A DNA stretch of 64,000 nucleotides from Cladosporium halotolerans (lineage: Eukaryota): assembly GCF_011745625.1 (NCBI RefSeq), contig NW_027191457.1, positions 496,001 to 560,000 on the forward strand. The letters are read 5' to 3'. Each line of letters begins with the position of its first letter. Positions within the stretch are counted from its first letter, which is position 1. The notes beneath the pieces were generated by a model. The model did not search any database. It was not told where the DNA came from and worked only from the letters and a program-made list of their open reading frames with translations. Both the position numbers and the translations under genes were made by a program. This document shows positions 1 to 64,000 of the stretch, piece by piece.

Positions 1-255
1 TCCGAACACCTTCACCGCATCGATCTCCTCCAAGCAGTCGCGCAGCCCGAGCTTTTCCAGCGCCTGCACGCCGCCGGGCTGCAGCAGCTCGCCGACGATC
101 CTGTCCGGCTCCCTCAACGACCGCTCCAGCACGATGACGCTGCGCCCTTGGTTTCCCAGCGCGACCGCCACCGCGCATCCCAGGATGCCCGCGCCCACGA
201 CGACGACGTCGGCCTCGTGGTGCTGCAGCCGGCGCTGCGCGTTCTTCTCGTCCAT
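1..255 (-). CDS. ERG1: Squalene epoxidase (5' part; continues beyond window start)
   Basis: Own translation from ATG at 255: MDEKNAQRRLQHHEADVVVVGAGILGCAVAVALGNQGRSVIVLERSLREPDRIVGELLQPGGVQALEKLGLRDCLEEIDA. It contains the FAD-binding GxGxxG and the EPDRIVGELLQPGG squalene epoxidase signature. Not in the ORF track. Confidence 0.93.
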   Translation of the reverse strand, partial: MDEKNAQRRLQHHEADVVVVGAGILGCAVAVALGNQGRSVIVLERSLREPDRIVGELLQPGGVQALEKLGLRDCLEEIDAVKVFG

Positions 256-405
256 TGTTTCCGAGAGTCTGGCAGATTCGTGGTGGATTTTCGCTCAATG
301 GCAGTTGTGTCCGGACCGGCGGTTTCGAGGTATCGGAAGTAATTTGTAGTAAGAAGAATTGCGTGCGCGGTGGTTTGGCGGCCGTTGGTGGTCGTGGGCG
401 ACGCA

Positions 406-415
406 ATCGTACGAG
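406..415. promoter_or_regulatory. Candidate sterol-regulatory (SREBP/SrbA- or Upc2-like) element ATCGTACGAG
   Basis: Palindromic core TCGTACGA about 150 bp upstream of the ERG1 ATG; resembles fungal sterol response elements. Confidence 0.35.
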
Positions 416-969
416 ATTCAGGGTGGGATTTCTTCGTGGCGTCGATCCAGGGACGGAATCCAGGGCTTCGAGATCGGACTTCGCCTTCTCTGGGGAGCGC
501 AGCGGGCCGCTGCCCGCCGAACAATGAATGGGATGGTAGGGAAGCATCATGGGTGGCGTCTTGGGACAAAAGACGGCGACGTCTTGCAAAGCGTAAACCT
601 TAGATGCAGCATATCGCAACGTCAGAGCACGAGAGCGCGTAGAACAGCCTCCCTGCGGTGCGAATAGAGCAGCATCGCCCGCACTGGCACGCGATGCTGC
701 TCGAGCAGCCAGACCAGACCAGACCAGACAAGCCACCTTACCCGCCAGTCGCCAAACCTAGCCAACAACCACAGAACGAAAACACCACCGCATGATCCCT
801 CCATGCAAAAGCCGCCGACACAGGCAAAAGATCCGGCACACGAGTTCATGCGCGCACACACGAGACCCTGCAGTGCGGCCGGACTGTCACTGCAGCCAAC
901 CGCTCAAAAGCCAGCCTCGCCACGTTGCAGAGCGCATGTTCGCTTGCGCGGAGATCGGCGCCCGCGATA

Positions 970-1158
970 CAGTATTGTCAAGCGAGGTGAGACGCCCACT
1001 ACGGAAACTAGTATTAATGCCAGCAGATCAGATCCAGTTTTGACCCAGCTAGAGAAGTTCTGACAATCGGGACACTTGGGGGACGTCCACTATTCTTCTA
1101 GCGTACGCGCGAAGCCTAGTAGCCGAACCAGGGCGTCTCACCTCGCTTGACAATACTG
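970..1158. mobile_element. MITE, Tc1/mariner-type, non-autonomous, 189 bp
   Basis: Perfect 28-bp terminal inverted repeats CAGTATTGTCAAGCGAGGTGAGACGCCC (970-997 and 1131-1158), flanked by TA (968-969, 1159-1160). TIR starts CAGT; no transposase inside. Confidence 0.88.
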
Positions 1159-4100
1159 TATTGCAGAATAATCGACGACGGAGAGGGTGATAGGCGCGGT
1201 GAGTGAGGGGAACGGGAATAGGTCAATTGGCCGCGCCGTATCTGCCGTCCCTTAGTGCCGCCGTCCCTGCGCGACGACGGCGAGGGGACAATAATGGTGA
1301 CATGTGTGTCGCAGATTCGGGTCGCCCGCAGGACCCCAGGCGTTCGTGTGCCCGCGGACGTATACCTGCTCCCTCTTATGTACAAGGTCTGCGGAGGCCA
1401 AATGGTTCAATGGGCGTGACAAGGGACAAGCGAGCCCCCGCGAGTCTGCGCCAACCGCCTCTCCTCGACTTCTATTGCTGTAGGCGAACGGCTACAGACA
1501 TACGCGGGCCGGCAGTAATCGCGCGCGAGACCTTCACGGCTACCACCCGCCCACGCTCAGGCGTGTCCTCATGCACGCGCCGCCGCATCGAGTCAAGCAG
1601 CGAACGAGTTCCCCGACTCCTTGTGCGCTTGGGCGTGGGACGCAGCGTAATCCTTGGGTGTCGTTTCACGGGATGGGCGGAGAGGGACTAAGGGCGCTAG
1701 GCCTCTGCGCTTCTCCACTCGCGGTGGTGTGCGGGATGTATGTAAGTACAGTACTGACGCGGTATGCGAGGCGTGTGCGACGTCTGGCTGAACCGCTGTA
1801 GCTTCCAGCTGCCTAAGTCACTGGACGGTCGTTTCTTTACGCTGGTGGAGAGGCGGAGTAGCGTGCGGACTAATAACAATAATAATGCGCCCGCTATACA
1901 TACAAAGCCGTACAACCATCCCACTCGCGAACCCCACTTTTCGACCGACGTTTCCGCGAGGAAAAAGTAGGCGTGTATCATCACGTACACCACCCCCTAC
2001 ACGATCGCGATGGAAGTAGACAGGCCGAAACGGAAGATACCGGCCGCTACATTCGTGCTAGCCAGGGCCTCGACTTCCCTACGCCACTCGGGGAGCAGGC
2101 CGCAAACGGACCCAGCACGCCGGTCACAGAGCCCACCTACCTAACCTAAGGTAACAGACCAGACCAGGTTTTCCCACCCTGCCTGTCTGCTCGTGTACTG
2201 AGTCAGCACTTACGCAGGCCGAAACATGGCCGACGCGGGGCCGTCTCCGAGAAGAAGGTTAGATAATGGCTCGCGGGAGCGGCATTTGAAGGAAGGCTGG
2301 GCGTCGCTTGTCTGGTAGATTAATATAACGCAGGGAGTCCTGTAGGCGGTCGAAACCGGTACTGTGAGGGAGTTAGAAGCTGGCACCGGGGAGCTTAGGT
2401 ACTCAGGCTGGCCCCCACGTTGGACCTGTGCGACGCTACCGGGCTGCCACGTCTGGGCCCCTACCGAAAGCCTGTAATATGGATCCGGCTGTTGGCTGAT
2501 GACAGCTGCGCTCGCACAGGGGGTGTTTCTGTTGAACGTGTGCAGTACATACCGCCGCCGCAAAAGGTTCGCTTGGAACGAGGCAGCCGTCTCTCCCTCT
2601 CGTCGTCGTTGCAGGTCTAGCGTGGCACTCCAGACGTGACGGAAGTCGGTCGCCTGCATTCCAACGACCAGTGCTTTGAAACCTGCCAAACCGGAACCTG
2701 GCCTGCGAGCCGTCCCTTTCGCCCGCGCGAGCCGCAGTCGCAGAAATGTATGTACAGCGATCAATCAATAGCGTGGCCGGGGGACCAATGGAGGGCGGGA
2801 GGGTGAGCACACGGGGACTTTTTTCGCGTCGCAGAAGCCCTAGCTGACGGGGGGAGCAAAGCGCAGCATCAACTGCCGGAAGAAGGCTCGCTTCCAGGAA
2901 GCGTGTATCGCGCGCTGAAACCTGTCCAACGGGATCTGGTGACACCCTTGACGAAAATGCAGAGACGAGGAAGCCGGGCGTGCAGGGCGCCCAGGCCGCA
3001 ATGCCGGCGCTATGGGATTCTTGACAGCTGAGGGCTGACTTAGCGGCTCAGCCGAAGGATCCAGAGCAGTTCGTAGCGGCGGCCAGGAGAGGGCAAACGG
3101 GCGCCTGGCGCGTCTGATCCTGTGTTGCTTCCATGGTGGTTTTAGCCGAGAAGGGGAGAAGAAGTGCCGTGTGTGCTCCGATGCGAAACCCGTCGTCGAA
3201 GGATGAGGATAGCGGGCACAAGCGCGGTCGGAAGTTCGTCGGGGTGTCGTCGCGAGGGTGGATTCGAGCGATGCACTATCCCTGCCTTCGCTGTCATCGT
3301 GCCTCGAGCCGGCGGTGCCTGCCTTTGATGCTGCGCGCGTGCGCGCGAGTCCTGAACGGTCGATCTGGACTGCGATGCGGCGTGGCCACCAGGCGTCCAG
3401 GCGGAGGGTGCTAGCCGCGAAAGCCTCGAGGAACTGAGATTAAAAAGGCGTCTGGTCCTTCGTACCGGGCTCGCGGAGCGCAGGCGACGTCGAAAACGGC
3501 TCTCTCGAACGTCGAGGTGTGATAACGATGCGCTTGCAGACCCAGACACCGTTGCGCGTCCCAAGGCGCTAGCACGCCTTCACCCCAGCTTTGTCGCGAC
3601 ATCGCGTATGGTCGTGCCTTACCGGAGGGGGCATGGGCGTCGACAGGACGGAGACAAGACGCACGTCGCCCGGAATGGACGGAGAGGGGCGAGGAGGAGG
3701 CCGGGAGCTAAGGCGAGACCGTTGCAGGCCAGGGCCGGCGCGCGCTGGAGCAAGGAACGGCTCAACGGCGGTCCGTCTCCAGCGACGTCTCCGTCTCCGA
3801 CGTCGTCCAGACGTGCCAGTGCGCGCGTTCGATCGCAAGGCCCAGGTCGCCGCGAGTCAGTCAGGGCGCGAGCGAAGTCGTTGCCGCTGCCGCCGCCGCA
3901 TGCTAAACAAGCCGGCGGAGGCCCAGGGGTTAGTCAGCCGGCCCGCACGCTTGGAGCAACATCGGCCGCGAACTGTTATGGCTGCAGAGGATGAGACATC
4001 GTGTCTCGCCTCGCGTATGCGGTTTTGCGTCGTCCGGGCGGACCTCGAGCTGCGGTGGACGATGGCGCTAGAGACGCGGCAATTGGCGTACGAGGTACGA

Positions 4101-5454
4101 CGGGGGCGGCGACGACAGTGATACCTTACCGTTTTTCCATCCTCCCCAGCACGGCTGGGCTCCACCCGAGCAGAAAGGCCAGCGGCTGTGGCGTTTTGAC
4201 CGCCGTTGTGACAGCACGTGGCAGCGCGCCCCGACTTCGTTCCGTTCTGGGCGCCGCGATGTCCCTTTCTCGCTTCGATGCCATTGGGATCTCACCAGCG
4301 TCGCCTGTGTGTATTGGCCCACATGCCTATATGCTGAGCCCGTTGAATGGCTAGTCGTCAGTCGGCGACGATCAGCGGTAAAAGGACGCGAGCAACATGC
4401 ATATTGTTCGAGCGCCGCGAGACATTTTAGCCGAGCGCGCCAACGTCTTCGCTGGCTCACGCACAAGCTCGAACCGTTAGACGTCAGTCGCGACGGCGCG
4501 AATGCACGCTCCGGATCTCGGGAGAAAAGAACGCTGGACGATACAAGGCTGCAGCAAACGCTCAGAGCTCGTACCTTATGCATGCCGCCAGGCGAGGATG
4601 TGTGGGACGAACCAGCGTTTGACCATGACGATGCGTCCATCTCGCATGAGGCACAGCGGTGAGGCAACCCTTGAGCGACAATCCCTCCGCGCGGAACCTG
4701 GACGTGCCGGTGCGCGGCAATATTCCACACATATGGTGTCCTGGCTGTACATATACGCATATGACATCTGTACCCTTCACACATGTACGTATCGAGATCG
4801 CGGACCCGCAATGGCTGCTAGCGGACGAACGACAGGGACGAGGTGAGGCAGGCCCGAGTCGCCGCCCTGCGCCCCGGCAGCCCGATCCCTGCTCGGGGCC
4901 TCGTTCGCTCTGGCGCTTGCTGCAGCGAAGGCCGCCGCCGGGCGAGTCCATCAGCACATAGCGGCATCGTCGTGTGATCCACCTCGCCGCTGAGCTTCCC
5001 CCGCAATGCAGCATGCGAGCACTATATGGCGTGCCAGTCATGCCTATGGGCCGCCAAGGTGTGACGGGGCGCGGCCGGGGTGTCTGCAGCTGGCGGCGCG
5101 CATGGGCGCACCAGCACTCCCAGAACCCGGTTCGAGCACCTGGGGATCAGCTGTCGGCGGTGAGGGCTGGGCCCGGCGCTGGGTTAGGCCGAGGGCAGGC
5201 GGCTGCGGTGCGCGTTGAGGCGTAGGCGCTGGAGGCACGCAAGCGGCGGCGTGCACGCCGTGTGCGAGGGCGAGGAGGGAGAGGCCGGTGCCAGGGGCAC
5301 ACCTCATGCCACGGTAGGGTACCTTACAGTACAGTACATACATGGCTCCAGGCGGGCGGTGGGCAGCACATACCTACCTACTGGGGAGAGACTGTGCGCC
5401 GCGCACACGAACACGTACGTTGCTGCTGCACACACGGGGCGCACACGGACGGGC

Positions 5455-5520
5455 AGAGAGAGACAGAGACAGACAGGCAGACACAAGCACAGGCACAGAC
5501 ACACACGGACACGCAGACTC
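5455..5520. repeat. Degenerate GA/GACA/CA low-complexity microsatellite
   Basis: agagagagacagagacagacaggcagacacaagcacaggcacagacacacacggacacgcagac. Confidence 0.7.
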
Positions 5521-5762
5521 GCCGACACGCAGGCGGAGGGCGGCCAGGGTGGCTGACGGCGCGGGCTGGTCGAGGGGTGCGGCGTGCGCTGCTGCTATCA
5601 GTCTGTCCAGGTGGTCGAGGTCACTACGGGGCTAGCGGCAGGCTGCTAGTGCATAGTGTCGCTGGGTATACAGTGCTAGCAGCTAGGTAGTATGTAGCAG
5701 CGAGACCGCACGCACCGCGCATCCAAGCCGGCGGGTCGAGGGCGCGGGCGTGGAGTTGGTGC

Positions 5763-5810
5763 TTGGGTGCTTGGGTGCGTGGGTGCGTGGGTGCGTGGGT
5801 GCGTGGGTGC
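5763..5810 (+). repeat. Tandem 8-mer (T/G)TGGGTGC x6, G-quadruplex-compatible
   Basis: ttgggtgc ttgggtgc gtgggtgc gtgggtgc gtgggtgc gtgggtgc. Confidence 0.85.
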
Positions 5811-6796
5811 AGCGGTGCAGCGGTGCCGCGCTGTGCAGAAGCGAGGCTTGGAGCCCGTCGGCGCGCTGGCGTCGTCCTCGTCGTCCCCGTCGTGCCCGTC
5901 CCTCGTCCGCCTCGTCGACTGATGCCCGGCGGCCAATGCACCCACCGCACCCTTGCGCCCGCCGTTATTCGTTACCGACTCTGCGCGCCCGCGCCGGGCA
6001 GCAGACCGCGTTTGGCCTGCTGCGCTGCGTCTGCAGAGCTAGGTAAGGTGGCCTGCGTGGAGCTGCGTTGCGGATCATGTACGTGCCTGGAAGCAGACAG
6101 GGCCTGCATGCTAGCGGCGCCGGTGGGCCATCGTTAAATAGGTGTGTGAACGGGAGCCTGCGGCCTCTGCCCTCGCCGACGACCACCGCCTGCGGTGCTC
6201 CTGTCCACCGCCAGAGACCGCCTGAGCGTCGCCCTCTGCCTTATCCTTGGGCCCGCCGCCATCTTCTGCGTCTTCCCATCGCTCCGTCGTCTGCGTCCGC
6301 CATCTCAGCCCGCCGTCCGCCGCCCTCGCGCCTGCATCGCCCGTTCCATTGTGTCTGCTGCCGTGCACCATCGCACTACCACCCACCCGGGCCTCCTCTC
6401 GGCCGCTCGTCCTCGCCGCGTGCTCTCGTTGTCGTGTCCGCCAGACTCGTGCCCGGCCGCCCTCGCCATCCGCTGCTGCTGTACTGCACCCGCTGCCCGC
6501 TCAATCCGCCCTGCCGGCGTCGACCCGGGACGCATATCAGATTCCTCACCGCACCAGCTGTGGCGTGCGGGAAAGCTTCTCCCGCATGCGTGTGCTATCA
6601 CGACGTGCATATCGGAACGACCAGGAAGTCACTCGCCCACCCTGGAAGGTTGGCTGCACGAATAGAAGCCGACCACGCTCCGGCTCACCACTCCAGCGGC
6701 TTATATTCTCAGACCGAGCAGTGACGTCCGGCCTTCCAGCGCTCCCTCACCACGCTCGCCGTCCCGCCACTGTGTGATTGTTGAGCAGAGCAATCG

Positions 6797-8248
6797 ATGT
6801 CCTGGCCGCAGGCCCCTTACGAGCCTCCGCACCAGCCCCGGCAACAGTCAGGCAACCCCAGCGCTGGCGACATGGCACAGATACAGCGTCCTCCCAGCTT
6901 CCCGAGCGCAGGCTTTCTCGGTCACTCTGACCAACGGCCTGTGCCTGGACCTCAGCTTCCGCCTCTGCTCGGGGTGCAGGCGCAGCAGCGCGGACCAGGC
7001 GCCTTCGCCCGATCAACGCAGCTCCCTCCCATGGAACCGTCACCAACGACGAACGATGCATCGAGACATCAAGGAAGCCGCGTCATCCCTGTTGCCCAAT
7101 TGCTGTCCAACAGTCCTCCATCGCCACAACGAGCAACATATAGACCGTCAGTATCTGGTCCAAGCCCACCAGCGGTGCACAGGTCTCCTCAGGAGGCGTA
7201 TCGCACATCTCCCAACGCCTTCTCAAATCAAAGGCCTCCTTACCATCCATCGATCCAACATCGCCTGGATCACCCACCACAGTACGCCGTCAACGTACAT
7301 CCACAGCATCCGGGACCAAACGGCCCTCATGGAATCCAATCACCCCAGCACTACGCCTCGCCCAAAGGCCAAAGTGAATCACAGTACAGTCCAGCACCGA
7401 CAAGCTACTCCACGCCAAGCTGCTACGACTCTCAGAGCGAGGTTTCGCCCACGACCTCATCAGCACCACCCAATGCATTCGGTCGCGTATCGCAAGTGCC
7501 ACCCCTGAATTATAACCTCACCATACGACAACAGCCCGCAGCAGCCAGAGCATGCGGCTTCGGCGAGCGTGACCGCCGCGTCATCGACCCGCCTCCCATC
7601 CTCGAGCTCAAAATCACCGACAAAGCAACCGGCAGCCCCGAATCAGACGGCAACAGCATGCTGGCCCTCCACTGCACCCTCCTCAACCCCTCCAACCAAG
7701 AAGACGAAACGCAAGCCCAGCCCATGGGCGCCGACATGCAATCCACGCGCCGCCTGATGGGCACGCTCGTCGCCAGCCCCTACCAAGCCAAAGACGAGCG
7801 CGACGTCGCGGGCACCTTCTTCGTCTTCCCGGACCTCAGCTGCCGCGCGCCCGGCCGCTACCGCCTGCACTTCAAGCTGCTGCGCATCGACCCCTGCAAC
7901 ATGCAGCAGGGCGCCGTCCACGGCACCGTCGCCAGCATCATCACCGACGTCTTCAGCGTCTACACCGCGAAGGACTTCCCGGGCATGCGGGCGTCGAGCG
8001 CGCTGCTCAAGGCGCTGCGCCGCCAGGGCTTGAACGTCGGCGTCAAGAAAGGCTCCGAGGCGCGCAGGGGCAAGAGCAAGATGAAGAAGGAAGATGCCAG
8101 CTCGTCGGATGAGGACGATAGCGATATTTCAGGCGACGAGCGTGGGGGCATGCGTATGATCGTTGACAGCAGGCCTGTGTCTGGCGGCGATTTGAGCGCG
8201 AAAGTAAATCGTGCGGGCGCGAAGAAGAAGAGGAGACGGGACTCTTGA
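6797..8248 (+). CDS. velC: Velvet-domain transcriptional regulator, VelC-like
   Basis: Long Pro/Gln/Ser-rich N-terminus, then the velvet domain (YNLTIRQQPAAARACGFGERDRRVIDPPPILEL...FFVFPDLSCRAPGRYRLHF...FSVYTAKDFPGM). Basic NLS-like tail KKKRRR. C-terminal position of the velvet domain matches VelC. Confidence 0.85.
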   Translation: MSWPQAPYEPPHQPRQQSGNPSAGDMAQIQRPPSFPSAGFLGHSDQRPVPGPQLPPLLGVQAQQRGPGAFARSTQLPPMEPSPTTNDASRHQGSRVIPVAQLLSNSPPSPQRATYRPSVSGPSPPAVHRSPQEAYRTSPNAFSNQRPPYHPSIQHRLDHPPQYAVNVHPQHPGPNGPHGIQSPQHYASPKGQSESQYSPAPTSYSTPSCYDSQSEVSPTTSSAPPNAFGRVSQVPPLNYNLTIRQQPAAARACGFGERDRRVIDPPPILELKITDKATGSPESDGNSMLALHCTLLNPSNQEDETQAQPMGADMQSTRRLMGTLVASPYQAKDERDVAGTFFVFPDLSCRAPGRYRLHFKLLRIDPCNMQQGAVHGTVASIITDVFSVYTAKDFPGMRASSALLKALRRQGLNVGVKKGSEARRGKSKMKKEDASSSDEDDSDISGDERGGMRMIVDSRPVSGGDLSAKVNRAGAKKKRRRDS

Positions 8249-8977
8249 AGCGAGTCCGTTTTTTTTAAGTCGCACGCGCTGGAATCTGCTCAGACGCGCC
8301 TTCCGTCGGGCGAGTGCGACGTTGCACACGATCCCTGGCTCGCGAGAATCCTCAGCCCGGATCACTCAGGACCGCCCCTCTCCGGATCGAAAACCACTCA
8401 ATGCCGCCATTTCCCTGCCCCAACCGATCAGCAGCATAGACACCATTTTCTTCCGATTTCTCCATATTTCGGCCCGCGCGCACCTTATGCGCCGAGACCA
8501 ACTTCCCTCGCTTAGACGGGTCGGCTGTCTGCCCCTGCGGAACTTCTTGTCGATGAGTGTGACGAACAGCATATAGTAGCTCTTCCATTTTCGGTCTATC
8601 CTACGTGGAGGCGGTGGGGTTGGGCCGAGCAGGCGGTGGAGGAGACGGCTTTCTGCTTGCCGGTTGTCGAGAGTATCTGTCAGGATTTTCTTGAGATTCT
8701 CGGATGGAAGATCTGATTTGCCGAGCTGAGCTGACTACGGTTTGAATCGATAGCGGAAGCGAAAGCGCTCTGGGTTTTCTCTTTTCTTTTGTTTTCTGTA
8801 GCATCACACACCTTGCCCACACGACGGTGGAGGGATACGAATGAATGATACCCAAAATTGAGATACAAGACTACCCTTCTTATCTGTTTCCGTGCACTCA
8901 ATCGAAAAAGCCTCAACGATTTAATCAAACAAACTTTTCAACCCTCCTGCGCGACCCCTCACTCTCCTCAGCCTCAC

Positions 8978-10068
8978 TCATTCGTGATCCCTGTGCTTCC
9001 CCCTCGAATCCTCCAGCCCCTCGTACAAATCCACGCCCCACGCCTTCCCCGGGTTATTGAACCGGTGATGGTACTCCGCCAGGTCGTCCACGCGCCCGAC
9101 ATCCTCGTCCGTCAGCTCGCAGCGCACCGCGCCGAAATTCTCCGCGATGCGCGCCGCGTGGCTGCTCTTGGGCAGCACGCTCGTGCCCCGGCGCAGACCC
9201 CAGGCCAGCGCGACCTGCGCGGGCGTGCAGTCGCGCCGCGCGCCGATGGATTCCAGGACTTTGTTGTGTAGTAGTTGGGGCGGCTCGCCCGGGGCGTATG
9301 TCGGGTTCGTGCCGGCGAAGGGCGAGTAGGCGGTCACGTGGATGCCGTGCTCGGCGTGCCAGGCGAGCCAGTCGCGCTGGGGCAGGTAGGGGTGGAGCTC
9401 CATCTGGTGGACGGCGGGCGGGTGGGTGGTGGCGTTGAGGACGGTTTGCAGCTGGTGCGGCGAGAAGTTGGAGACGCCGATGTGCCGGGTTTTGCCCTTG
9501 TGCACGAGCTCGGACATCGCGGCCCAGGTGGCGAGGTATTCGATTTTGTTGGCGCCGGTGAAGGAGGAGGTGGCGACGGGCCAGTGCATGTGGTAGAGGT
9601 CGAGGTGGGTGAGGTTTAGGTCGGCGAGGGCGGTGTCGATGGCGGGTTCGACGTTTTTGGGGCCGTGGCTTTGGGGGTGGGAGTTAGCTATGGATTCGGG
9701 TAAGGGGGTTTTGATGAAAGAAGGGCGTACTGGTCGTTCCAGAGCTTGCTGGTGATCCAGAGGTCTTCTCTTTTCAGGCCGGTTTTGGCGAGGCCGTCGG
9801 CGATGCCTTTGCCTACGAGATCTTGGTTCTTGTATGCTGCGGCGCAGTCGATGTGGCGGTAGCCTGCCTGGATGGCAGCTGAGACCGCTTCGGTGGCATT
9901 GCTACGGTCCAAGTTCCAGGTGCCAAAACCGAGCAATGGGATGGAGTCTAGGTTCAATGGCTCCGTTGGAGTCAAGATGGTGTTTGGTGAGATGGGGATC
10001 TGTGCGGCCGGGCCCTGCGACCACACGCCGACAACTGCCAATTGCAGCAAGGAAATGGAGATCTTCAT
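8978..10068 (-). CDS. Aldo-keto reductase with N-terminal signal-peptide-like segment; intron 9669-9730
   Basis: AKR motifs LGFGTW, GYRHIDCAAAY, LWITSKLWN, DLYHMHWP, IGVSNF, HQMELHPY, VLPKSS. A GTACGC...AAG intron restores the frame WNDHHGPKNVEPA. Confidence 0.92.
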
Positions 10069-10581
10069 CGCCAGATATTACTGTACAAAGAGAGACAAAA
10101 AAGAACGAAGATCACAGGAATATCACCCGCTCCTCCTCGATGCCTAACTCTGTGACTTCTCCACATCCTACGACCCCTTGTTTCGTCATCATCCTCGCGT
10201 GTTTGATCTAGACTTCGGCACACGCGGCACTCGAGCTCCAGGGATCGTGTTCCGGGCGGCGCCGGCTGACTGCATCTTGGTACAAAGCCATTGTTGCTTT
10301 GTTGTTGCGAGGATGCGGGCCATCGAGGCAGCCAGCGAGTGAAGTCGACGCGCTTGGGCTGGTGGCTCAGGCATGGCTCGCGTGCCTGCGAAGCGGTCAG
10401 CCTTGTATAGGTTGCGGCCCGCTTGGCCCCGCCTGCTGCCTCGCGGCGCAGCCAATCACGTCTGCCAACGCGAATTCTCGCGACGCCTACTTACAAACTT
10501 TTGGCACGCCCTTCTCTGCTTCTGTTCCCTCCCCCTCCCAACAGTGAGGTAGGCCACTGAAAGGTGCAAAATATCGCAACC

Positions 10582-12467
10582 ATGAAATACGTTCTTGTCT
10601 CCGGAGGTACGATTGCCTTGACCGAGTCTGGGGGCGTTTCGAGTACTAATATGCCCTCGCAGGTGTCATCAGCGGTGTCGGAAAAGGCATTATTGGTATG
10701 CTCTCTGGGGGAAATGGATGATATGGACGAGGCAGTAGCTCACGTGTCAAAGCCTCTTCCGCCGGCCTGCTGCTCAAGACCATGGGCCTGAAGGTCTCGA
10801 GCATCAAGATCGACCCGTACATCAACACCGATGCAGGCACGATGAACCCGAAAGAGCACGGAGAAGTCTACGTTCTGGACGACGGCGGAGAGGTCGACCT
10901 TGACCTGGGCAACTACGAGCGCTACCTCAACGTCACCCTCACCAGGGACAACAACATCACTCTCGGCAAGATCTACTCGCAGGTCATCGAGAGGGAGCGC
11001 AGAGGTGACTACCTGGGCAAGACCGTCCAGGTTGTGCCCCACGTCACAGGTGCGATTGAGGAGTGGATCACCAAGGTTGCGAAGGTGCCTGTCGATGACA
11101 CCAATGAGGAGCCGGATGTCTGTATCATCGAGCTCGGCGGCACCGTCGGTGACATCGAGAGCATGGCCTTCGTCGAGGCGCTGTGCGAGCTGAGGCGCAA
11201 CTGCGCTAGGGAGGACTTCATGCAGATCCACGTCTCCTACGTCCCCATGGTCCACGGAGAGCAGAAGACGAAGCCCACCCAGATGGCAATCAGGGCTGTT
11301 CGCTCTGCCGGTCTTGTCCCGGATCTTATTGCTTGCCGTTGCGAGCAGCCTTTGGAGGAGGGTGCGGTCGACAAGATCGCTCGCTTCTGTCAGGTCCCCG
11401 TTCCTCATGTTCTGAATGTCCGCGATATGCCTTCGACCTACCAGGTCCCGATCCTTCTTTACGAGCAGCAGATGCTTCAGAACATGACATCCGCCATGCG
11501 CCTGGATACGATCAAGGTCTCTCCTGCTCTGAGGCAGAAGGGCCTCGACATCTGGGATACCTGGAAGGGTCTCTGCCTTGGTCTCGAGAACTTGAGGGAG
11601 GACATCAGCATTGTTCTTGTCGGCAAGTACCTCGAATGCCCCGACTCTTACTGCTCTGTCATCAAGTCGCTCGAGCACGCCGCTATGCGTTGCAGGCGAA
11701 AGCTCAACGTGAAGATGGTGGATGCCGAGCACCTTGAGCCGGCCTGCAACAAGTCAGACCCTGCCGCTTTCCACAAGGCGTGGCACGACGTTTGCACAGC
11801 TTCCGGTATCCTTGTCCCCGGCGGCTTCGGCACTCGCGGCACCGAGGGCATGATCGCTGCGGCCAAGTGGGCTCGTGAAAACAAGACCCCGTACCTTGGT
11901 GTCTGCCTGGGAATGCAAATTGCTGTCGTTGAGTTCGCCCGCTCCGTCTGCAATGTGCCTCTCCCGCAGGCTACCTCTTTCGAGTTCGACAACAGGGACG
12001 AGGACCGAATCATCGTTTCCATGCCCGAGCACCACACCGGCGTTATTGGCGGGACCATGCGTCTCGGTCTGCGCCCGACCATGTGGCAACCCGACACCCA
12101 ATGGTCCAAGCTCCGCGCTCTCTATGGATTGGAGAACGAGAGTATCAACGAGCGTCACAGGCACCGTTACGAGGTCAATCCCGACTACATTGGTCAACTG
12201 CAGGACAAGGGCCTGACTTTCATTGGCAAGGATGAGACTGGCGTGCGTATGGAGGTCATCGAGCTTCAGGATCACCCCTGGTTCGTCGGCGTCCAGTTCC
12301 ACCCCGAGTACCTGAGCAGAGTGCTCGTCCCCAGCAAGCCCTACCTGGGCTTTATTGCTGCATCTGCTGGCATCTTGTCGCAGGTCACTAAGGCCGAGCA
12401 AATGCAGACTGTGGAAGGTCTCGCGACCGGCATCGACCACGTCAAGCTCAACGGTGTTGCGAAGTAA
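10582..12467 (+). CDS. URA7: CTP synthase; two short 5' introns
   Basis: Spliced N-terminus MKYVLVSGGVISGVGKGIIASSAG; KIDPYIN, DGGEVDLDLGNYER, GVCLGMQ (glutamine amidotransferase Cys), ERHRHRYE, QFHPE. Confidence 0.97.
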
Positions 12468-13605
12468 ACGCGCTCACGAACGAGCATAATTGTACTGGCT
12501 GAAAAATGGTGAACGTTTGATACGATCAGAGGCGGCGAGCCGTCTATGGGGCTTGGTTTAGATGCATTCGAGGGCGCTTTGGATGGCCTTGTTTTTGAAT
12601 AGAGCATTGGCGCTACGAAAGGATAAGACCGTGCACGGTTCACGGCACATACTACAAATGAAAACCAACGATAAATGAGCCTGCCTTTAATTGACCACGG
12701 GATTTCTCTGAATCGTGAATGTGCGTTAGATAGAGTGCCAACTACAGTAGCACAACCAAGGTACAATATTTGCCCTATCTCACCCTCAACCCCGGTCCCC
12801 TCCGGGTATGCCCTTGATGTCAACGGCTCGGACTCGGCCGGGGTTGTCACGCTGTCAAGTCTCCCGTCTCCCCACAAGGTCAGACGAACGTCACTTCCGC
12901 CAACTCGCGCGAGCGCCCCAGCAGTGGTACAGCACGGCAGGGGACAAGCACACGAACGCGCGATGCACATGCGGTGCCAGGCGTGAAATACAGTGACACC
13001 TCGGCAAGGCACATCGGCCAACGATGCCGCTATGTATGTCAAGCTTCGCGCGCTGGGGCGAGGTGGCGCATGCACTTCACGGAGGGCGCGTCGCTGCATG
13101 CGTTGAGCGCTGCCGGCAGGCTCGGGCTCGGTGAGGAGCTGGGCAGAGGCAGGGTAAGATCAGGCCTGGTTTGGCAGCTGGCTGCCTGCCTACCTTACCT
13201 TACCTTGCCTGAGCTCAACTTCACCTCATCGTGACCTTGATCTCGCCGGGCCTGCTGTGCTTGCTGCTTGACCACCGCCCGCGTGTGCTCGCTCTTCCCT
13301 GCGTATTGCTCAATGTTTCGTTCATACTGACGGCAGCCACGAAACGTGCGTGTCTTTCCACTTGCATCAGCTGCCATCGCCTGCTCTCGCTCCAAACCCC
13401 GCAGCTGCTTCCCAGACCTCACTGATTACACCTCCGGGCAAGTGAAGAGTGCTCCAAGGTAAGCCTGTCCCGTTGCAGATTGCATTGCATTTCCACCACA
13501 ACCCGCCTACTTCCTGCATGTGACGCCATCTTCATTGCAACAATCCACATCTTCAACCCTCCTATCTGGTCGGACGAGCTCGCCCAAAAACACAACCGCC
13601 ACCCT

Positions 13606-15447
13606 ATGACTTCTCACCACCAACGGAGCGCCAGTCCCAGATTCCGCAGCATCAAAGCCATCTTCGAACGCCCTGAAACGACTCCCCCTCCTCGACCGTT
13701 CTCTCGCGGCTCCAAACCCACAACTCCTACTGACGAAATGCCCAACCCAGCCTCTCCCCTCATCACCAGAAAAAAGCTCGAACCCCACCAACGAGCCACA
13801 ATCGACTCCCTCCTCGAAGCCTCCTACAACCAAAACTGGCCCTCAACCCAACAACCCCACCTCCGACCCAAGTCCTCCTGGATCGGCCCACCGCCACCCG
13901 CCCGCCTGCCCTCGCACACCACCATGAAGCAGAAAGTCACCATCACATACGCCTCGCCCGGTCTGCAGCCGCCGGTCTACATCGCCACCAGCCTCAGCGA
14001 CCCGCAGTGGGAGCCAGTGGAGATGGGCTGCGCGGAGCTGCCCGGTGGCGAGCGCGAGTTTGTCAAGACTTTTCATGTCCTTGAGGGCGAGTATCAGTAC
14101 AAGTTCCGCCTGGGGCCGGGCGATTGGTGGGTTTGCGATGAGGAGAAGCCCACGGTTGACGACGGGTTCGGCAATCGGAACAATGTGCTTTTTGTGCGGA
14201 CTGAGATGCTGGCGAAGAAGGCGGCTGCTAATCCGGATCTTATGGCTGGTGACAGCTCTGAAGTGGACCGATTGGCGCCGGAGCATACATTTACTCATGA
14301 GAAAGCACCGGTGAAGGAGGCCTATAAGCGTGATAGTCTCGGCGATGATGTCCTGGTCGGGTCATTCGAAAACAAACCCAACCTGGTCGACCAGACCGGT
14401 GACCACCAGCCGCCACTTTTCGCTCATGAGCAAAACGGCCCGCCTCACCACAAGCTGGACGTTCCACCCGAGGACGTGCCCGTACATTTCTCCCGCCAGG
14501 ATACTCAGACCGCCGTTCCCGACGAAGATCATGAGTCCGCTCATCTCCCTTCAGATCTTCTATTCGCTCACGAAAAGACAACTCTCCCCGCAAGAGTGCC
14601 AACCCCAGGAGTGGATGAGGACGAAGACGATATGGAGCAGCCGCCACTCATGAAGCATGAAAGCCTCTCCCCCACGTCCTCAAAACGCGCGAACGATCCC
14701 GAAGCCGCGGATCAACACAACCAGCATTCCGACAACAACCACTCCGCCTCACCTGTGCTACCTACCTCGCCCGCGCACATCCCCGCCGAAGCCGACCCCA
14801 ACGACCCCTCTCTCGAAAAGTTCCCAACCCACCACGAAGGCATCATTTCCTCACTCCGCCGCGCCTCCCAGCGCATGGCCGAAGACGAAACCACAGACGA
14901 AGTCCTCTCGTCCGGCTCCCCGCTGTCCAAAACCCGCAGCCAGTCCTCCAACCAGTCCACGTCTCTGCCTAGCGTGCTCGAAGACGAGGACGAAGAGGAA
15001 GAGGAAGAAGAGGAAGAAGAAGCGCAAACCCCAGCGCCCTCCAAAACCCAGGCCCTAGCCGCCGGCCTGCACATGCTCTCGGACACCGGCGACCGCCCCG
15101 CGGCCCTCATCACTCCGCCGCACACGCCGGACGAGTCCAAAGCGCCCACCGCCGCGCAGCTCCCTGCCTCAGCTCCGCACGCGCACGATCACCACCACAA
15201 GCCGCAGGCGGAGAAGGACATCCGCGAGGAGGCGAAGCACGACGTCTCGCATCACGGGCAGGACGAGGGTGCTGCCGCGAAGGAAGGGCAGCAGGGCCTG
15301 GATCCCGCGCCGAAGAGTTTCTGGGGCGGTATGTGGGAGACTGCGCTGGGGTTGGGGTTGACGGTGTTGGTGGGGGCGGGCGCCGCGTGGTTGGCGTTCA
15401 GGCTGCAGGATTCTGTTAAGGATGGAGGTGCGATTTTGAAGGGGTGA
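13606..15447 (+). CDS. CBM48/AMPK-beta glycogen-binding-domain protein with acidic disordered region and C-terminal transmembrane helix (alternative start 13924)
   Basis: KVTITYASPGLQPPVYIATSLSDPQWEPVEM...GEYQYKFRLGPGDWWVCDE...DDGFGNRNNVL; poly-Glu tract; hydrophobic tail ALGLGLTVLVGAGAAWLAF. Confidence 0.82.
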   Translation: MTSHHQRSASPRFRSIKAIFERPETTPPPRPFSRGSKPTTPTDEMPNPASPLITRKKLEPHQRATIDSLLEASYNQNWPSTQQPHLRPKSSWIGPPPPARLPSHTTMKQKVTITYASPGLQPPVYIATSLSDPQWEPVEMGCAELPGGEREFVKTFHVLEGEYQYKFRLGPGDWWVCDEEKPTVDDGFGNRNNVLFVRTEMLAKKAAANPDLMAGDSSEVDRLAPEHTFTHEKAPVKEAYKRDSLGDDVLVGSFENKPNLVDQTGDHQPPLFAHEQNGPPHHKLDVPPEDVPVHFSRQDTQTAVPDEDHESAHLPSDLLFAHEKTTLPARVPTPGVDEDEDDMEQPPLMKHESLSPTSSKRANDPEAADQHNQHSDNNHSASPVLPTSPAHIPAEADPNDPSLEKFPTHHEGIISSLRRASQRMAEDETTDEVLSSGSPLSKTRSQSSNQSTSLPSVLEDEDEEEEEEEEEEAQTPAPSKTQALAAGLHMLSDTGDRPAALITPPHTPDESKAPTAAQLPASAPHAHDHHHKPQAEKDIREEAKHDVSHHGQDEGAAAKEGQQGLDPAPKSFWGGMWETALGLGLTVLVGAGAAWLAFRLQDSVKDGGAILKG

Positions 15448-16396
15448 GGGGTGGATTGGGTTTGTGTAGGAGGAGGAGAGGATGGTAATTATTGCTGATT
15501 CATGCTTGGAATGCAACCTGTGAGCAAGCCGAGGAGTGCACAGGTGGTTTATAATTCGGAAACATGAGCAAACACGATGGGCATGCACGGAGAGCTGAGT
15601 AGATGTCGAAATGCAGTGCAATACCTTGCGGCAGATTCATCATTTTGCATCCAGAGACACGTTCTTCCACGCGCGTTCATGGTGTCTCAAAATAAACAAC
15701 ACAAGCGTCTGCGACATGCAGCTCCAACTTCCCCACGCGGCTTGCGGGAGCGTCCCTCAAGCGGCGGGAGGCCCGCGGAAGGAGGGCCGTGGATGTGGCC
15801 GCAAGACTTCATCGAGAGCGCCTCCTCCGATTAGCCGACGATCAGTCCCTCCATCATCACATCGCATCCCGCTTTTTCCATCCTGGCCATCTTCAAATCC
15901 GCACGGGAGAACCGTCAACGCCGCTTTGCTTGCCACCCGTATCAGACGACTAGGACACATCATCCCTTTCTTCGATCACACCAAACACCAGTGATTGCGA
16001 CCATCTGGCTGCTGCCGAACGAAGTATCTCTGGCGACGATTTGATAAGCCTTGGTCTAGGCTTGCTCTGCGCCTCCTGGCCATCACCACTTGAACCCACC
16101 TGCTCTTTGGCTCTTGCGAACGACCGCATCCCTTTCTTCCGATTGAAATCCACCGCACGGTACCCTTCTTCGCCACGATATCCGAGACGGCGCAACAACC
16201 TCGCTGAGCACAAGCGGTGGCGGTTGCACCATTTGGTTCGCGGGGAGGAGCGGGGGCTACGGAGGGACAGTGAGCAGGGTAACAGAGAAGGCTTATTATT
16301 GTCAAGAGCACGGAGAAACAAGGAAGCGCCACGGCGGGCGTGCCGAAGCCGGCTTGAAAGAGTTTTAACAGGCGATTCGGATGGTGCGTGCCAGCG

Positions 16397-18356
16397 ATGG
16401 ATCCGCAAAGCCAGGCTTTCACCCCGTACAGTAGCAACAACGAGACGTGGCGCCTGCAGTCCGACGTCGCCCGCGTCCAGCAGGTGCAGGCGGAGCACGC
16501 GGAACGCATCGCGCGGCTGGAGCGCCGGCAGGAAGAGGATGCGCGCGTGAAGAGTGTTTGGGGTCAGAGTTCGCCGTTCCCGAGCGTTTTGAGCGGAACG
16601 CCGCAGCAGAGTGAGACACGCCTCCGTTTACCTTTTGCTATGAGAAGGTTACTGACTTGGTATTGCAGCGCCGTATCAGCAGCCTCCGACAGATCAGTTT
16701 CGCAACTTCGACGACGAAGCCAACAACCTCATGAGTAGCCTACACTTAGACGCGGAGGAAGAGCCGCGCAGTAGGGGCATGGGCGCTGCTTCGCGGGCGA
16801 ACAGCGTGCGCTTCGACGAGACTGCCAACCAGAATCATTTCTCGCACTCGTCGCGGCCATCGATGGATTACTTGCCAAGAGCTGGCAGCGGTCTCGGTGG
16901 TCTCTCGATGAACGAGCGCAGCGGTTCGCACAAGTCGGACGGCAGAGCAAGCTCGGTGCATTCTATGCGCTCAGCAGCCTCTGGTCGGGCGAATAGCTTG
17001 AACTTTGAAACTTCATACGCGATGGGCGACTCTTCACGGTCACCGATCGGCACCCCGGTTCTCGCTCCCGGTCTGTTGCTACTTGGCTCGGTTCCTGCCA
17101 TCATCCGCTGTTGGATGAACACGAACTTCAAGCACGATGCGCTCCTTTACGCGGCGGTGTGTACGGGCTCCTACAAGTCGTATCTCGACATTCGGTTGAT
17201 TCGCAAGCTGGGCTTCGACGAAGATATCGAAAGAGACGCAGACGGCGTACCGACTGTCGAGCTGCCAGTGTACTTTCCAGAGGCTGTCCCGCATCCTACA
17301 TCTTCGCGGTCAAGCAGCCCTGCGCCGCAATTACCGACAATGACCGTGAACTTTCACGTCGTTGACGCTAGCACCTACGAAGGTGACTCCAAAGCGATCC
17401 AGATCTTCATCGGCAGCGACACATTGCGGGCTCACAGTGCGGACGTTCTTTTTTCGTCGAGCAGCCTGACACTTTTCGACGACGAGCACAGCAAATTGAG
17501 CATACCGTTAGTCAGGCCGGAGAGCGAGGCGTCATTCAAGAGCCTGTACGTCAGCAGTGGGAACCCGCTTTCTTCGACTCAGCCTGAGAGCGAATCGAGA
17601 GAAGGCCTCTACGTGAACGGGCTAGGTCGAGGAAGCTCCGGCGTTTCCTTGACCGCTAGTCCTCCGCCATCGATGAAATACAGGGCGCCTGGAACTCTGA
17701 GCGTAGATACTGCAAACGCAGACGCAACTCGGCCTGGCGCTGCTACTTCGGACACGGCAAGTCGCCCCGTAAGCCGGCAATCGAGCACACGACCCTCGCT
17801 CAATCCAATAAATACGCAAGGAGACGGTCAGACGGTGCAAATTGAGCCTTCTGCCCAAAGTGCTACGCAGAGCACTCAACAGCGTGCGCCCAACACTCCT
17901 GCGACTTCGTCCAATTGGCGCCGCGACGCACCACATCTCCCTGCAAGTGCATCAACAGCGTCTCAGCCTGGCAGCACTCTTGATTGGGCGAATGCTGGCA
18001 AGCCTCGCCCAGGTGCCACCGAAACGTCTGGCACTTACCAACGGAAAGACACCGGCATCAAAGTTCTCAAACCAAAGTCGGCGACACGTACCTTCTCTGG
18101 CACATCGACTGTCCCTTCTTCCGCCGCGAGTCCAGCAGATGGCCGCAGCCGCTTCTTCGACGATGGCGTCAGACGCAGTACCTCTGGCTTTGATGCTAAA
18201 GCGACCGAGACCAGTCGAGGCGACGCCTCGGCAGTCGGTTCGGCCTCGTCACCCTCTGTTGCTCCAGGCGGGGCGACGCAGCCAAAGACGCGCTCGAACC
18301 CTGTTGGCGGCGCCAGTGCATTCTCTTGGCTCAACCCCAGCGGCTTGAGCAAGTGA
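16397..18356 (+). CDS. Fungal protein: N-terminal coiled coil, central retropepsin (Ddi1-like) fold with CTGS in place of DTG, disordered Ser-rich tail; intron 16611-16668
   Basis: Exon 1 MDPQSQAF...WRLQSDVARVQQVQAEHAERIARLERRQ joins the 541-aa ORF through a GTGAGA..ACTGAC..CAG intron; motifs AAVCTGSYKSYL and IFIGSDTLRAH. Confidence 0.85.
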
Positions 18357-19559
18357 TTTGCTTGTCTTCGGTCGAGGACGTGCGCTTTTGCGAGGAACCA
18401 AATAGATGAGACGACTACCTTTGACGAGTGGCGCTTGGTTTTTACAGGGAGCGCGGAAGGGCCCTTGCCAGTCGCCTATGCAGGCCTTATGTACTGTAAG
18501 CGAATTTTGTCTGCGATTCACTTGCTCCGACTCTTTGCCGTGTGGAGGTAAGGAAACAACCATGTCGCGTCACCCCGCTCCGTGAATGGGGCTCTTTCCG
18601 CTTTCCCAGCTTGGCACTCTAGCACTTGTGTTAGTGAGGTCCACTCCGTTGATAAGCCTCGCTCAAATTGTGTTCTCGAATGCTTACCACCACGTCGTGA
18701 AACCAAGCCACACGACTCGCACTGTGTGCTTTATTAGGGCTTCGGTGACGCGGCCCCGTCCGTCGAGGTTAATTCTTACCCCAGACTCTGGCGAACACCT
18801 GCGATTTTGTGGCAGATCCGAGGGAAATGTCACAGACAAGATCGGTATTTTCTGAATAAATGGTAGTACACCACTAAGCCCACGGGTCAAACTTGAAGAT
18901 TCTGCACGTTGCAGTCGTGGAAGAGCGCTCTTCCACCGCGATTCTGCCGGAGACTCGCAAAGCGCTGCGCCACGGCTGAGCACCGACTAACCCTAGAACG
19001 CACTGCCAACGCGGCGGATTAGGGCTTTAGCATTTAATTGCTATAGCAGTAGCAGAACTTCTACCGAACAAACAAGGAACCCAATTTTCCATGCTCCATG
19101 TTGCCTCGTCATCATCCGAACTTGAGCATTTGCGATTGGACGTTGGCCCCATGCTTATCCCAGAGCCAAGACGTCGTTCGTCACTGGTTTGAGGCACGAC
19201 ACATGAGCTTAGACACGCGAAAGCCACGCCTAGTGGAACCATCCGTCGTCTGGCATCACTGACGACCTCGCTCGGATGTTTTTGATAGGGCATAGTCTTT
19301 TCGGTGGGCACCTTCTCTGGGTTATTCGGCCGACTACTTTGTCTTGGCTCTCTATCGCGCAACGGTCCTTGTCACTGGCCGCGTAAACATCATGGCAGTG
19401 AAACAATCAATGGATGCGGGCATGGTCGATGGCGGTGTCGACCAGCGCTGTGGAAGTAGGTATAAGAGCTGTAAACGCTCCGAACCGTAGAAATATGGCC
19501 ATCAACCGTTCCCAACAACCATTCAACTTCTCATTCATTCGCTCCGATCCCGACCAGCC

Positions 19560-20748
19560 ATGGCACCAATTTCCAGCTTGTTGACCTTAGGTCTTGCGGT
19601 ATTGCCGGTTGCGCTTGCTCACCCTGGCCACAGCCATGTTGAGGAGGCAGCAGAGCGTGCCGAATTCGTCAAGAGGAGCCCGAATTCTGTTCGCTCATGC
19701 GCAGATCAGCTCTCTCGCCGTGGCGCCTTGGAGGCTGCTCTCACCCGCCGTCAGGAGATGGCTCGTAAAGTCCGCGCCAAGAGAGGCCTTGACAGCCACT
19801 TGGTCCGCCGTGACTTTGCGGCGTACAACTTCACCCACGAGTCGACTTCCGGCGTTGCCTACGGCGATGACGAGACTTCTCTCTTCTCCGACGACTCTAC
19901 CTGTATCCTGCAGCCCGAGGTCACTCAGGGCCCGTACTATGTCGACGGAGAGTTGATCAGGAGCGAGATCACGGACGGTCAGGAGGGCGTACCGCTCTAC
20001 CTCGACATCCAGCTTGTCGACACCAGCACCTGCGAGCCTGTCCCGGCCGTCTACATGGACATCTGGCACTGCAATGCCACCGGCGTTTATTCCGGCGTGT
20101 CTGCCTCCGGCAATGGTAACTCCGATGACACCAGCAACCTCGACGCGACGTTCCTTCGCGGAATCGTCCAGACTGACATCAATGGCGTTGCTCAGTATGA
20201 GTCCATTTTTCCCGGCCACTACACTGGACGTGAGTATTCTCTCTCCGCTTCCGAGCCACACAGTTAATTCTAATAACCCCATCCCAGGCGCCACCCACAT
20301 CCACGTCCTTTCCCACAACACCAACGACACCATCATCCGCACCAACGGCACCGTCCTCGGCAACAACGCCACGACCACGCACGCCTCGCACGTCGGCCAG
20401 ATCTTCTTCGACCAGGACCTGATCTCGCTCGTCGAGGCCACGGCACCCTACAACACTAACACGCAGGAGCTGACGACCAACGCCGAGGACTCGATCCTGG
20501 GCGAGGAGGCTGCGGACATGGATCCTTTCGTCGAGTGGATCCAGCTCGGCGACGACATCACCGACGGCGTCATGGCTTGGATCAGCATCGGCATCGACCC
20601 GACTGCGGACGACGAGATCACCTCCGCCGCGACGATCTACAAGGATGGCGGCGTTGCGAACGAGAACTCTGGCATGGGCGGTGGCCCTGGTGGTGAGGGC
20701 CCCGGTGGCAACGGTACTATGCCTACTGGCGCGCCTCCGATGGCTTAA
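19560..20748 (+). CDS. Secreted intradiol ring-cleavage dioxygenase-like protein; intron 20230-20287
   Basis: Signal peptide MAPISSLLTLGLAVLPVALAHPG; CILQPEVTQGPYY, DIWHCNATGVYSG, FLRG, spliced FPGHYTGRATHIH, HVGQIFFDQ. TATAAG at about 19461. Confidence 0.92.
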
Positions 20749-21751
20749 GCGAATCGGTTTTGCTGTCAATTAGTGAAGGGGCCAAGAAGAGGAGCCAGAA
20801 GATTCGAAGATGGAGAGCTGTCGGAAGACATAGGGGATTGTTGGGGAAAAAGGTCAGCTCCACGGCCAGGAGCTCCTGTTGTTTGTCTGTCACTCATTTA
20901 CATTCTCAGCACTTGGAGTGCTTGTTTGATGCGCATTTAAACAAAACTTGCAATGTTGCGCCTCTCAAAGCTTCTTTGGCGGTACTTGCAACTTTGTTCC
21001 CAATGACGGATTGATGTGGCGATCATTGTGTTTAGATCTTACGAGGGAAAACCGGAAGAAGCCCTCAACGTGGGCTTCTGAATGCTCGATAGATCTCCAA
21101 GACACCACTCGCAAAACCATGTACGCAGAACATCTCCCACCACGTGAAATCGTTGGCGCTCTTCACCTCTCCCTTGTACCAGAATAAGACGGCAAGCCCA
21201 ACACCCAACGAAGGGAGTCCAATCAACAACCATTCGATCATAGAGCGACAGAAACCTCGGAAGTCACTCTCCTCTGCTGGCGGATGATCTGAGAATACTC
21301 ATTAGTCAGTTGGTATGAGAGCTCTGTCACATTGAAACTCACCTATCTTACCCTCATTGAGCTGAGGTTTCTCCGACGGGGGAAGAGCAGATAGTGCTGA
21401 TTTGGTGCCCTGCTCCATCTTCACTACCCGAAACGACGTCTTTCAGGGCTGAACATATCACATCAAGCCAGTAGTGGCATGGTTGAGGACACCGGACAGT
21501 GGACGCTCTTCTTTGAGCAGCAACCTCGCCACAGTTCTAGGCGCCGAGCAGCGAAGGATCCAAAGGATCAAAGGATCTCGGGTTTTGCGGTTGAGGCTGC
21601 GGGCTTTGACTCGGCCTATGAATGTCCCGAGGTAACATCTATCGTTACTATGCTCATAGCAGCTCGAATGACTCCAGTTCTCATGCGTATTATATACTTG
21701 CTAGGCTGGCGAACTTTGATTCTGTTCTAATTCGAAAGTATCGGGGGCATA

Positions 21752-22928
21752 ATGACTAAGTTCACTGTTGTCCAAGCGGACGGCTTGTACACCGTAGGTG
21801 CCTAATGACGTCCGATGCGAGCGATGTTACCATTGACGAATAGCAAAACAGGATGACAGTGCAGAGCAGACGATCTTTTCGCCTTCATCGACAAAGCACG
21901 AGCATGAAGTCGAATACCTCCAACTACAACTTTGGCCAGCTGGACTTGCATCACCAAGGCCATGGTCCGACATACCGGAAGATCTCCGAAACCGCATTAA
22001 CGGAATAATGCTTCTCAAGCTACGAATGACGGAGGCAGACATTGCCTTATTTCCTAATCTCAAAGTGTTCGTACTACAATAATTCCGTCCGCTTTACTTG
22101 AACAACGCAGCTAACCCAAAAGCCAGCGTCGTCCGCATGGGCGTAGGCTACGATCGCCTGGATCGCATTGCTCTCGCCGCTCGCGGCATAACAGTCTGCA
22201 ACGTCCCCGACTACGGCACAGCCGAGATCGCCGACCACGCTCTGGCTCTCGCATTGACAATGCGCCGCGGAATACTGCTTCACCACGACATGCAGCGAGC
22301 AACGCCACCCGCTCTTTGGGCACCAGTAGACACGCCGCTCGTCGCACGCTTGCAGCAAAAGACCTTCGGCATCCTCGGCCTCGGTCGAATAGGCACGGCA
22401 GCTGCTCTGCGAGCGAAAGCCTTCGGGTTCAACGTGCTCTTCTACGACCCTTACGTGCCCAACGGCACAGACAAGAGCCTGGCGCTCGAGCGCACGAAAG
22501 ACATCCGCGAGCTGTTCCGCCGCAGTAATGTGCTGAGTCTACACGCGCCGTGCACGCGCGAGACGAGGGGGATGGTCGGCTACGAGCTCTTGTCCTTGCT
22601 GCCGCCCGGCGCTGTGCTCGTCAACACGGCGAGAGGCGAGATCACTGACCTCGATGGCGTCGAGCGATGTTTGAGGGAGAACATCATCTCCGGAGCAGGA
22701 CTGGACGTCCTTCCTGAGGAGCCGATTCCAGAGGACAGAGTGCATCCATTGATCCAGGCGTATCGCAACAAGGAACCTTGGCTGGAGGGCCGCATGGTGC
22801 TGACGTGTCACACTGCATTCTTTAGTCCGGAGAGCTTTGTGGATATTCGTATCAAGAGCGCGGAGACGATGAGAGATGTTCTCCTCTTGGGAACGAACAG
22901 CAACGTTATCACTCCGGAGATGGAGTGA
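21752..22928 (+). CDS. D-isomer-specific 2-hydroxyacid dehydrogenase (CtBP-like); two introns
   Basis: Spliced MTKFTVVQADGLYTDDSAEQ...FPNLKVVVRMGVGYDRLD; GILGLGRIG, SLHAP, LVNTARG, GAGLDVLPEEP, HTAF. Confidence 0.9.
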
Positions 22929-22996
22929 TGGGCTTGTCATTAAAAGTACATAAGGTAGTAATACAATGCGGCTGAGGACGGATCGTTTTTTTTTTT

Positions 22997-24430
22997 TCAA
23001 GCCGCAGACCTGTTATCGAGCTTTCTCGGTGAGCGACGTTTCGCTGGAGGGCTTGTCTGGTCCTGAGAGTCCGGTTTCTTTACGTTTGTTGCGGGCGCTC
23101 CAGTTGATCGTGGCTCTAGCTTGCGAGGCTTTTTCTTGGTTTGTTCCGAAGCTCCTGATGTGCTAGCTTTTGGTGCTTGACAATTCGTAGAGGTCAATGG
23201 CTTGCCAGCAGGCTTCGCAGCAGTCTGAGATGCTGACTTTGAGTCTTTCCCGGCTGACGTAGCACCACTGCCACTCGAGGGAGACTGACCCTTGTTCGAT
23301 GTACTTGGTTTCCCAAGCTTACGAGGGCCCGGCTTTGAGCCACCGGAGGCTTGCTGCGGCGGCGATGTCCCTTTTGGTGCCGACGAAGGCTGTTGAGCTT
23401 GTCCACTTGATGCTGAAGCTTGCTTCGTATCATTTTGTGTGCTTTCCTTGGCCTGATTCTGCTGCCCCTGAGCATGTGATTTGGTTTCGCTGGCATCCTG
23501 CAATTTTGACTTCGCATCTTGACTCTGTTTTGCTGTTTCAAGTTTTTTCTTATCATCCTCCTTCTCAGCGTTCGGATCCTTCTTCTCACCGGATCCGAGT
23601 GAAGGCATCCACGAAGAAGCGGTCTCCGTCCACGAAGACCCGCCTGCACCCTTCGCCGACGAGGCCACTGCATTCACCTCGCCAACATTATCTCCAGCGA
23701 TTCCCTCCAACTCTTCCGCAGTCGGTGCCTCTGTCTCCTGAATTGCTCCACACATCTTCTCCAACGCCCTCTTCTGCTGCGTAGTGGCTTTCCATCCAGG
23801 CAAATCCCCTGTCACTTTCCTAATCGCAGAGCCACCCGCCTTAGCCAGGTCAAAGAACGGCCCGTGAATAGCACCAGCCGCAGCACCAATGCCACCCGTG
23901 ATCAACGAGACCGGACCACCAACAAGAGTCCCCGTCAAGGTTCCCAGTGTTGCACCAAGTCCTACACCGAGCCCCGAGCCCGCAGCAAAGCCCTGGAACG
24001 AGCCCGATTGAAGATATCGTGCGGTTTTGCCAAAAGACTCTGCTTTGATAGATTCGTCCAGCTTCATTTCCAAAAGCTTCTGTCTCTCTTCGGGATCGCC
24101 GCAGCCCGCGGCAGCCCTTGCGTACTCCTCTGCCTTCTTCTTGGCTTGCATTGCTGTGTTTGCGGCTTGCGAGGCTTCTCGCTTCTGCTCTTCGGATGTC
24201 ATGGCTTGTGCCTTCTTGTCGGGTGGGGTTTGCTCGCTCGGTTGGCCTTGTTGGCCTTTCTGGCTTTGCTTGCTTTGCTGGCTCTGCTGATTCTGAGTGC
24301 CATTACCCTTCTTTGCCGGTTTGGCGGCTCCATTCTCGCCTTGTTTGCCAGCGGCCTTCTTCACCTGAGGACCAGCACCATTCTGGACAGACTGGCCCTG
24401 TTTGCCGGTGCCGTTCTGTGCTGCTGCCAT
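22997..24430 (-). CDS. Hypothetical protein with central glycine-zipper hydrophobic segment and Q/K/S-rich disordered flanks
   Basis: Intronless 477-aa ORF; FAAGSGLGVGLGATLGTLTGTLVGGPVSLITGGIGAAAGAIHG. Confidence 0.8.
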   Translation of the reverse strand: MAAAQNGTGKQGQSVQNGAGPQVKKAAGKQGENGAAKPAKKGNGTQNQQSQQSKQSQKGQQGQPSEQTPPDKKAQAMTSEEQKREASQAANTAMQAKKKAEEYARAAAGCGDPEERQKLLEMKLDESIKAESFGKTARYLQSGSFQGFAAGSGLGVGLGATLGTLTGTLVGGPVSLITGGIGAAAGAIHGPFFDLAKAGGSAIRKVTGDLPGWKATTQQKRALEKMCGAIQETEAPTAEELEGIAGDNVGEVNAVASSAKGAGGSSWTETASSWMPSLGSGEKKDPNAEKEDDKKKLETAKQSQDAKSKLQDASETKSHAQGQQNQAKESTQNDTKQASASSGQAQQPSSAPKGTSPPQQASGGSKPGPRKLGKPSTSNKGQSPSSGSGATSAGKDSKSASQTAAKPAGKPLTSTNCQAPKASTSGASEQTKKKPRKLEPRSTGAPATNVKKPDSQDQTSPPAKRRSPRKLDNRSAA

Positions 24431-25544
24431 CGTGACGGCGGGCTTACAATCGACTCACACTCGCAATTGAGCAGCTCTCCGCAATTGATCGATCAGGTCC
24501 GGACGCGATAGTCGGGCTCTAGTGTCTCGGGGCGTTGTCGTGTAACATGGGATGAGTTGAACAATGCTCAACGGAGATGCCGCAAGCGTACCAAGGTTGT
24601 GGAAGAGCAAGACTCTGAAGTTCGACCGTAGCACGCATCAATCGTGCTATTGCCCAGCCTCTTCATCATGATCCAAACCTGATATGCCGGTGACGGCAAA
24701 TATGACGATGTACCGAAGTCTAATTTCCAGGTCGTGCAGATCCCGATCCAAAGGAGGGTCCACTTCTGAGTCGCAGCCTCTGTGGGTATGGAGTGGAGTC
24801 CGATGCTTGCGAAGGCCGATCACCATGATGGAGCCTGGCCGAGTGATCGAGGTAAGTACTACGTTCTGTAGGAATGATATGCTGTGTAGGTGACTTTGTG
24901 CACATGTGGTGGGTCGCAAGCTGGCAATTCCAACCGTCGTATGAATACGAGCCGTCGTTCTCGCGAGTCTTCCGAGTGATCCTGCGGACCCAAAGCTGGG
25001 GAAGGAGTATAAAGTTGTTTTCTCCTCTTCTACCTACGCTACGGAGGCTACCCTGTCAATCCACTGTAGTAGTGTACCGTCGTGCATAGCAGGTGGCGGA
25101 GCCTCGGCCATGTCCTAAGCGGCAGCGCCGGCACGAGCGACGGTTGCCAGGCGGCACACTACGCCATGCACGCTTTGCGCAAGCTCTTTGTTAACGGAGC
25201 AAGGGAGCTTGTCGCTGGTCAGGTGCCGGTATTAAGCTGCAAGAATACGAGACGAAGTGCAGGAGCAAAGAGGTCCGGCCGTGAAGCGACCCTGAGGAGT
25301 TTAGCGTAGCGGCATCGTTACCACGGGCGTTTGTGTGCCTGTGCGACTTGCGTCCGTGTTGCCGACCGCTATACTTGGAGGTGGATCTATATAAGCCGAT
25401 CGCTTCGTCACTGTGGGTTTCACTTTCACTCTTCAGCAATCTTCTTACTTACACGCCAGCGACTGAGCCTTCCTGCTTCACTCGGAACTTCCACTTTGCA
25501 ACCGCATTGAACAACACCAACCCTTCATCCACAGACTCATCACC

Positions 25545-26204
25545 ATGAAGACCACTGTTTTCGCCGCCATTGGCGCCCTCGCGACCACCGCCACCGCACA
25601 GTTCTACAACGTCAGCTCCAAGCCCTTCAACCTCGTCCTGAAGTCCGACAACCAGACGCTCGACGACGCCGCACTCTACGCTTGCCACGAAGGCGCAGCC
25701 ATTGAAGGTCTCTGCCTCGGCAGCAAGAACCTGACCGACGCCTCTGTCTTCACTTTCAACACCTCCTCCTTTTCCGAGCCCACCAACAGCAGCATCGGCG
25801 ACCCTGGCATCATCTCCTGGAACCTGCAGACCACCGAGCTTCTGGTTCCGTCTTCCCTGACGCTCCAGAACAACCCGACCACCAATGTCGGCATCCCGCT
25901 GCTCTACACCGGCGACGATGAGGCCCAGCTCGTAGCTTTCGACGAGGACGATCAGCTCAACATTCAGGGAACCCTCGACGACACGGTCTCTCCCTTGAAC
26001 TTCTCCACTCTCACCAAGGCGTACTACCGCTGGTACATTTGCGACACGTACTGGGGCTATGCGTACACCACCCTTGCTTGGGTGAGTAAAAGTATCACGA
26101 AAAGAACTGAGGTCTTAGCTAATCATGCACAATAGGTCTACGGCAACGGAGAGCCTCAGAACCCGAGCTGCCAGGGCGTCAACGTCACTCGCGTCTACAC
26201 CTAG
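25545..26204 (+). CDS. Small secreted Cys-containing protein (cell wall or effector-like); intron 26082-26135
   Basis: Signal peptide MKTTVFAAIGALATTATAQ; ACHEGAAIEGLC; WYICDTYWGYAYTTLAWVYGNGEPQNPSCQGVNVTRVYT after splicing. TATATAA at about 25388. Confidence 0.88.
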
Positions 26205-26397
26205 ACTGGCCTCGAGCTTAGAGGAATACACGAGCTATACACGAGCCCACTCAGGCACAGAGAGAGCGAGGAATTCGAGGACGATGCACGCATATCACGA
26301 CTTTAATACTGTACTATAACACCTAATGAAACACTCCATGAATCATTTCCTTGACGCAGCAAGGACCCATTTCCACCTCTCTCCATCCCTATCCGCC

Positions 26398-27294
26398 TCA
26401 ATTACCGTCAATAAAGGGCAATACCGCCTTCAAAAAGCCCTCCGGACTCTCCTCGGCCAGATAATGCGCCGCACCCTCCACAACACCCTCCACCACCTTC
26501 TCAGCCTCCGTCACCTCAAGCGCCATTCCCCAAGCCCCCTCCCTATGCCGACTAAACTCCCCACTCAAGACCATACTAGGCACCACACATTTCCCTAACT
26601 CCCTCACCCACGCCCCATTCTCCTCCGCATCCTGCCCAAAAGCCCTATAGACCCCAAACGCGCACCTTAGCGCTCCCGGCCTCGCATACGCAGCCGCGTA
26701 CGCATCGACGTCCGCCTCGCCGAAGGCGTCGAGATTATACGTGATCTTCTCCAAGAAGTGGCGCACGTACAGCCTCTCGCGGCCCGCGACGAGCGCCTCG
26801 GGCAAGTCCGCGACGGCGTGGAAGACAAAGTGAAACTGCTGCACGGCACTATCTGTGAGCTCGCGCTCGTACGTTGTTGTGCCGGGCAGCGGGCACTCGC
26901 CCCAGACGACGCTGCGCACGCGAGAGGGGTGCCGGCTTGCGAGCGCGAATGCCACCATGCCGCCGATGTCGTGGCCGACGACGTGGACTGGGTCCGTGAT
27001 GGCGAGTGCGTCGAGCAGAGCGAGGAGGTCGCCGGCAATGGTTGTTTTGCGGAAGTCGATGTGGTTGGTAGAGGACCGGCCGGCGCAGCGGTAGTCCGGC
27101 GCGAGGCAGCGATAGCCTGCGTTGGCAAGGAACGGGATCACATGCCGGTATTGGTGAGAGGTTTGGGGGAAGCCGTGGAGGAGGATGATGGTGCCCTTTT
27201 CTGGGTGGGTTGAGGCTGGGTGGTCTAGGTAGGCTATTCGGACGGCCTCGGAGTTGGGGCCTTCGAGGTCGATGGCGCGGTATGCTGTGGGCAT
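26398..27294 (-). CDS. Alpha/beta hydrolase (epoxide hydrolase / haloacetate dehalogenase-like)
   Basis: LLHGFPQ, APDYR, VVGHDIGG (nucleophile Asp), FHFVFH, AAHYLAEESP. Confidence 0.92.
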   Translation of the reverse strand: MPTAYRAIDLEGPNSEAVRIAYLDHPASTHPEKGTIILLHGFPQTSHQYRHVIPFLANAGYRCLAPDYRCAGRSSTNHIDFRKTTIAGDLLALLDALAITDPVHVVGHDIGGMVAFALASRHPSRVRSVVWGECPLPGTTTYERELTDSAVQQFHFVFHAVADLPEALVAGRERLYVRHFLEKITYNLDAFGEADVDAYAAAYARPGALRCAFGVYRAFGQDAEENGAWVRELGKCVVPSMVLSGEFSRHREGAWGMALEVTEAEKVVEGVVEGAAHYLAEESPEGFLKAVLPFIDGN

Positions 27295-28101
27295 TTTTTA
27301 AGAATGTGCGTAGGTACTGATAACCTCCAACATCCTGCGTGTACGTCGCATCTGTGATATATGAGACGAAAGATTGCACCTACCTCTCAGCATCTACAAG
27401 CGCTCACATGGTTGATACGACTCTCTCAGGCTTGGTATGACGCTCGCGATTGATAATCACAGACACGGCGCATTGCAAAGCATACTGTACAAAAGACAAT
27501 TTGGCCGGGTATCGGCGTCCGTCGAGCGTCATGGGGAGCGACACGCTGTATCGCCTTCTGCATCGTGACGGCGGGGATGACGCTCCAGAATGTGAGGCGA
27601 TGGCCGATCTCTGGACGACCTGCAGGGGGCTGAATTCGGTGCGCCGCAGCCAGATCCATGTCACTACCGACATGGAGCCTCAAAATTCTCCGGCAGGGTG
27701 GCTGCAGTGCGACTCGAAAGCTCAACAAAATCTCCAACCCTTTTCGCGATGCGGCCGAATCCGAGAGATGTCGTGTTTTCTCCGTTATCGACAGACGGAT
27801 CATATCTTTCGCGCCTAGAGGTGGTCCCACACACCTCCCGACTTCGCGCCGCAGCCGCCTGGGCGACGGGATGGCCCTCCACCTCATCATTACAGCATTT
27901 ATCAGGTGACGCTATCCACGGGCACTAGTAGGGACAATCTTTCGGCCCCCGTCTGGGGATGACGCTTCTCTTTACTGCTGCATGTGAGACACCGCATGGC
28001 TTTTCTTTTTGTGGAGATGTCATGAAATAGAAAGAACAGCCACCCGGTACTTGGAAAGATTCTGTCCCGCCAGCCCGCCACCGGAGTCAATTCCATCCAT
28101 C

Positions 28102-29133
28102 ATGGACCGAACTCGGCATTCGCTCAGAGGCGCAAAAGAACCGCCTTTGAGACCGCACGCGGCGAAATCATCAGAGGAACGCCAGTCGCTTTTATCGTTC
28201 TATCAGAGATATTCGTACCGAAATGGCCCCGGCGAATATAGCGACAACCATCACAATATTTCACCGCCTCGTGATGAGACGAGTTGGGAAAAAGCCGTAG
28301 CCTATCTGTCGGCCGACGTATCGACAAGATGGACCGATCTAGTCCTCCTAGTCTGCTTCATGATCTCGGGCCTGGTCGATAGCGGCGCATACAATGCCTA
28401 TTCATGCTTCGTTTCTATGCAGGTTAGTCAACTATTCAACGAAAAATCTCATCCAACCTTCCTAACACTCACACAGACCGGCAACACCATCTTCCTCGCC
28501 CTGGGCGCCAACTCCCTCCCCGTAGCCTCGCCCTCCCTCGCCTGGACCAAATCCATCACGGCCATCCTCTCCTTCATCCTCGGCGCAGCCCTCATCTCCG
28601 CCTTCCACCGCAACTTCGGCCCGCGCAAACGCTGGGTCCTTGCCGCCTCCTTCACCTTCCAGCTCCTCGTGACCGCCGCCGCGGCCGCAGTCATCACGCA
28701 CGGTGGCGCGAGCGAGTCGCCCGCGAAACCTGGCGAGCCGTCGGACCTGTCCGGCGTGCCGCGCGACATCGGCTTCCCGACCATCGACCTCGTGCCCATC
28801 GGCCTGCTGAGCTTCCAGGCGGCCGGCAAGGTCGTCGCGAGCCGCGTGTTGGGCATGAACGCTCTGCCGGCTGTCGTTCTGACGACGCTGTATAATGACC
28901 TGGCTTCGGATCCGGCGCTGCTGACGGCGGGGCTGGCGGGGAATGTGCAGCGGAATCGTCGGGCGGGCGGTCTGGTTGCCTATGTTTTTGGGGCGTTGGT
29001 TGGAGGCGCGTTTGCGAAGAGTGCGGTCGGGCTTGCGGGCGCGTTGTGGTTTACGGCGGGAATCAAGTTTTTGCTTGTTTTTGCTTGGTTGTTCTGGCGG
29101 GAGGAGGGTAAGGAAGAGGAAGGGGAGGCATAG
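28102..29133 (+). CDS. YoaK/DUF1275 family membrane protein; in-frame 54-nt intron 28423-28476
   Basis: SGLVDSGAY...FVSMQ|TGNT motif restored by a GTTAGT..CTAAC..CAG intron; LLSFQ, VVLTTLYNDL; multiple TM segments. Confidence 0.88.
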   Translation: MDRTRHSLRGAKEPPLRPHAAKSSEERQSLLSFYQRYSYRNGPGEYSDNHHNISPPRDETSWEKAVAYLSADVSTRWTDLVLLVCFMISGLVDSGAYNAYSCFVSMQVSQLFNEKSHPTFLTLTQTGNTIFLALGANSLPVASPSLAWTKSITAILSFILGAALISAFHRNFGPRKRWVLAASFTFQLLVTAAAAAVITHGGASESPAKPGEPSDLSGVPRDIGFPTIDLVPIGLLSFQAAGKVVASRVLGMNALPAVVLTTLYNDLASDPALLTAGLAGNVQRNRRAGGLVAYVFGALVGGAFAKSAVGLAGALWFTAGIKFLLVFAWLFWREEGKEEEGEA

Positions 29134-29253
29134 GGAGGGTGGGTATCATAGAATGTAGCATATGCTATAGGAAATTAAACATGTCTGCTTGCTGTGTTGT
29201 CTTTTATTCGTGAAAGGGAAAAGGAAACCGGTCATCTCAAATAGGAAAGGATA

Positions 29254-30270
29254 TTAAGTCACCTTGACCACGAGCTTGCCCCGGGTCCTGCCAGTCTTCA
29301 GCCTCTCATAACCCTTGCCCGCATCATCCAGACTAAACTCCTGCTCGATGATAGCCTTCAGCTTCCCCTCCGCCATCCACTTCGCAAGCTCCGCGTACTG
29401 CACCGCGTTCGCCACGCAGGTGACGAATTGGAACTTGCGCTGCCCGCCACCCAGCGCCTTCGGCCAGAGGAAGATGCTCAGGATATTCTTGATGACGCTG
29501 AACTTTGCGTTGCCCGCGATCGTCACGTAGCTGCCCTCGGGCTTGAGGTACTTAGGCGAAGCCCAGTACAGGTCCGCGTCTGCGAAGACGTTGTCGATGA
29601 TCAGGTCGTACTGGTTGCCGCTGCGCGTGAGCGTCTGCACGACGTCCTGCGAGCGGTAGTCAATGACCTCGTCGGCGCCGAGGGACTTGACCAGCTCGGC
29701 GTTCGCGCCGCTGCAGGTGGTAGTCACGTAGCAGCCGAGGATCTTCGCGATCTGGATTTGGTAGGTGCCGACACCACCGCTGCCGCCGTTGATGAGGACC
29801 TTTGAGCCGGACTTGATGAATGGCGCGATGGTCTGGTACGCTGTCAGCCCGGCGACGCCGAGCGTGGCGGCGTGCTTGGGCTCGACACCATCGGGGATGG
29901 GCACGCAGGCTTCCTTCGACGCGATGAGGTACTCGCCCAGCGCGCCGAAGGACGGCGGTGCGGTCTCGCCGAAGACGCGCTCACCGGGCTTCAGGTGTGG
30001 CAGGGTGCTTTCGATGACGGTGCCGGCGAAGTCGAGGCCCGGGACGCCCTTGGAGAAGACGAAGCGGCCGAGGAGAGGGAGTTCGGGGACCTTGTAGTCG
30101 ACGGGGTTTAGGGAGGCGTAGGAAACGCGTACGAGGGTTTGATCTTTGGACAGGTTCTTCGCGTTCTTGGGAAGAGGCCAAGAGCTGGTGGCTTTTAGGT
30201 TCTTGTGTAGGCCGCCAGCTGTGCTTTCGTAGGCGGCGGCTCGCATGGTGTCGCCAAGTGCTGAGGCCAT
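29254..30270 (-). CDS. Medium-chain dehydrogenase/reductase (quinone oxidoreductase/RTN4IP1-like)
   Basis: ASLNPVDYK, PGLDFAGTV, AGLTAYQ, INGGSGGVG, LGADEVIDY, GRTRGKLVV. Confidence 0.92.
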   Translation of the reverse strand: MASALGDTMRAAAYESTAGGLHKNLKATSSWPLPKNAKNLSKDQTLVRVSYASLNPVDYKVPELPLLGRFVFSKGVPGLDFAGTVIESTLPHLKPGERVFGETAPPSFGALGEYLIASKEACVPIPDGVEPKHAATLGVAGLTAYQTIAPFIKSGSKVLINGGSGGVGTYQIQIAKILGCYVTTTCSGANAELVKSLGADEVIDYRSQDVVQTLTRSGNQYDLIIDNVFADADLYWASPKYLKPEGSYVTIAGNAKFSVIKNILSIFLWPKALGGGQRKFQFVTCVANAVQYAELAKWMAEGKLKAIIEQEFSLDDAGKGYERLKTGRTRGKLVVKVT

Positions 30271-30746
30271 TTTGTTCGTTGTGTAATTGCTATCGTGCTG
30301 TTGACTGACCAGCCGGTTTTCGTGTAAAATGTGAGTGACGCTGGATGGGAGATCAAAAGCAATCCAGAGCTTTCGATGGCGGGATATATATTATCGACAC
30401 ATTTAGCGCCGATCCTCAGGCGAGCGGATACGGAAGTTCGGCGGGGTTGCTGGATGACTTAGCGAGTGCTGGAGAGCCGTGGCACTTGCTCTTGACCCTT
30501 CGTAAGCAAGCCCCAGCCGCCCGGACATTAGGTACCACCTGTCAAGCTCGGTTTGCGCCCGGCGATATCATATCTGGCACGGATATCACGATAACCACAG
30601 CGTTGTCTGAAGCTTGAAAGCACGGATGGAAAGTGCTTCCGGAGTCGGGGTTTCCCATGAAACCCCGAATCACATAATCGAGGTGGATCAATATACAACA
30701 CAGATCTATCTACTTCTACACACTAACAAAGAAGAGACAATGCACC

Positions 30747-33446
30747 TTACTTCAGCTCCGTCAACTCCTCCTCCAACATCAGCTGGAAGCTGAACGGCTC
30801 GAAGGCAACGCCTTCGCCAATGAAATGCTTGCTCATCGCTTCGACCCAGTGCAGACGCAGCGAGTGCAACATGGCACTGGTGCCCTCCATGACGACGAGG
30901 ACAGCGACAGTGAGGAAGAACCAGACGGTAAAGAACACGAAGATGGCGATAATGCCAGTGGCGCCGCCCATGCCGAAGGCGTTGGCGAGAGTCATGGACC
31001 ACAGGACCTTGGACAGCTGCTGGTGAGCAAGAGAAAGAGCCCAGAGACGGAGGTAAGAGGCTGTGTGGGAAACGCAGTTGAGGCAGAACTCTGGAAAGAT
31101 GTCAGCCGATGCTATCATGACGAGGAAGAGGGTTGATTTGCTTACCAATGGTGTGGATGACCTGGTGGATCATGACCTCGCTGAACTCGAACTCCTCGTG
31201 CTCGTCGTCAAGATCCTGGCTGATCATGGCGGCACCATCCATCTCTGACTCGACAGACGGCCTGCCGTTGGCGTGGGCGCTGTGCCCGCCCTCGTCATCA
31301 TCGTCATCGTCAAGAGCAGAGACACGGGTGTTCTCGCCAATGCCGCGGTATCCTTGGGCGCGAGCGCGGTTGTGCTCCCAGCGAAGGTAGAATGGTTTGA
31401 GGAACAGCAAGATCGGAACCTGGACGACGGCAAGAAGAAGCAGGATGACCTGGACAGCTCCTTGGCCGTTGTAGAGTTTTTCATTGATGGTACCGGGAGA
31501 GAGGAACATGTAAATCAGCATGTTCAGAAGTCCAGGGGGCTGCTCTCCCATCGCATACCAATCAATGCTCCACTTGTAGACGATGCAGAAGACCAAGTAG
31601 CCGAAGATGGACTGGAAGAAAATCATGCCTGGGATGAAGTTGCCCCAGATGTCGATCGGCGTACGGAAGTGACGGGCGTTGATGTACGAGAGACACAGGT
31701 TGTAGGTCATGTGCGCCCAACCCATGATGATGGACAGCTTCATCTTGTAAGAGTTCGAGAAAAGCAGGTCGTTGTCAGTCTCGTGCCAACGCCAGTCCAA
31801 GCCAAAGGGATAGGTGTATCCTTCGACGCGAGAAGCAGTGATGACACCGTCCTTCTCAGGGTCGTAGCCTTCAGGGAAGTTCCACTGCCACATGGAGGGG
31901 AACAGGGAGAGCTCCTTCGAGAAGATATCACAATAAAGAATTCCGGTGTACATGGAGAAGATACCCATCATGAGCATGATGTAGCGACCATAGAAGGCCA
32001 TGCCAAACAGCTCGTCTTGCTTGCCGCGCTGAAGAGGCTTCTCCCAGTAGATCATAGCGGCGGCTGCCATGGTCATGATGAAACCGTGACCGAGGTCACC
32101 AAACATGACGGCGAACAAGAACGGGAACGTGACGATGGAGGGAAGACCAGGGTTGACCTCGGTGTACTTCGCGGTACCGTATGCGTCAATGATAGTCTGG
32201 AAACCGAGGGTAAACTTGTTGGTCTTGTTGTAAGTTGGCGGTGTCTTGGACGTCTTGATCTGGTTGACGATAGTCGGCACGCTCAGGCCAGCGCGGTCGT
32301 TCACGTCTTGAAGCGTGGACTTGATCAAGCCCAATGAGTTCGTCGGGCACCAGGCCTCAGCAACCAAGGTCTTGCGGGCGGGGTCGTAGCTGAAACGGTT
32401 GAGGGTCTGATAGACACCCTTCTCCTTTTTGGTGACAATCATCCAGGCAGCAAGAGAACGACCAATCTGGTTGAGCTCCGCATCGAGAGTACGCTTGGTG
32501 TTGCCCAGAACGTTGGAAAGGTCCTGAAGACGAGAGTTGACCTCGTGCATCTGATCCCTGCGGAGCTCGCCATTCTCATCCACATTGTAGATGCTGGCAC
32601 CCAGACTCTCCGAGATCTTACGGATCTTCGCAATAATCTCCTTGCCGTGGGCGAAGATGACGAAGACATTCTTGTGAACCTCCTCGTTCTTCTCCGGGTC
32701 AACGATGGGGTCAGGGATTTCGCTCTGGTTCATGTACAAGTTGCCACGGAGTGTACGCCACAGAATGCGCTCAAATGCGCCCATCCTCTCTCTTGGAATG
32801 ACACCAGCGACGAAGCCAATGTTCATAACGCTGAAGCTCTGCTGCTGTGGAGCATCCGTAGAGCCGTTGGCCTGCTCCACGTCGCGCAGCAGAGGCGCGT
32901 CATCGGAAGAATCAATGCTTTGTCTGATCTCCTCCGTCTGACCTCTTGCGCGATCAAAAAAGCCACCGGCCTCGCGCAAAACCCAGCGCCACTCCGTGAG
33001 CTCGGTCTCGCGCTTCTTGAGGGTCTCGTAGCTCTCGTTCAGGCCGTGAATACGCTGCTCGAGGCTCTGGCTGCGGTCGGCAAGCTCGTCGATTTCGGAA
33101 GCAGAAGGCGCTGCCATGTTGTTGGTGAAGTCGTAGATGGGGCGCATGCCAATACCATTACGCTCGATCTGCTGGCGGAAGTAGTTGAGCTGGCGCTCGA
33201 CGTTGTCAAGGCGGCGGATCTCCTGGGTGAAGGTTCGCTGGAAGGCGGTGGTGTCGGGGTTCAGCTGGGTGTTGTCAGTCTCCATGTGCCGTGTATATGC
33301 GCTCGTTCTCATCGTACATCTCTGAACTGCATGACACCCAGCTCTCCCAGGGCCGAAACGACCTCGCGGCCAATCTCGTTGGCCACGTAGAGCTGGGTCA
33401 GCGTCATGTCCGCCGAGCGGAAGAGCGAATCCTTTCCGGCCGCCAT
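30747..33446 (-). CDS. VPH1: V-type H+-ATPase subunit a; two introns
   Basis: [20 protein letters not shown]...[68 protein letters not shown]. Confidence 0.96.
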
Positions 33447-33965
33447 CTTGCCTGTACCTCTCTCGAAGTAACCTGAGAGGCGATCGGCAGATAGTGGGTG
33501 ATGATGGGGTGCGATACGTGTGTTTGGGCAGAGCTCAAGGCAGCTTCGAGAGTCGAGGAGACCATGGCGAGTGGTGCGTGCTGTGAACGCCTCAGGCATC
33601 AAGAAATGGCCTCGCGTCCTCGAAACATCCGCCAAAGACGTCACCAGCCGAGCCGGCCCAAGACAGCTTGAGAGCGCCGTGAGCGAGACATCATTATCCT
33701 ACGCATTCATATGCTTATTACTACTGCTACTTGACGACTCTCGAAACCGTCAAGTTATCATAGTCTCTGGCTGGCGATCTCCGGGCTTGACACACTCTCC
33801 ACGCTTGAACACAGACGCTCAGACATCGCTCATGCCTCCAGGGCATTCTATGTTGCGACACCCACAGCCGGCCACTTGCAAAAAGACCACTCGCCGTCGT
33901 CCAGACTTCAGAACCAACACTGCTACGCCGATACCGCCCAAGAAAAAGCAAAAAGAAACGATCAG

Positions 33966-34038
33966 TGCCCTAAGACGGAGTCGAACCGGCGACCTCGTCA
34001 TTACTAGTGACGCGCTCTACCAACTGAGCTATCAGGGC
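33966..34038 (-). tRNA. tRNA-Thr(AGT)
   Basis: GCCCTGATAGCTCAGTTGGTAGAGCGCGTCACTAGTAATGACGAGGTCGCCGGTTCGACTCCGTCTTAGGGCA; cloverleaf with anticodon AGT and GTTCGA T-loop. Confidence 0.95.
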
Positions 34039-34378
34039 GAGGGCATGCTCTGATCAGATGAGATGAGGACTCGCTGTGACGTTTCTGACCGTTGGTGTAA
34101 TTCCGAAAATCACACTTCACCCAACGACCCTGTTTGATGAAAAGAGTTTGTCGCTTTGCTAGCTCAACAGCCTGGTAATCTGGCTACACGACTGTACTGT
34201 GACCCTTATCAGACCTGGCTTCTCCAGAACCCCTCAGCAAGCACAGCCATATGCAGCCGCTCTCTTGTTCTCGCGGGTTCTCTACGAGGAAATGGGAGTA
34301 AGGCGAGTATTACCATTCCTGGCGGGTTTCGGATAACGGTTTGTCGATTCGGGTCGGGCCAAGGCAAGGAGGCTATGA

Positions 34379-35699
34379 TTACATGCCCTCAGTACGCCGT
34401 CGGCCATCATCTTGGTCTTGGTACGCCCTTTCGACACTGGTGCTAACTGTCTTCCTTATGATCATGAGATTGCTTTCATCGCTCGCTCCAGTCTGAGCAC
34501 TTGACAATTCTCGTCTGTTCGAAGGCCGAGGACTTCTCACCCGGAAAGAGTAGGTTGAGCCGTCTGGTCTGAGACTAGGCTCTGTTGCTTCAGTGGCAGT
34601 GTTCTTGCTACCAGTGGCCGTGCGGTTGTCTGAGCGAGACTGTTCAGAGAGCGACTCCAGAGCGTATTGCACTACATCTGGGCCATCCATGGCTCCCCAG
34701 CGTGTGTTGATCGATTTGAAGAAGTTTCCGAGGGTTGGGATGGTCGCTGCCATGATAGCGTAGTTGGTCTCGACGCTTAACCAAACAAAAGGCAGGACAG
34801 CTTGCACCGGTGCGAAAGGCGGTTCGGTGGTGGCCCACTGGACTGAAGTATAGACTTGAAAGGCTGCGGCGACCGGGATCAGCAGACGCGAGCCGAAGGC
34901 GACAAGGATTGCTGCCTTGTAGCTTCGTCGAGTGTTGACGGCCCAGAGAATCCACACTGGTATGGCGAAGATGATGACTTCCAAACACGAGTCCGTGACG
35001 GCGACGCCGATCCATCGATTTTCCTTCAAAGGCAATCAGCGCGTATGCCATATCATCGGAATCAGCACTTGCTTACGTAGTTTTCGCAGTGCTTTGCGTA
35101 AAGCGTCTCCGGTGTGTGATTCCCGCATCTTGTGCCAACCAAGGTCATCACCACGACCGCCCAGACCGTGCATAAAGCGACCAAAGCGTAGCAGGTGATC
35201 CTCTGCGATCGGTGTGGTGTTATTCGGAGATGGAAGAAGAGCATCGCAGCTTTTGTAATGGCTATAGCGCCCACGCTGAGTATGGCAACTGCGTACATGC
35301 ACTGGCATGGTGTTATCGAAAGATCTGATCTTCAAGTGCGGACGAGACTCACCTTTTCGGCACGCCGAGTATGTGATTCGGCTACAAGAAATGATGACTT
35401 TCCGAATCCATTTGAGACCGCAGCGCACATGACAATAGTCTGCGCAACTCCTATCGCCTACTTCAAGTTACTTTGACTGAGCTGTGAGATGGCTGAGACA
35501 TACTGACAGTCGCCAGCCCGCATGCCAGATCATCCAAGCCAAGAGAAGATCGAAGCGAGAATCCGTTGTACAATCTGATCATGAAGCAAAGCAATGTCCA
35601 TGTCATCAGCACGCAGCCGACAACAAGGATGATTCCGCCGTGGTCATCCGGAGTTATTGTGAAGGTGCGTGGACCTTCCACGATTGTGAGCGACGACAT
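34379..35699 (-). CDS. PTH11-like (fungal rhodopsin-domain) integral membrane protein without CFEM; three introns
   Basis: FMIRLY...LGLDDLACGLAT|AIGVAQ..NGFGK|..ITKAAMLFFHLRI..|RWIGVAVTDSCLEVIIFAIP...ETNYAIMAATIPTL, then a Ser-rich tail. Confidence 0.82.
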
Positions 35700-37063
35700 T
35701 AGCCGATGGTCTTGACAGTGCTGGCAGAGGATCGAATCGTGAGTCGCGTTGCAGCATCAGAGAGCGGTATACAACTTGGTGTGGGTTTCAGAGACATGTG
35801 GGACAATGACATTTTTCACACTGAGACAGGTACATCAGCCATAATCCGGAAGGCAAAGGAGTGGTAAGCATGAAATTGAGAGCTTGAATGCCACGTAACG
35901 GGTGCTCGCATAGCATGACGACGTGCAGGGCGCAGATGGACTTCATAGCGCCGACAGTGACAGCGAAGCTGCCTCCGTTCACGACGTTCGAGCACAGCAG
36001 ACGGATGTGACGAAGGTCAAATCAACGGCCACGATGGGGTTACCCACCAGTATTTCCGTCAGGCTCGACTGTGCGAGAACACGGGCACATAGCGCCTTAG
36101 GTTGCGATGGGGCCAAGCTTGCATATAGAAAGTCTCTCTCTCTGATGACGGCTCGTCCAATTGGTGGACATCAGGTGGAGGTGACGAGTTTGGATTTTGG
36201 AGTACACCACTCGTTGGGAGTAGCGTGTGCGAGGTGCAACTCACTGGTCTTGACTGAAAGATTTGGGCATTATCGCGCCACCTGAAGCGTCAGGGTATTC
36301 GACGCAGACGCTAATCCTTAATCCTGCATGCTTGTTTTGAGTCGCTGAAGGCAACCGCAGAGCGGCTTCGAGACCGGTCATGCTGCCACGCGCATCCGAG
36401 TGTCATCACGCGATTCATTGGTACAGCAGCGAGGACGCACGGCAGTACAGACATTATGTGTGAGATGTATTCTGAAGCGCCTAGGGGTGACCGCCGTTTT
36501 CGTGCCCCGCTGCACTAAGGCCGATACGCTGCCCAAAAAAACAAGCTCCACAACATGTGAAGCTCATCCCACTCAGAGCTTATGTTCCACCGCAGCTTAC
36601 CTCGCGACTCCATATCCGCGAAGCACAGCAGCCAGCCCCGAAGCCTGTTCTTGGATCAAGTACTCACAGAAGGTCGTACACTGGCGATGATGGCTTCGCT
36701 GGGCTGAAGATGAATGAGATTGAACGCAAAAACGTTCTCCTTTTGACAAATCGATGCGCTTCACTCAACTAATCTCGCTTCTCAAGAGCCTCACATGGCA
36801 AACAATGCTCCCGAAGTGAGTGCTTACGGACAGAAGGGGAAGCTCGGCGTAACGCTTTGGCTTATGCTACAAAGATGCCCAGTAGTGATTCAATCTCAAA
36901 GCATACTTTATTTAGCGCCCTCATAGTCACCCACGTGCGGAGCTTGTGAGATGTGCATACTCGCCTCTCTTTTGCTTCATACCTCTCACATCAAAAGCCT
37001 TCCTTCGCCTTGCCTACAAACTTCCGCATTGCTGCAACGTGTCGAGCAGGCGGACGGCTCAAG

Positions 37064-39072
37064 ATGTCTCACAACATGGCAAAGGCCCCTTGCGATACCG
37101 ACCTCGACCTGGGCACCGAAGACTCGCCTATGGCCTACAAGGTCGGGACTGCAATAGATCAACATGACATGCGACGTGTCGGCAAAGCGCAAGAACTGAG
37201 GGTTGGCACACGGTTATACTCAACAACAGCACCCTCATGCTAATTGCTGCCCACAGCGCAACTTCCGTCTGATCTCAGTGATCGGTTTTACGGCAGTCTT
37301 GATGTGCACATGGGAAGCTGTTTTATTGTGAGTGTTCGATTCCCATTCAAGAAAAGGATCATCGAGATTGACGACACACGAAGCACAGCCAGTTACATCT
37401 TGCCCAATGGAGGGCTCGCGGGAATGGTATGGATGTATCTAGTGTCGCTCTTCGGCTTCTCGTTTGCCATCCTATCCATGGCAGAAATGGCCAGCATGTG
37501 AGTTTTCTTCAATTCGAACTTTTCGGCGATCATGCTGACTTGGCCAGGGCTCCTACGTCAGGTGGACAATATCGGTTTGTCGAGCTGAGCCAATGGATTG
37601 AAGAGACATGCTAATATTGATAGTACGTTTCGACTCCTCTTTGTGCACCCCGATCCGTCTTGAGACAGACTCAACACCACTCGATGTTAGGGCTTTTTGT
37701 TGCCACAAGAAGCGCGCACTAATATTTAAAACACAACAGACTGGGTATCAGAGTTCTCGCCCGCCAGGGCTCAAAAATTCCTATCATATATCACAGGCTG
37801 GCTCTGTGTTCTTGGTTGGCAAGTAAACATTGGCGGTATCTCAACCATTCATCCCATCCAAATCGTTCATTCACTTATATTCTGACCTAGCTGGATGTTA
37901 TCTCGTAGCCACGCAACTCCAGGGCATCATCAAGCTCAACGACTCAGAATACACAGCGCAGCCATGGCACGTTACCGTTATGATCATTGTGGTGGCTGCC
38001 GTCGCTATCCTCTTCAACACGTTCTTCGCGAAGAAGCTTCCGCTCATCGAAGGCTTCATCTTGATCATTCACGTCTTCGGCTTCTTCGGTATTCTGGTAC
38101 CCCTGTGGGCTCTCGCCCCACGACAATCGGCAAAGGCAGTCTTCACTCAGTTCCAGAATGCATACGCTTGGCCCTCTCAAGGACTCGGTTGCCTTGTGGG
38201 AATAAGCGGTCCTATGTACGCTCTGATCGGTCCAGACTCGGCTGTGCACATGGCTGAAGAGATCAAAGATGCTTCTCGCGTGCTTCCGCTTGGCATGATA
38301 TGGACCCTCATCGTCAACGGGCTGACTGGATTCATCATGGTCATCACCTTTGCTTTCTGCATCGGTAACTTGGAAGGCGCTCTGGCGCCGACGTACGATT
38401 ACGCATACATCGATGCCTTCTACATCGCCACCAACAACAAAGCCGGCGCAACGATAATGGCGTGTCTGATCATCCTGATGTGCATGTGCAGCACGATCAG
38501 CAACGTCGCCACGGCTTCACGTCAAATGTTCGCGTTCGCGCGCGACAAAGGGATGCCCTTCAGCAAGTTTCTGTGCCAGTAAATAACCGCATACTCGAAA
38601 TCATGACACACACGAGACGCTGACCCGATTCTGCAGCGTCCGAGCCGGATGGGACATCCCGCTCAATGCCGTTCTGATCTCTTTCGTGATCACAAGTCTC
38701 CTCTCTCTGATCAATCTTGGGAGCAAAGATGCCTTCAACGCCATCCTTTCACTCGCGGTCGGAGCCATTTTGAGCTCCTACATCATCTCAATCTCATGCG
38801 TGGCAATACGCAAAATCAGAGGCGATCCGCTCCCACATGCACGCTGGAGCCTAGGGCGAGCGGGTCTGGCCTGCAACATCATTGCGGTGGCGTTTCTGTT
38901 GTTGGTCTACGCCTTCTCGTTCTTTCCCTTGGCACCAAACCCAGAGCCAGTAACCATGAATTGGGCCTCTCTTTTGTATGGCTCTGTGGTTTTGTTTTCC
39001 ATTTTTTATTATTTACTCTTCGGGCGACATGCATATGAAGGGCCCGTGGTTCTGGTCAACAAGGAGCTGTAA
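37064..39072 (+). CDS. APC-family amino acid (GABA/choline-type) permease; five standard introns plus one stwintron
   Basis: Spliced QELR|RNFRLISVIGF..WE..|GGLAG..SMAEMASM|APTSGGQY|HWVSEFSP..GW..LGWQ..GPDSAVHMAEEIKDA..ASRQMFAFARDKGMPFS..WSLG..MNWA. Confidence 0.93.
37574..37739 (+). other. [D1,2] spliceosomal twin intron (stwintron)
   Basis: TATC|G[GTTTGT...GCTAAT ATTGATAG]TACGT...ACTAAT...CAG|AC TGG. The internal intron 37575-37623 splits the external donor G/TACGT. Confidence 0.85.
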
Positions 39073-39270
39073 GCGGCAGTTTTCATGCAGTTGATGTTTC
39101 ATGTTAAAGATGCAGAGGTAGCTTGAGGGTTGAAGTGAACGATCGAAATTAGCTGTTACACCTTCTCCGACTTCCTAAAAATCGTGCATGCGTATCAGCG
39201 ACAGCAATGAAACAAAATTTGCTCCCTTGATTCCTTCGGATCCCACCTCTCACCCGCAGCCGTACGCGCG

Positions 39271-42200
39271 TCACCCGATGTAGTTGAATAAATCGGACCC
39301 AAGCTCTTCCATGAAAAGCTTGGTGGCCGAATCAGAGCTTACCGGGCGTTCTGCATCTGTCGTCGAGACAGCCGAGTCCACTGCAGCAAGAGCATCGGGC
39401 TTCACTCCAGATGCATATGGAGCAAGTCGGCTCCGACTGTCTTTGGGAACGTCTATCAACGTCAAAGACTGATCGGCCGGAGCTACCGTATCTAGGCCCG
39501 GTGCTGCTCCACTGCTGGAGGACCGAACGAAAAGCCCACTAGATGACTTTGGGGGCCCATACGGCCGTTGCAATGTCTTTGGCGAAACCTCTGAGCTTTT
39601 GAGAGCCGTCTTTGACCTTTTTCCAAGTGTTTGATCCACCAAGTCCGACCGATGCGGAGATGCGGAGCCGTGCCAATGGGACACTGACGAATCAATAGCC
39701 TGGTTTCCTTGTATTGCAACGGGTGAGCGCATGCAACTTCCATTATCGTCCGCATCATAAAAGCTATCGAGCATGTCGCCGCCGTTGCTGTACGCCATGT
39801 CATCTTGACTGAGTGACAGTGGGCTTACATGACCCTTGTGTTGCACAGCAGCAGCTTCGTCAAAGACCGAGAGCTGGTCCAGACTGTGAAAATCATCGGA
39901 ATACACGTCTTGCTCTGCCAGTCTTGCAGCTTCCGAAAACTTTAGTCGTGGTAACCCCGGCTCCGGCGCCAACTTAGGAGCAATGGGCTCCGGGTGCATA
40001 GTCCTTGGATATGAGACTGGACCAGTATTCGAGGGGATGTTGACATGTAGAGAATTAAAATTATCGATCTCGGGGCCTCTTGGTGGAACTCGACCAAGTG
40101 TAGACGAAGTCTTTTGCGACTGAGGAAGAGGCAAACTAGGCTTCACCTTCTTACTAGCCGGCATGCTAAGTTGCGTCTGTTTTGGGCCAGCGACGTAGTC
40201 TTGCTGTTGTTTGTCTGTCTTTGGCTTAGGTGGCTTAGGTTTCTTGTCTAAGCCTTCCCGACAACAAAGGTGCTTGCATGCGGTCTTGTCTTTGCAGTTG
40301 TGGTTACAAGCCCATTTGCCATTCTCCAACTGCTTGGGTTCTTGGGGGCCTGCAGGAGCTGCCGTCGCACCAGTCATTCTGTTTCTGTTGACCCTCACGG
40401 GCTCTACGACCTCGTCAAAGTCGTCAATGCTTTCGAAGCCGCCGTTCCCTGCGAGGACGAAGTCGGAATCATCAATGTCAGCATCGCCAAATTCGTCGAC
40501 TCCAGTACCAGAGGCCTTTCTTTTTGACCCGAGTCTGGCTCCATCCTGCACTGGTACATTATTGGCTCTGGTCCTTTCGTGCGTGCCTCCGCCGGCGGTA
40601 GCAGCTGGAAAAGCGTGCAATGGTACTTCAGGCTTCAGGATAGCACTTCTCAGCGTCCCGGCTAATAAGGTCAGTGAAAGTTTGATGGAATGTGGTCAAA
40701 AAAATCACTTACCGATCTGGTCACACATCACGTAGGCTCTGACCGTTTGAGTAGCATTGTCCAGCTTGGCTTCGAATAAGACCTCTTGCCCTGTGCTTAG
40801 TTTCTTCGCGCTGATTCTTGTAAGCTGAGAGCAGCATCAATCTTGGGCAATTACATTTACCTGATGCGCGCAAAGTGGAGCAGACATCCGTCTGAGAGCT
40901 CCGCAATCAGACAGACGTAAACGGCCTTATTTTGGAAAATTTCCGGAGTCTTTTCGTTCATAAATCCGATGTCGGCACAGATCCTCACAGTGACAGGACT
41001 ATCTGCGCGGACAATCTAAGTTCATTAGTAAAGACGGGAGAATTAGTACGGATGGATGATTGAGCTCACTGGGTTTCCGACCATCTTCAAAGCCACACGC
41101 AGCTTCGGGAAAGCCCTCGCCTTTTCTTGCAGCTGTAAGCCAAAGGGAGGGTTACGGGACAGGATGTGCTCGAGGCGAATTTGCTCCGTTGTCTCAATAT
41201 CCTCCACGGTCTTCAAGCCGACGGCTACCAGTTTGCGAACGCTTATCAGACCGACGCCGTCAAGCTGTCTCATGTGTAGTGGTGAGTCGTCCCAAACATA
41301 AGCACCAAGGCTGCGAGCAAGGGCAAGCGCGTTGCGGGCGGTGACTGAATCTTGAAGGTGTAGCTGACAATCGATGACACACCTGATCACCCTCTGTATG
41401 TTGGAAAAGATGAGGGTCTTGGCCGTGTTGAAATCCATTCGTTGCTTTTGATCCTCAGTAGGGAGTTCTATAGCTCCGAGAACCGCCTGAATGATGAGCG
41501 AAATCTTGTGTGCAGGAGCGTCCAGGTTCACTGGAATCGGGAACTTGATCGAAGCGTTCTGGTTTAGGGCTTTGTAGGTTGTTTTCTCGCCACTCCGAAA
41601 TCTGATCTCATGGAATTCTGCAGCTTGTGCAATCGATGAAAGAATCTCAGATGTTTTAGCTTGTCGTGGCAAAGCGAGCAATGTTATCATTGTATCGAAT
41701 CGCAAGTAGTATCGAGCCATAGCATCGCCAACCTCTGTGCATTGCAATTTCGGAGCATTGTGAACCAAGTTATTCCTTTCAAGAAGCGCAATCTCCTTGA
41801 TGCATATATTTTCGAGGCGTTCTTCAAGATTTCGGCCTGCAGTGTCGCCATCGAGGTTGTAATAGTCAGGATTCTCCTTCAAGCGGACGTAGAGAAAAGT
41901 GCTTGAGAGCCACCTCTTCGCCGTTGCGGCATTAGTAATCGTGCCGAGACTGATTTCTGCATTCAAGTGATCGATGAGGTTTCTGTGCATACAGCTCTCC
42001 AGAATTTCTTGGCCAGAAACCATCTTCTCGTAGTGCTTCTGCTTCTGCAGACGGGTCAGGATAACGGCCACCGCAGATTTATCGAACTGAGGCCGACCCG
42101 CTCTCCCGAGCATCTGCATGATCTCGAGGTCGGAGTACTCCTTGCAGCTGCCAGAGCCACCGTTGCTCTGGTACGCGACGGTGTTCTTGATGATCACCAT

Positions 42201-44043
42201 ATGGCAGGGCAAATTGACGCCCACAGCTAAAGTAGAGGTGCAGCAGATGACATTGATGTCACCCTCCAGATAGGCACGCTCGATTGTGTTGCGATCGTTC
42301 GCTGAAAGACCCGCATGATGGTATGCGACGCCGGAAGAAACAGTGTCTGCTAAGAGGTCAGTAGAGCCGCCTTGTGTTTCTTTGGGGCGGACTTGCCTTT
42401 CAACTCCTTATCTTCTACAACGACCCGCCTGCTGGGAGCTTCCCATAAGCGTTCTTTCGCGTCTTTCGACGCCCACCAAGTACCCAACAGCTTCGCCGTC
42501 TCAGCGCAAGATGCACGCGTGAAACAAAATACCATGATTGGCTTGCGCTGTGACCACTTAGCAACGACATCCGTCAACTTTGAATTGAGGGCCTTTTCGA
42601 AAGCGAATTCATTCCCAGTGGCATGATAGCCACATACATGCTTTGCCAATGGGACAGGACGGAACTCCTCGCCAAATCTCTCTCGGGGCGCCGGAATTTG
42701 GGGGGTCATCGAGTCTTTGCCAAGCCATGTTGCGATGTCCTGTGAGTTTGGCACGGTGGCGCTGAGAGCAACAAACCTGATGTCCGTGCCAACCGACTTC
42801 ATTCGTGAGACGATTGCCTCCAATGTAGCGCCGCGGTCTTCTTTCAGTATGTGAACTTCGTCAATAAGGAAGAGCTTGACCATCTGCACGAGCTTCTGGT
42901 GATCCCGCCACCTGCGCGTGATACTGTCCCACTTCTCCGGCGTGGTGATGATGATGCTGGCATGCTGGACATTTCGCAGCTGAGCATTCTCAGTATCTCC
43001 AGTGAGTTCAGCGACTTGCAAGTCCAACGGCGCGAACTTCTTCTGCCAGTCACGCTGGCGCTCTGAGCAGAGAGACTTAGTTGGAGCCTGATATATGACC
43101 TTGTACGTCCCATTAGCGTGGTTGGTTATCAAGCGGCAGATAGCAAGCTCGAGAATAGCTGTCTTGCCGCTGCCGGTTGGAGCCGATAGCACAAAGTTGT
43201 CGTTCGTATCGTACATGACAGGGAAGCATTTCGACTGCACCGCGTTGAAGAGAGGAAAGTGAAACAGCGACCTGAATCGATCTGGCAGTCTGTGTGTCGG
43301 AATGAGAGTGATGCCTTGCACTACGGGAAGACCTTGTACAGTTGTCGGGGGCTGAAGCTTCGATCGAGCCTCTAACCGTGGTTCCACGGCTCCAGGCTCG
43401 TCGACCCATCGGCGTGAGTCAAAATTCGCAGAAAGTGTAGCCGAATCATGTTGTGGTCGTCTGCCATGACTTGGTTGCGCGGCTGGTCGATCAAACATCT
43501 GCTGTGTGTCTGTCGATTTTCTGGTTCTAGCGTTTACAACAGGGCTTGACGGCAACGTTTGGTTGTAAGGTGAAGAGCTGGAGGGAACGCCAGTGCCAGC
43601 GTAGGGGTATCGAGCTTTCTCAATTAGCACGGCTGTGGAGTGAGATGGAACATTTCTTGCTTACAAAGATCGAACTGGCTACCCAGTGACGGTTCGTGCG
43701 CTTGTGGCCTTTGCGACTCGTGCTGAAAGTAATTGGGTTGAGGTGGAAGCATCCTAGATTCCATGTGTGTTCTGCGGTCATAGTACACGGCTTGATCAGA
43801 GACGTCCATGGCTGAAAGGTCGTCGTAGTATTGCTCCAATGGGATCTCAAGGTACCTATCTCCCCGAGCAACTCGCGGGTAGGCATCACCGTTGTCATAG
43901 GCCACATCCTCATCATGGGCGGTCGTGTCGTCGTCATAGGAGCCACGCTGAGCATGACCATCGTTGTACACCGCTCCACGCAAACGCGGCTCACGCGCGC
44001 CACGCTGCAGCTGATCGAGCTGATCAAATATGCGTTGATTCAT
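39271..44043 (-). CDS. MER3: Meiotic ATP-dependent DNA helicase Mer3/HFM1; five introns including a GC-AG intron
   Basis: SAPTGSGKT, DEVH, LSAT, GVAYHHAG, QMLGRAGRPQFD, Sec63 domain, and the C-terminal CNHNCKDKTACKHLCCREG zinc-finger typical of Mer3. Start codon uncertain. Confidence 0.93.
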
Positions 44044-44408
44044 GATGTCTGATGGCGCATGTGATCTGTTGTCGCTCCTCATTGATATGCCGTCGAAGAG
44101 GACCTTGCACCGCAAGGCGGACCGAAGTCGAAGCGACGATGCAAATTGGACCAGAGGTGATGTCGGAATAAGGTTGATCTGGGTGCAGAAGGCGCGACCA
44201 TGTTACAAACCTCAGGCCGCGCAGCTTTAATGGCTCCGAGACGTAGAGCATCGCGACTGTGTTACGGTCAATATAGTAACCAAAATTGTCTCAGTACCTG
44301 TGCGTATCTACACAAACTCCGAAATCCAGTACAGATGGTTTTATGGTATCGTCCTGTATCCAACCCGATTCCAAATCCCGAAATTCATGGCATTCCATCC
44401 GACTCCGT

Positions 44409-45901
44409 CTAAGAGCGCTTGTTCGGCGTCAAAGGATCAGAGCTCTTCATCCGCGCCGGTCGCCGCTCGAAAGTCGGAGTGCCAGGCCTGCTCGTCGAGA
44501 AAGCTTCTCCCCTCGGCAAAGGAGATCTATTGACGCTTGCGACGGACTCCAGATCGAAGTACGATTTCTCGCCATCTCTCTTGTACTCTGACACGTTGAT
44601 GGGAGGCGGACGCATGGTGTTGCTGGATCGAGGTGTTCCGGTGCTGTATAGATATGTTGCGCCGAGCACGGTTGCTGTGCCCACGAGGTACTGTTCGAGT
44701 CAGTCAGATGCGTACGGAAACATTTATGGTTGCGAGTACTTACAAATACAGTAATATCGAAATCGAAAAGTGACACGCTCGCAAGGAAGCTTAAGATGAT
44801 GGAGAAGCTCGTGGCGAAGTTCTTGGCGATATTGTCGGCGTACTTTATCACCAAAGACACAGTGATGCCGCCAAGTGCTTGGAGGCCGACAGCCATCCAG
44901 ACGGCCGAGTTGTACCCAGCGAAGAAACCGCTCTTCGAGATGTGCTCACCGTCCTTGAAAAGCACACCGATAAAAAGTGCAGGCCAAAGCGAGTAGAACG
45001 AAAGCTGCACGTTGCGGATCCAGACCGAAGTGGTCTGCATGCTGCCTTTGGGCTCTTTCAGGATCTTCTCAAAGTAAACGCCGGCCAGGCCGGAAGCAAC
45101 GCATGCGAGCACAAGCGCGATGAGGCCGACACCAGCCTGGATGTGCGGACTCTGATTGGCGACATCCTCGTCAATACCTTCGTATGTAGCCGAGCGCTTG
45201 GTGAGCTGGCCAGCAGCTACGTTACCAAGCGCTTTCAGGTCCCAGATATTGCGGGGCGGGTGGGGAGCAAGAGTCTCTTTGAGATCTTTGATCGTGAGGA
45301 CCGTGTCATTGGTGTAGCCAACAGGATACGAAGCAACCGCAACGCCGAGCGTGAGCAGCACCAAGCTCAGCCATCTGCGTGAGTCCAACACTTTGCCCAA
45401 CAAAACCACGCTGAAGATGGCAGTGGTCAAGATCTTCAGTTGACTGGTGACTTGGAAAGTCGCCGCGTCCAGATTCCCTGCCGCAATGTATTGCAAGCTG
45501 TTCTGCGTGGTGTACAACATCGCTGGTATCGCCATCTTCCAACTGTCTCCTGCGAACATCGAGCCAGCCAACTCTTCGAACATCCCCAGTATCGTTGTCG
45601 ACTGCGACGCCTGCGGTTTGGTCGTGATTTCGTACAACGCCATTGTGAGCGAGATTGCGAGCTTAATGACCTCGTTCAAGAAGACCGCAGTCGAGGCGTG
45701 ATAGCGTTGGCCGTTGACTGGGGGCATTGTCTGAGAGTAGTGCATTACGAGAATGAGGGCGGAGTTTTGGAACGCGAGCTGGCCACTTTGTCAGCGTCTT
45801 GAATACATTGGCACACCGAGTATACAACATACGGCAGTGAGCGAGGCTATCCTCCTACGCGATCCGCCCAAACTCGCGGGCTGGCGGGCATCTGCGGCCA
45901 T
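44409..45901 (-). CDS. Nucleotide-sugar (UDP-galactose, SLC35A-type) transporter; two introns
   Basis: FQNSALILVMHYS, STAVFLNEVIKL, IPAMLYTTQNSLQY, QVTSQLKILTTA, GLAGVYFEKILK, VWIRNVQL, YADNIAKNFATS. Confidence 0.92.
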
Positions 45902-46889
45902 ATTGACAGCTCGACTTTCTATCTGGAGTTCCCTAAAATGCTGTTTATAACCAGAAGTTGAGTACGAGAGATACCTTGGAAGAAGCGATCGCCTTCAATA
46001 GGGGCAGAGAGAAATATGGGGGGACGCCGAGCTCAACCGGGCGAAGCAGTCACAAGACCCCCAAACGCAAAGGAATCGATCGTGCAGCGCCAGCAGGACA
46101 GCTCAGCAGACCGCCTCGAAGCAAGCGAAAAGAAAGCGAGATGTACTTAAGAGGTAATGGAATGTGAGAGTGCCCGACCATGTCCCTTGGCGCATGGAGG
46201 CCGCGGAGGGACGATTGGGTACGTGACGTTGTCGCTTGCGCTGCGCTGGCGCGCGCAAGTGGAGGCCAGGCTCAGGGCGCAGGGCGCGATCGTGGAGCAG
46301 CCAGCCCATTCGCAGATCTGGAGAAATCGCAAACCTTCGCGCACAGCCACGCCTTGCCGGGGACCTTGATAATCCGCTTACCAGGAGTCAATTGGCGATC
46401 TGCGGGTGCAATCGAGGACGAGACGAGGCTTGTTTCGTGGTCCGGCAAGTCTTTACCGATTTAGCCTTGTGCAATACGAGATGTGGCATTCTTCACCTGG
46501 ACCTCTGGCGAGGTATGTGAGAACTTATCTGGCCGAGTTTCCGATTCACTATCTCACGGGACGTCAATAGGCACACGATGGCCGGATACCAGCAGTAAGG
46601 TTTCGCGAGCTTCGTGTCGTCCAAGTCCAAACGTGGGAGGAGGAAAACGATCAGATGAACAGTAAAAAGGTAAAATTTCTCGCATGGGATAATACAGACA
46701 TGCCCGGATCGGATGTTGGCACATATCGCAAAGGTAGCACCCCAAAATAGTTATAGTTCCCCGTGAACGCGCCCTCGCCCCTTGGCTGAACAGCCTTCAA
46801 AACGTAGAAAACAAGAACCAAGACAGTCGAGTCCCCCCTACTACCTCGCTATACATTGCAATTCAAAGCTCACAGACCAGAGTTATCGT

Positions 46890-48401
46890 CTATTTCTGGA
46901 GCTGAGAGTAGTAGAAGTTCTCCTCGGGCACACGGCCACGGAGGAACTGGGGCTCGGAGCCACGGACGTAGATGTCCTCGTAGAGGACCTCAGGGGTGGC
47001 ATCGGGCGGGGGCATGGCCTCGGCCTCGGCGACCTCGGCGTCGACGTTGGAGCGAGCCTTCTTGTCGATGCTCTTGAGCTCGTCCTCGGTGGTGACCTGC
47101 CACTCGAGCAGCTTCTGCTTGAGGCCGGCAATGGGGTCGTTGGTGCTGCGCATGCGCTGGATCTCCTCACGGGTACGGTAGGTGGTGCCGGGGTCGGACA
47201 TGGAGTGGCCACCGTAGCGGTAGGTGACGTACTCGTAGACAAGAGGACCCTTGCCGGCGTTGCACCACTCCTTACCGAACTGAACGGCGGCCTTGACGGC
47301 AAGAGCGTCCATGCCGTTGATCTTAAGACCAGGAATGTACTGACCACGCTTGTAGTAATCGGTGAGAGCGGAAGAGCGGTTGGCGGCAGTACCCATACCA
47401 TACTTGTTGTCTGTCAATTGTTAGCGGCTGATTCTTCATTGGTATATTGCGGGAACAAATGCGCTTACTCTCGCAGCCGAAGATCACAGGCAGGTCCCAC
47501 AGCTTAGCCATGTTGAAAGCCTCAAAGACCTGACCCTGGTTGGAGGCACCGTCACCGTAGAGAGCAAGGCAGACGTTCTTCTTGTCGGTGTACTTGTTGG
47601 CGAAGGCAATACCAGCGCCGACAGGAACCTGGGCACCGACGATACCGTTACCACCGTAGAAACCGGGGGCGAACATGTGCATGGAACCACCCTTGCCGTA
47701 GGCGATACCCTCGCGGCGGCCGAGCAGCTCACCGATGATGGACTTAACGGTGCCACCACGCATCATGGCGAAACCGTGGCAACGGTATGCGGTGATGACC
47801 TGGTCCTGCCTGGTGATCGCGTGCTCGATACCAACAGCGACAGCCTCCTGACCGGTGGAAAGATGGCAGAAACCACGGATCTTCTTCTCCTTGTACAGAC
47901 GGTCGGCAGCCATCTCCATGCGGCTGCAAAACATTTAATGTTAGCCCGCGCTCCTTCTGTCAAGCTCCTAGACAACAATTCCTCCGAAGATTCGCGATGC
48001 CCATCCATCCTGTCCCAACCGCTCTTATCCGGAATGGCGATCACATACCGCATGGCGACCATGTCGTAGTACATCTGCTTCAGCTCCTTCTTGGTAGTGT
48101 CGAGGGTGTATGAGGGCGGGTCGAGCTCGTAGGTCTCGAAGGCCTCGTCGGAGAGGCGCACAGAGAAGGGCTTGTCATCCTCCTGTAGCAAGAAGTGGGA
48201 TTAGCTTCCGGTCTTTTGCATTCCTGCGCAAATACGCATCCTTCCATGCGCAATTGATCCGGGCGAACGTACAGAGGGGACCTCCTCGGCGTGGAGCTGG
48301 CTGCTGGCGGCGTCGGTGGTGACATTGCGCCTGGCGACCGGGGCGGCGAATCTGAGGGCCCTGGGCGCGGCGGCGGCCCTAGGCGCGAAACGGGACAGCA
48401 T
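46890..48401 (-). CDS. PDA1: Pyruvate dehydrogenase E1 alpha subunit, mitochondrial; three introns
   Basis: Arg-rich presequence; [51 protein letters not shown]. Confidence 0.97.
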
Positions 48402-48981
48402 CTTCGGGTGAACCTCGACGAAGGCGAGGAGCAGGTATAAACGAAGGTATGGAGAAAGAGGGAGGGGTTGGTGGGCGGCGAGGTGAGGTGAGGTGGTTGA
48501 GGCAAGAGGATGCTGTGGCAGCTGGCGTGGTGCTGTGCTCTGCTGGGCCGGCTTTGAGATTCTCTTTCCCGTGTTGAGCTGCAGAACCCGTCCGTGCTTT
48601 CCGAATTAAACTCGCGCGCGCCCGCCATCCGCTCCGGAAGAGGACCTCAGTCTATCGGGCTGCGACAAAAACATCAACAATGCAATTATTTTGGATCAAC
48701 TCTTCGATGATAGTGTCAGATACCTCTCGGCCTGGTGGCAGTATGGTTGACGTTGCGCTCTCATCATCACAAACGTTGCATAAATAGGAACGAAGACTAC
48801 CTAAGTAATCGCATGGACCATTTACGGATACAGATACTCAATAGCGCTGCAAATCCGCGTGAATTATAAAAAGACGGTCATGTGCCATGTTCAAAACAAC
48901 ACCCACTCGCCAACGCCATGCTAATTCCAAGTCCCCGAGCAGCTCACAATAGCTGCAATTTACACTCTCAGTGTCACTCCC

Positions 48982-50526
48982 TCAAGCAATCCGAGCCTTC
49001 TTATGACTTCCGTTCGCCGCCACTGCTTCGTCTTCTGATTCATCCTCCCATTCATCGTCCTCATCCTCGTCCACTACCTTTCTCTTCCTTGAGGCTCTTG
49101 AAGCCCCACCCACAGTCGGCTTACCCTGCTCCATGGCCTCGACCCTCTCGAGCATGCTCGTGTAGCCCTCGAGCACCGAGTCCAACGCGCCCTCGACCTT
49201 TTCGGGACGCTCCTGCAGGTCGAGCTGCATCAGAGGGTCGCGATTGAAGATATAGATGCGATGCTTGGCATACAATCTCCAGAAGAAGTACGCTTTGTCG
49301 TGCTCATTAGTCGATCGTTCTTTCCGGGTAATCCGGTTCCGCGAGCGGTTGAACGCGGGGATGGTCGACAGAGTTTGCATCTCGACCAAGCGGCCGAGCT
49401 GCCGCGAATGGATCTTTGACTGCTTGCGGATCTTATCCGTGACATCACCTGGGACAATGAGTTCTACCGGGATGTGAGATTTTGGCTTGAGATTCTCTGC
49501 TGGAACACCTGTGTTGATGCGCAGATTTTGAAATTCGGGGTTGTTGGCGCGGAGATAGAGCATGTCGCAGAGGTCGCGAAGGTCGTCAAAGGCCTCATTC
49601 GGATCTTCGACCGTGAGCTCGATAACGTTTGCCGGAGCTATCAGGTGCTTATACATGGCGTTATAGAGCTCCTGGCCGTGGCCAGCACCTTGGAAGGTAG
49701 GTAGGATGATGAACTGAGAAAGACGCTCGCGACTGGGTAGGTCAAGAGGTGATTGAACTCCATCGTCGCACAAAGCTGATACAAAGTCCTCGGCTGATGC
49801 TTGTGAGACCTTGGCTCTCGAAGCCTCGTCGCCCTGGAGGAGCTTCAGGTGGTAGGGATCAGGCTGTCGGCGGTCCGGGAAAGTGAACACTCGATAGGAG
49901 GTACCGAAACCGACAAAGGCGTAAGGCGAGGTGTTTTCTGCTGCATCATCGAACACTCGATACAGCAGAAACAGCTTCCATCGCTGCGTTGTCCAGTCTT
50001 GCTCCAGTTGTAGTATCGTTCCGCCCTCGATAAACATCGGCACCAGTATCTGCATGTTCTCCAATAGCTTCTTTGCCGCCGGATCTGTCAGACTTGCACA
50101 CCAGACCTCGTACTTCTCTCCATTCTTTGTGTACTCCCGAAGTTTCTCTCCAGGCGGCGTCCAGCCCGCCACTGTTGCCTCTCCTGCAACAGCCGTATCA
50201 AAAGCTTCCATGGGAAGGAAGTCGCGTAGAGGCTCTTTGACGTCGGTTGGCTTGATATCACCAATAGCCTGAAATTTCTTGCCGTATCGCACGTTCAGCT
50301 CAGGGCGCAAATCATGGGCGGCGAATTTGAGGTCGATGTCCAAGTCTTGGTAGCCGAAGATAGCTTCCTCGTCGCCAAAGATAGGGTAGGTGAAAGCCGG
50401 CTGGAAAGCAGCATGTTCACTGCCATCACTCCGGACGAGCGATATGTGAAAGCACCCATTGCTGTTGCTGGACCATTCGTTCACTTGCTGGGTAATGAGC
50501 TCCTCGAGTTCGCCGTCGGCAGCCAT
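48982..50526 (-). CDS. HAT1: Histone acetyltransferase type B catalytic subunit
   Basis: FQPAFTYPIFGDEEAIFGYQDL, FIEGG, RERLSQFIILPTFQGAGHG, ELTVEDPNEAFDDLRD; basic/acidic NLS-like tail. Confidence 0.94.
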   Translation of the reverse strand: MAADGELEELITQQVNEWSSNSNGCFHISLVRSDGSEHAAFQPAFTYPIFGDEEAIFGYQDLDIDLKFAAHDLRPELNVRYGKKFQAIGDIKPTDVKEPLRDFLPMEAFDTAVAGEATVAGWTPPGEKLREYTKNGEKYEVWCASLTDPAAKKLLENMQILVPMFIEGGTILQLEQDWTTQRWKLFLLYRVFDDAAENTSPYAFVGFGTSYRVFTFPDRRQPDPYHLKLLQGDEASRAKVSQASAEDFVSALCDDGVQSPLDLPSRERLSQFIILPTFQGAGHGQELYNAMYKHLIAPANVIELTVEDPNEAFDDLRDLCDMLYLRANNPEFQNLRINTGVPAENLKPKSHIPVELIVPGDVTDKIRKQSKIHSRQLGRLVEMQTLSTIPAFNRSRNRITRKERSTNEHDKAYFFWRLYAKHRIYIFNRDPLMQLDLQERPEKVEGALDSVLEGYTSMLERVEAMEQGKPTVGGASRASRKRKVVDEDEDDEWEDESEDEAVAANGSHKKARIA

Positions 50527-51017
50527 GTCGGACGATGTGTTGTCGTAAAGCGATGGTCGTGTTATCTGTGCTGATTTTTGCTAGTAGCGATCGATGTGTG
50601 AAAAGCACGAAAAGGTGCGTGGCCGTGGTGGGAAGCAGAATGATCTTGTCGCATGACCTGAGGTATGCGGACCTGGCGCAACAGCGAGTGATCAGCCTCT
50701 GGAAACGCGCCCGACGCGAAGTCGCGTTGCACTCCCGAAAGCGCACCGCGGCCCGCAGCCGACAAGGTTCTGGCGCCACGAGCCAGCGGCAAGGGCGACT
50801 TTGCGACCGTGATGAGACGGCTGACGAGTCGCAGGAGTGGAGCCCTTGGCCCAGGTCGCGTCTTCAACCAAGCCATGACGGTGTTTCTCCAGGTGCACTG
50901 GTTCCTTGTCTCGTCTTGAGATTCACACCTCACTCAATGCCAGCGCAAATATTATAGACAGCCATTCAACCCTTCTCAAGCACTGCTCGTTCGGCGTGGA
51001 TCGCCGGCATTGCAGCC

Positions 51018-52421
51018 ATGTGGGACGGTTTCTTTATACTGCTGCTGCTATGCGTGGTCATGGCTACAGCGTAAGTTGACAGTTGAATCCACCCCAATGG
51101 CCGTTGTGCCAAATGTCTTTTGCGCATGCTGACCTGATCCAGCTCCATACTAGCCGGCCTTCTACCACTCTCGTTCGCCCTATCAAAGCGACAATTGCGA
51201 TTCATCACCGCTCTAGGAACAGGTGTCCTGGTAGGCACCTCGCTGGTCGTTATTATACCTGAGGGAATCGAGACCGTGTATAGCTCGAGCGGAAGCAGCC
51301 ATGGACACGAAAAGAGAGCCCTGCCGGGCTTTCACATGAGAAGAAACATCGAGAACACACAACCCATTGCGAATGTTGCATGGACATCGCTGGCGCAGCG
51401 TGATGCCGTGGGCGACTCGTACGAAGCCGGCGCACCTGCTGCCAACGTGGGAGACTTCATAACAGGCCCTGACGACGGCTTCAAAACCGAAGAGCAAACC
51501 GCAGCAGACTTATCGAAACAGGGTCACCCCTCCACAGACGCAGGCCACGAGGAAATGTCCAGTCTGCCTCCAAGCCAGCAGAAAGCACAACCCTCCAAAG
51601 CCAACGACCACCACGACGACGAGCACGCCGGCCGTGACCCGCACGCCTACATCGGTGTCTCCCTCATTGCCGGCTTCATCCTCATGTATCTGATCGACAC
51701 CCTCCCCCGCCGCGCAAGCTCCTCCTCGCAACCGCAGCGCTTCCAAATCAACCTCACGCAATTCAGCCTCAACAGATCCGGAACAACCTCCATCGACACC
51801 GAATCCCCGCCCCAAGAACCAGACTACTCCGCCTCGCATTCGAACCCCAGCGTGCGCCCCTCCTCGACAACCGTGGGCCTCGTCATCCACGCCTGCGCCG
51901 ACGGCATCGCGCTCGGCGCCTCCTCCTCCGGCAGCCCATCCGGCAGCGGCCGCAACCTGTCCGTGATCATCTTCTTCGCGCTGATGATCCACAAAGCGCC
52001 CGCGGCCTTCGGGCTCACGACCACACTCCTCAAGCAAGGGCTCTCGAAGCGCGCCGCGCGCGCGCACCTCATCGTCTTCGCGCTCGCGGCGCCCGCGGGC
52101 GCCCTTATCACCTGGGCTGCTGTGATGCTGCTGGGCTACGGCGGCTTGCCGGAGAGCGTGAGCGCGGAGTTCGCGACGGGCATTTTGCTGCTTTTCAGTG
52201 GCGGAACCTTCTTGTATGTTGCAATGCACACCATGCAGGATGCGGGCGAGCACGCGGAGCACGCGGCGGATGGGTATGCGGAGGTGCCGATGAGTGGGTA
52301 TGGAGAGGACAGTGGGGCGGCGAGTAAAGGTGCGAGTGAGGGTGGGGTCGCGGAGACGTTTGTCACTGTAGGAGGGATGATGTTGCCGCTTTTGTTCAAC
52401 TCGTTTGGCCATGGACATTGA
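51018..52421 (+). CDS. ATX2: ZIP-family metal transporter (Atx2/ZIP9-like); one intron
   Basis: MWDGFFILLLLCVVMATA|SILAGLLPLS..GTGVLVGTSLVVIIPEG; GLVIHACADGIALG, IHKAPAAFG, FSGGTFLYVAMH. Confidence 0.88.
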
Positions 52422-52740
52422 TTGGAGAGTGGGGTGTGGTAAGGGGATTTGAAGAACCATAGATCGATGTGATACGATAGATTCGATATGCATATGAACG
52501 TTGGCCGAGGGATAGCATAAACTCCATCTCATTTGATGGCCGCATTTTTATGCAGAACGATTCTATTCATTACGAAGGACGCTATAGCGGCCGAAGGGTG
52601 AGACACTGTGGCGGCGACATCGACAAACTTGAATATGATTCTCGATCAAGGTTCAATCATGCAATCATTCATTCGTAAAGTACATGAATTGTCGATCCAA
52701 CATTCTCAGCGCAGGATTCTGCGCGTCCCTAGGCCATAAC

Positions 52741-53847
52741 CTAGTAATCATCAGACCTGCCAGCCTGCTCACGCTTCTCCCTGCCCTTCTCGGCGATGTT
52801 GTCCTTGCCCAGCATGTTGCCCGCCTTCTCCATGAGCTTGCCCATGGTGGAGTCCTTCTTGCTGTCGTCATGGCCGGTGCGGTCGTTGTAATCGGTGTTG
52901 CCGCTGCCATAGCCCGTGTTGCTGCTGCCGTAGCCTGCACCGGTAGTGGTGTTGGACTGTGATTTGAGTTAGTCTTTGAGGATAGGTGAGGTAGAAAGGA
53001 GATTTGACTTACGTCGCCATAGCCGCTAGTCGTGTTGCCGGAGCCGTAGCCTCCAGTCGTGCGGTCGGAGTCGAAACGGGAGTTGTCGGAGTCGACGCGC
53101 GGGTCGGTCCTGTTGGCCATATCGGAGGAGTGAGGGCCGCTGGTGGTGTTGCCGTAGCCGCCGGTGGTGCGGTCGGAGTCGAAACGGCTGTTGTCCGAGT
53201 CGCGAGTCGATCCGTAGCCGCTGGAGCCACCGTAAGGCTTGGAGTTGTCGCTGTCGACACGCGGGTCGAGCTTGTTGGCAGTGTCGGAGTTGTGCGGTCC
53301 TGATGTGTTGCTGGAGCCGTAGCTGTCGGTGTTGCTGGAGCCGAAGCCTCCGGTGGTGTTCCTGTTGGAGTCATAGGACTTGGAGTTGTCGCTGTCGACA
53401 CGCGGGTCCAGCTTGTTCATCATATCAGACTTGTGGGGGCCTGATGTGTTGTTGTCAGAAGAGCCGTAGTTGTCTGACCCATAGCCGCCGGTTGTGTTTC
53501 CAGCGCGAGCAGCGTTGTAGTCAGATCCAATGCCACCCGTAGTGGTACCGGAAGATCCATAGTTGCCTGAACCATAGCCACCGGTGGTGTTGCCCGTGGA
53601 GCCGTATCCTCCGGAAGTCAGATCGTCAGAACGGCCGAAGTTGTCGGTATCACGGGTGTTTGACTGGATGCTTGTAAGTCACAGGAACAACAAGGGTGAG
53701 AGCAGTGCTCGACTTACGCCCAGGCCACTGGTCGTGTTGGAAGAGCCGAAGTTGTCGGTTTGGCGACCTGGTTCGGTCAGATACAATGTCTAGGCCAATG
53801 GATCATTGCTGAAGCATACCGAAGCTGTCCTCGTTGTTGTAAGCCAT
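52741..53847 (-). CDS. Fungal dehydrin-like (DPR-repeat) hydrophilin; three introns
   Basis: G/S/T/N/D-rich protein with three GPHxSDxxN(K/R)xDPRVDSD repeats and a C-terminal KKDSTMGKLMEKAGNMLGKDNIAEKGREKR segment. Confidence 0.88.
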
Positions 53848-54837
53848 GTTTGCTGGTAAATCAGATGCTGATATGGATATGTTGGTTTGAAGAGGGGGTA
53901 AGGGTCTATGAAGGAAAGATCATGCAGGGTAAGAGCGGAGAAGGTCTTTATACAAGTCACCCTACCATCAGTCCACCTCGGTCTCGATCACGACTTATCC
54001 ATAACCCGGTTTCTGACGTACGAGCAAACGAGGATCTGGCACAATTGCGTCACCCGCAGTACTCCTCAGCGTCCCTGCAGAACCAGTAAGGAAATCAAGA
54101 AAGACGCCTCAGACACATTGCCCCTCTCTGGCCCTGTTCGGGGAACACGTGTTCAGGCTACGTATGCTGGCGCTGTCGCGAGCGCTGGTGTCTGTAGCGG
54201 TGCTGTTCTAGAACTCTAATGGCGCTGTTTTGTTTAGCATTGGTGATCCCTGCTTAGAGCCCTAAACCCTGCTTGGAGAAGACCCACTTCAGCTCTTTGC
54301 CAGAGCTCCGCAGGACGGCTACGCGGCTGCATCAGCTGTCTCGCAACGTCACAGCAATGAAGCAGGAATTAGGCCGCGCTCGCTTGCACAACCTCACCCT
54401 GGCCCTGCTTCAACGACGTCCCGATGAGAGGGAAATGATGTGATACCGATGCTGTTATATTGTGTGGCGCAGTTCAATTCGGCACGCTTTGCACGTGAGC
54501 GCTGCAAGGACGAGACAGTCGGCTTGGTCACGTCATTTCCAACTTTCACTGTCAATCACAGCCGCAGTTGCAAGCCACCTGGGCCACATGAACAGACGAT
54601 CTTTACGTGCTCAGCCCCAGGAGCGGACTAGTCCGCAGAACATCAAGGAACTGGGTGCCACTTTGGGCTGCAGCAGCGTCCGTCGTGGCCGACAGAGCCG
54701 ATGCCCTGTCACGCGGTCCCTGCAGTCGCTGGTAGCATTCAGCCACACGAGCGAAAAGCAATTCAAAAGGTGAACGATCTCAGATGCTTTGCCACGATCG
54801 TGAAAGCCACGCTACACGTTCTATTCAGGAATGCTGC

Positions 54838-55782
54838 TTAGAGTTTGGACTTCTTGCCTCCCTTGACACCGCTCACGACGTCTCCGCTCAGCAGGAAATC
54901 GGGATATTGATACCCGCCCATGTCACCGCCTGCGACCCGCCACTGCCCACCATCCACCACCAATGCGTGTCCGTTCACATAGCTTCCGGCCTCGGAGAAG
55001 AGATACACCGTCGCGTCGGCGATCTCCTTCACTTCGCCCCATCTCCCACTCGGGATGCCCATCTTACTCCGCTTCAACGTGTGCTCGTCACTCTTCGCCA
55101 ACCGCTCCATGCCTTCCGTGTTAGCAATAGGGCCCGGCGTAATAACGTTGGAGGTCACGCCCAAAGGACCAAACTCGATGGATGTCGCGAAGCAAATTTG
55201 GTCCACTGCTGCTTTCGCGGCAGAAACGTGAGCCTGCAAAGGCTTGCCGGTGTAGTGAAACGTTGCAGAAACAAAGATTATTCGGCCTCCAGTGCCAGTA
55301 GGGTAGGCCTTGCCAGTATTCTTGTGCTTACTAGCACTCTCCACAAGGTACGGCAGCGTAGCTCTAGCTGTGTTGTAAGAGCCGAGCGCATCGATGTCCA
55401 TGACGGACTTGAACGCATTGCTGCTAAGCTGTGCCATCGGTGCCAGGAAGTTGCCTGCCGCACCCGCAATACAAAAGTCGATGCCACCGAGTTCCTTCGC
55501 GCAGCGGTCTGCGGCGTCCTGAAGAGCCTTGGGATCTCGCACGTCGACGGCGCCGATTCCGATGACTTTGGCACCTGGGCGTGCCGTAGCGATGTCTTTG
55601 GCCATGCGCTCAGTCTTCTCTACATTGCGGCCGATGATGCATGCGTTGCCTCCTAGCGCGACGAAAGCGCGAGTCTGGCCACTGCAGATGGTGCCAGCTC
55701 CGCCGGTACAGAAGAGGACCTTGTCGTTGAAGATACCATCGCGCCAGGTGGAGCCGAGGAACTCTTCGCGTGGGACGGGCAT
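54838..55782 (-). CDS. SPS19: Peroxisomal 2,4-dienoyl-CoA reductase (SDR family)
   Basis: TGGAGTIC, AGAAGNFLAP, QAHVSAAKA, ITPGPIANTEG; C-terminal PTS1 SKL. Confidence 0.93.
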   Translation of the reverse strand: MPVPREEFLGSTWRDGIFNDKVLFCTGGAGTICSGQTRAFVALGGNACIIGRNVEKTERMAKDIATARPGAKVIGIGAVDVRDPKALQDAADRCAKELGGIDFCIAGAAGNFLAPMAQLSSNAFKSVMDIDALGSYNTARATLPYLVESASKHKNTGKAYPTGTGGRIIFVSATFHYTGKPLQAHVSAAKAAVDQICFATSIEFGPLGVTSNVITPGPIANTEGMERLAKSDEHTLKRSKMGIPSGRWGEVKEIADATVYLFSEAGSYVNGHALVVDGGQWRVAGGDMGGYQYPDFLLSGDVVSGVKGGKKSKL

Positions 55783-55936
55783 TTTTGGGCTTGTCTGGAT
55801 TGTTTTATGTTGGTTTTCGATAGTGCCTTCCGAACACAGATGGAAACAGCTGAATGATGAATGGAACAAATCGTCGGTGTAGTCAGTGCCCAAGACACCT
55901 TTCTTCAAGTCGCGGTGTTGCGGCCGTAAAGTATTA

Positions 55937-56301
55937 CCTCGGCAAGTCTCACACGTAGGTAGCAATACAATTGTGTGAATCGGATTAGAGAATCTCAGCC
56001 GTAAAGTGACTTCTCCTAAGGAACGTACAATGAAGCACCCGTTGATTCGTCAAAGTACGTGGTGGTAGGGAGACGAAATACCCAATGCTTGGGATGAGCC
56101 TCGGCTTGATCGCGTCCAAGCGAGTGGGTCGCCAGAGCGCACCGGGCTCCGCGCTGGCTGAGGTGTGCACTTGAGCAACACGGGCCACTATCTCAATGCC
56201 GCCCTGGCGTCATCGGACACTTACGACATCAGAACAGATAGATTCCAGACCTCCACCGTTCGCACATACCCAACCCGATATTCACTGCGAAGAGTCCTCG
56301 G
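55937..56301. promoter_or_regulatory. Three CCTCGG (FarA/FarB-type fatty-acid response) motifs
   Basis: CCTCGG at 55937, 56099 and 56296 in the SPS19/ATG33 divergent promoter. Confidence 0.55.
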
Positions 56302-56400
56302 CACCACAGAGATTGTCCAAGTGGTCAACCCAGTTTCCGTGACGAACACCCAGCAGCCTCGAGCTCCCAGGCCCCACCACAGCTCCAACGCAGAGCAAAC

Positions 56401-56923
56401 ATGTCTACGACCGTCACCCTCTGCAAATTCGTCGGCACCGTCAGCCTCGGTCTGCTCACCGTACGCATCACTCACCCAATCCCAAATGCCACTCAAGCAA
56501 ATCTAACCCCAACCCCAGGGCGTCTCCTACACCCTCTCAACGCAATCCCTCCCCTCGCTCCTCACGCTCCCCTCCGCCAAACCCGCCGCCCACACGCTCT
56601 CGCAAACCACGCGCCTCGCGACTCTACACGTGCGCACGCTCTCTGCCCTCGCCAGTGCGTCGCTGCTCGCGGCCTTCGCGCTCAGCCCTGCGCGCGTCAG
56701 ACACCCGTATCTGCTGTGGACGAGTCTGGCGGCGGCTGCGAGCGGTGGGCTGGGATATGTGGTGAAGGCGGGCGGCGTTGCGGAGGAGGAGGTTGGGGAG
56801 GTGAATGGTGAGGAGGTGGAGAAGAGGGCGAGGGAGTTGCAGTGGGCGGAGTTTGTGAGGTGTGGTGTTAGTGGGATGGGGTTTGCGATGGGCGTGCTTG
56901 GTATTTGGGGCGATGGTGCGTGA
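56401..56923 (+). CDS. ATG33: Autophagy-related protein 33 / Scm4-family mitochondrial membrane protein; intron 56461-56518
   Basis: KFVGTVSLGLLT|GVSYTLS...LPSA..SPARVRHPYLLWTS...VNGEEV...GFAMGVLGIWGDGA. Confidence 0.85.
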
Positions 56924-57261
56924 GAGGGCGTGGAGAAAGATGGGTGAGAGTTGATGCTGTATGATTCAAAGGACGAAATGATAATGTTCTGAAGATTGGG
57001 TCTTCCTGAAGTATCCATGGTTGGTGCCAGTGGTGGCTGGGCGAATGACTGCTGGACGGGGCATGGTACTCAGAACATGGATCTTCGGCGCGGCATTGCT
57101 ATAGCTGCTCAACTACGCTCAATGATATTACACGACTTTTATTGCAGATCTCGGTTCGTATTGGATGTGATTAGGCCGTCGAGCGCCTTGATCTACTCGC
57201 ACAACACTTGAAAGTCAAACTTGATACTATGGTCTCTGGACCTCTAAAACTTTTATGTTTA

Positions 57262-58633
57262 CTACCTTTTGTATATACCAAGTCCCCACGCAGCCCTAAG
57301 CATCGCCAGGCCGAACGCCATTCCCAAGCTATCCCAAACCACGTTCAGCTTGCTTCCTTTGACTTCCTTCCACCCAATTGGCACCTCAACCATGGGAATG
57401 TCAGCGCTTTCGGCCAACATAAGCATCTCTACGTCGAAAATCCAGCCTTCGGAATGCATGTAAGGAACAATGTAGGGGAGCGAAGGCCGCGTGAACAGCT
57501 TGAAGCCACACTGCGTGTCTTTGATCTGAGCCGTCTTGGGTGTTGTGAGCAAGCGCAGGAGGAGATGGAAGGAGTGCATGAGAGTATTGCGGAGGAACGA
57601 TCGCTATGATTTCTGTCAGCCCGATGTTTCGACAACCAATAAATTAGATGAACGAACCTTGACAACGGCCGCCGTGCCGACCATGTGCGCTCGGCTTCCG
57701 ACGCCTACCGCGCGGCCTTGCTTGTCTTTTGCTTTCTCGCACGCTTGCACCAAAGGTCCCAAATCACTGAAGCGACTTGCTCCGTCCGCGTCGGCAAACA
57801 CCACATACGTTCCTCTAGCATGGCGCATGCCGTGTGTGACAGCGCCTCCCTTGCCGCGATTCTGTTCCAGGTTTACCACTCTGATCGTGCCGGGCGGGAT
57901 GTTCGTCGGCTTCAAGCTCGCCTTCCAAGGCCCACTCGGCGTAGGCGGCGCCTTGTTCAACTGATGCGTCTTCGCGAACTGCAGCGCCGTCGCGATCGTC
58001 TGATCCGTGCTGCCATCGCTCACGAGCAGGATCTCCCACCCTCGCCAGGGATCTGCTTGTCGTCCGCTCGCCTGAGCGTTTCCATTGCTGCTACTCTTAC
58101 TCTTCGTGCCGTGGTGGCCGTACTGCTTCTCAAGGTATTCAACCGCTTCTTCCAACATGCCGCTCAGCCGGTCTTGCTCATTGAAAGCCGGCACGACGAG
58201 CGTCATGAACAGCTCCGCGTCGGCGGCTTGGTGTGCTTCTTGCGTAGATATACGTCCGTCCTTCGCCATCTGCCGCAGTGCGACGTAGTTGTCGTACCAG
58301 CATGGTAAGGGCTGGAGCTTGCTGATGCGGCCGTCGGCTTCGATTGTGATGTACTGCTTCTCAGAAGACCTAGGAGGTCTTGGGATGGGAGCCAACAGGT
58401 AGAGCGAAATAAATAGCTGTGGAACGAGGCCTGGTCAGTCTTGCTCAGTGGTCCGTACTAAGGGAACGAGCTGGTGATAGACAGTGTTATGAAATAGCAG
58501 AGAAAGGAAATACCAGGACTATGATACCGAAGAGGCCCGCAACCGCTCCTGCTGCCCACATCCATTTTGGCACCTCTGCTAGCCGGTCGAGCATCGTCCA
58601 AACCGGCTCGGGGACTGAATCGGCGGCATCCAT
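57262..58633 (-). CDS. ALG5: Dolichyl-phosphate beta-glucosyltransferase; two introns
   Basis: N-terminal TM segment; LVVPAFNE, VSDGSTD, NRGKGGAVTHG, FADADGAS, GSRAH, DTQCGFKLF, WIFDVE, WKEVKGSKL. Confidence 0.93.
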
Positions 58634-59024
58634 CGTTGGACGTTATTCGATCGGACGGAGTGGAAAGAGAGCTCCCGAAGAAGCGTGCACAGTAAAGTGC
58701 GTGGCGTAGATCAACTACAGTTCTGGGAACGAATGCATCAATTGAAATTGCACAATTGCAAACTGTAAAAGCACTGAGCGAGAGCTTGAGAGGCAGTGCT
58801 TGGGAAAGCTGGCTTCAACATTCACGTAGGTCATCGTAGCGCGAGCCGGCCGAGCCAGGGTCTTGGCTGTCGGCGTATGAAAGCCGACGCTCACCCCTCA
58901 GTTGCGCACATTGAAAGCTGATGTTCATTTTACCGAGACAAAAGTAAAGAGCGAGCGCAATGGGCAACGACACGGTGTTACATAGATGGCGCTTATGGTT
59001 CACAAGATGGCAAAAGCAAAAGGA

Positions 59025-59132
59025 AGCTCGACCCCAGGATCGAACTGAGGACCTTACCCGTTGACAGGTATTCATCAGCTTACTGTGAAGGTAGCTGTGA
59101 AGGGTACGTGATAGCCACTACACCAGTCGAGC
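59025..59132 (-). tRNA. tRNA-Val(CAC) with 35-nt intron (59061-59095)
   Basis: GCTCGACTGGTGTAGTGGCTATCACGTACCCTTCACA[intron]CGGGTAAGGTCCTCAGTTCGATCCTGGGGTCGAGC; intron at the canonical 37/38 position. Confidence 0.92.
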
Positions 59133-59312
59133 AATCAATTTCTGAGGGATGCGCAAATTATGTTGATTATTAATACTAATCTGAATTGATGCGTTGGAAT
59201 GTCCGCTTGTGACGCCATCGACACTTGCGCCATCAATGCCAATTGTTTACTGTACGCGTGAGCACCAAGTTCCTGCAATGTACTTAAGCCTGCACTTGGT
59301 CAGCCACGATTC

Positions 59313-60239
59313 ATGGACTGTACAATACGTCGTACTTTATTCAGTCACTTGCCCAAAAGACCAGCACAGCTGCTTGTTCGCAGACAAGTCGTTCCCGCCG
59401 CGAGAATGGCAACCTTCAATCTTCCTGGTTCCAACCCGCCTTGCCCCGTCGTTCTCACTGAGAATATAAGCCAAGAGCAACTGCTCTCATATCCGGCATT
59501 CAAGACCTGGCAGAAGGCAGTGCTCAAATCGCTCTCTAGACAATCAGAACCAAATCACGAGTTCAACGATTCACCCTACGCTCTGCGCTCAATCAAGGTT
59601 CAAAGCGTAGACTGGTTTGGCTCTGGCGAAAAGAAACGCTTGGGGTTCGTCAAGTTCCAGGCTCAGATCACAAACGAAAATGGGGAGTATCTTCCTGGCG
59701 CAGTCTTCATGCGGGGCGGATCTGTGGCAATGCTCCTTGTCCTGCAACCGGACGATGTGCCGGAACACGATGAGTCGGAGAAGTACGTGCTTCTAACCGT
59801 CCAGCCTCGGATCGCGGCGGGCTCGTTGTCTTTTGCGGAAATCCCTGCAGGTATGCTCGACGATGCCGGTAGCTTTTCCGGTGGAGCTGCAAAGGAGATC
59901 GAGGAGGAGACTGGGCTGGTGGTGAAGAACGATGAGTTGGTGGACATGACAGCCTTAGCGTTACAGGGAGATGATAATCTGGAGGGGCTGCAGAATGGAG
60001 TCTACACCACGCCCGGGGCATGTGATGAGTTCGTCCCGGTTTTCTTGTATCAGAAGAGAATATCGAGGTCAGAGCTGGAGCACTTCCGGGGAAAGTTGAC
60101 AGGGCTGCGAAACGGAGGTGAGAAAATTACTCTTAAGGTCGTCAAGCTTCAAGATCTCTGGAGAGAAGGTGCGCGGGATGCGAAGACGCTGAGCTCGTGG
60201 GCTTTGTACCAAGGCCTAAAGAAGGATGGGAAGATTTAA
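59313..60239 (+). CDS. Nudix hydrolase (ADP-sugar pyrophosphatase / plant NUDT14-like)
   Basis: VDWFG..LGFVKF, PGAVFMRGGSVAML, EIPAGMLDD..GGAAKEIEEETG Nudix box, GEKITLKVV, DAKTL. Confidence 0.9.
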   Translation: MDCTIRRTLFSHLPKRPAQLLVRRQVVPAARMATFNLPGSNPPCPVVLTENISQEQLLSYPAFKTWQKAVLKSLSRQSEPNHEFNDSPYALRSIKVQSVDWFGSGEKKRLGFVKFQAQITNENGEYLPGAVFMRGGSVAMLLVLQPDDVPEHDESEKYVLLTVQPRIAAGSLSFAEIPAGMLDDAGSFSGGAAKEIEEETGLVVKNDELVDMTALALQGDDNLEGLQNGVYTTPGACDEFVPVFLYQKRISRSELEHFRGKLTGLRNGGEKITLKVVKLQDLWREGARDAKTLSSWALYQGLKKDGKI

Positions 60240-61323
60240 GATGGTGCACCAAGTAGTGTTCCGCGAGACTTAGATGTCACAACCTTTACACACCGCAAGG
60301 AGGCCGTGGTATCCTTTCATACATGTACCTTATAACTGCGGCAGAGCGCAGGATCAACAAAGGATGTTTGCAGCTGCAGCGGCGGCAAAGTGCATAAGAT
60401 GTATGTGCCTAAGTGTGTATGCAACGCGCCCATGGCCACTTGGGCATCGTCGTTTCGGTGGTCAAAACAGCTGGCTGCAGTCTCGCGGCCATACCTCGTC
60501 CAGAGAGGGTCGAACGGGTCGTGGTTGGCTTCGAACCCCCTTGTTCCGTGTTTCAGGATCAGCCCTGTAGGTCGACGTTGGCCTATCATGGCGAGCGTTG
60601 GAGGGCTGTTTCAAAGGCAAGCTTGGCAGGCCGCGGAGCGGCGGGTTTCCCTTCGCTTCGTTGCTTGCATCCAGAAGCGCAGGAGATCCGATCCTCTCCC
60701 CTCCGACTACACCTCCGTCTCCCCGTATCTCACCTCTTGCCTTTTGTATCATCACCCTTTCTCCCCCCACCACGCCGGCCCTTCCCATAACTGTCACGGT
60801 GGCGCCGCGTCCTCCCCCGCCCGTCATCCCCAGCGCACTTTTGTACAACACACCTACGCCTGAGAGCCGTGGTTCTGTCTCTTCTGGGGCACCGCTTAAT
60901 CCAGCCTTTGTCCGCGACCAAAACCTTGACCGTTGCTCAATTGCACCCGTCGCCCTCTCCGGCCGCCACGCTCATTTTGGCCTTGTAGCAACCGCAGCCT
61001 GAAAGCCATCCAAGGAGCAAAGACCTAGATTCGCAGCTCCTCTCGCGGCTCTACCTCACCGGCCCTTCCCGCGACATCCAATTCATCTTTGCTGCAGCCC
61101 CGACAAGATTTAGACGGACCCGCACACCAGCAGCGCAGATACCGCACAATCTAGGTGCACGTGACTGGATCACATGTCAAGTGGTGTTGAAAGAGGCCGG
61201 GCTACGTGCAAAGCGTAAAGAAAGGGCGAAAGATTATCGCATGATCCCACAAAAGAAGCTCTTTGGTCCCTACTCGACAATTTCAGCACACTTCACCTCT
61301 CCAAAGAGCTGAGCATAATCATA

Positions 61324-64000
61324 ATGGCACCCACATCGCGCCCTGACTACAAGCTGAACCTCGAAGGGCTGCCTCAGCTCAATATGGGCGGTACTAGGTC
61401 GGCCAATGGTTCCGCTACCAACTCGCCCATCGAGCCTGCCGGTTCAGGCTTGCGATATCCCCTTGGTAATGGCCTCGGATCTGCAGGCTCTCAGCTTGGC
61501 TCTGGAAGAGCAGGAGCCGGATCTCCCTCAAAAGAGTACGGTAGCCGGTTGTTCCCGAAGCGGTAAGTATTCACCGAGTAGCAGTCCATGAGAGGTATTC
61601 GCCTAACAGCTTTTCAGCGCACGCGAGATCCAAGCCCAGGAAGGCATTTCTCCATCGCTATGGGGCCCGCCGCCTGCAGGCAGCGGCCATTCCACGCCTT
61701 TGCGCGAAATCATCCCCGAATCGCCAGGCAGCGACAGTTTCCCCGACTTTGATGCGGATACCGCGCAAACAGGATTTGCGCCTTCGAGCCAGGGAGCTGC
61801 CAACTCGACTCGGCGTGGGCGCGCCGGCACGGTGCCCTCGCGCTTCCCTCCAATTGGCTCACTAAACGGACTGGGTGGTTCCCAGCCATCGTCTCGGCCT
61901 GCGAGCTCTCAAAACACCCCACCGGGCAGCGTGTATGGATCGGCTACACCATACACGGACTCGCAAGCTACGGCAGGAGCCTCCAATGCAAGCAGCCAGG
62001 CGCTGCTGTCCCGCCTTAGAGCAGGCTCGATGCCGCAGCGGAGTAATCTCATGGGCGGGGGGAGCCCTTTTGGTTCCTCCTTGTTCGCTAGTAACTGGAT
62101 GGCGGGAAGAGATAGAGCGAGCACACTGCAGAGCATCAGGTCCTCTGATGGACCCTCCTCGCCCCGTGATTCGCCTGCGGATAATGACGTGCGTACCTTG
62201 GATTATCTGGGTCTCGTCGATACTCCTCAGCAATCAAGAGGAGGTCTGACGCAAGCGGAAGCCAACATCCTCGCGAGCCAACAGCGTCAAAGGGGCAACT
62301 CTGGCTTCAATGTTGCTGACATGGCTGCTCTCAACTCCTTTTCGAAGAACCCTGCGAACAGGTTCCGGTCTTATTCCGTCAACGCGAAGGAAAAGTATGC
62401 GGACGGTGAGGACGACGATGAGCTCACCGAGTATGAGCAACTTCAACAGATGTACGGTGCTGGCGGATCCATTCCCCAGTCAAGAGACGCGGCAGCTGCG
62501 CAGGCTGCGGCAATTCACGAGGCGGTCAGGCAGCACAACCTTGACGTCCAAGCCTTTGCCACATATGCCAGCTCTAACCGGCCCAGGGCTCGAACTGCTG
62601 GAGTTCTCGACTCTCCAGCAAACCGAACCCTTCGAAGCTACCTTCCCACGCCCTCGCGATTGGACAGTAGCATCAGCGCAGCGGATCTACAAGCTAATGA
62701 TGCCAACGACCTGAACGGTCTGACCAGTGCCGTCCAGGGCATGAATCTCGCGGGAAAGCCTTCCTATGACAGCGGCCTCGAAGCGCCGATGGAGTCGCCG
62801 ACTCGCTCGTTATGGCTCGGCAACATCCCGTCTTCAACTACCGTTTCTTCGTTGAACGTCATTTTCAGTCAATTCGGCGCTATTGAGTTCGCTCGCGTGC
62901 TCACTCACAAGAGCTGCGGCTTTGTCAATTTCGAGAACATCCAGAGCGCAATCACCGCCAAAGCTCAATGCAATGGCAAGGAAATATTCCCTGGTTGTGG
63001 TCCAATTCGCATCGGCTTTGCAAAAGAGCAGAGCGCTTCCAACACCCCCGGTGCCAACGGGATGTATCCCTCGCCCAGCCCGGATCCTTTTGTTGCCAAA
63101 GGAAACGCCGCTCCAGGTACAATCGGCCAAGCAAGCAACAACATCAACGCTGAGACTGCGGCCGCGGCGCTGGTCACGCCAGATTTGCTCCAGCTGCGCG
63201 AGGAGATCTCCACCATCGTATCCCAATTCGGCGCATCTGCAGAGGAGCAGACCAGAATCGATGGAAATCTTGAGAAGGCAATGAAGTTCGACGATTACGC
63301 GCCTGAAGTGCCTCCGATTGGCGAACCGAGTCATAACCGTGTGCATGATGCTCCCCGTTTGAGGGACATCCGCAAGCGAATCGACAACAACTCTTGCACT
63401 CCCATGGAAATCGAGGGCATCGCCATGGACATGCTGCCAGAAATTGCTGAGCTTTCATCGGACTATCTCGGAAACACCGTCGTTCAAAAGTTGTTTGAGC
63501 ACTGCAGTGAAGATACCAAGGAAGCTATGCTTGCAGAGATTGTACCGCATCTTGCTGAGATCGGCGTCCACAAGAACGGCACCTGGGCTGCTCAGAAGAT
63601 CATCGACGTTGCTCGTACACCCAAGCAGATGACTATGATTGCCGAGTCGCTCCAGCCACACGGTGTCAATCTTTTCCTTGACCAATATGGCAACTATGTC
63701 ATGCAGTGTTGCCTGCGTTTCCAGTCACCTCTCAACGACTTCATCTTCGAAACCATGCTTAACAGGCTCTGGAATGTGTCACAAGGAAGATTTGGTGCAC
63801 GTGCTATGAGAGCCTGTCTGGAAAGCCACTTTGCCACCAATGACCAGAAGAGACTCATGGCTGCAGCCATAACTTTGCACAGCGTTCAACTTGCAACCAA
63901 TTCGAACGGTGCCTTGCTTCTCACCTGGTTCTTGGACACTTGCACATTCCCGCGCAGACGATCTGTCCTGGCACCACGTCTGATTCCTCACTTGGTCCAC
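61324..64000 (+). CDS. JSN1: RRM + Pumilio-repeat RNA-binding protein, Jsn1/Puf2-like (3' truncated by window); intron 61563-61617
   Basis: Own translation: RRM SLWLGNIPSSTTVSSLNVIFSQFGAIEFARVLTHKSCGFVNF, then PUF repeats SSDYLGNTVVQKLFE, HKNGTWAAQKIID, DQYGNYVMQCCL, QGRFGARAMRACLE. Confidence 0.9.

Follow-up and report, generated by a model that had tools for sequence, protein, structure and literature searches.

Aspartic-protease chemistry requires two carboxylates. The wheat xylanase inhibitor TAXI (PDB 3hd8), Bla g 2 (3liz) and the soybean basic 7S globulin (3aup) are catalytically inactive pepsin-fold pseudoproteases, in which the aspartic-protease fold is reused for binding. Ddi1 and Ddi2 belong to MEROPS family A28. 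Ddi1 acts in ubiquitin-dependent proteolysis according to the accessible part of PMC7149228, and Asp220 of both its subunits holds the catalytic water at the two-fold axis (accessible part of PMC5028754). Retroviral enzymes carry a D-T/S-G motif; the accessible part of PMC7072860 describes the Thr/Ser of D-T/S-G-A as essential for dimerisation, and speaks of a "fireman's grip" and a platform.

Here we describe a gene located in a 64,000-nucleotide stretch of Cladosporium halotolerans DNA (contig NW_027191457.1, positions 496,001 to 560,000; the whole analysed stretch is called the window), the product of which is predicted to adopt the Ddi1 fold with a cysteine at the catalytic position. Because this cysteine replaces the cutting aspartate, the product is most likely a paired docking hub and not a protease. 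In the literature search, made with terms other than Neurospora and A. nidulans locus tags, no study of the family or of a natural Asp-to-Cys retropepsin was found. The family was not found either in the supplement files of PMC10023807, where the gene may figure under a bare locus tag. All positions below are window positions, and all features lie on the + strand.

Gene Structure and Transcript

The reading frame at 16656–18356 held all the peptide stretches quoted in the preliminary description of this DNA. The start codon was the ATG at 16397. Exon 1 (16397–16610) encodes residues 1–71 and the first base of codon 72. It is followed by a 58 nt GT..AG intron (16611–16668) and by the coding part of exon 2, which runs to the TGA stop (16669–18356) and was delimited by the open frame and the transcript contigs. 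The intron was skipped in the contigs of three of the four sequencing runs, originating from three studies (runs X1, X2 and X5), and was retained in run X15. An A-run in the contig of one run placed the transcript end near position 18530. The RNA status of the runs was presumed by the tool, and none of the runs listed as carrying the gene is on record as RNA; they were taken as RNA because the splice joint supports this. The spliced product, 633 aa long with the cysteine at residue 236, was the same as the database protein P0004, a 99% identical homolog, at 626 positions. The gene is single-copy in the C. halotolerans genome, and its neighbour genes in the window are common only to the closest loci.

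An upstream AUG opens a 17-codon uORF (16381–16434) which overlaps the main start out of frame. In the comparison of leaders, an ATG was present at −15 to −21 in 37 of 50 distinct sequences, compared to 0–4 in each of the other 7 nt bins. The AUG position is conserved but the frame is not.

Structure Models of the Domain

AlphaFold2, Foldseek and structure re-alignment delimited a domain with a Ddi1-type retropepsin (RVP) fold at about residues 210–364 (17082–17546). The preliminary description had proposed a Ddi1/retropepsin-like domain at 17090–17510; the fold and the location agreed with the models, and the span was slightly too narrow. The AlphaFold2 model of residues 202–367, built with 123 sequences, had a pLDDT of 90 and a pTM of 0.85. 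Its best Foldseek match was the RVP domain of yeast Ddi1 (E 2.5e-7), and Ddi1 occupied every row listed through rank 27. After VIA re-alignment the top eight matches were all Ddi1 RVP domains (Z 12.7–14.1, rmsd 2.1–2.8 Å, 109–119 aligned residues), the best non-Ddi1 retropepsin having a Z of 8.1. A search of 48,161 chains, independent of Foldseek, gave Toxoplasma Ddi1 as its best match (Z 12.8, rmsd 2.5 Å, 114 aligned) with the next match at 7.8, and the top two matches in a viral structure library were of the Ddi1 type too. The predicted fold is the same as that of the solved Ddi1/Ddi2 RVP domains (PF09668; PDB 2i1a, 4z2z, 4rgh, 3s8i, 5ys4 and 7d66). Other retropepsins (HIV-1, XMRV, M-PMV, EIAV and the bacterial RloA, APRc and Lpg0085) belong to the same fold family with clearly weaker Z scores of 6–8.1, and carry their D-T/S-G motif in contexts unlike that of the family described here. 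The pepsin-fold pseudoproteases gave Z scores of 4.3–4.6. They are bilobed secreted monomers with no symmetric Cys pair, whereas the family protein is predicted to be an intracellular homodimeric retropepsin.

The sequence relation to Ddi1 was distant, with 12–21% identity. Four matches at E ≤ 10 were obtained with the domain profile among 177,635 PDB sequences, all of them Ddi1, with E values of 0.37–1.4 which are weak alone. In these alignments A-V-C-T-G was matched to the catalytic motif of Ddi1, and G-S-D-x-L-R-x-H to its consensus helix. HH-align of the family with the genome's own Ddi1 gave a weak match (probability 26%, E 7e-4). That Ddi1 scored 10.6 bits with the family profile, more than any of 2000 shuffles (best 8.0) or of 239 background tiles; most of the score came from the helix segment, and the catalytic segment by itself scored −2.5. 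The register which sets Cys against Asp is a putative one, taken from the HMM alignments and the modelled fold together. Pfam searches on three pieces of the protein returned only two chance-level matches, on exon 1. PF09668 matched neither the query nor any of 44 domain members, among which there were seven single-member matches (E 0.085–0.22), including a weak one to the Ty3 peptidase family PF12384 (E 0.13) in one of the 44. There were no NCBIfam matches for four proteins and none in a single-sequence PDB search. In the ESM Atlas, a 196-aa Basidiomycota cluster came first at 0.89 and retropepsin clusters reached 0.75, both below the 0.9 mark and usable as leads only.

Several elements are shared with Ddi1: the extra helix after the active-site loop, the G-x-D-x-L-K/R-x-H consensus helix, the C-terminal strands forming a dimer sheet, and the Thr/Ser-Gly after the catalytic position. 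A two-fold homodimer like that of Ddi1 is predicted. In the models and the profile alignment, the G-S-D-x-L-R-x-H helix and the three C-terminal strands of the predicted Ddi1-type dimer sheet occupy 17412–17507. The family differs from Ddi1 by Cys, never Asp, at the catalytic position and by Ser instead of Ala at +3. A short variable hairpin (17226–17255) was found at the position of the Ddi1 flap, based on the strand assignment, the spacing relative to the genome's Ddi1 and the low conservation. Judged from strand positions and this spacing, the flap would be about 10 residues shorter than that of Ddi1; HH-align, at low confidence, placed the flap region differently. The Ser/Pro-rich insert seen in the preliminary description was indeed present between two long strands (17286–17333; pLDDT 69 over construct residues 81–90), with a conserved S-R-S-x-S-P, and it probably lengthens the hairpin joining them. 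Instead of the UBL, HDD and UBA domains of Ddi1, the family has a coiled coil and disordered, motif-bearing tails. Judging by the models, the family protein works like the Ddi1 RVP dimer module but is no member of the Ddi1 protease family: neither a catalytic Asp nor a UBL domain was found when these were looked for.

Cysteine at the Catalytic Position

The segment C-T-G-S (17160–17171) was assigned to the catalytic position from the sequence, the alignment and the dimer model. Its TGT codon at 17160–17162, noted from the start as a replacement of the catalytic Asp, encodes Cys236, and the following Thr/Ser-Gly is retained. The 411 distinct proteins collected yielded 408 aligned domains, 395 of which were scored, in a sample leaning to Dothideomycetes and Eurotiales. 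At the catalytic position there were 386 Cys, 7 Ser, 1 Gly, 1 Asn, 13 gaps and no Asp. The next residue was Thr or Ser in 384 of 395 (Thr 229, Ser 155), position +2 was Gly in 387 of 395, and position +3 was Ser in 94% of the representatives, making C-x-x-S. On a tree of 364 distinct domains, from which those with over 35 gaps had been dropped, the Cys236 site showed eight independent changes (six to Ser, the others to Gly and Asn), each with a different nearest neighbour. By this count it ranked 26th of 165 sites, the median per site being 44. The preliminary description had asked whether Cys is invariant across Pezizomycotina orthologues: it prevails, although with these eight exceptions on the tree. 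Neither of the two outcomes that the same description had named as contrary to its reading was observed, the predicted fold being a retropepsin and Asp being kept in 0 of 395 domains.

A second cysteine, C219 (IRCW, 17109–17111) in the first strand, was found in 392 of the 392 domains having a residue there and never changed on the tree; a Pro in the domain did not change on it either. There was no invariant His among the scored domains. The best were at 89% (consensus helix) and 67% (insert), the sole two above 60%, and the former is also His in yeast and Leishmania Ddi1. At the level of the alignment, Cys236 is strongly constrained, but not like an obligatory nucleophile.

These counts bear on whether the protein could be an enzyme with a symmetric Cys/Cys' dyad, one thiolate being the nucleophile and the other the acid/base. 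Such an enzyme would cleave a peptide or isopeptide bond or act as an acyl carrier, and like Ddi1 it might belong to the ubiquitin system. The Cys coincides exactly with the catalytic position, the Thr/Ser-Gly after it is retained, and the short flap is compatible with binding: the cleft of Ddi1 is open, the flaps not being wrapped round the substrate (accessible parts of PMC5028754 and PMC7072860), so that a short flap need not prevent substrate binding. Against this, the nucleophile is replaced in 9 of 395 domains, and no UBL, UBA or other Pfam domain was found in the 633-aa protein by Pfam or in the full-length model. The fact that Cys236 is not invariant, together with the lack of an invariant His, argues against a cysteine protease. 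We consider catalysis by the cysteines quite doubtful, and the least likely of the three possibilities of a scaffold, a redox or metal site and catalysis.

Predicted Homodimer

The prediction with two copies of the domain scored 0.74 compared to 0.02 for the best control, with a contact agreement between runs of at least 88% and a pLDDT of at least 78. Among microbial test cases, 21 of 30 solved pairs and none of 23 single chains attained the homodimer mark; among eukaryotic ones, 17 of 29 pairs and none of 30 single chains did. Resemblance to the solved Ddi1 dimers may account for the pass. Three elements make up the predicted interface: the first C-terminal strand, the consensus helix, and the A-V-C-T-G-S loop, where the two copies touch through a Thr-Thr' contact. 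The loops at construct residues 33–40 of both copies meet there, in agreement with the earlier suggestion that a homodimer would join them. This arrangement fits the "fireman's grip" and platform of these enzymes as far as the model goes. The predicted interface, with the Ddi1 Asp220 pair located at the axis, would place the two Cys236 near the two-fold axis.

It is possible that this proximity is used and that the scaffold is a sensor. The Cys236 thiols would form a reversible disulfide or another oxidation product, or bridge a soft metal (Zn or Cu), and this switch would change the geometry of the dimer or the access to its cleft, thereby affecting how partners bind. CxxS is a redox motif, and the Ser at +3 creates one here; the meeting of the two loops in the model and the Cys in 386 of 395 domains point in the same direction. 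At other sites, reversible Cys oxidation regulates retroviral protease dimers (accessible part of PMC9598996). The six independent changes from Cys to Ser occurred, however, in otherwise intact domains, and the 35-35' (Cys-Cys') pair was absent among the 25 best-resolved contacts listed. If the retropepsin geometry is kept, sulfurs occupying the C-gamma sites of the two Asp would be separated by about 5 Å, so that a disulfide would require rearrangement; the loop has no other invariant Cys or His ligand. On balance a redox or metal role for the pair is rather unlikely.

Coiled Coil and Linear Motifs Outside the Domain

The AlphaFold2 model of full-length P0004 showed one long helix and the RVP domain, the rest being mostly below a pLDDT of 50. 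No short motif was docked on the domain in this monomer model. The helix (residues 14–54, 16436–16561, pLDDT 81–89 over residues 21–50) ends in KSVW. Its heptad pattern, with a core of L20, V24, V27, Q31, H34, I38 and L41, is consistent with the N-terminal coiled coil that had been suspected.

Ten residues (W55, S113, R114, V118, R119, F120, L538, A622, F623 and W625) were invariant in 112 of 112 aligned proteins, a set chosen partly on terminal motifs. The motif counts were made on 229 proteins of 520–720 aa not chosen in this way. The two sets agreed on SRANSVRFDE (residues 113–122, 16791–16820), a near-invariant motif in the disordered linker, with SV[RH]F present in 224 of 229 proteins, and on the C-terminal motif NPVGGASAFSWL (residues 615–626, 18297–18332), with [ST]AFxW in 221 of 229. 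KVLKP (residues 536–540, 18060–18074) lies in the disordered tail, with K536 at 97%, V537 at 98% and L538 at 100%; [MI]KVL[KR] was found in 205 of 229. Among the terminal motifs put forward in the preliminary description, KSVW and SAFSW were conserved, whereas SRFF (18147–18158) belongs to only part of the family (46% of columns, 41 of 150 representatives). That description mentioned neither SRANSVRFDE, the best conserved of the linear motifs, nor the invariant C219, the apparently shortened flap or the origin of the database name discussed below.

From the alignments, SRANSVRFDE is the best candidate for a key partner site, either for PP1 phosphatase docking or as a basophilic-kinase site, and this should be taken as a lead only. 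The strict PP1-docking consensus is [RK]-x(0,1)-[VI]-x-[FW], and it occurred anywhere in only 21 of 229 proteins. SVRF fails it, because Ser and Asn precede the Val and there is no K/R at −1/−2; PP1 regulators differ from the family in this K/R directly before the Val. The likeness to PP1 regulatory subunits with RVxF-PhiPhi (e.g., PNUTS) lies in an invariant V-x-F in a disordered region, with basic residues before and acidic residues after, and in an aromatic pair 8–9 residues after the V-x-F. Such a basic flank before and acidic flank after the V-x-F is described for PP1 regulators in the accessible part of PMC10731240.

The "Ubiquitin Carboxyl-Terminal Hydrolase 19" Label

Many UniRef and NCBI entries of the family are named "ubiquitin carboxyl-terminal hydrolase 19", and four of 150 representatives, 2149–2266 aa long, have DUSP and UCH domains behind the family protein. 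Taken at face value, these names and domains would make the protein a USP19/Ubp12-type deubiquitinase, or part of one. A Ubp12-type gene was observed near 18 of 80 loci, in tandem downstream at 15, upstream at one and convergent at two. Fourteen of the 15 tandem loci were examined, and in all 14 the frame is closed downstream of the conserved C-terminal motif, with Ubp12 in a separate frame farther on. This motif is missing in the four long forms, as expected of merged gene models. On this sequence evidence the four long forms are best read as gene models merged with the neighbouring Ubp12, and name transfer from them is most likely the source of the label. In C. halotolerans, Ubp12 lies on the same contig 147 kb away, the transcript ends near 18530, and the UCH domain (PF00443) is absent from the 633-aa protein, so that a deubiquitinase identity is refuted at this locus and extremely improbable as a reading of the protein. 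The family has neither the UCH nor the DUSP domain (PF06337) of USP19/Ubp12 and an unrelated fold; it shares with them the name and, in part of the Dothideomycetes, the chromosomal neighbourhood.

The adjacency at 18 of 80 loci could also be counted in favour of catalysis by the cysteines, but of the 19 loci whose 10-kb flanks were complete, only 3 showed the linkage, order and orientation vary, and the distance in C. halotolerans is large. A functional link to Ubp12 is unsupported. PADG_05352 carries the UCH-19 name in PMC6678485 and is linked to the family by name only; a literature match in PMC10232905 was an insect gene.

Distribution and Origin of the Family

The search of 1.84 billion representatives gave 163 clusters at E ≤ 0.001, 150 of which were listed. 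Named members came from Dothideomycetes, Eurotiomycetes, Sordariomycetes, Leotiomycetes, Lecanoromycetes, Geoglossomycetes and Pezizomycetes, the genera including Aspergillus and Zymoseptoria. No yeast or basidiomycete was found among the named members, most of the representatives being unnamed, and two entries labelled "Quercus suber" probably stem from contamination by fungi. Cladosporium fusiforme provided the closest named relative, at 89% across the domain.

A canonical Ddi1 with D-S-G-A is encoded on another contig of the same genome, which makes the Cys236 gene an additional gene coexisting with it. Among the 33 matches of a profile search of 85–291 aa proteins, no Asp-bearing sister was found, as judged from the listing; these matches resemble members of the family or pieces of them. 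The fungus's own genome yielded no retrotransposon protease. We propose that a copy of a Ddi1-like protease domain gave rise to the gene at or before the base of the Pezizomycotina, the canonical Ddi1 being kept. This origin from Ddi1, drawn from models, holds relative to the solved structures.

Proposed Role

The preliminary description had left three options for the cysteine. The results favour the pseudoprotease scaffold and go against the cysteine protease, given the eight changes and the lack of an invariant His. It appears reasonably probable to us that the protein is a pseudoprotease of the Ddi1 type with the role, deduced from its architecture, of a dimeric scaffold or adaptor. The computed evidence for it includes the Ddi1-RVP fold, the family-wide replacement of Asp by Cys, the preserved dimer-forming elements, the coiled coil and the invariant motifs in disordered tails. 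Dimer elements that are kept, a coiled coil, and selection acting on short motifs outside the domain would be the anatomy of a dimeric scaffold.

In the model, activation of water by two carboxylates would have been lost, so that the protein would not cut as an aspartic protease. Pairing of the two RVP domains would persist through the C-terminal sheet and the Thr/Ser loop, with assistance from the coiled coil. The dimer would display two copies of each linear motif to partner proteins, and would also offer them an open cleft and the conserved RCW/YLPEA/RPE residue set. Cys would be kept mainly as a small, uncharged residue fitting the two-fold axis. The retention of Cys in 386 of 395 domains, with 8 changes compared to a median of 44, nevertheless exceeds the need for packing, for which Ser, Ala or Asn would fit, and this points to some thiol use.

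There is some room, though clearly less than for the plain scaffold, for a change from Asp/Asp' to a working Cys/Cys' dyad in this protein shared by filamentous ascomycetes, either as a redox or metal switch or as a thiol nucleophile, which would couple chemistry of the axial thiols to motif-docked signalling partners, possibly PP1. If the cysteine pair does chemistry, this would be an Asp-to-Cys mechanism change on the HIV-protease fold, of which no example was found in the literature.

The gene, single-copy in C. halotolerans and represented by named members in seven Pezizomycotina classes, has no match in Pfam or NCBIfam and bears a mistaken deubiquitinase label in public databases; it now has a predicted fold and candidate residues. 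Were the protein a pseudoenzyme, it would be to the retropepsin fold what the binding proteins are to the pepsin fold, and a candidate signalling hub of hyphal fungi.

Conserved Residues and Motifs of the Family

On the first strand of the retropepsin (RVP) domain, the Cys (C219) of an R-C-W triplet (window 17106–17114, + strand) was invariant in 392 of 392 domains with a residue at this site, exceeding the invariance of the Cys at the catalytic position. Together with YLPEA and RPE, R-C-W may mark a family-specific surface. Outside the RVP domain, conservation among the family proteins was highest in the linear motif SRANSVRFDE (window 16791–16820, + strand), which on sequence grounds is a candidate PP1-docking-like VxF or basophilic kinase site.

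Natural variants were observed at the catalytic position. Ser was present in a fragment from Aureobasidium melanogenum (P0272), with a catalytic loop reading S-T-A-S, and in P0055 from Hortaea werneckii, which was 99% identical to a Cys-bearing copy. P0287, a divergent JGI protein of 493 aa, had Asn; its flanks were unrelated to the family and contained none of the family's linear motifs. It possibly represents a lineage-specific reuse of the RVP domain. In the ESM Atlas, a search by features found two Basidiomycota clusters resembling the domain, of 196 aa (score 0.89) and 216 aa (score 0.81); these may be either sister proteins or proteases from retroelements.

Genomic Environment and 5′ Leader

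The gene lies between window positions 13426–15447, whose product we take from its translation to be an AMPK-CBM-like carbohydrate-binding protein, and 19491–20748, presumably encoding, by the same reading, a secreted intradiol dioxygenase-like protein. Both flanking genes were common only to the closest loci. In many loci of Dothideomycete type (L016–L057), the gene that usually follows downstream was that of the deubiquitinase Ubp12. Besides the merged gene models of the Ubp12 type there are others, among them P0141 of Coniosporium apollinis, a model that takes in an upstream GDSL/SGNH hydrolase.

The 5′ leader is long (window ~15855–16396, + strand), with a spliced contig that covers 540 nt or more ahead of the main ATG, and the leader contains a single ATG. 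The upstream AUG and its uORF (window 16381–16434, + strand) were compared across family loci L002–L081. An AUG was located 15–21 nt ahead of the main start in 51 of 73 loci; among distinct leaders the figure was 37 of 50, with 0–4 in each of the other 7-nt bins. The reading frame varied among loci, giving an overlapping uORF, a two-codon uORF or an in-frame extension. The positional conservation of the upstream AUG suggests that translational control of the gene is conserved.

Follow-up and report, generated by a model that had tools for sequence, protein, structure and literature searches.

A conserved nested-intron layout of the [D1,2] stwintron type in a permease gene of Cladosporium halotolerans

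Described stwintrons and the permease locus

In animals, recursive splicing proceeds by one splicing event that restores a donor and another that makes use of it. The restored donor is situated entirely on the downstream side of the junction in these cases, and the introns are very long. In the permease gene described here, by contrast, a single upstream G completes the donor, and the two introns concerned measure 49 and 117 nt. Such a layout corresponds to the [D1,2] class of spliceosomal twin introns (stwintrons), for which PMC12403724, in the sections drawn upon here, provides the definition and the use of comparative analysis as validation.

The closest described elements are the [D1,2] stwintrons known from the Hypoxylaceae and Xylariaceae (PMC12403724, PMC9024468, PMC8469720). 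As far as the cited passages of these papers go, they have in common with the element at 37574-37739 of our window (the whole 64-kb stretch of DNA that was analysed) that the external donor is split between G1 and U2 by an internal U2 intron, that both introns are canonical and that one-step excision leaves a G behind and shifts the frame. The two cases differ in other respects. The host is a Dothideomycete here, related closely to the Teratosphaeriaceae (Mycosphaerellales), and the site is conserved across a clade rather than species-specific. Nor is the element of the 'sister' or internally symmetrical type known from the Xylariales, the copy search having covered the 64-kb window: no other sequence-similar copy was found within that window, near-terminal inverted repeats were not found in the element, there was no sign in it of terminal stems as described in Xylariales, and its RNA fold was ordinary (z = −0.83; 46 of 200 shuffles folded at least as well). 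A search of the window with a regular expression returned one other [D1,2]-like match, at 62121-62197 on the minus strand. It runs antisense to a long open frame of the plus strand (61607 to the end of the window) and was set aside as a chance match.

Conservation of position has a precedent in the lipS [D1,2] and bioDA [D2,3] stwintrons of Pezizomycotina (PMC5639578, cited in part), which, like the permease element, are found at one orthologous position through a clade. That relatives carry a standard intron or none at the site is a further likeness to the text cited. The permease is a different gene, however, and its ancestral canonical intron would be represented by a protein model (P0134, see below). 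According to the same portion of PMC5639578, the lipS stwintron is absent from Dothideomycetes. In the stwintron literature searched, a scope that leaves the founding 2013 paper and supplementary tables outside, the permease element was not reported. Within that literature, the words stwintron and permease occurred together in one review only, each of them once in the text available, and the stwintron papers that mention Dothideomycetes (PMC5639578 among them) concern other genes in the passages retrieved. The nested layout is a known but uncommon arrangement, of which the permease element would be a further case.

The permease gene and the anatomy of the element

The host gene lies on the plus strand at 37064-39072. 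In a model built on window coordinates it comprises seven exons and encodes 522 residues, with one terminal stop. Judged by the family match and by collinearity over its full length, the product is an amino-acid/choline-type permease of the APC superfamily. Pfam AA_permease_2 scored 96.8 bits in exon 6 (37891-38578, E = 1.8e-27) and 39.6 bits in exon 7 (38637-39072, stop codon included, E = 4e-10) against a cut-off of 27, and the 522-residue protein aligned end to end with proteins named by their sources as amino-acid transporter, choline transport protein or similar. Among named proteins, those of Meristemomyces frigidus, Elasticomyces elasticus and Friedmanniomyces simplex were closest, with 75-77% identity over exon 6; a taxonomy look-up placed the first two in the Teratosphaeriaceae (Mycosphaerellales, Dothideomycetes). 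All seven exons are open-framed, and exon 6 is 70-80% identical to its orthologues.

The exon boundaries rest on protein alignment and on contigs from four sequencing runs, of which one was RNA-like (X16, depth about 5), two were DNA-like (X17 and X2) and one covered 38158-38391 only (X18). Exon 1 (37064-37201) opens at the ATG and was aligned with orthologues P0002-P0004 and P0008. Exon 2 (37257-37327) was placed by protein alignment, and its donor after 37327 was used in an RNA-like X16 contig. For exon 3 (37384-37497), the protein alignment requires LFTASYILPNGG, and the frame-preserving acceptor AG lies at 37382-37383. Exon 4 (37548-37573) is a 26-nt microexon that ends in CAA TAT C and is kept in the orthologous locus L004. 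The first bases of exon 5 (37740-37835), AC TGG, complete a His codon; this exon agrees with the protein alignment and with an X16 joint of 37835 to 37891. Protein alignment and X16 contigs likewise cover exon 6, and the loose end of X16 contig 3 past 38578 is the start of exon 7. X16 contigs skip 37498-37547 and 37836-37890 and pass from 38578 into exon 7, with a depth near zero in those introns. This confirms three intron calls and also the microexon, which the preliminary description had proposed from the letters of the window and which the RNA-like joint of 37497 to 37548 now delimits. The five ordinary introns of the gene measure 50-58 nt.

The sixth interruption is of another kind. The conserved motif GGQYHWVSE demands that C37573 be joined to A37740, where the exon after the element opens with ACTGGGTATCAGAG, and only with that junction is the protein collinear with its Teratosphaeriaceae orthologues. 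Twelve of the 14 aligned homologues have ...MAPTSGGQYHWVSEF... (one with T for the first P); among the homologues, P0001 and P0005 represent gene calls that read through, and in P0009 the frame is shifted at the motif. The bases differ at both boundary flanks; therefore the junction between C37573 and A37740 cannot slide, and the removed segment is exactly 37574-37739, 166 nt long with GG as its first bases. Because it opens with GG, there is no in-frame GT-AG intron at this place.

The sequence supports the [D1,2] arrangement as the only canonical way in which GGQYHWVSE would be obtained, as had been proposed. G37574, on the plus strand as are all parts of the element, would be G1 of a split external donor. 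Directly behind it lies a 49-nt internal intron (37575-37623), of the same size class as the five ordinary introns. Its donor GTTTGT (37575-37580) deviates from GTRNGT at position 3, its branch GCTAAT occupies 37610-37615, with A37614 at 9 nt from the 3' end, and its acceptor TAG lies at 37621-37623. The remainder of the external intron (37624-37739) starts with TACGT (37624-37628) and carries the branch ACTAAT at 37718-37723, with A37722 at 17 nt from the 3' end, and the acceptor CAG at 37737-37739. Once the internal intron is gone, G37574 and TACGT make up GTACGT as the donor of an external intron of 117 nt (G37574 plus 37624-37739). For exon ends, donors, branches and acceptors, the preliminary description and the window sequence agreed at every base.

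Each of the four structural and comparative marks of a [D1,2] stwintron was found at 37574-37739. Chance origin of the full architecture is excluded, as it was absent from all of 20000 shuffles in which the dinucleotides of the 166 nt were preserved; an internal branch, an acceptor and TRNGY at any place were found in 68 of 20000. Splicing in one step between the internal donor and the distal acceptor (37575-37739) would retain the G and shift the frame, and the translation of this product, which had been predicted to lose the reading frame, indeed stops after residue 270. The intermediate form and the fully retained form are each translated into a protein that stops after residue 129.

The preliminary description had considered that G37574 might be a sequence error, in which case the element would be a plain GT-AG intron. 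This explanation is refuted, and we assign it a negligible probability. The GG at 37574-37575 is genuine: two contigs from DNA-like runs of other strains, X17 record 6 (37399-38095) and X2 record 13 (37064-37675), cross 37574 with no indel listed there, those listed for X17 and X2 being at 37726 and 37727 only; an RNA-like X16 contig has this G as its last base; and the nine related loci from other assemblies read C-G-GT in every case. The G is also invariant in the nine aligned sequences.

Inside the element, strain X17 differs from the window by at least seven substitutions and one deletion, none of which, among those listed, falls in a signal position. We discounted this as evidence of constraint, zero hits being about 23% likely by chance according to our own arithmetic. 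In X2, record 14 matches 37451-37500 and 37736-37765, and 227 unrelated letters replace the 235 between them, which points to a second diverged copy or to a related organism in the sample. Sequence near-identical to 37064-39072 occurred in 20 of the 24 public runs listed. These runs come from 16 studies, with metagenomes of air, dust, soil and urban origin among them, and in most of the runs the word share was about 0.6. The species or close strains of it seem widespread.

Conservation of the layout and its probable origin

Metagenome contigs were scanned with the exon-6 alignment, which gave a comparative set of 20 loci. An intervening sequence exactly at the stwintron site was found in L002 (identical here to L003), L004, L005, L006, L007, L009, L012 and L020. 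L010, which is cut at its 5' side, contains the 3' half of the element only. Four loci (L011, L015, L017, L018) are without an intron and read GGQYHWVSEF contiguously, L008 has a canonical 56-nt intron 4 nt downstream of the site (between TG and G of CAT TGG), and the contigs of L001, L013, L014, L016 and L019 end short of the site.

The preliminary description had suggested following the pattern G[GT..AG]TRNGY through orthologous genes. It is kept in all eight distinct loci that span the site, and these loci, together with the 3' half present in L010, share the layout C-G-GT...CTRAY...YAG-TATGT...CTRAY...CAG-AC (hyphens mark boundaries), so that the [D1,2] reading extends to the relatives. 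The orthologous exon ends in TA(T/C) C, and a single G follows and then GT(A/G)NG(T/C), the internal donors in the relatives being GTACGT, GTGAGT, GTAAGT, GTGCGT or GTAGGC. The internal branch CT(A/G)A(C/T) lies 11 nt before (C/T)AG, after which comes TATGT; the external branch lies 13-17 nt before CAG, after which the exon resumes with AC TGG. Internal introns of the orthologues measure 50, 51, 51, 52, 119, 119, 119 and 234 nt and the external ones 89-97 nt. Outside the signals, intron sequence is poorly conserved (mean column identity 42%), and lengths diverge. The architecture itself and its conservation were both observed directly.

We had designated 28 splice-signal positions before the alignment was looked at. 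Across the nine aligned sequences, 24 of the 166 intronic columns are invariant, and 19 of these fall in the 28 signal positions and 5 among the remaining 138 (p = 5e-14, one-sided Fisher test). A pattern of this kind is what selection on two nested introns would predict, and it is not the one predicted for a single GG-AG intron. The latter would require one-step removal of the 166 nt as a non-canonical intron in which the internal signals are idle. The mature junction would be identical, and the fact that no intermediate was observed is in line with such a removal. It leaves unexplained, however, why the internal branch, the acceptor AG and TAYGT are invariant in nine sequences in which the surroundings diverge and the length varies from 49 to 234 nt. 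Nor, to our knowledge, does GG count among the recognised U2 donors. We consider removal as a GG-AG intron very unlikely.

The gene calls available from the stwintron clade (P0001, P0122, P0139) read through the intron. In P0005, the read-through suggests, from the protein alone, that a canonical intron lies 3 nt upstream of the site (CAA T-GT...CCAG-AC CAC TGG, hyphens as above). L008, which is 62% identical over exon 6, has no intron at the stwintron site itself. In the stretch L008:3730-3975, the downstream 56-nt intron has a weak donor, GTTATG, and a further intron interrupts the GG of TSGGQ. The annotated protein closest to L008 is P0009 from Saxophila tyrrhenica, in the model of which the frame shifts immediately behind GGQYR.

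For the exon-6 region, a maximum-likelihood tree was calculated from 41 rows; L017, L019 and L020, each with fewer than 180 matched residues, were not included. The stwintron loci confirmed on DNA that are in the tree all belong to a single group of 17 rows (ultrafast bootstrap 94, SH-aLRT 92). Its remaining rows, either truncated gene calls or a cut contig, do not show the state of the site. L015, without an intron at the site, is sister to this group, and three relatives at a greater distance likewise have none. This distribution fits a single origin in the ancestor of the stwintron clade, after which the element would have been kept.

Outside the group, protein P0134, filed under Quercus suber and evidently fungal, reads GGQY-RASH...VL-DWVSEF. 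This suggests, on the basis of the protein, a canonical 78-nt intron exactly at the stwintron site that is retained in frame in the model. If this reading is right, the intron position would predate the stwintron, and the internal intron would have been added to an existing donor, a route that the cited part of PMC12403724 describes for another gene. Five states of the site occur in close lineages: no intron, a canonical intron (suggested by P0134), the stwintron, an intron 3 nt upstream (suggested by P0005) and an intron 4 nt downstream (seen in the DNA of L008). One may speculate that an older canonical intron acquired a new intron between its G1 and U2 and that, in addition, this stretch is a hot spot of intron-position change. 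Taken jointly, we regard these two proposals as tentative and rather improbable. If the hot spot proved true, introns of these fungi could slide by way of the formation and resolution of stwintrons.

Proposed order of splicing and RNA-like contigs

For the order of the splicing events and for the intermediate we rely on the analogy with validated [D1,2] stwintrons. In a first step, a U2-type spliceosome would excise 37575-37623 (GUUUGU, A37614, UAG) and ligate G37574 to U37624. In a second step, the new donor GUACGU would be used with branch A37722 and the CAG at 37737-37739, and the 117-nt external intron would be released. C37573 would then be joined to A37740, and the His codon of GGQYHWVSE would be restored. 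We put the probability that 37574-37739 is a [D1,2] spliceosomal twin intron, removed by two consecutive canonical U2 reactions, the internal one before the external one, at roughly 0.88. The preliminary description took two-step splicing to be obligate, and a functional protein would require it. In other [D1,2] stwintrons, the event that retains one G is termed 'missplicing' (PMC12403724, in the part cited), and it is likely, by comparison with these, that some G-retaining missplicing of the permease element takes place as well.

The permease gene is transcribed in X16, and the introns neighbouring the element are spliced there. X16 contig 1, from which two introns have already been removed, ends exactly on G37574. 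This is the last base that unspliced RNA and the predicted intermediate have in common, and a de Bruijn assembly would be expected to break at this point if both were present. Because the depth is about 5, we take the position of this end as a hint only. There is no X16 coverage of 37575-37647. Contig 2 starts at 37648 and continues unspliced across 37739/37740 into exon 5, with 37648-37739 retained. Neither the mature junction of 37573 with 37740 nor the intermediate joint of 37574 with 37624 was present in the contigs of the four runs, one of them RNA-like at a depth of about 5. In the protein collection, none of the open reading frames that span the mature junction (GGQYHWVSEF) could be assigned to the stwintron clade; the best match to the corresponding segment of the window was P0224, which is 77% identical.

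The same RNA-like assembly shows further irregularities upstream of the element. Intron 1 (37202-37256) is kept in X16, and in the same contig 37327 is joined to 37389, so that the AG used lies 5 nt past the acceptor that would keep the frame; this shifts the frame and leads to a stop after residue 268. The X16 RNA gives no support for efficient productive splicing of the permease gene. One could think of an element that is mostly retained or mis-spliced, in a gene that is decaying or that is largely kept off by retention and frame-shifted transcripts. The retained 37648-37739 and intron 1, the frame-shifting acceptor at intron 2 and the missplicing documented for [D1,2] stwintrons (PMC12403724, in the passages at hand) would be in line with such a scenario. 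A decaying gene, however, is hard to reconcile with seven open-framed exons that are collinear with orthologues end to end and 70-80% identical over exon 6, and splice signals that are conserved clade-wide argue against a mostly unproductive element. Moreover, X16 is a single assembly with a depth of about 5, and contigs drop rare forms. We think it highly improbable that the element is mainly spliced unproductively and retain two-step removal of a [D1,2] stwintron as the preferred reading.

For specialists, the permease element will come as no surprise, and knowledge of the splicing mechanism is unchanged by it. For annotation it is of consequence, since standard gene finders cannot model stwintrons and would truncate, frame-shift or split the permease gene throughout this clade of black fungi that live on rocks and surfaces. 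A [D1,2] stwintron of conserved position is hereby added from the Dothideomycetes. It comes with an internal intron that ranges from 49 to 234 nt and with intron-less relatives to hand, and thereby provides a usable natural series for the gain and loss of nested introns.
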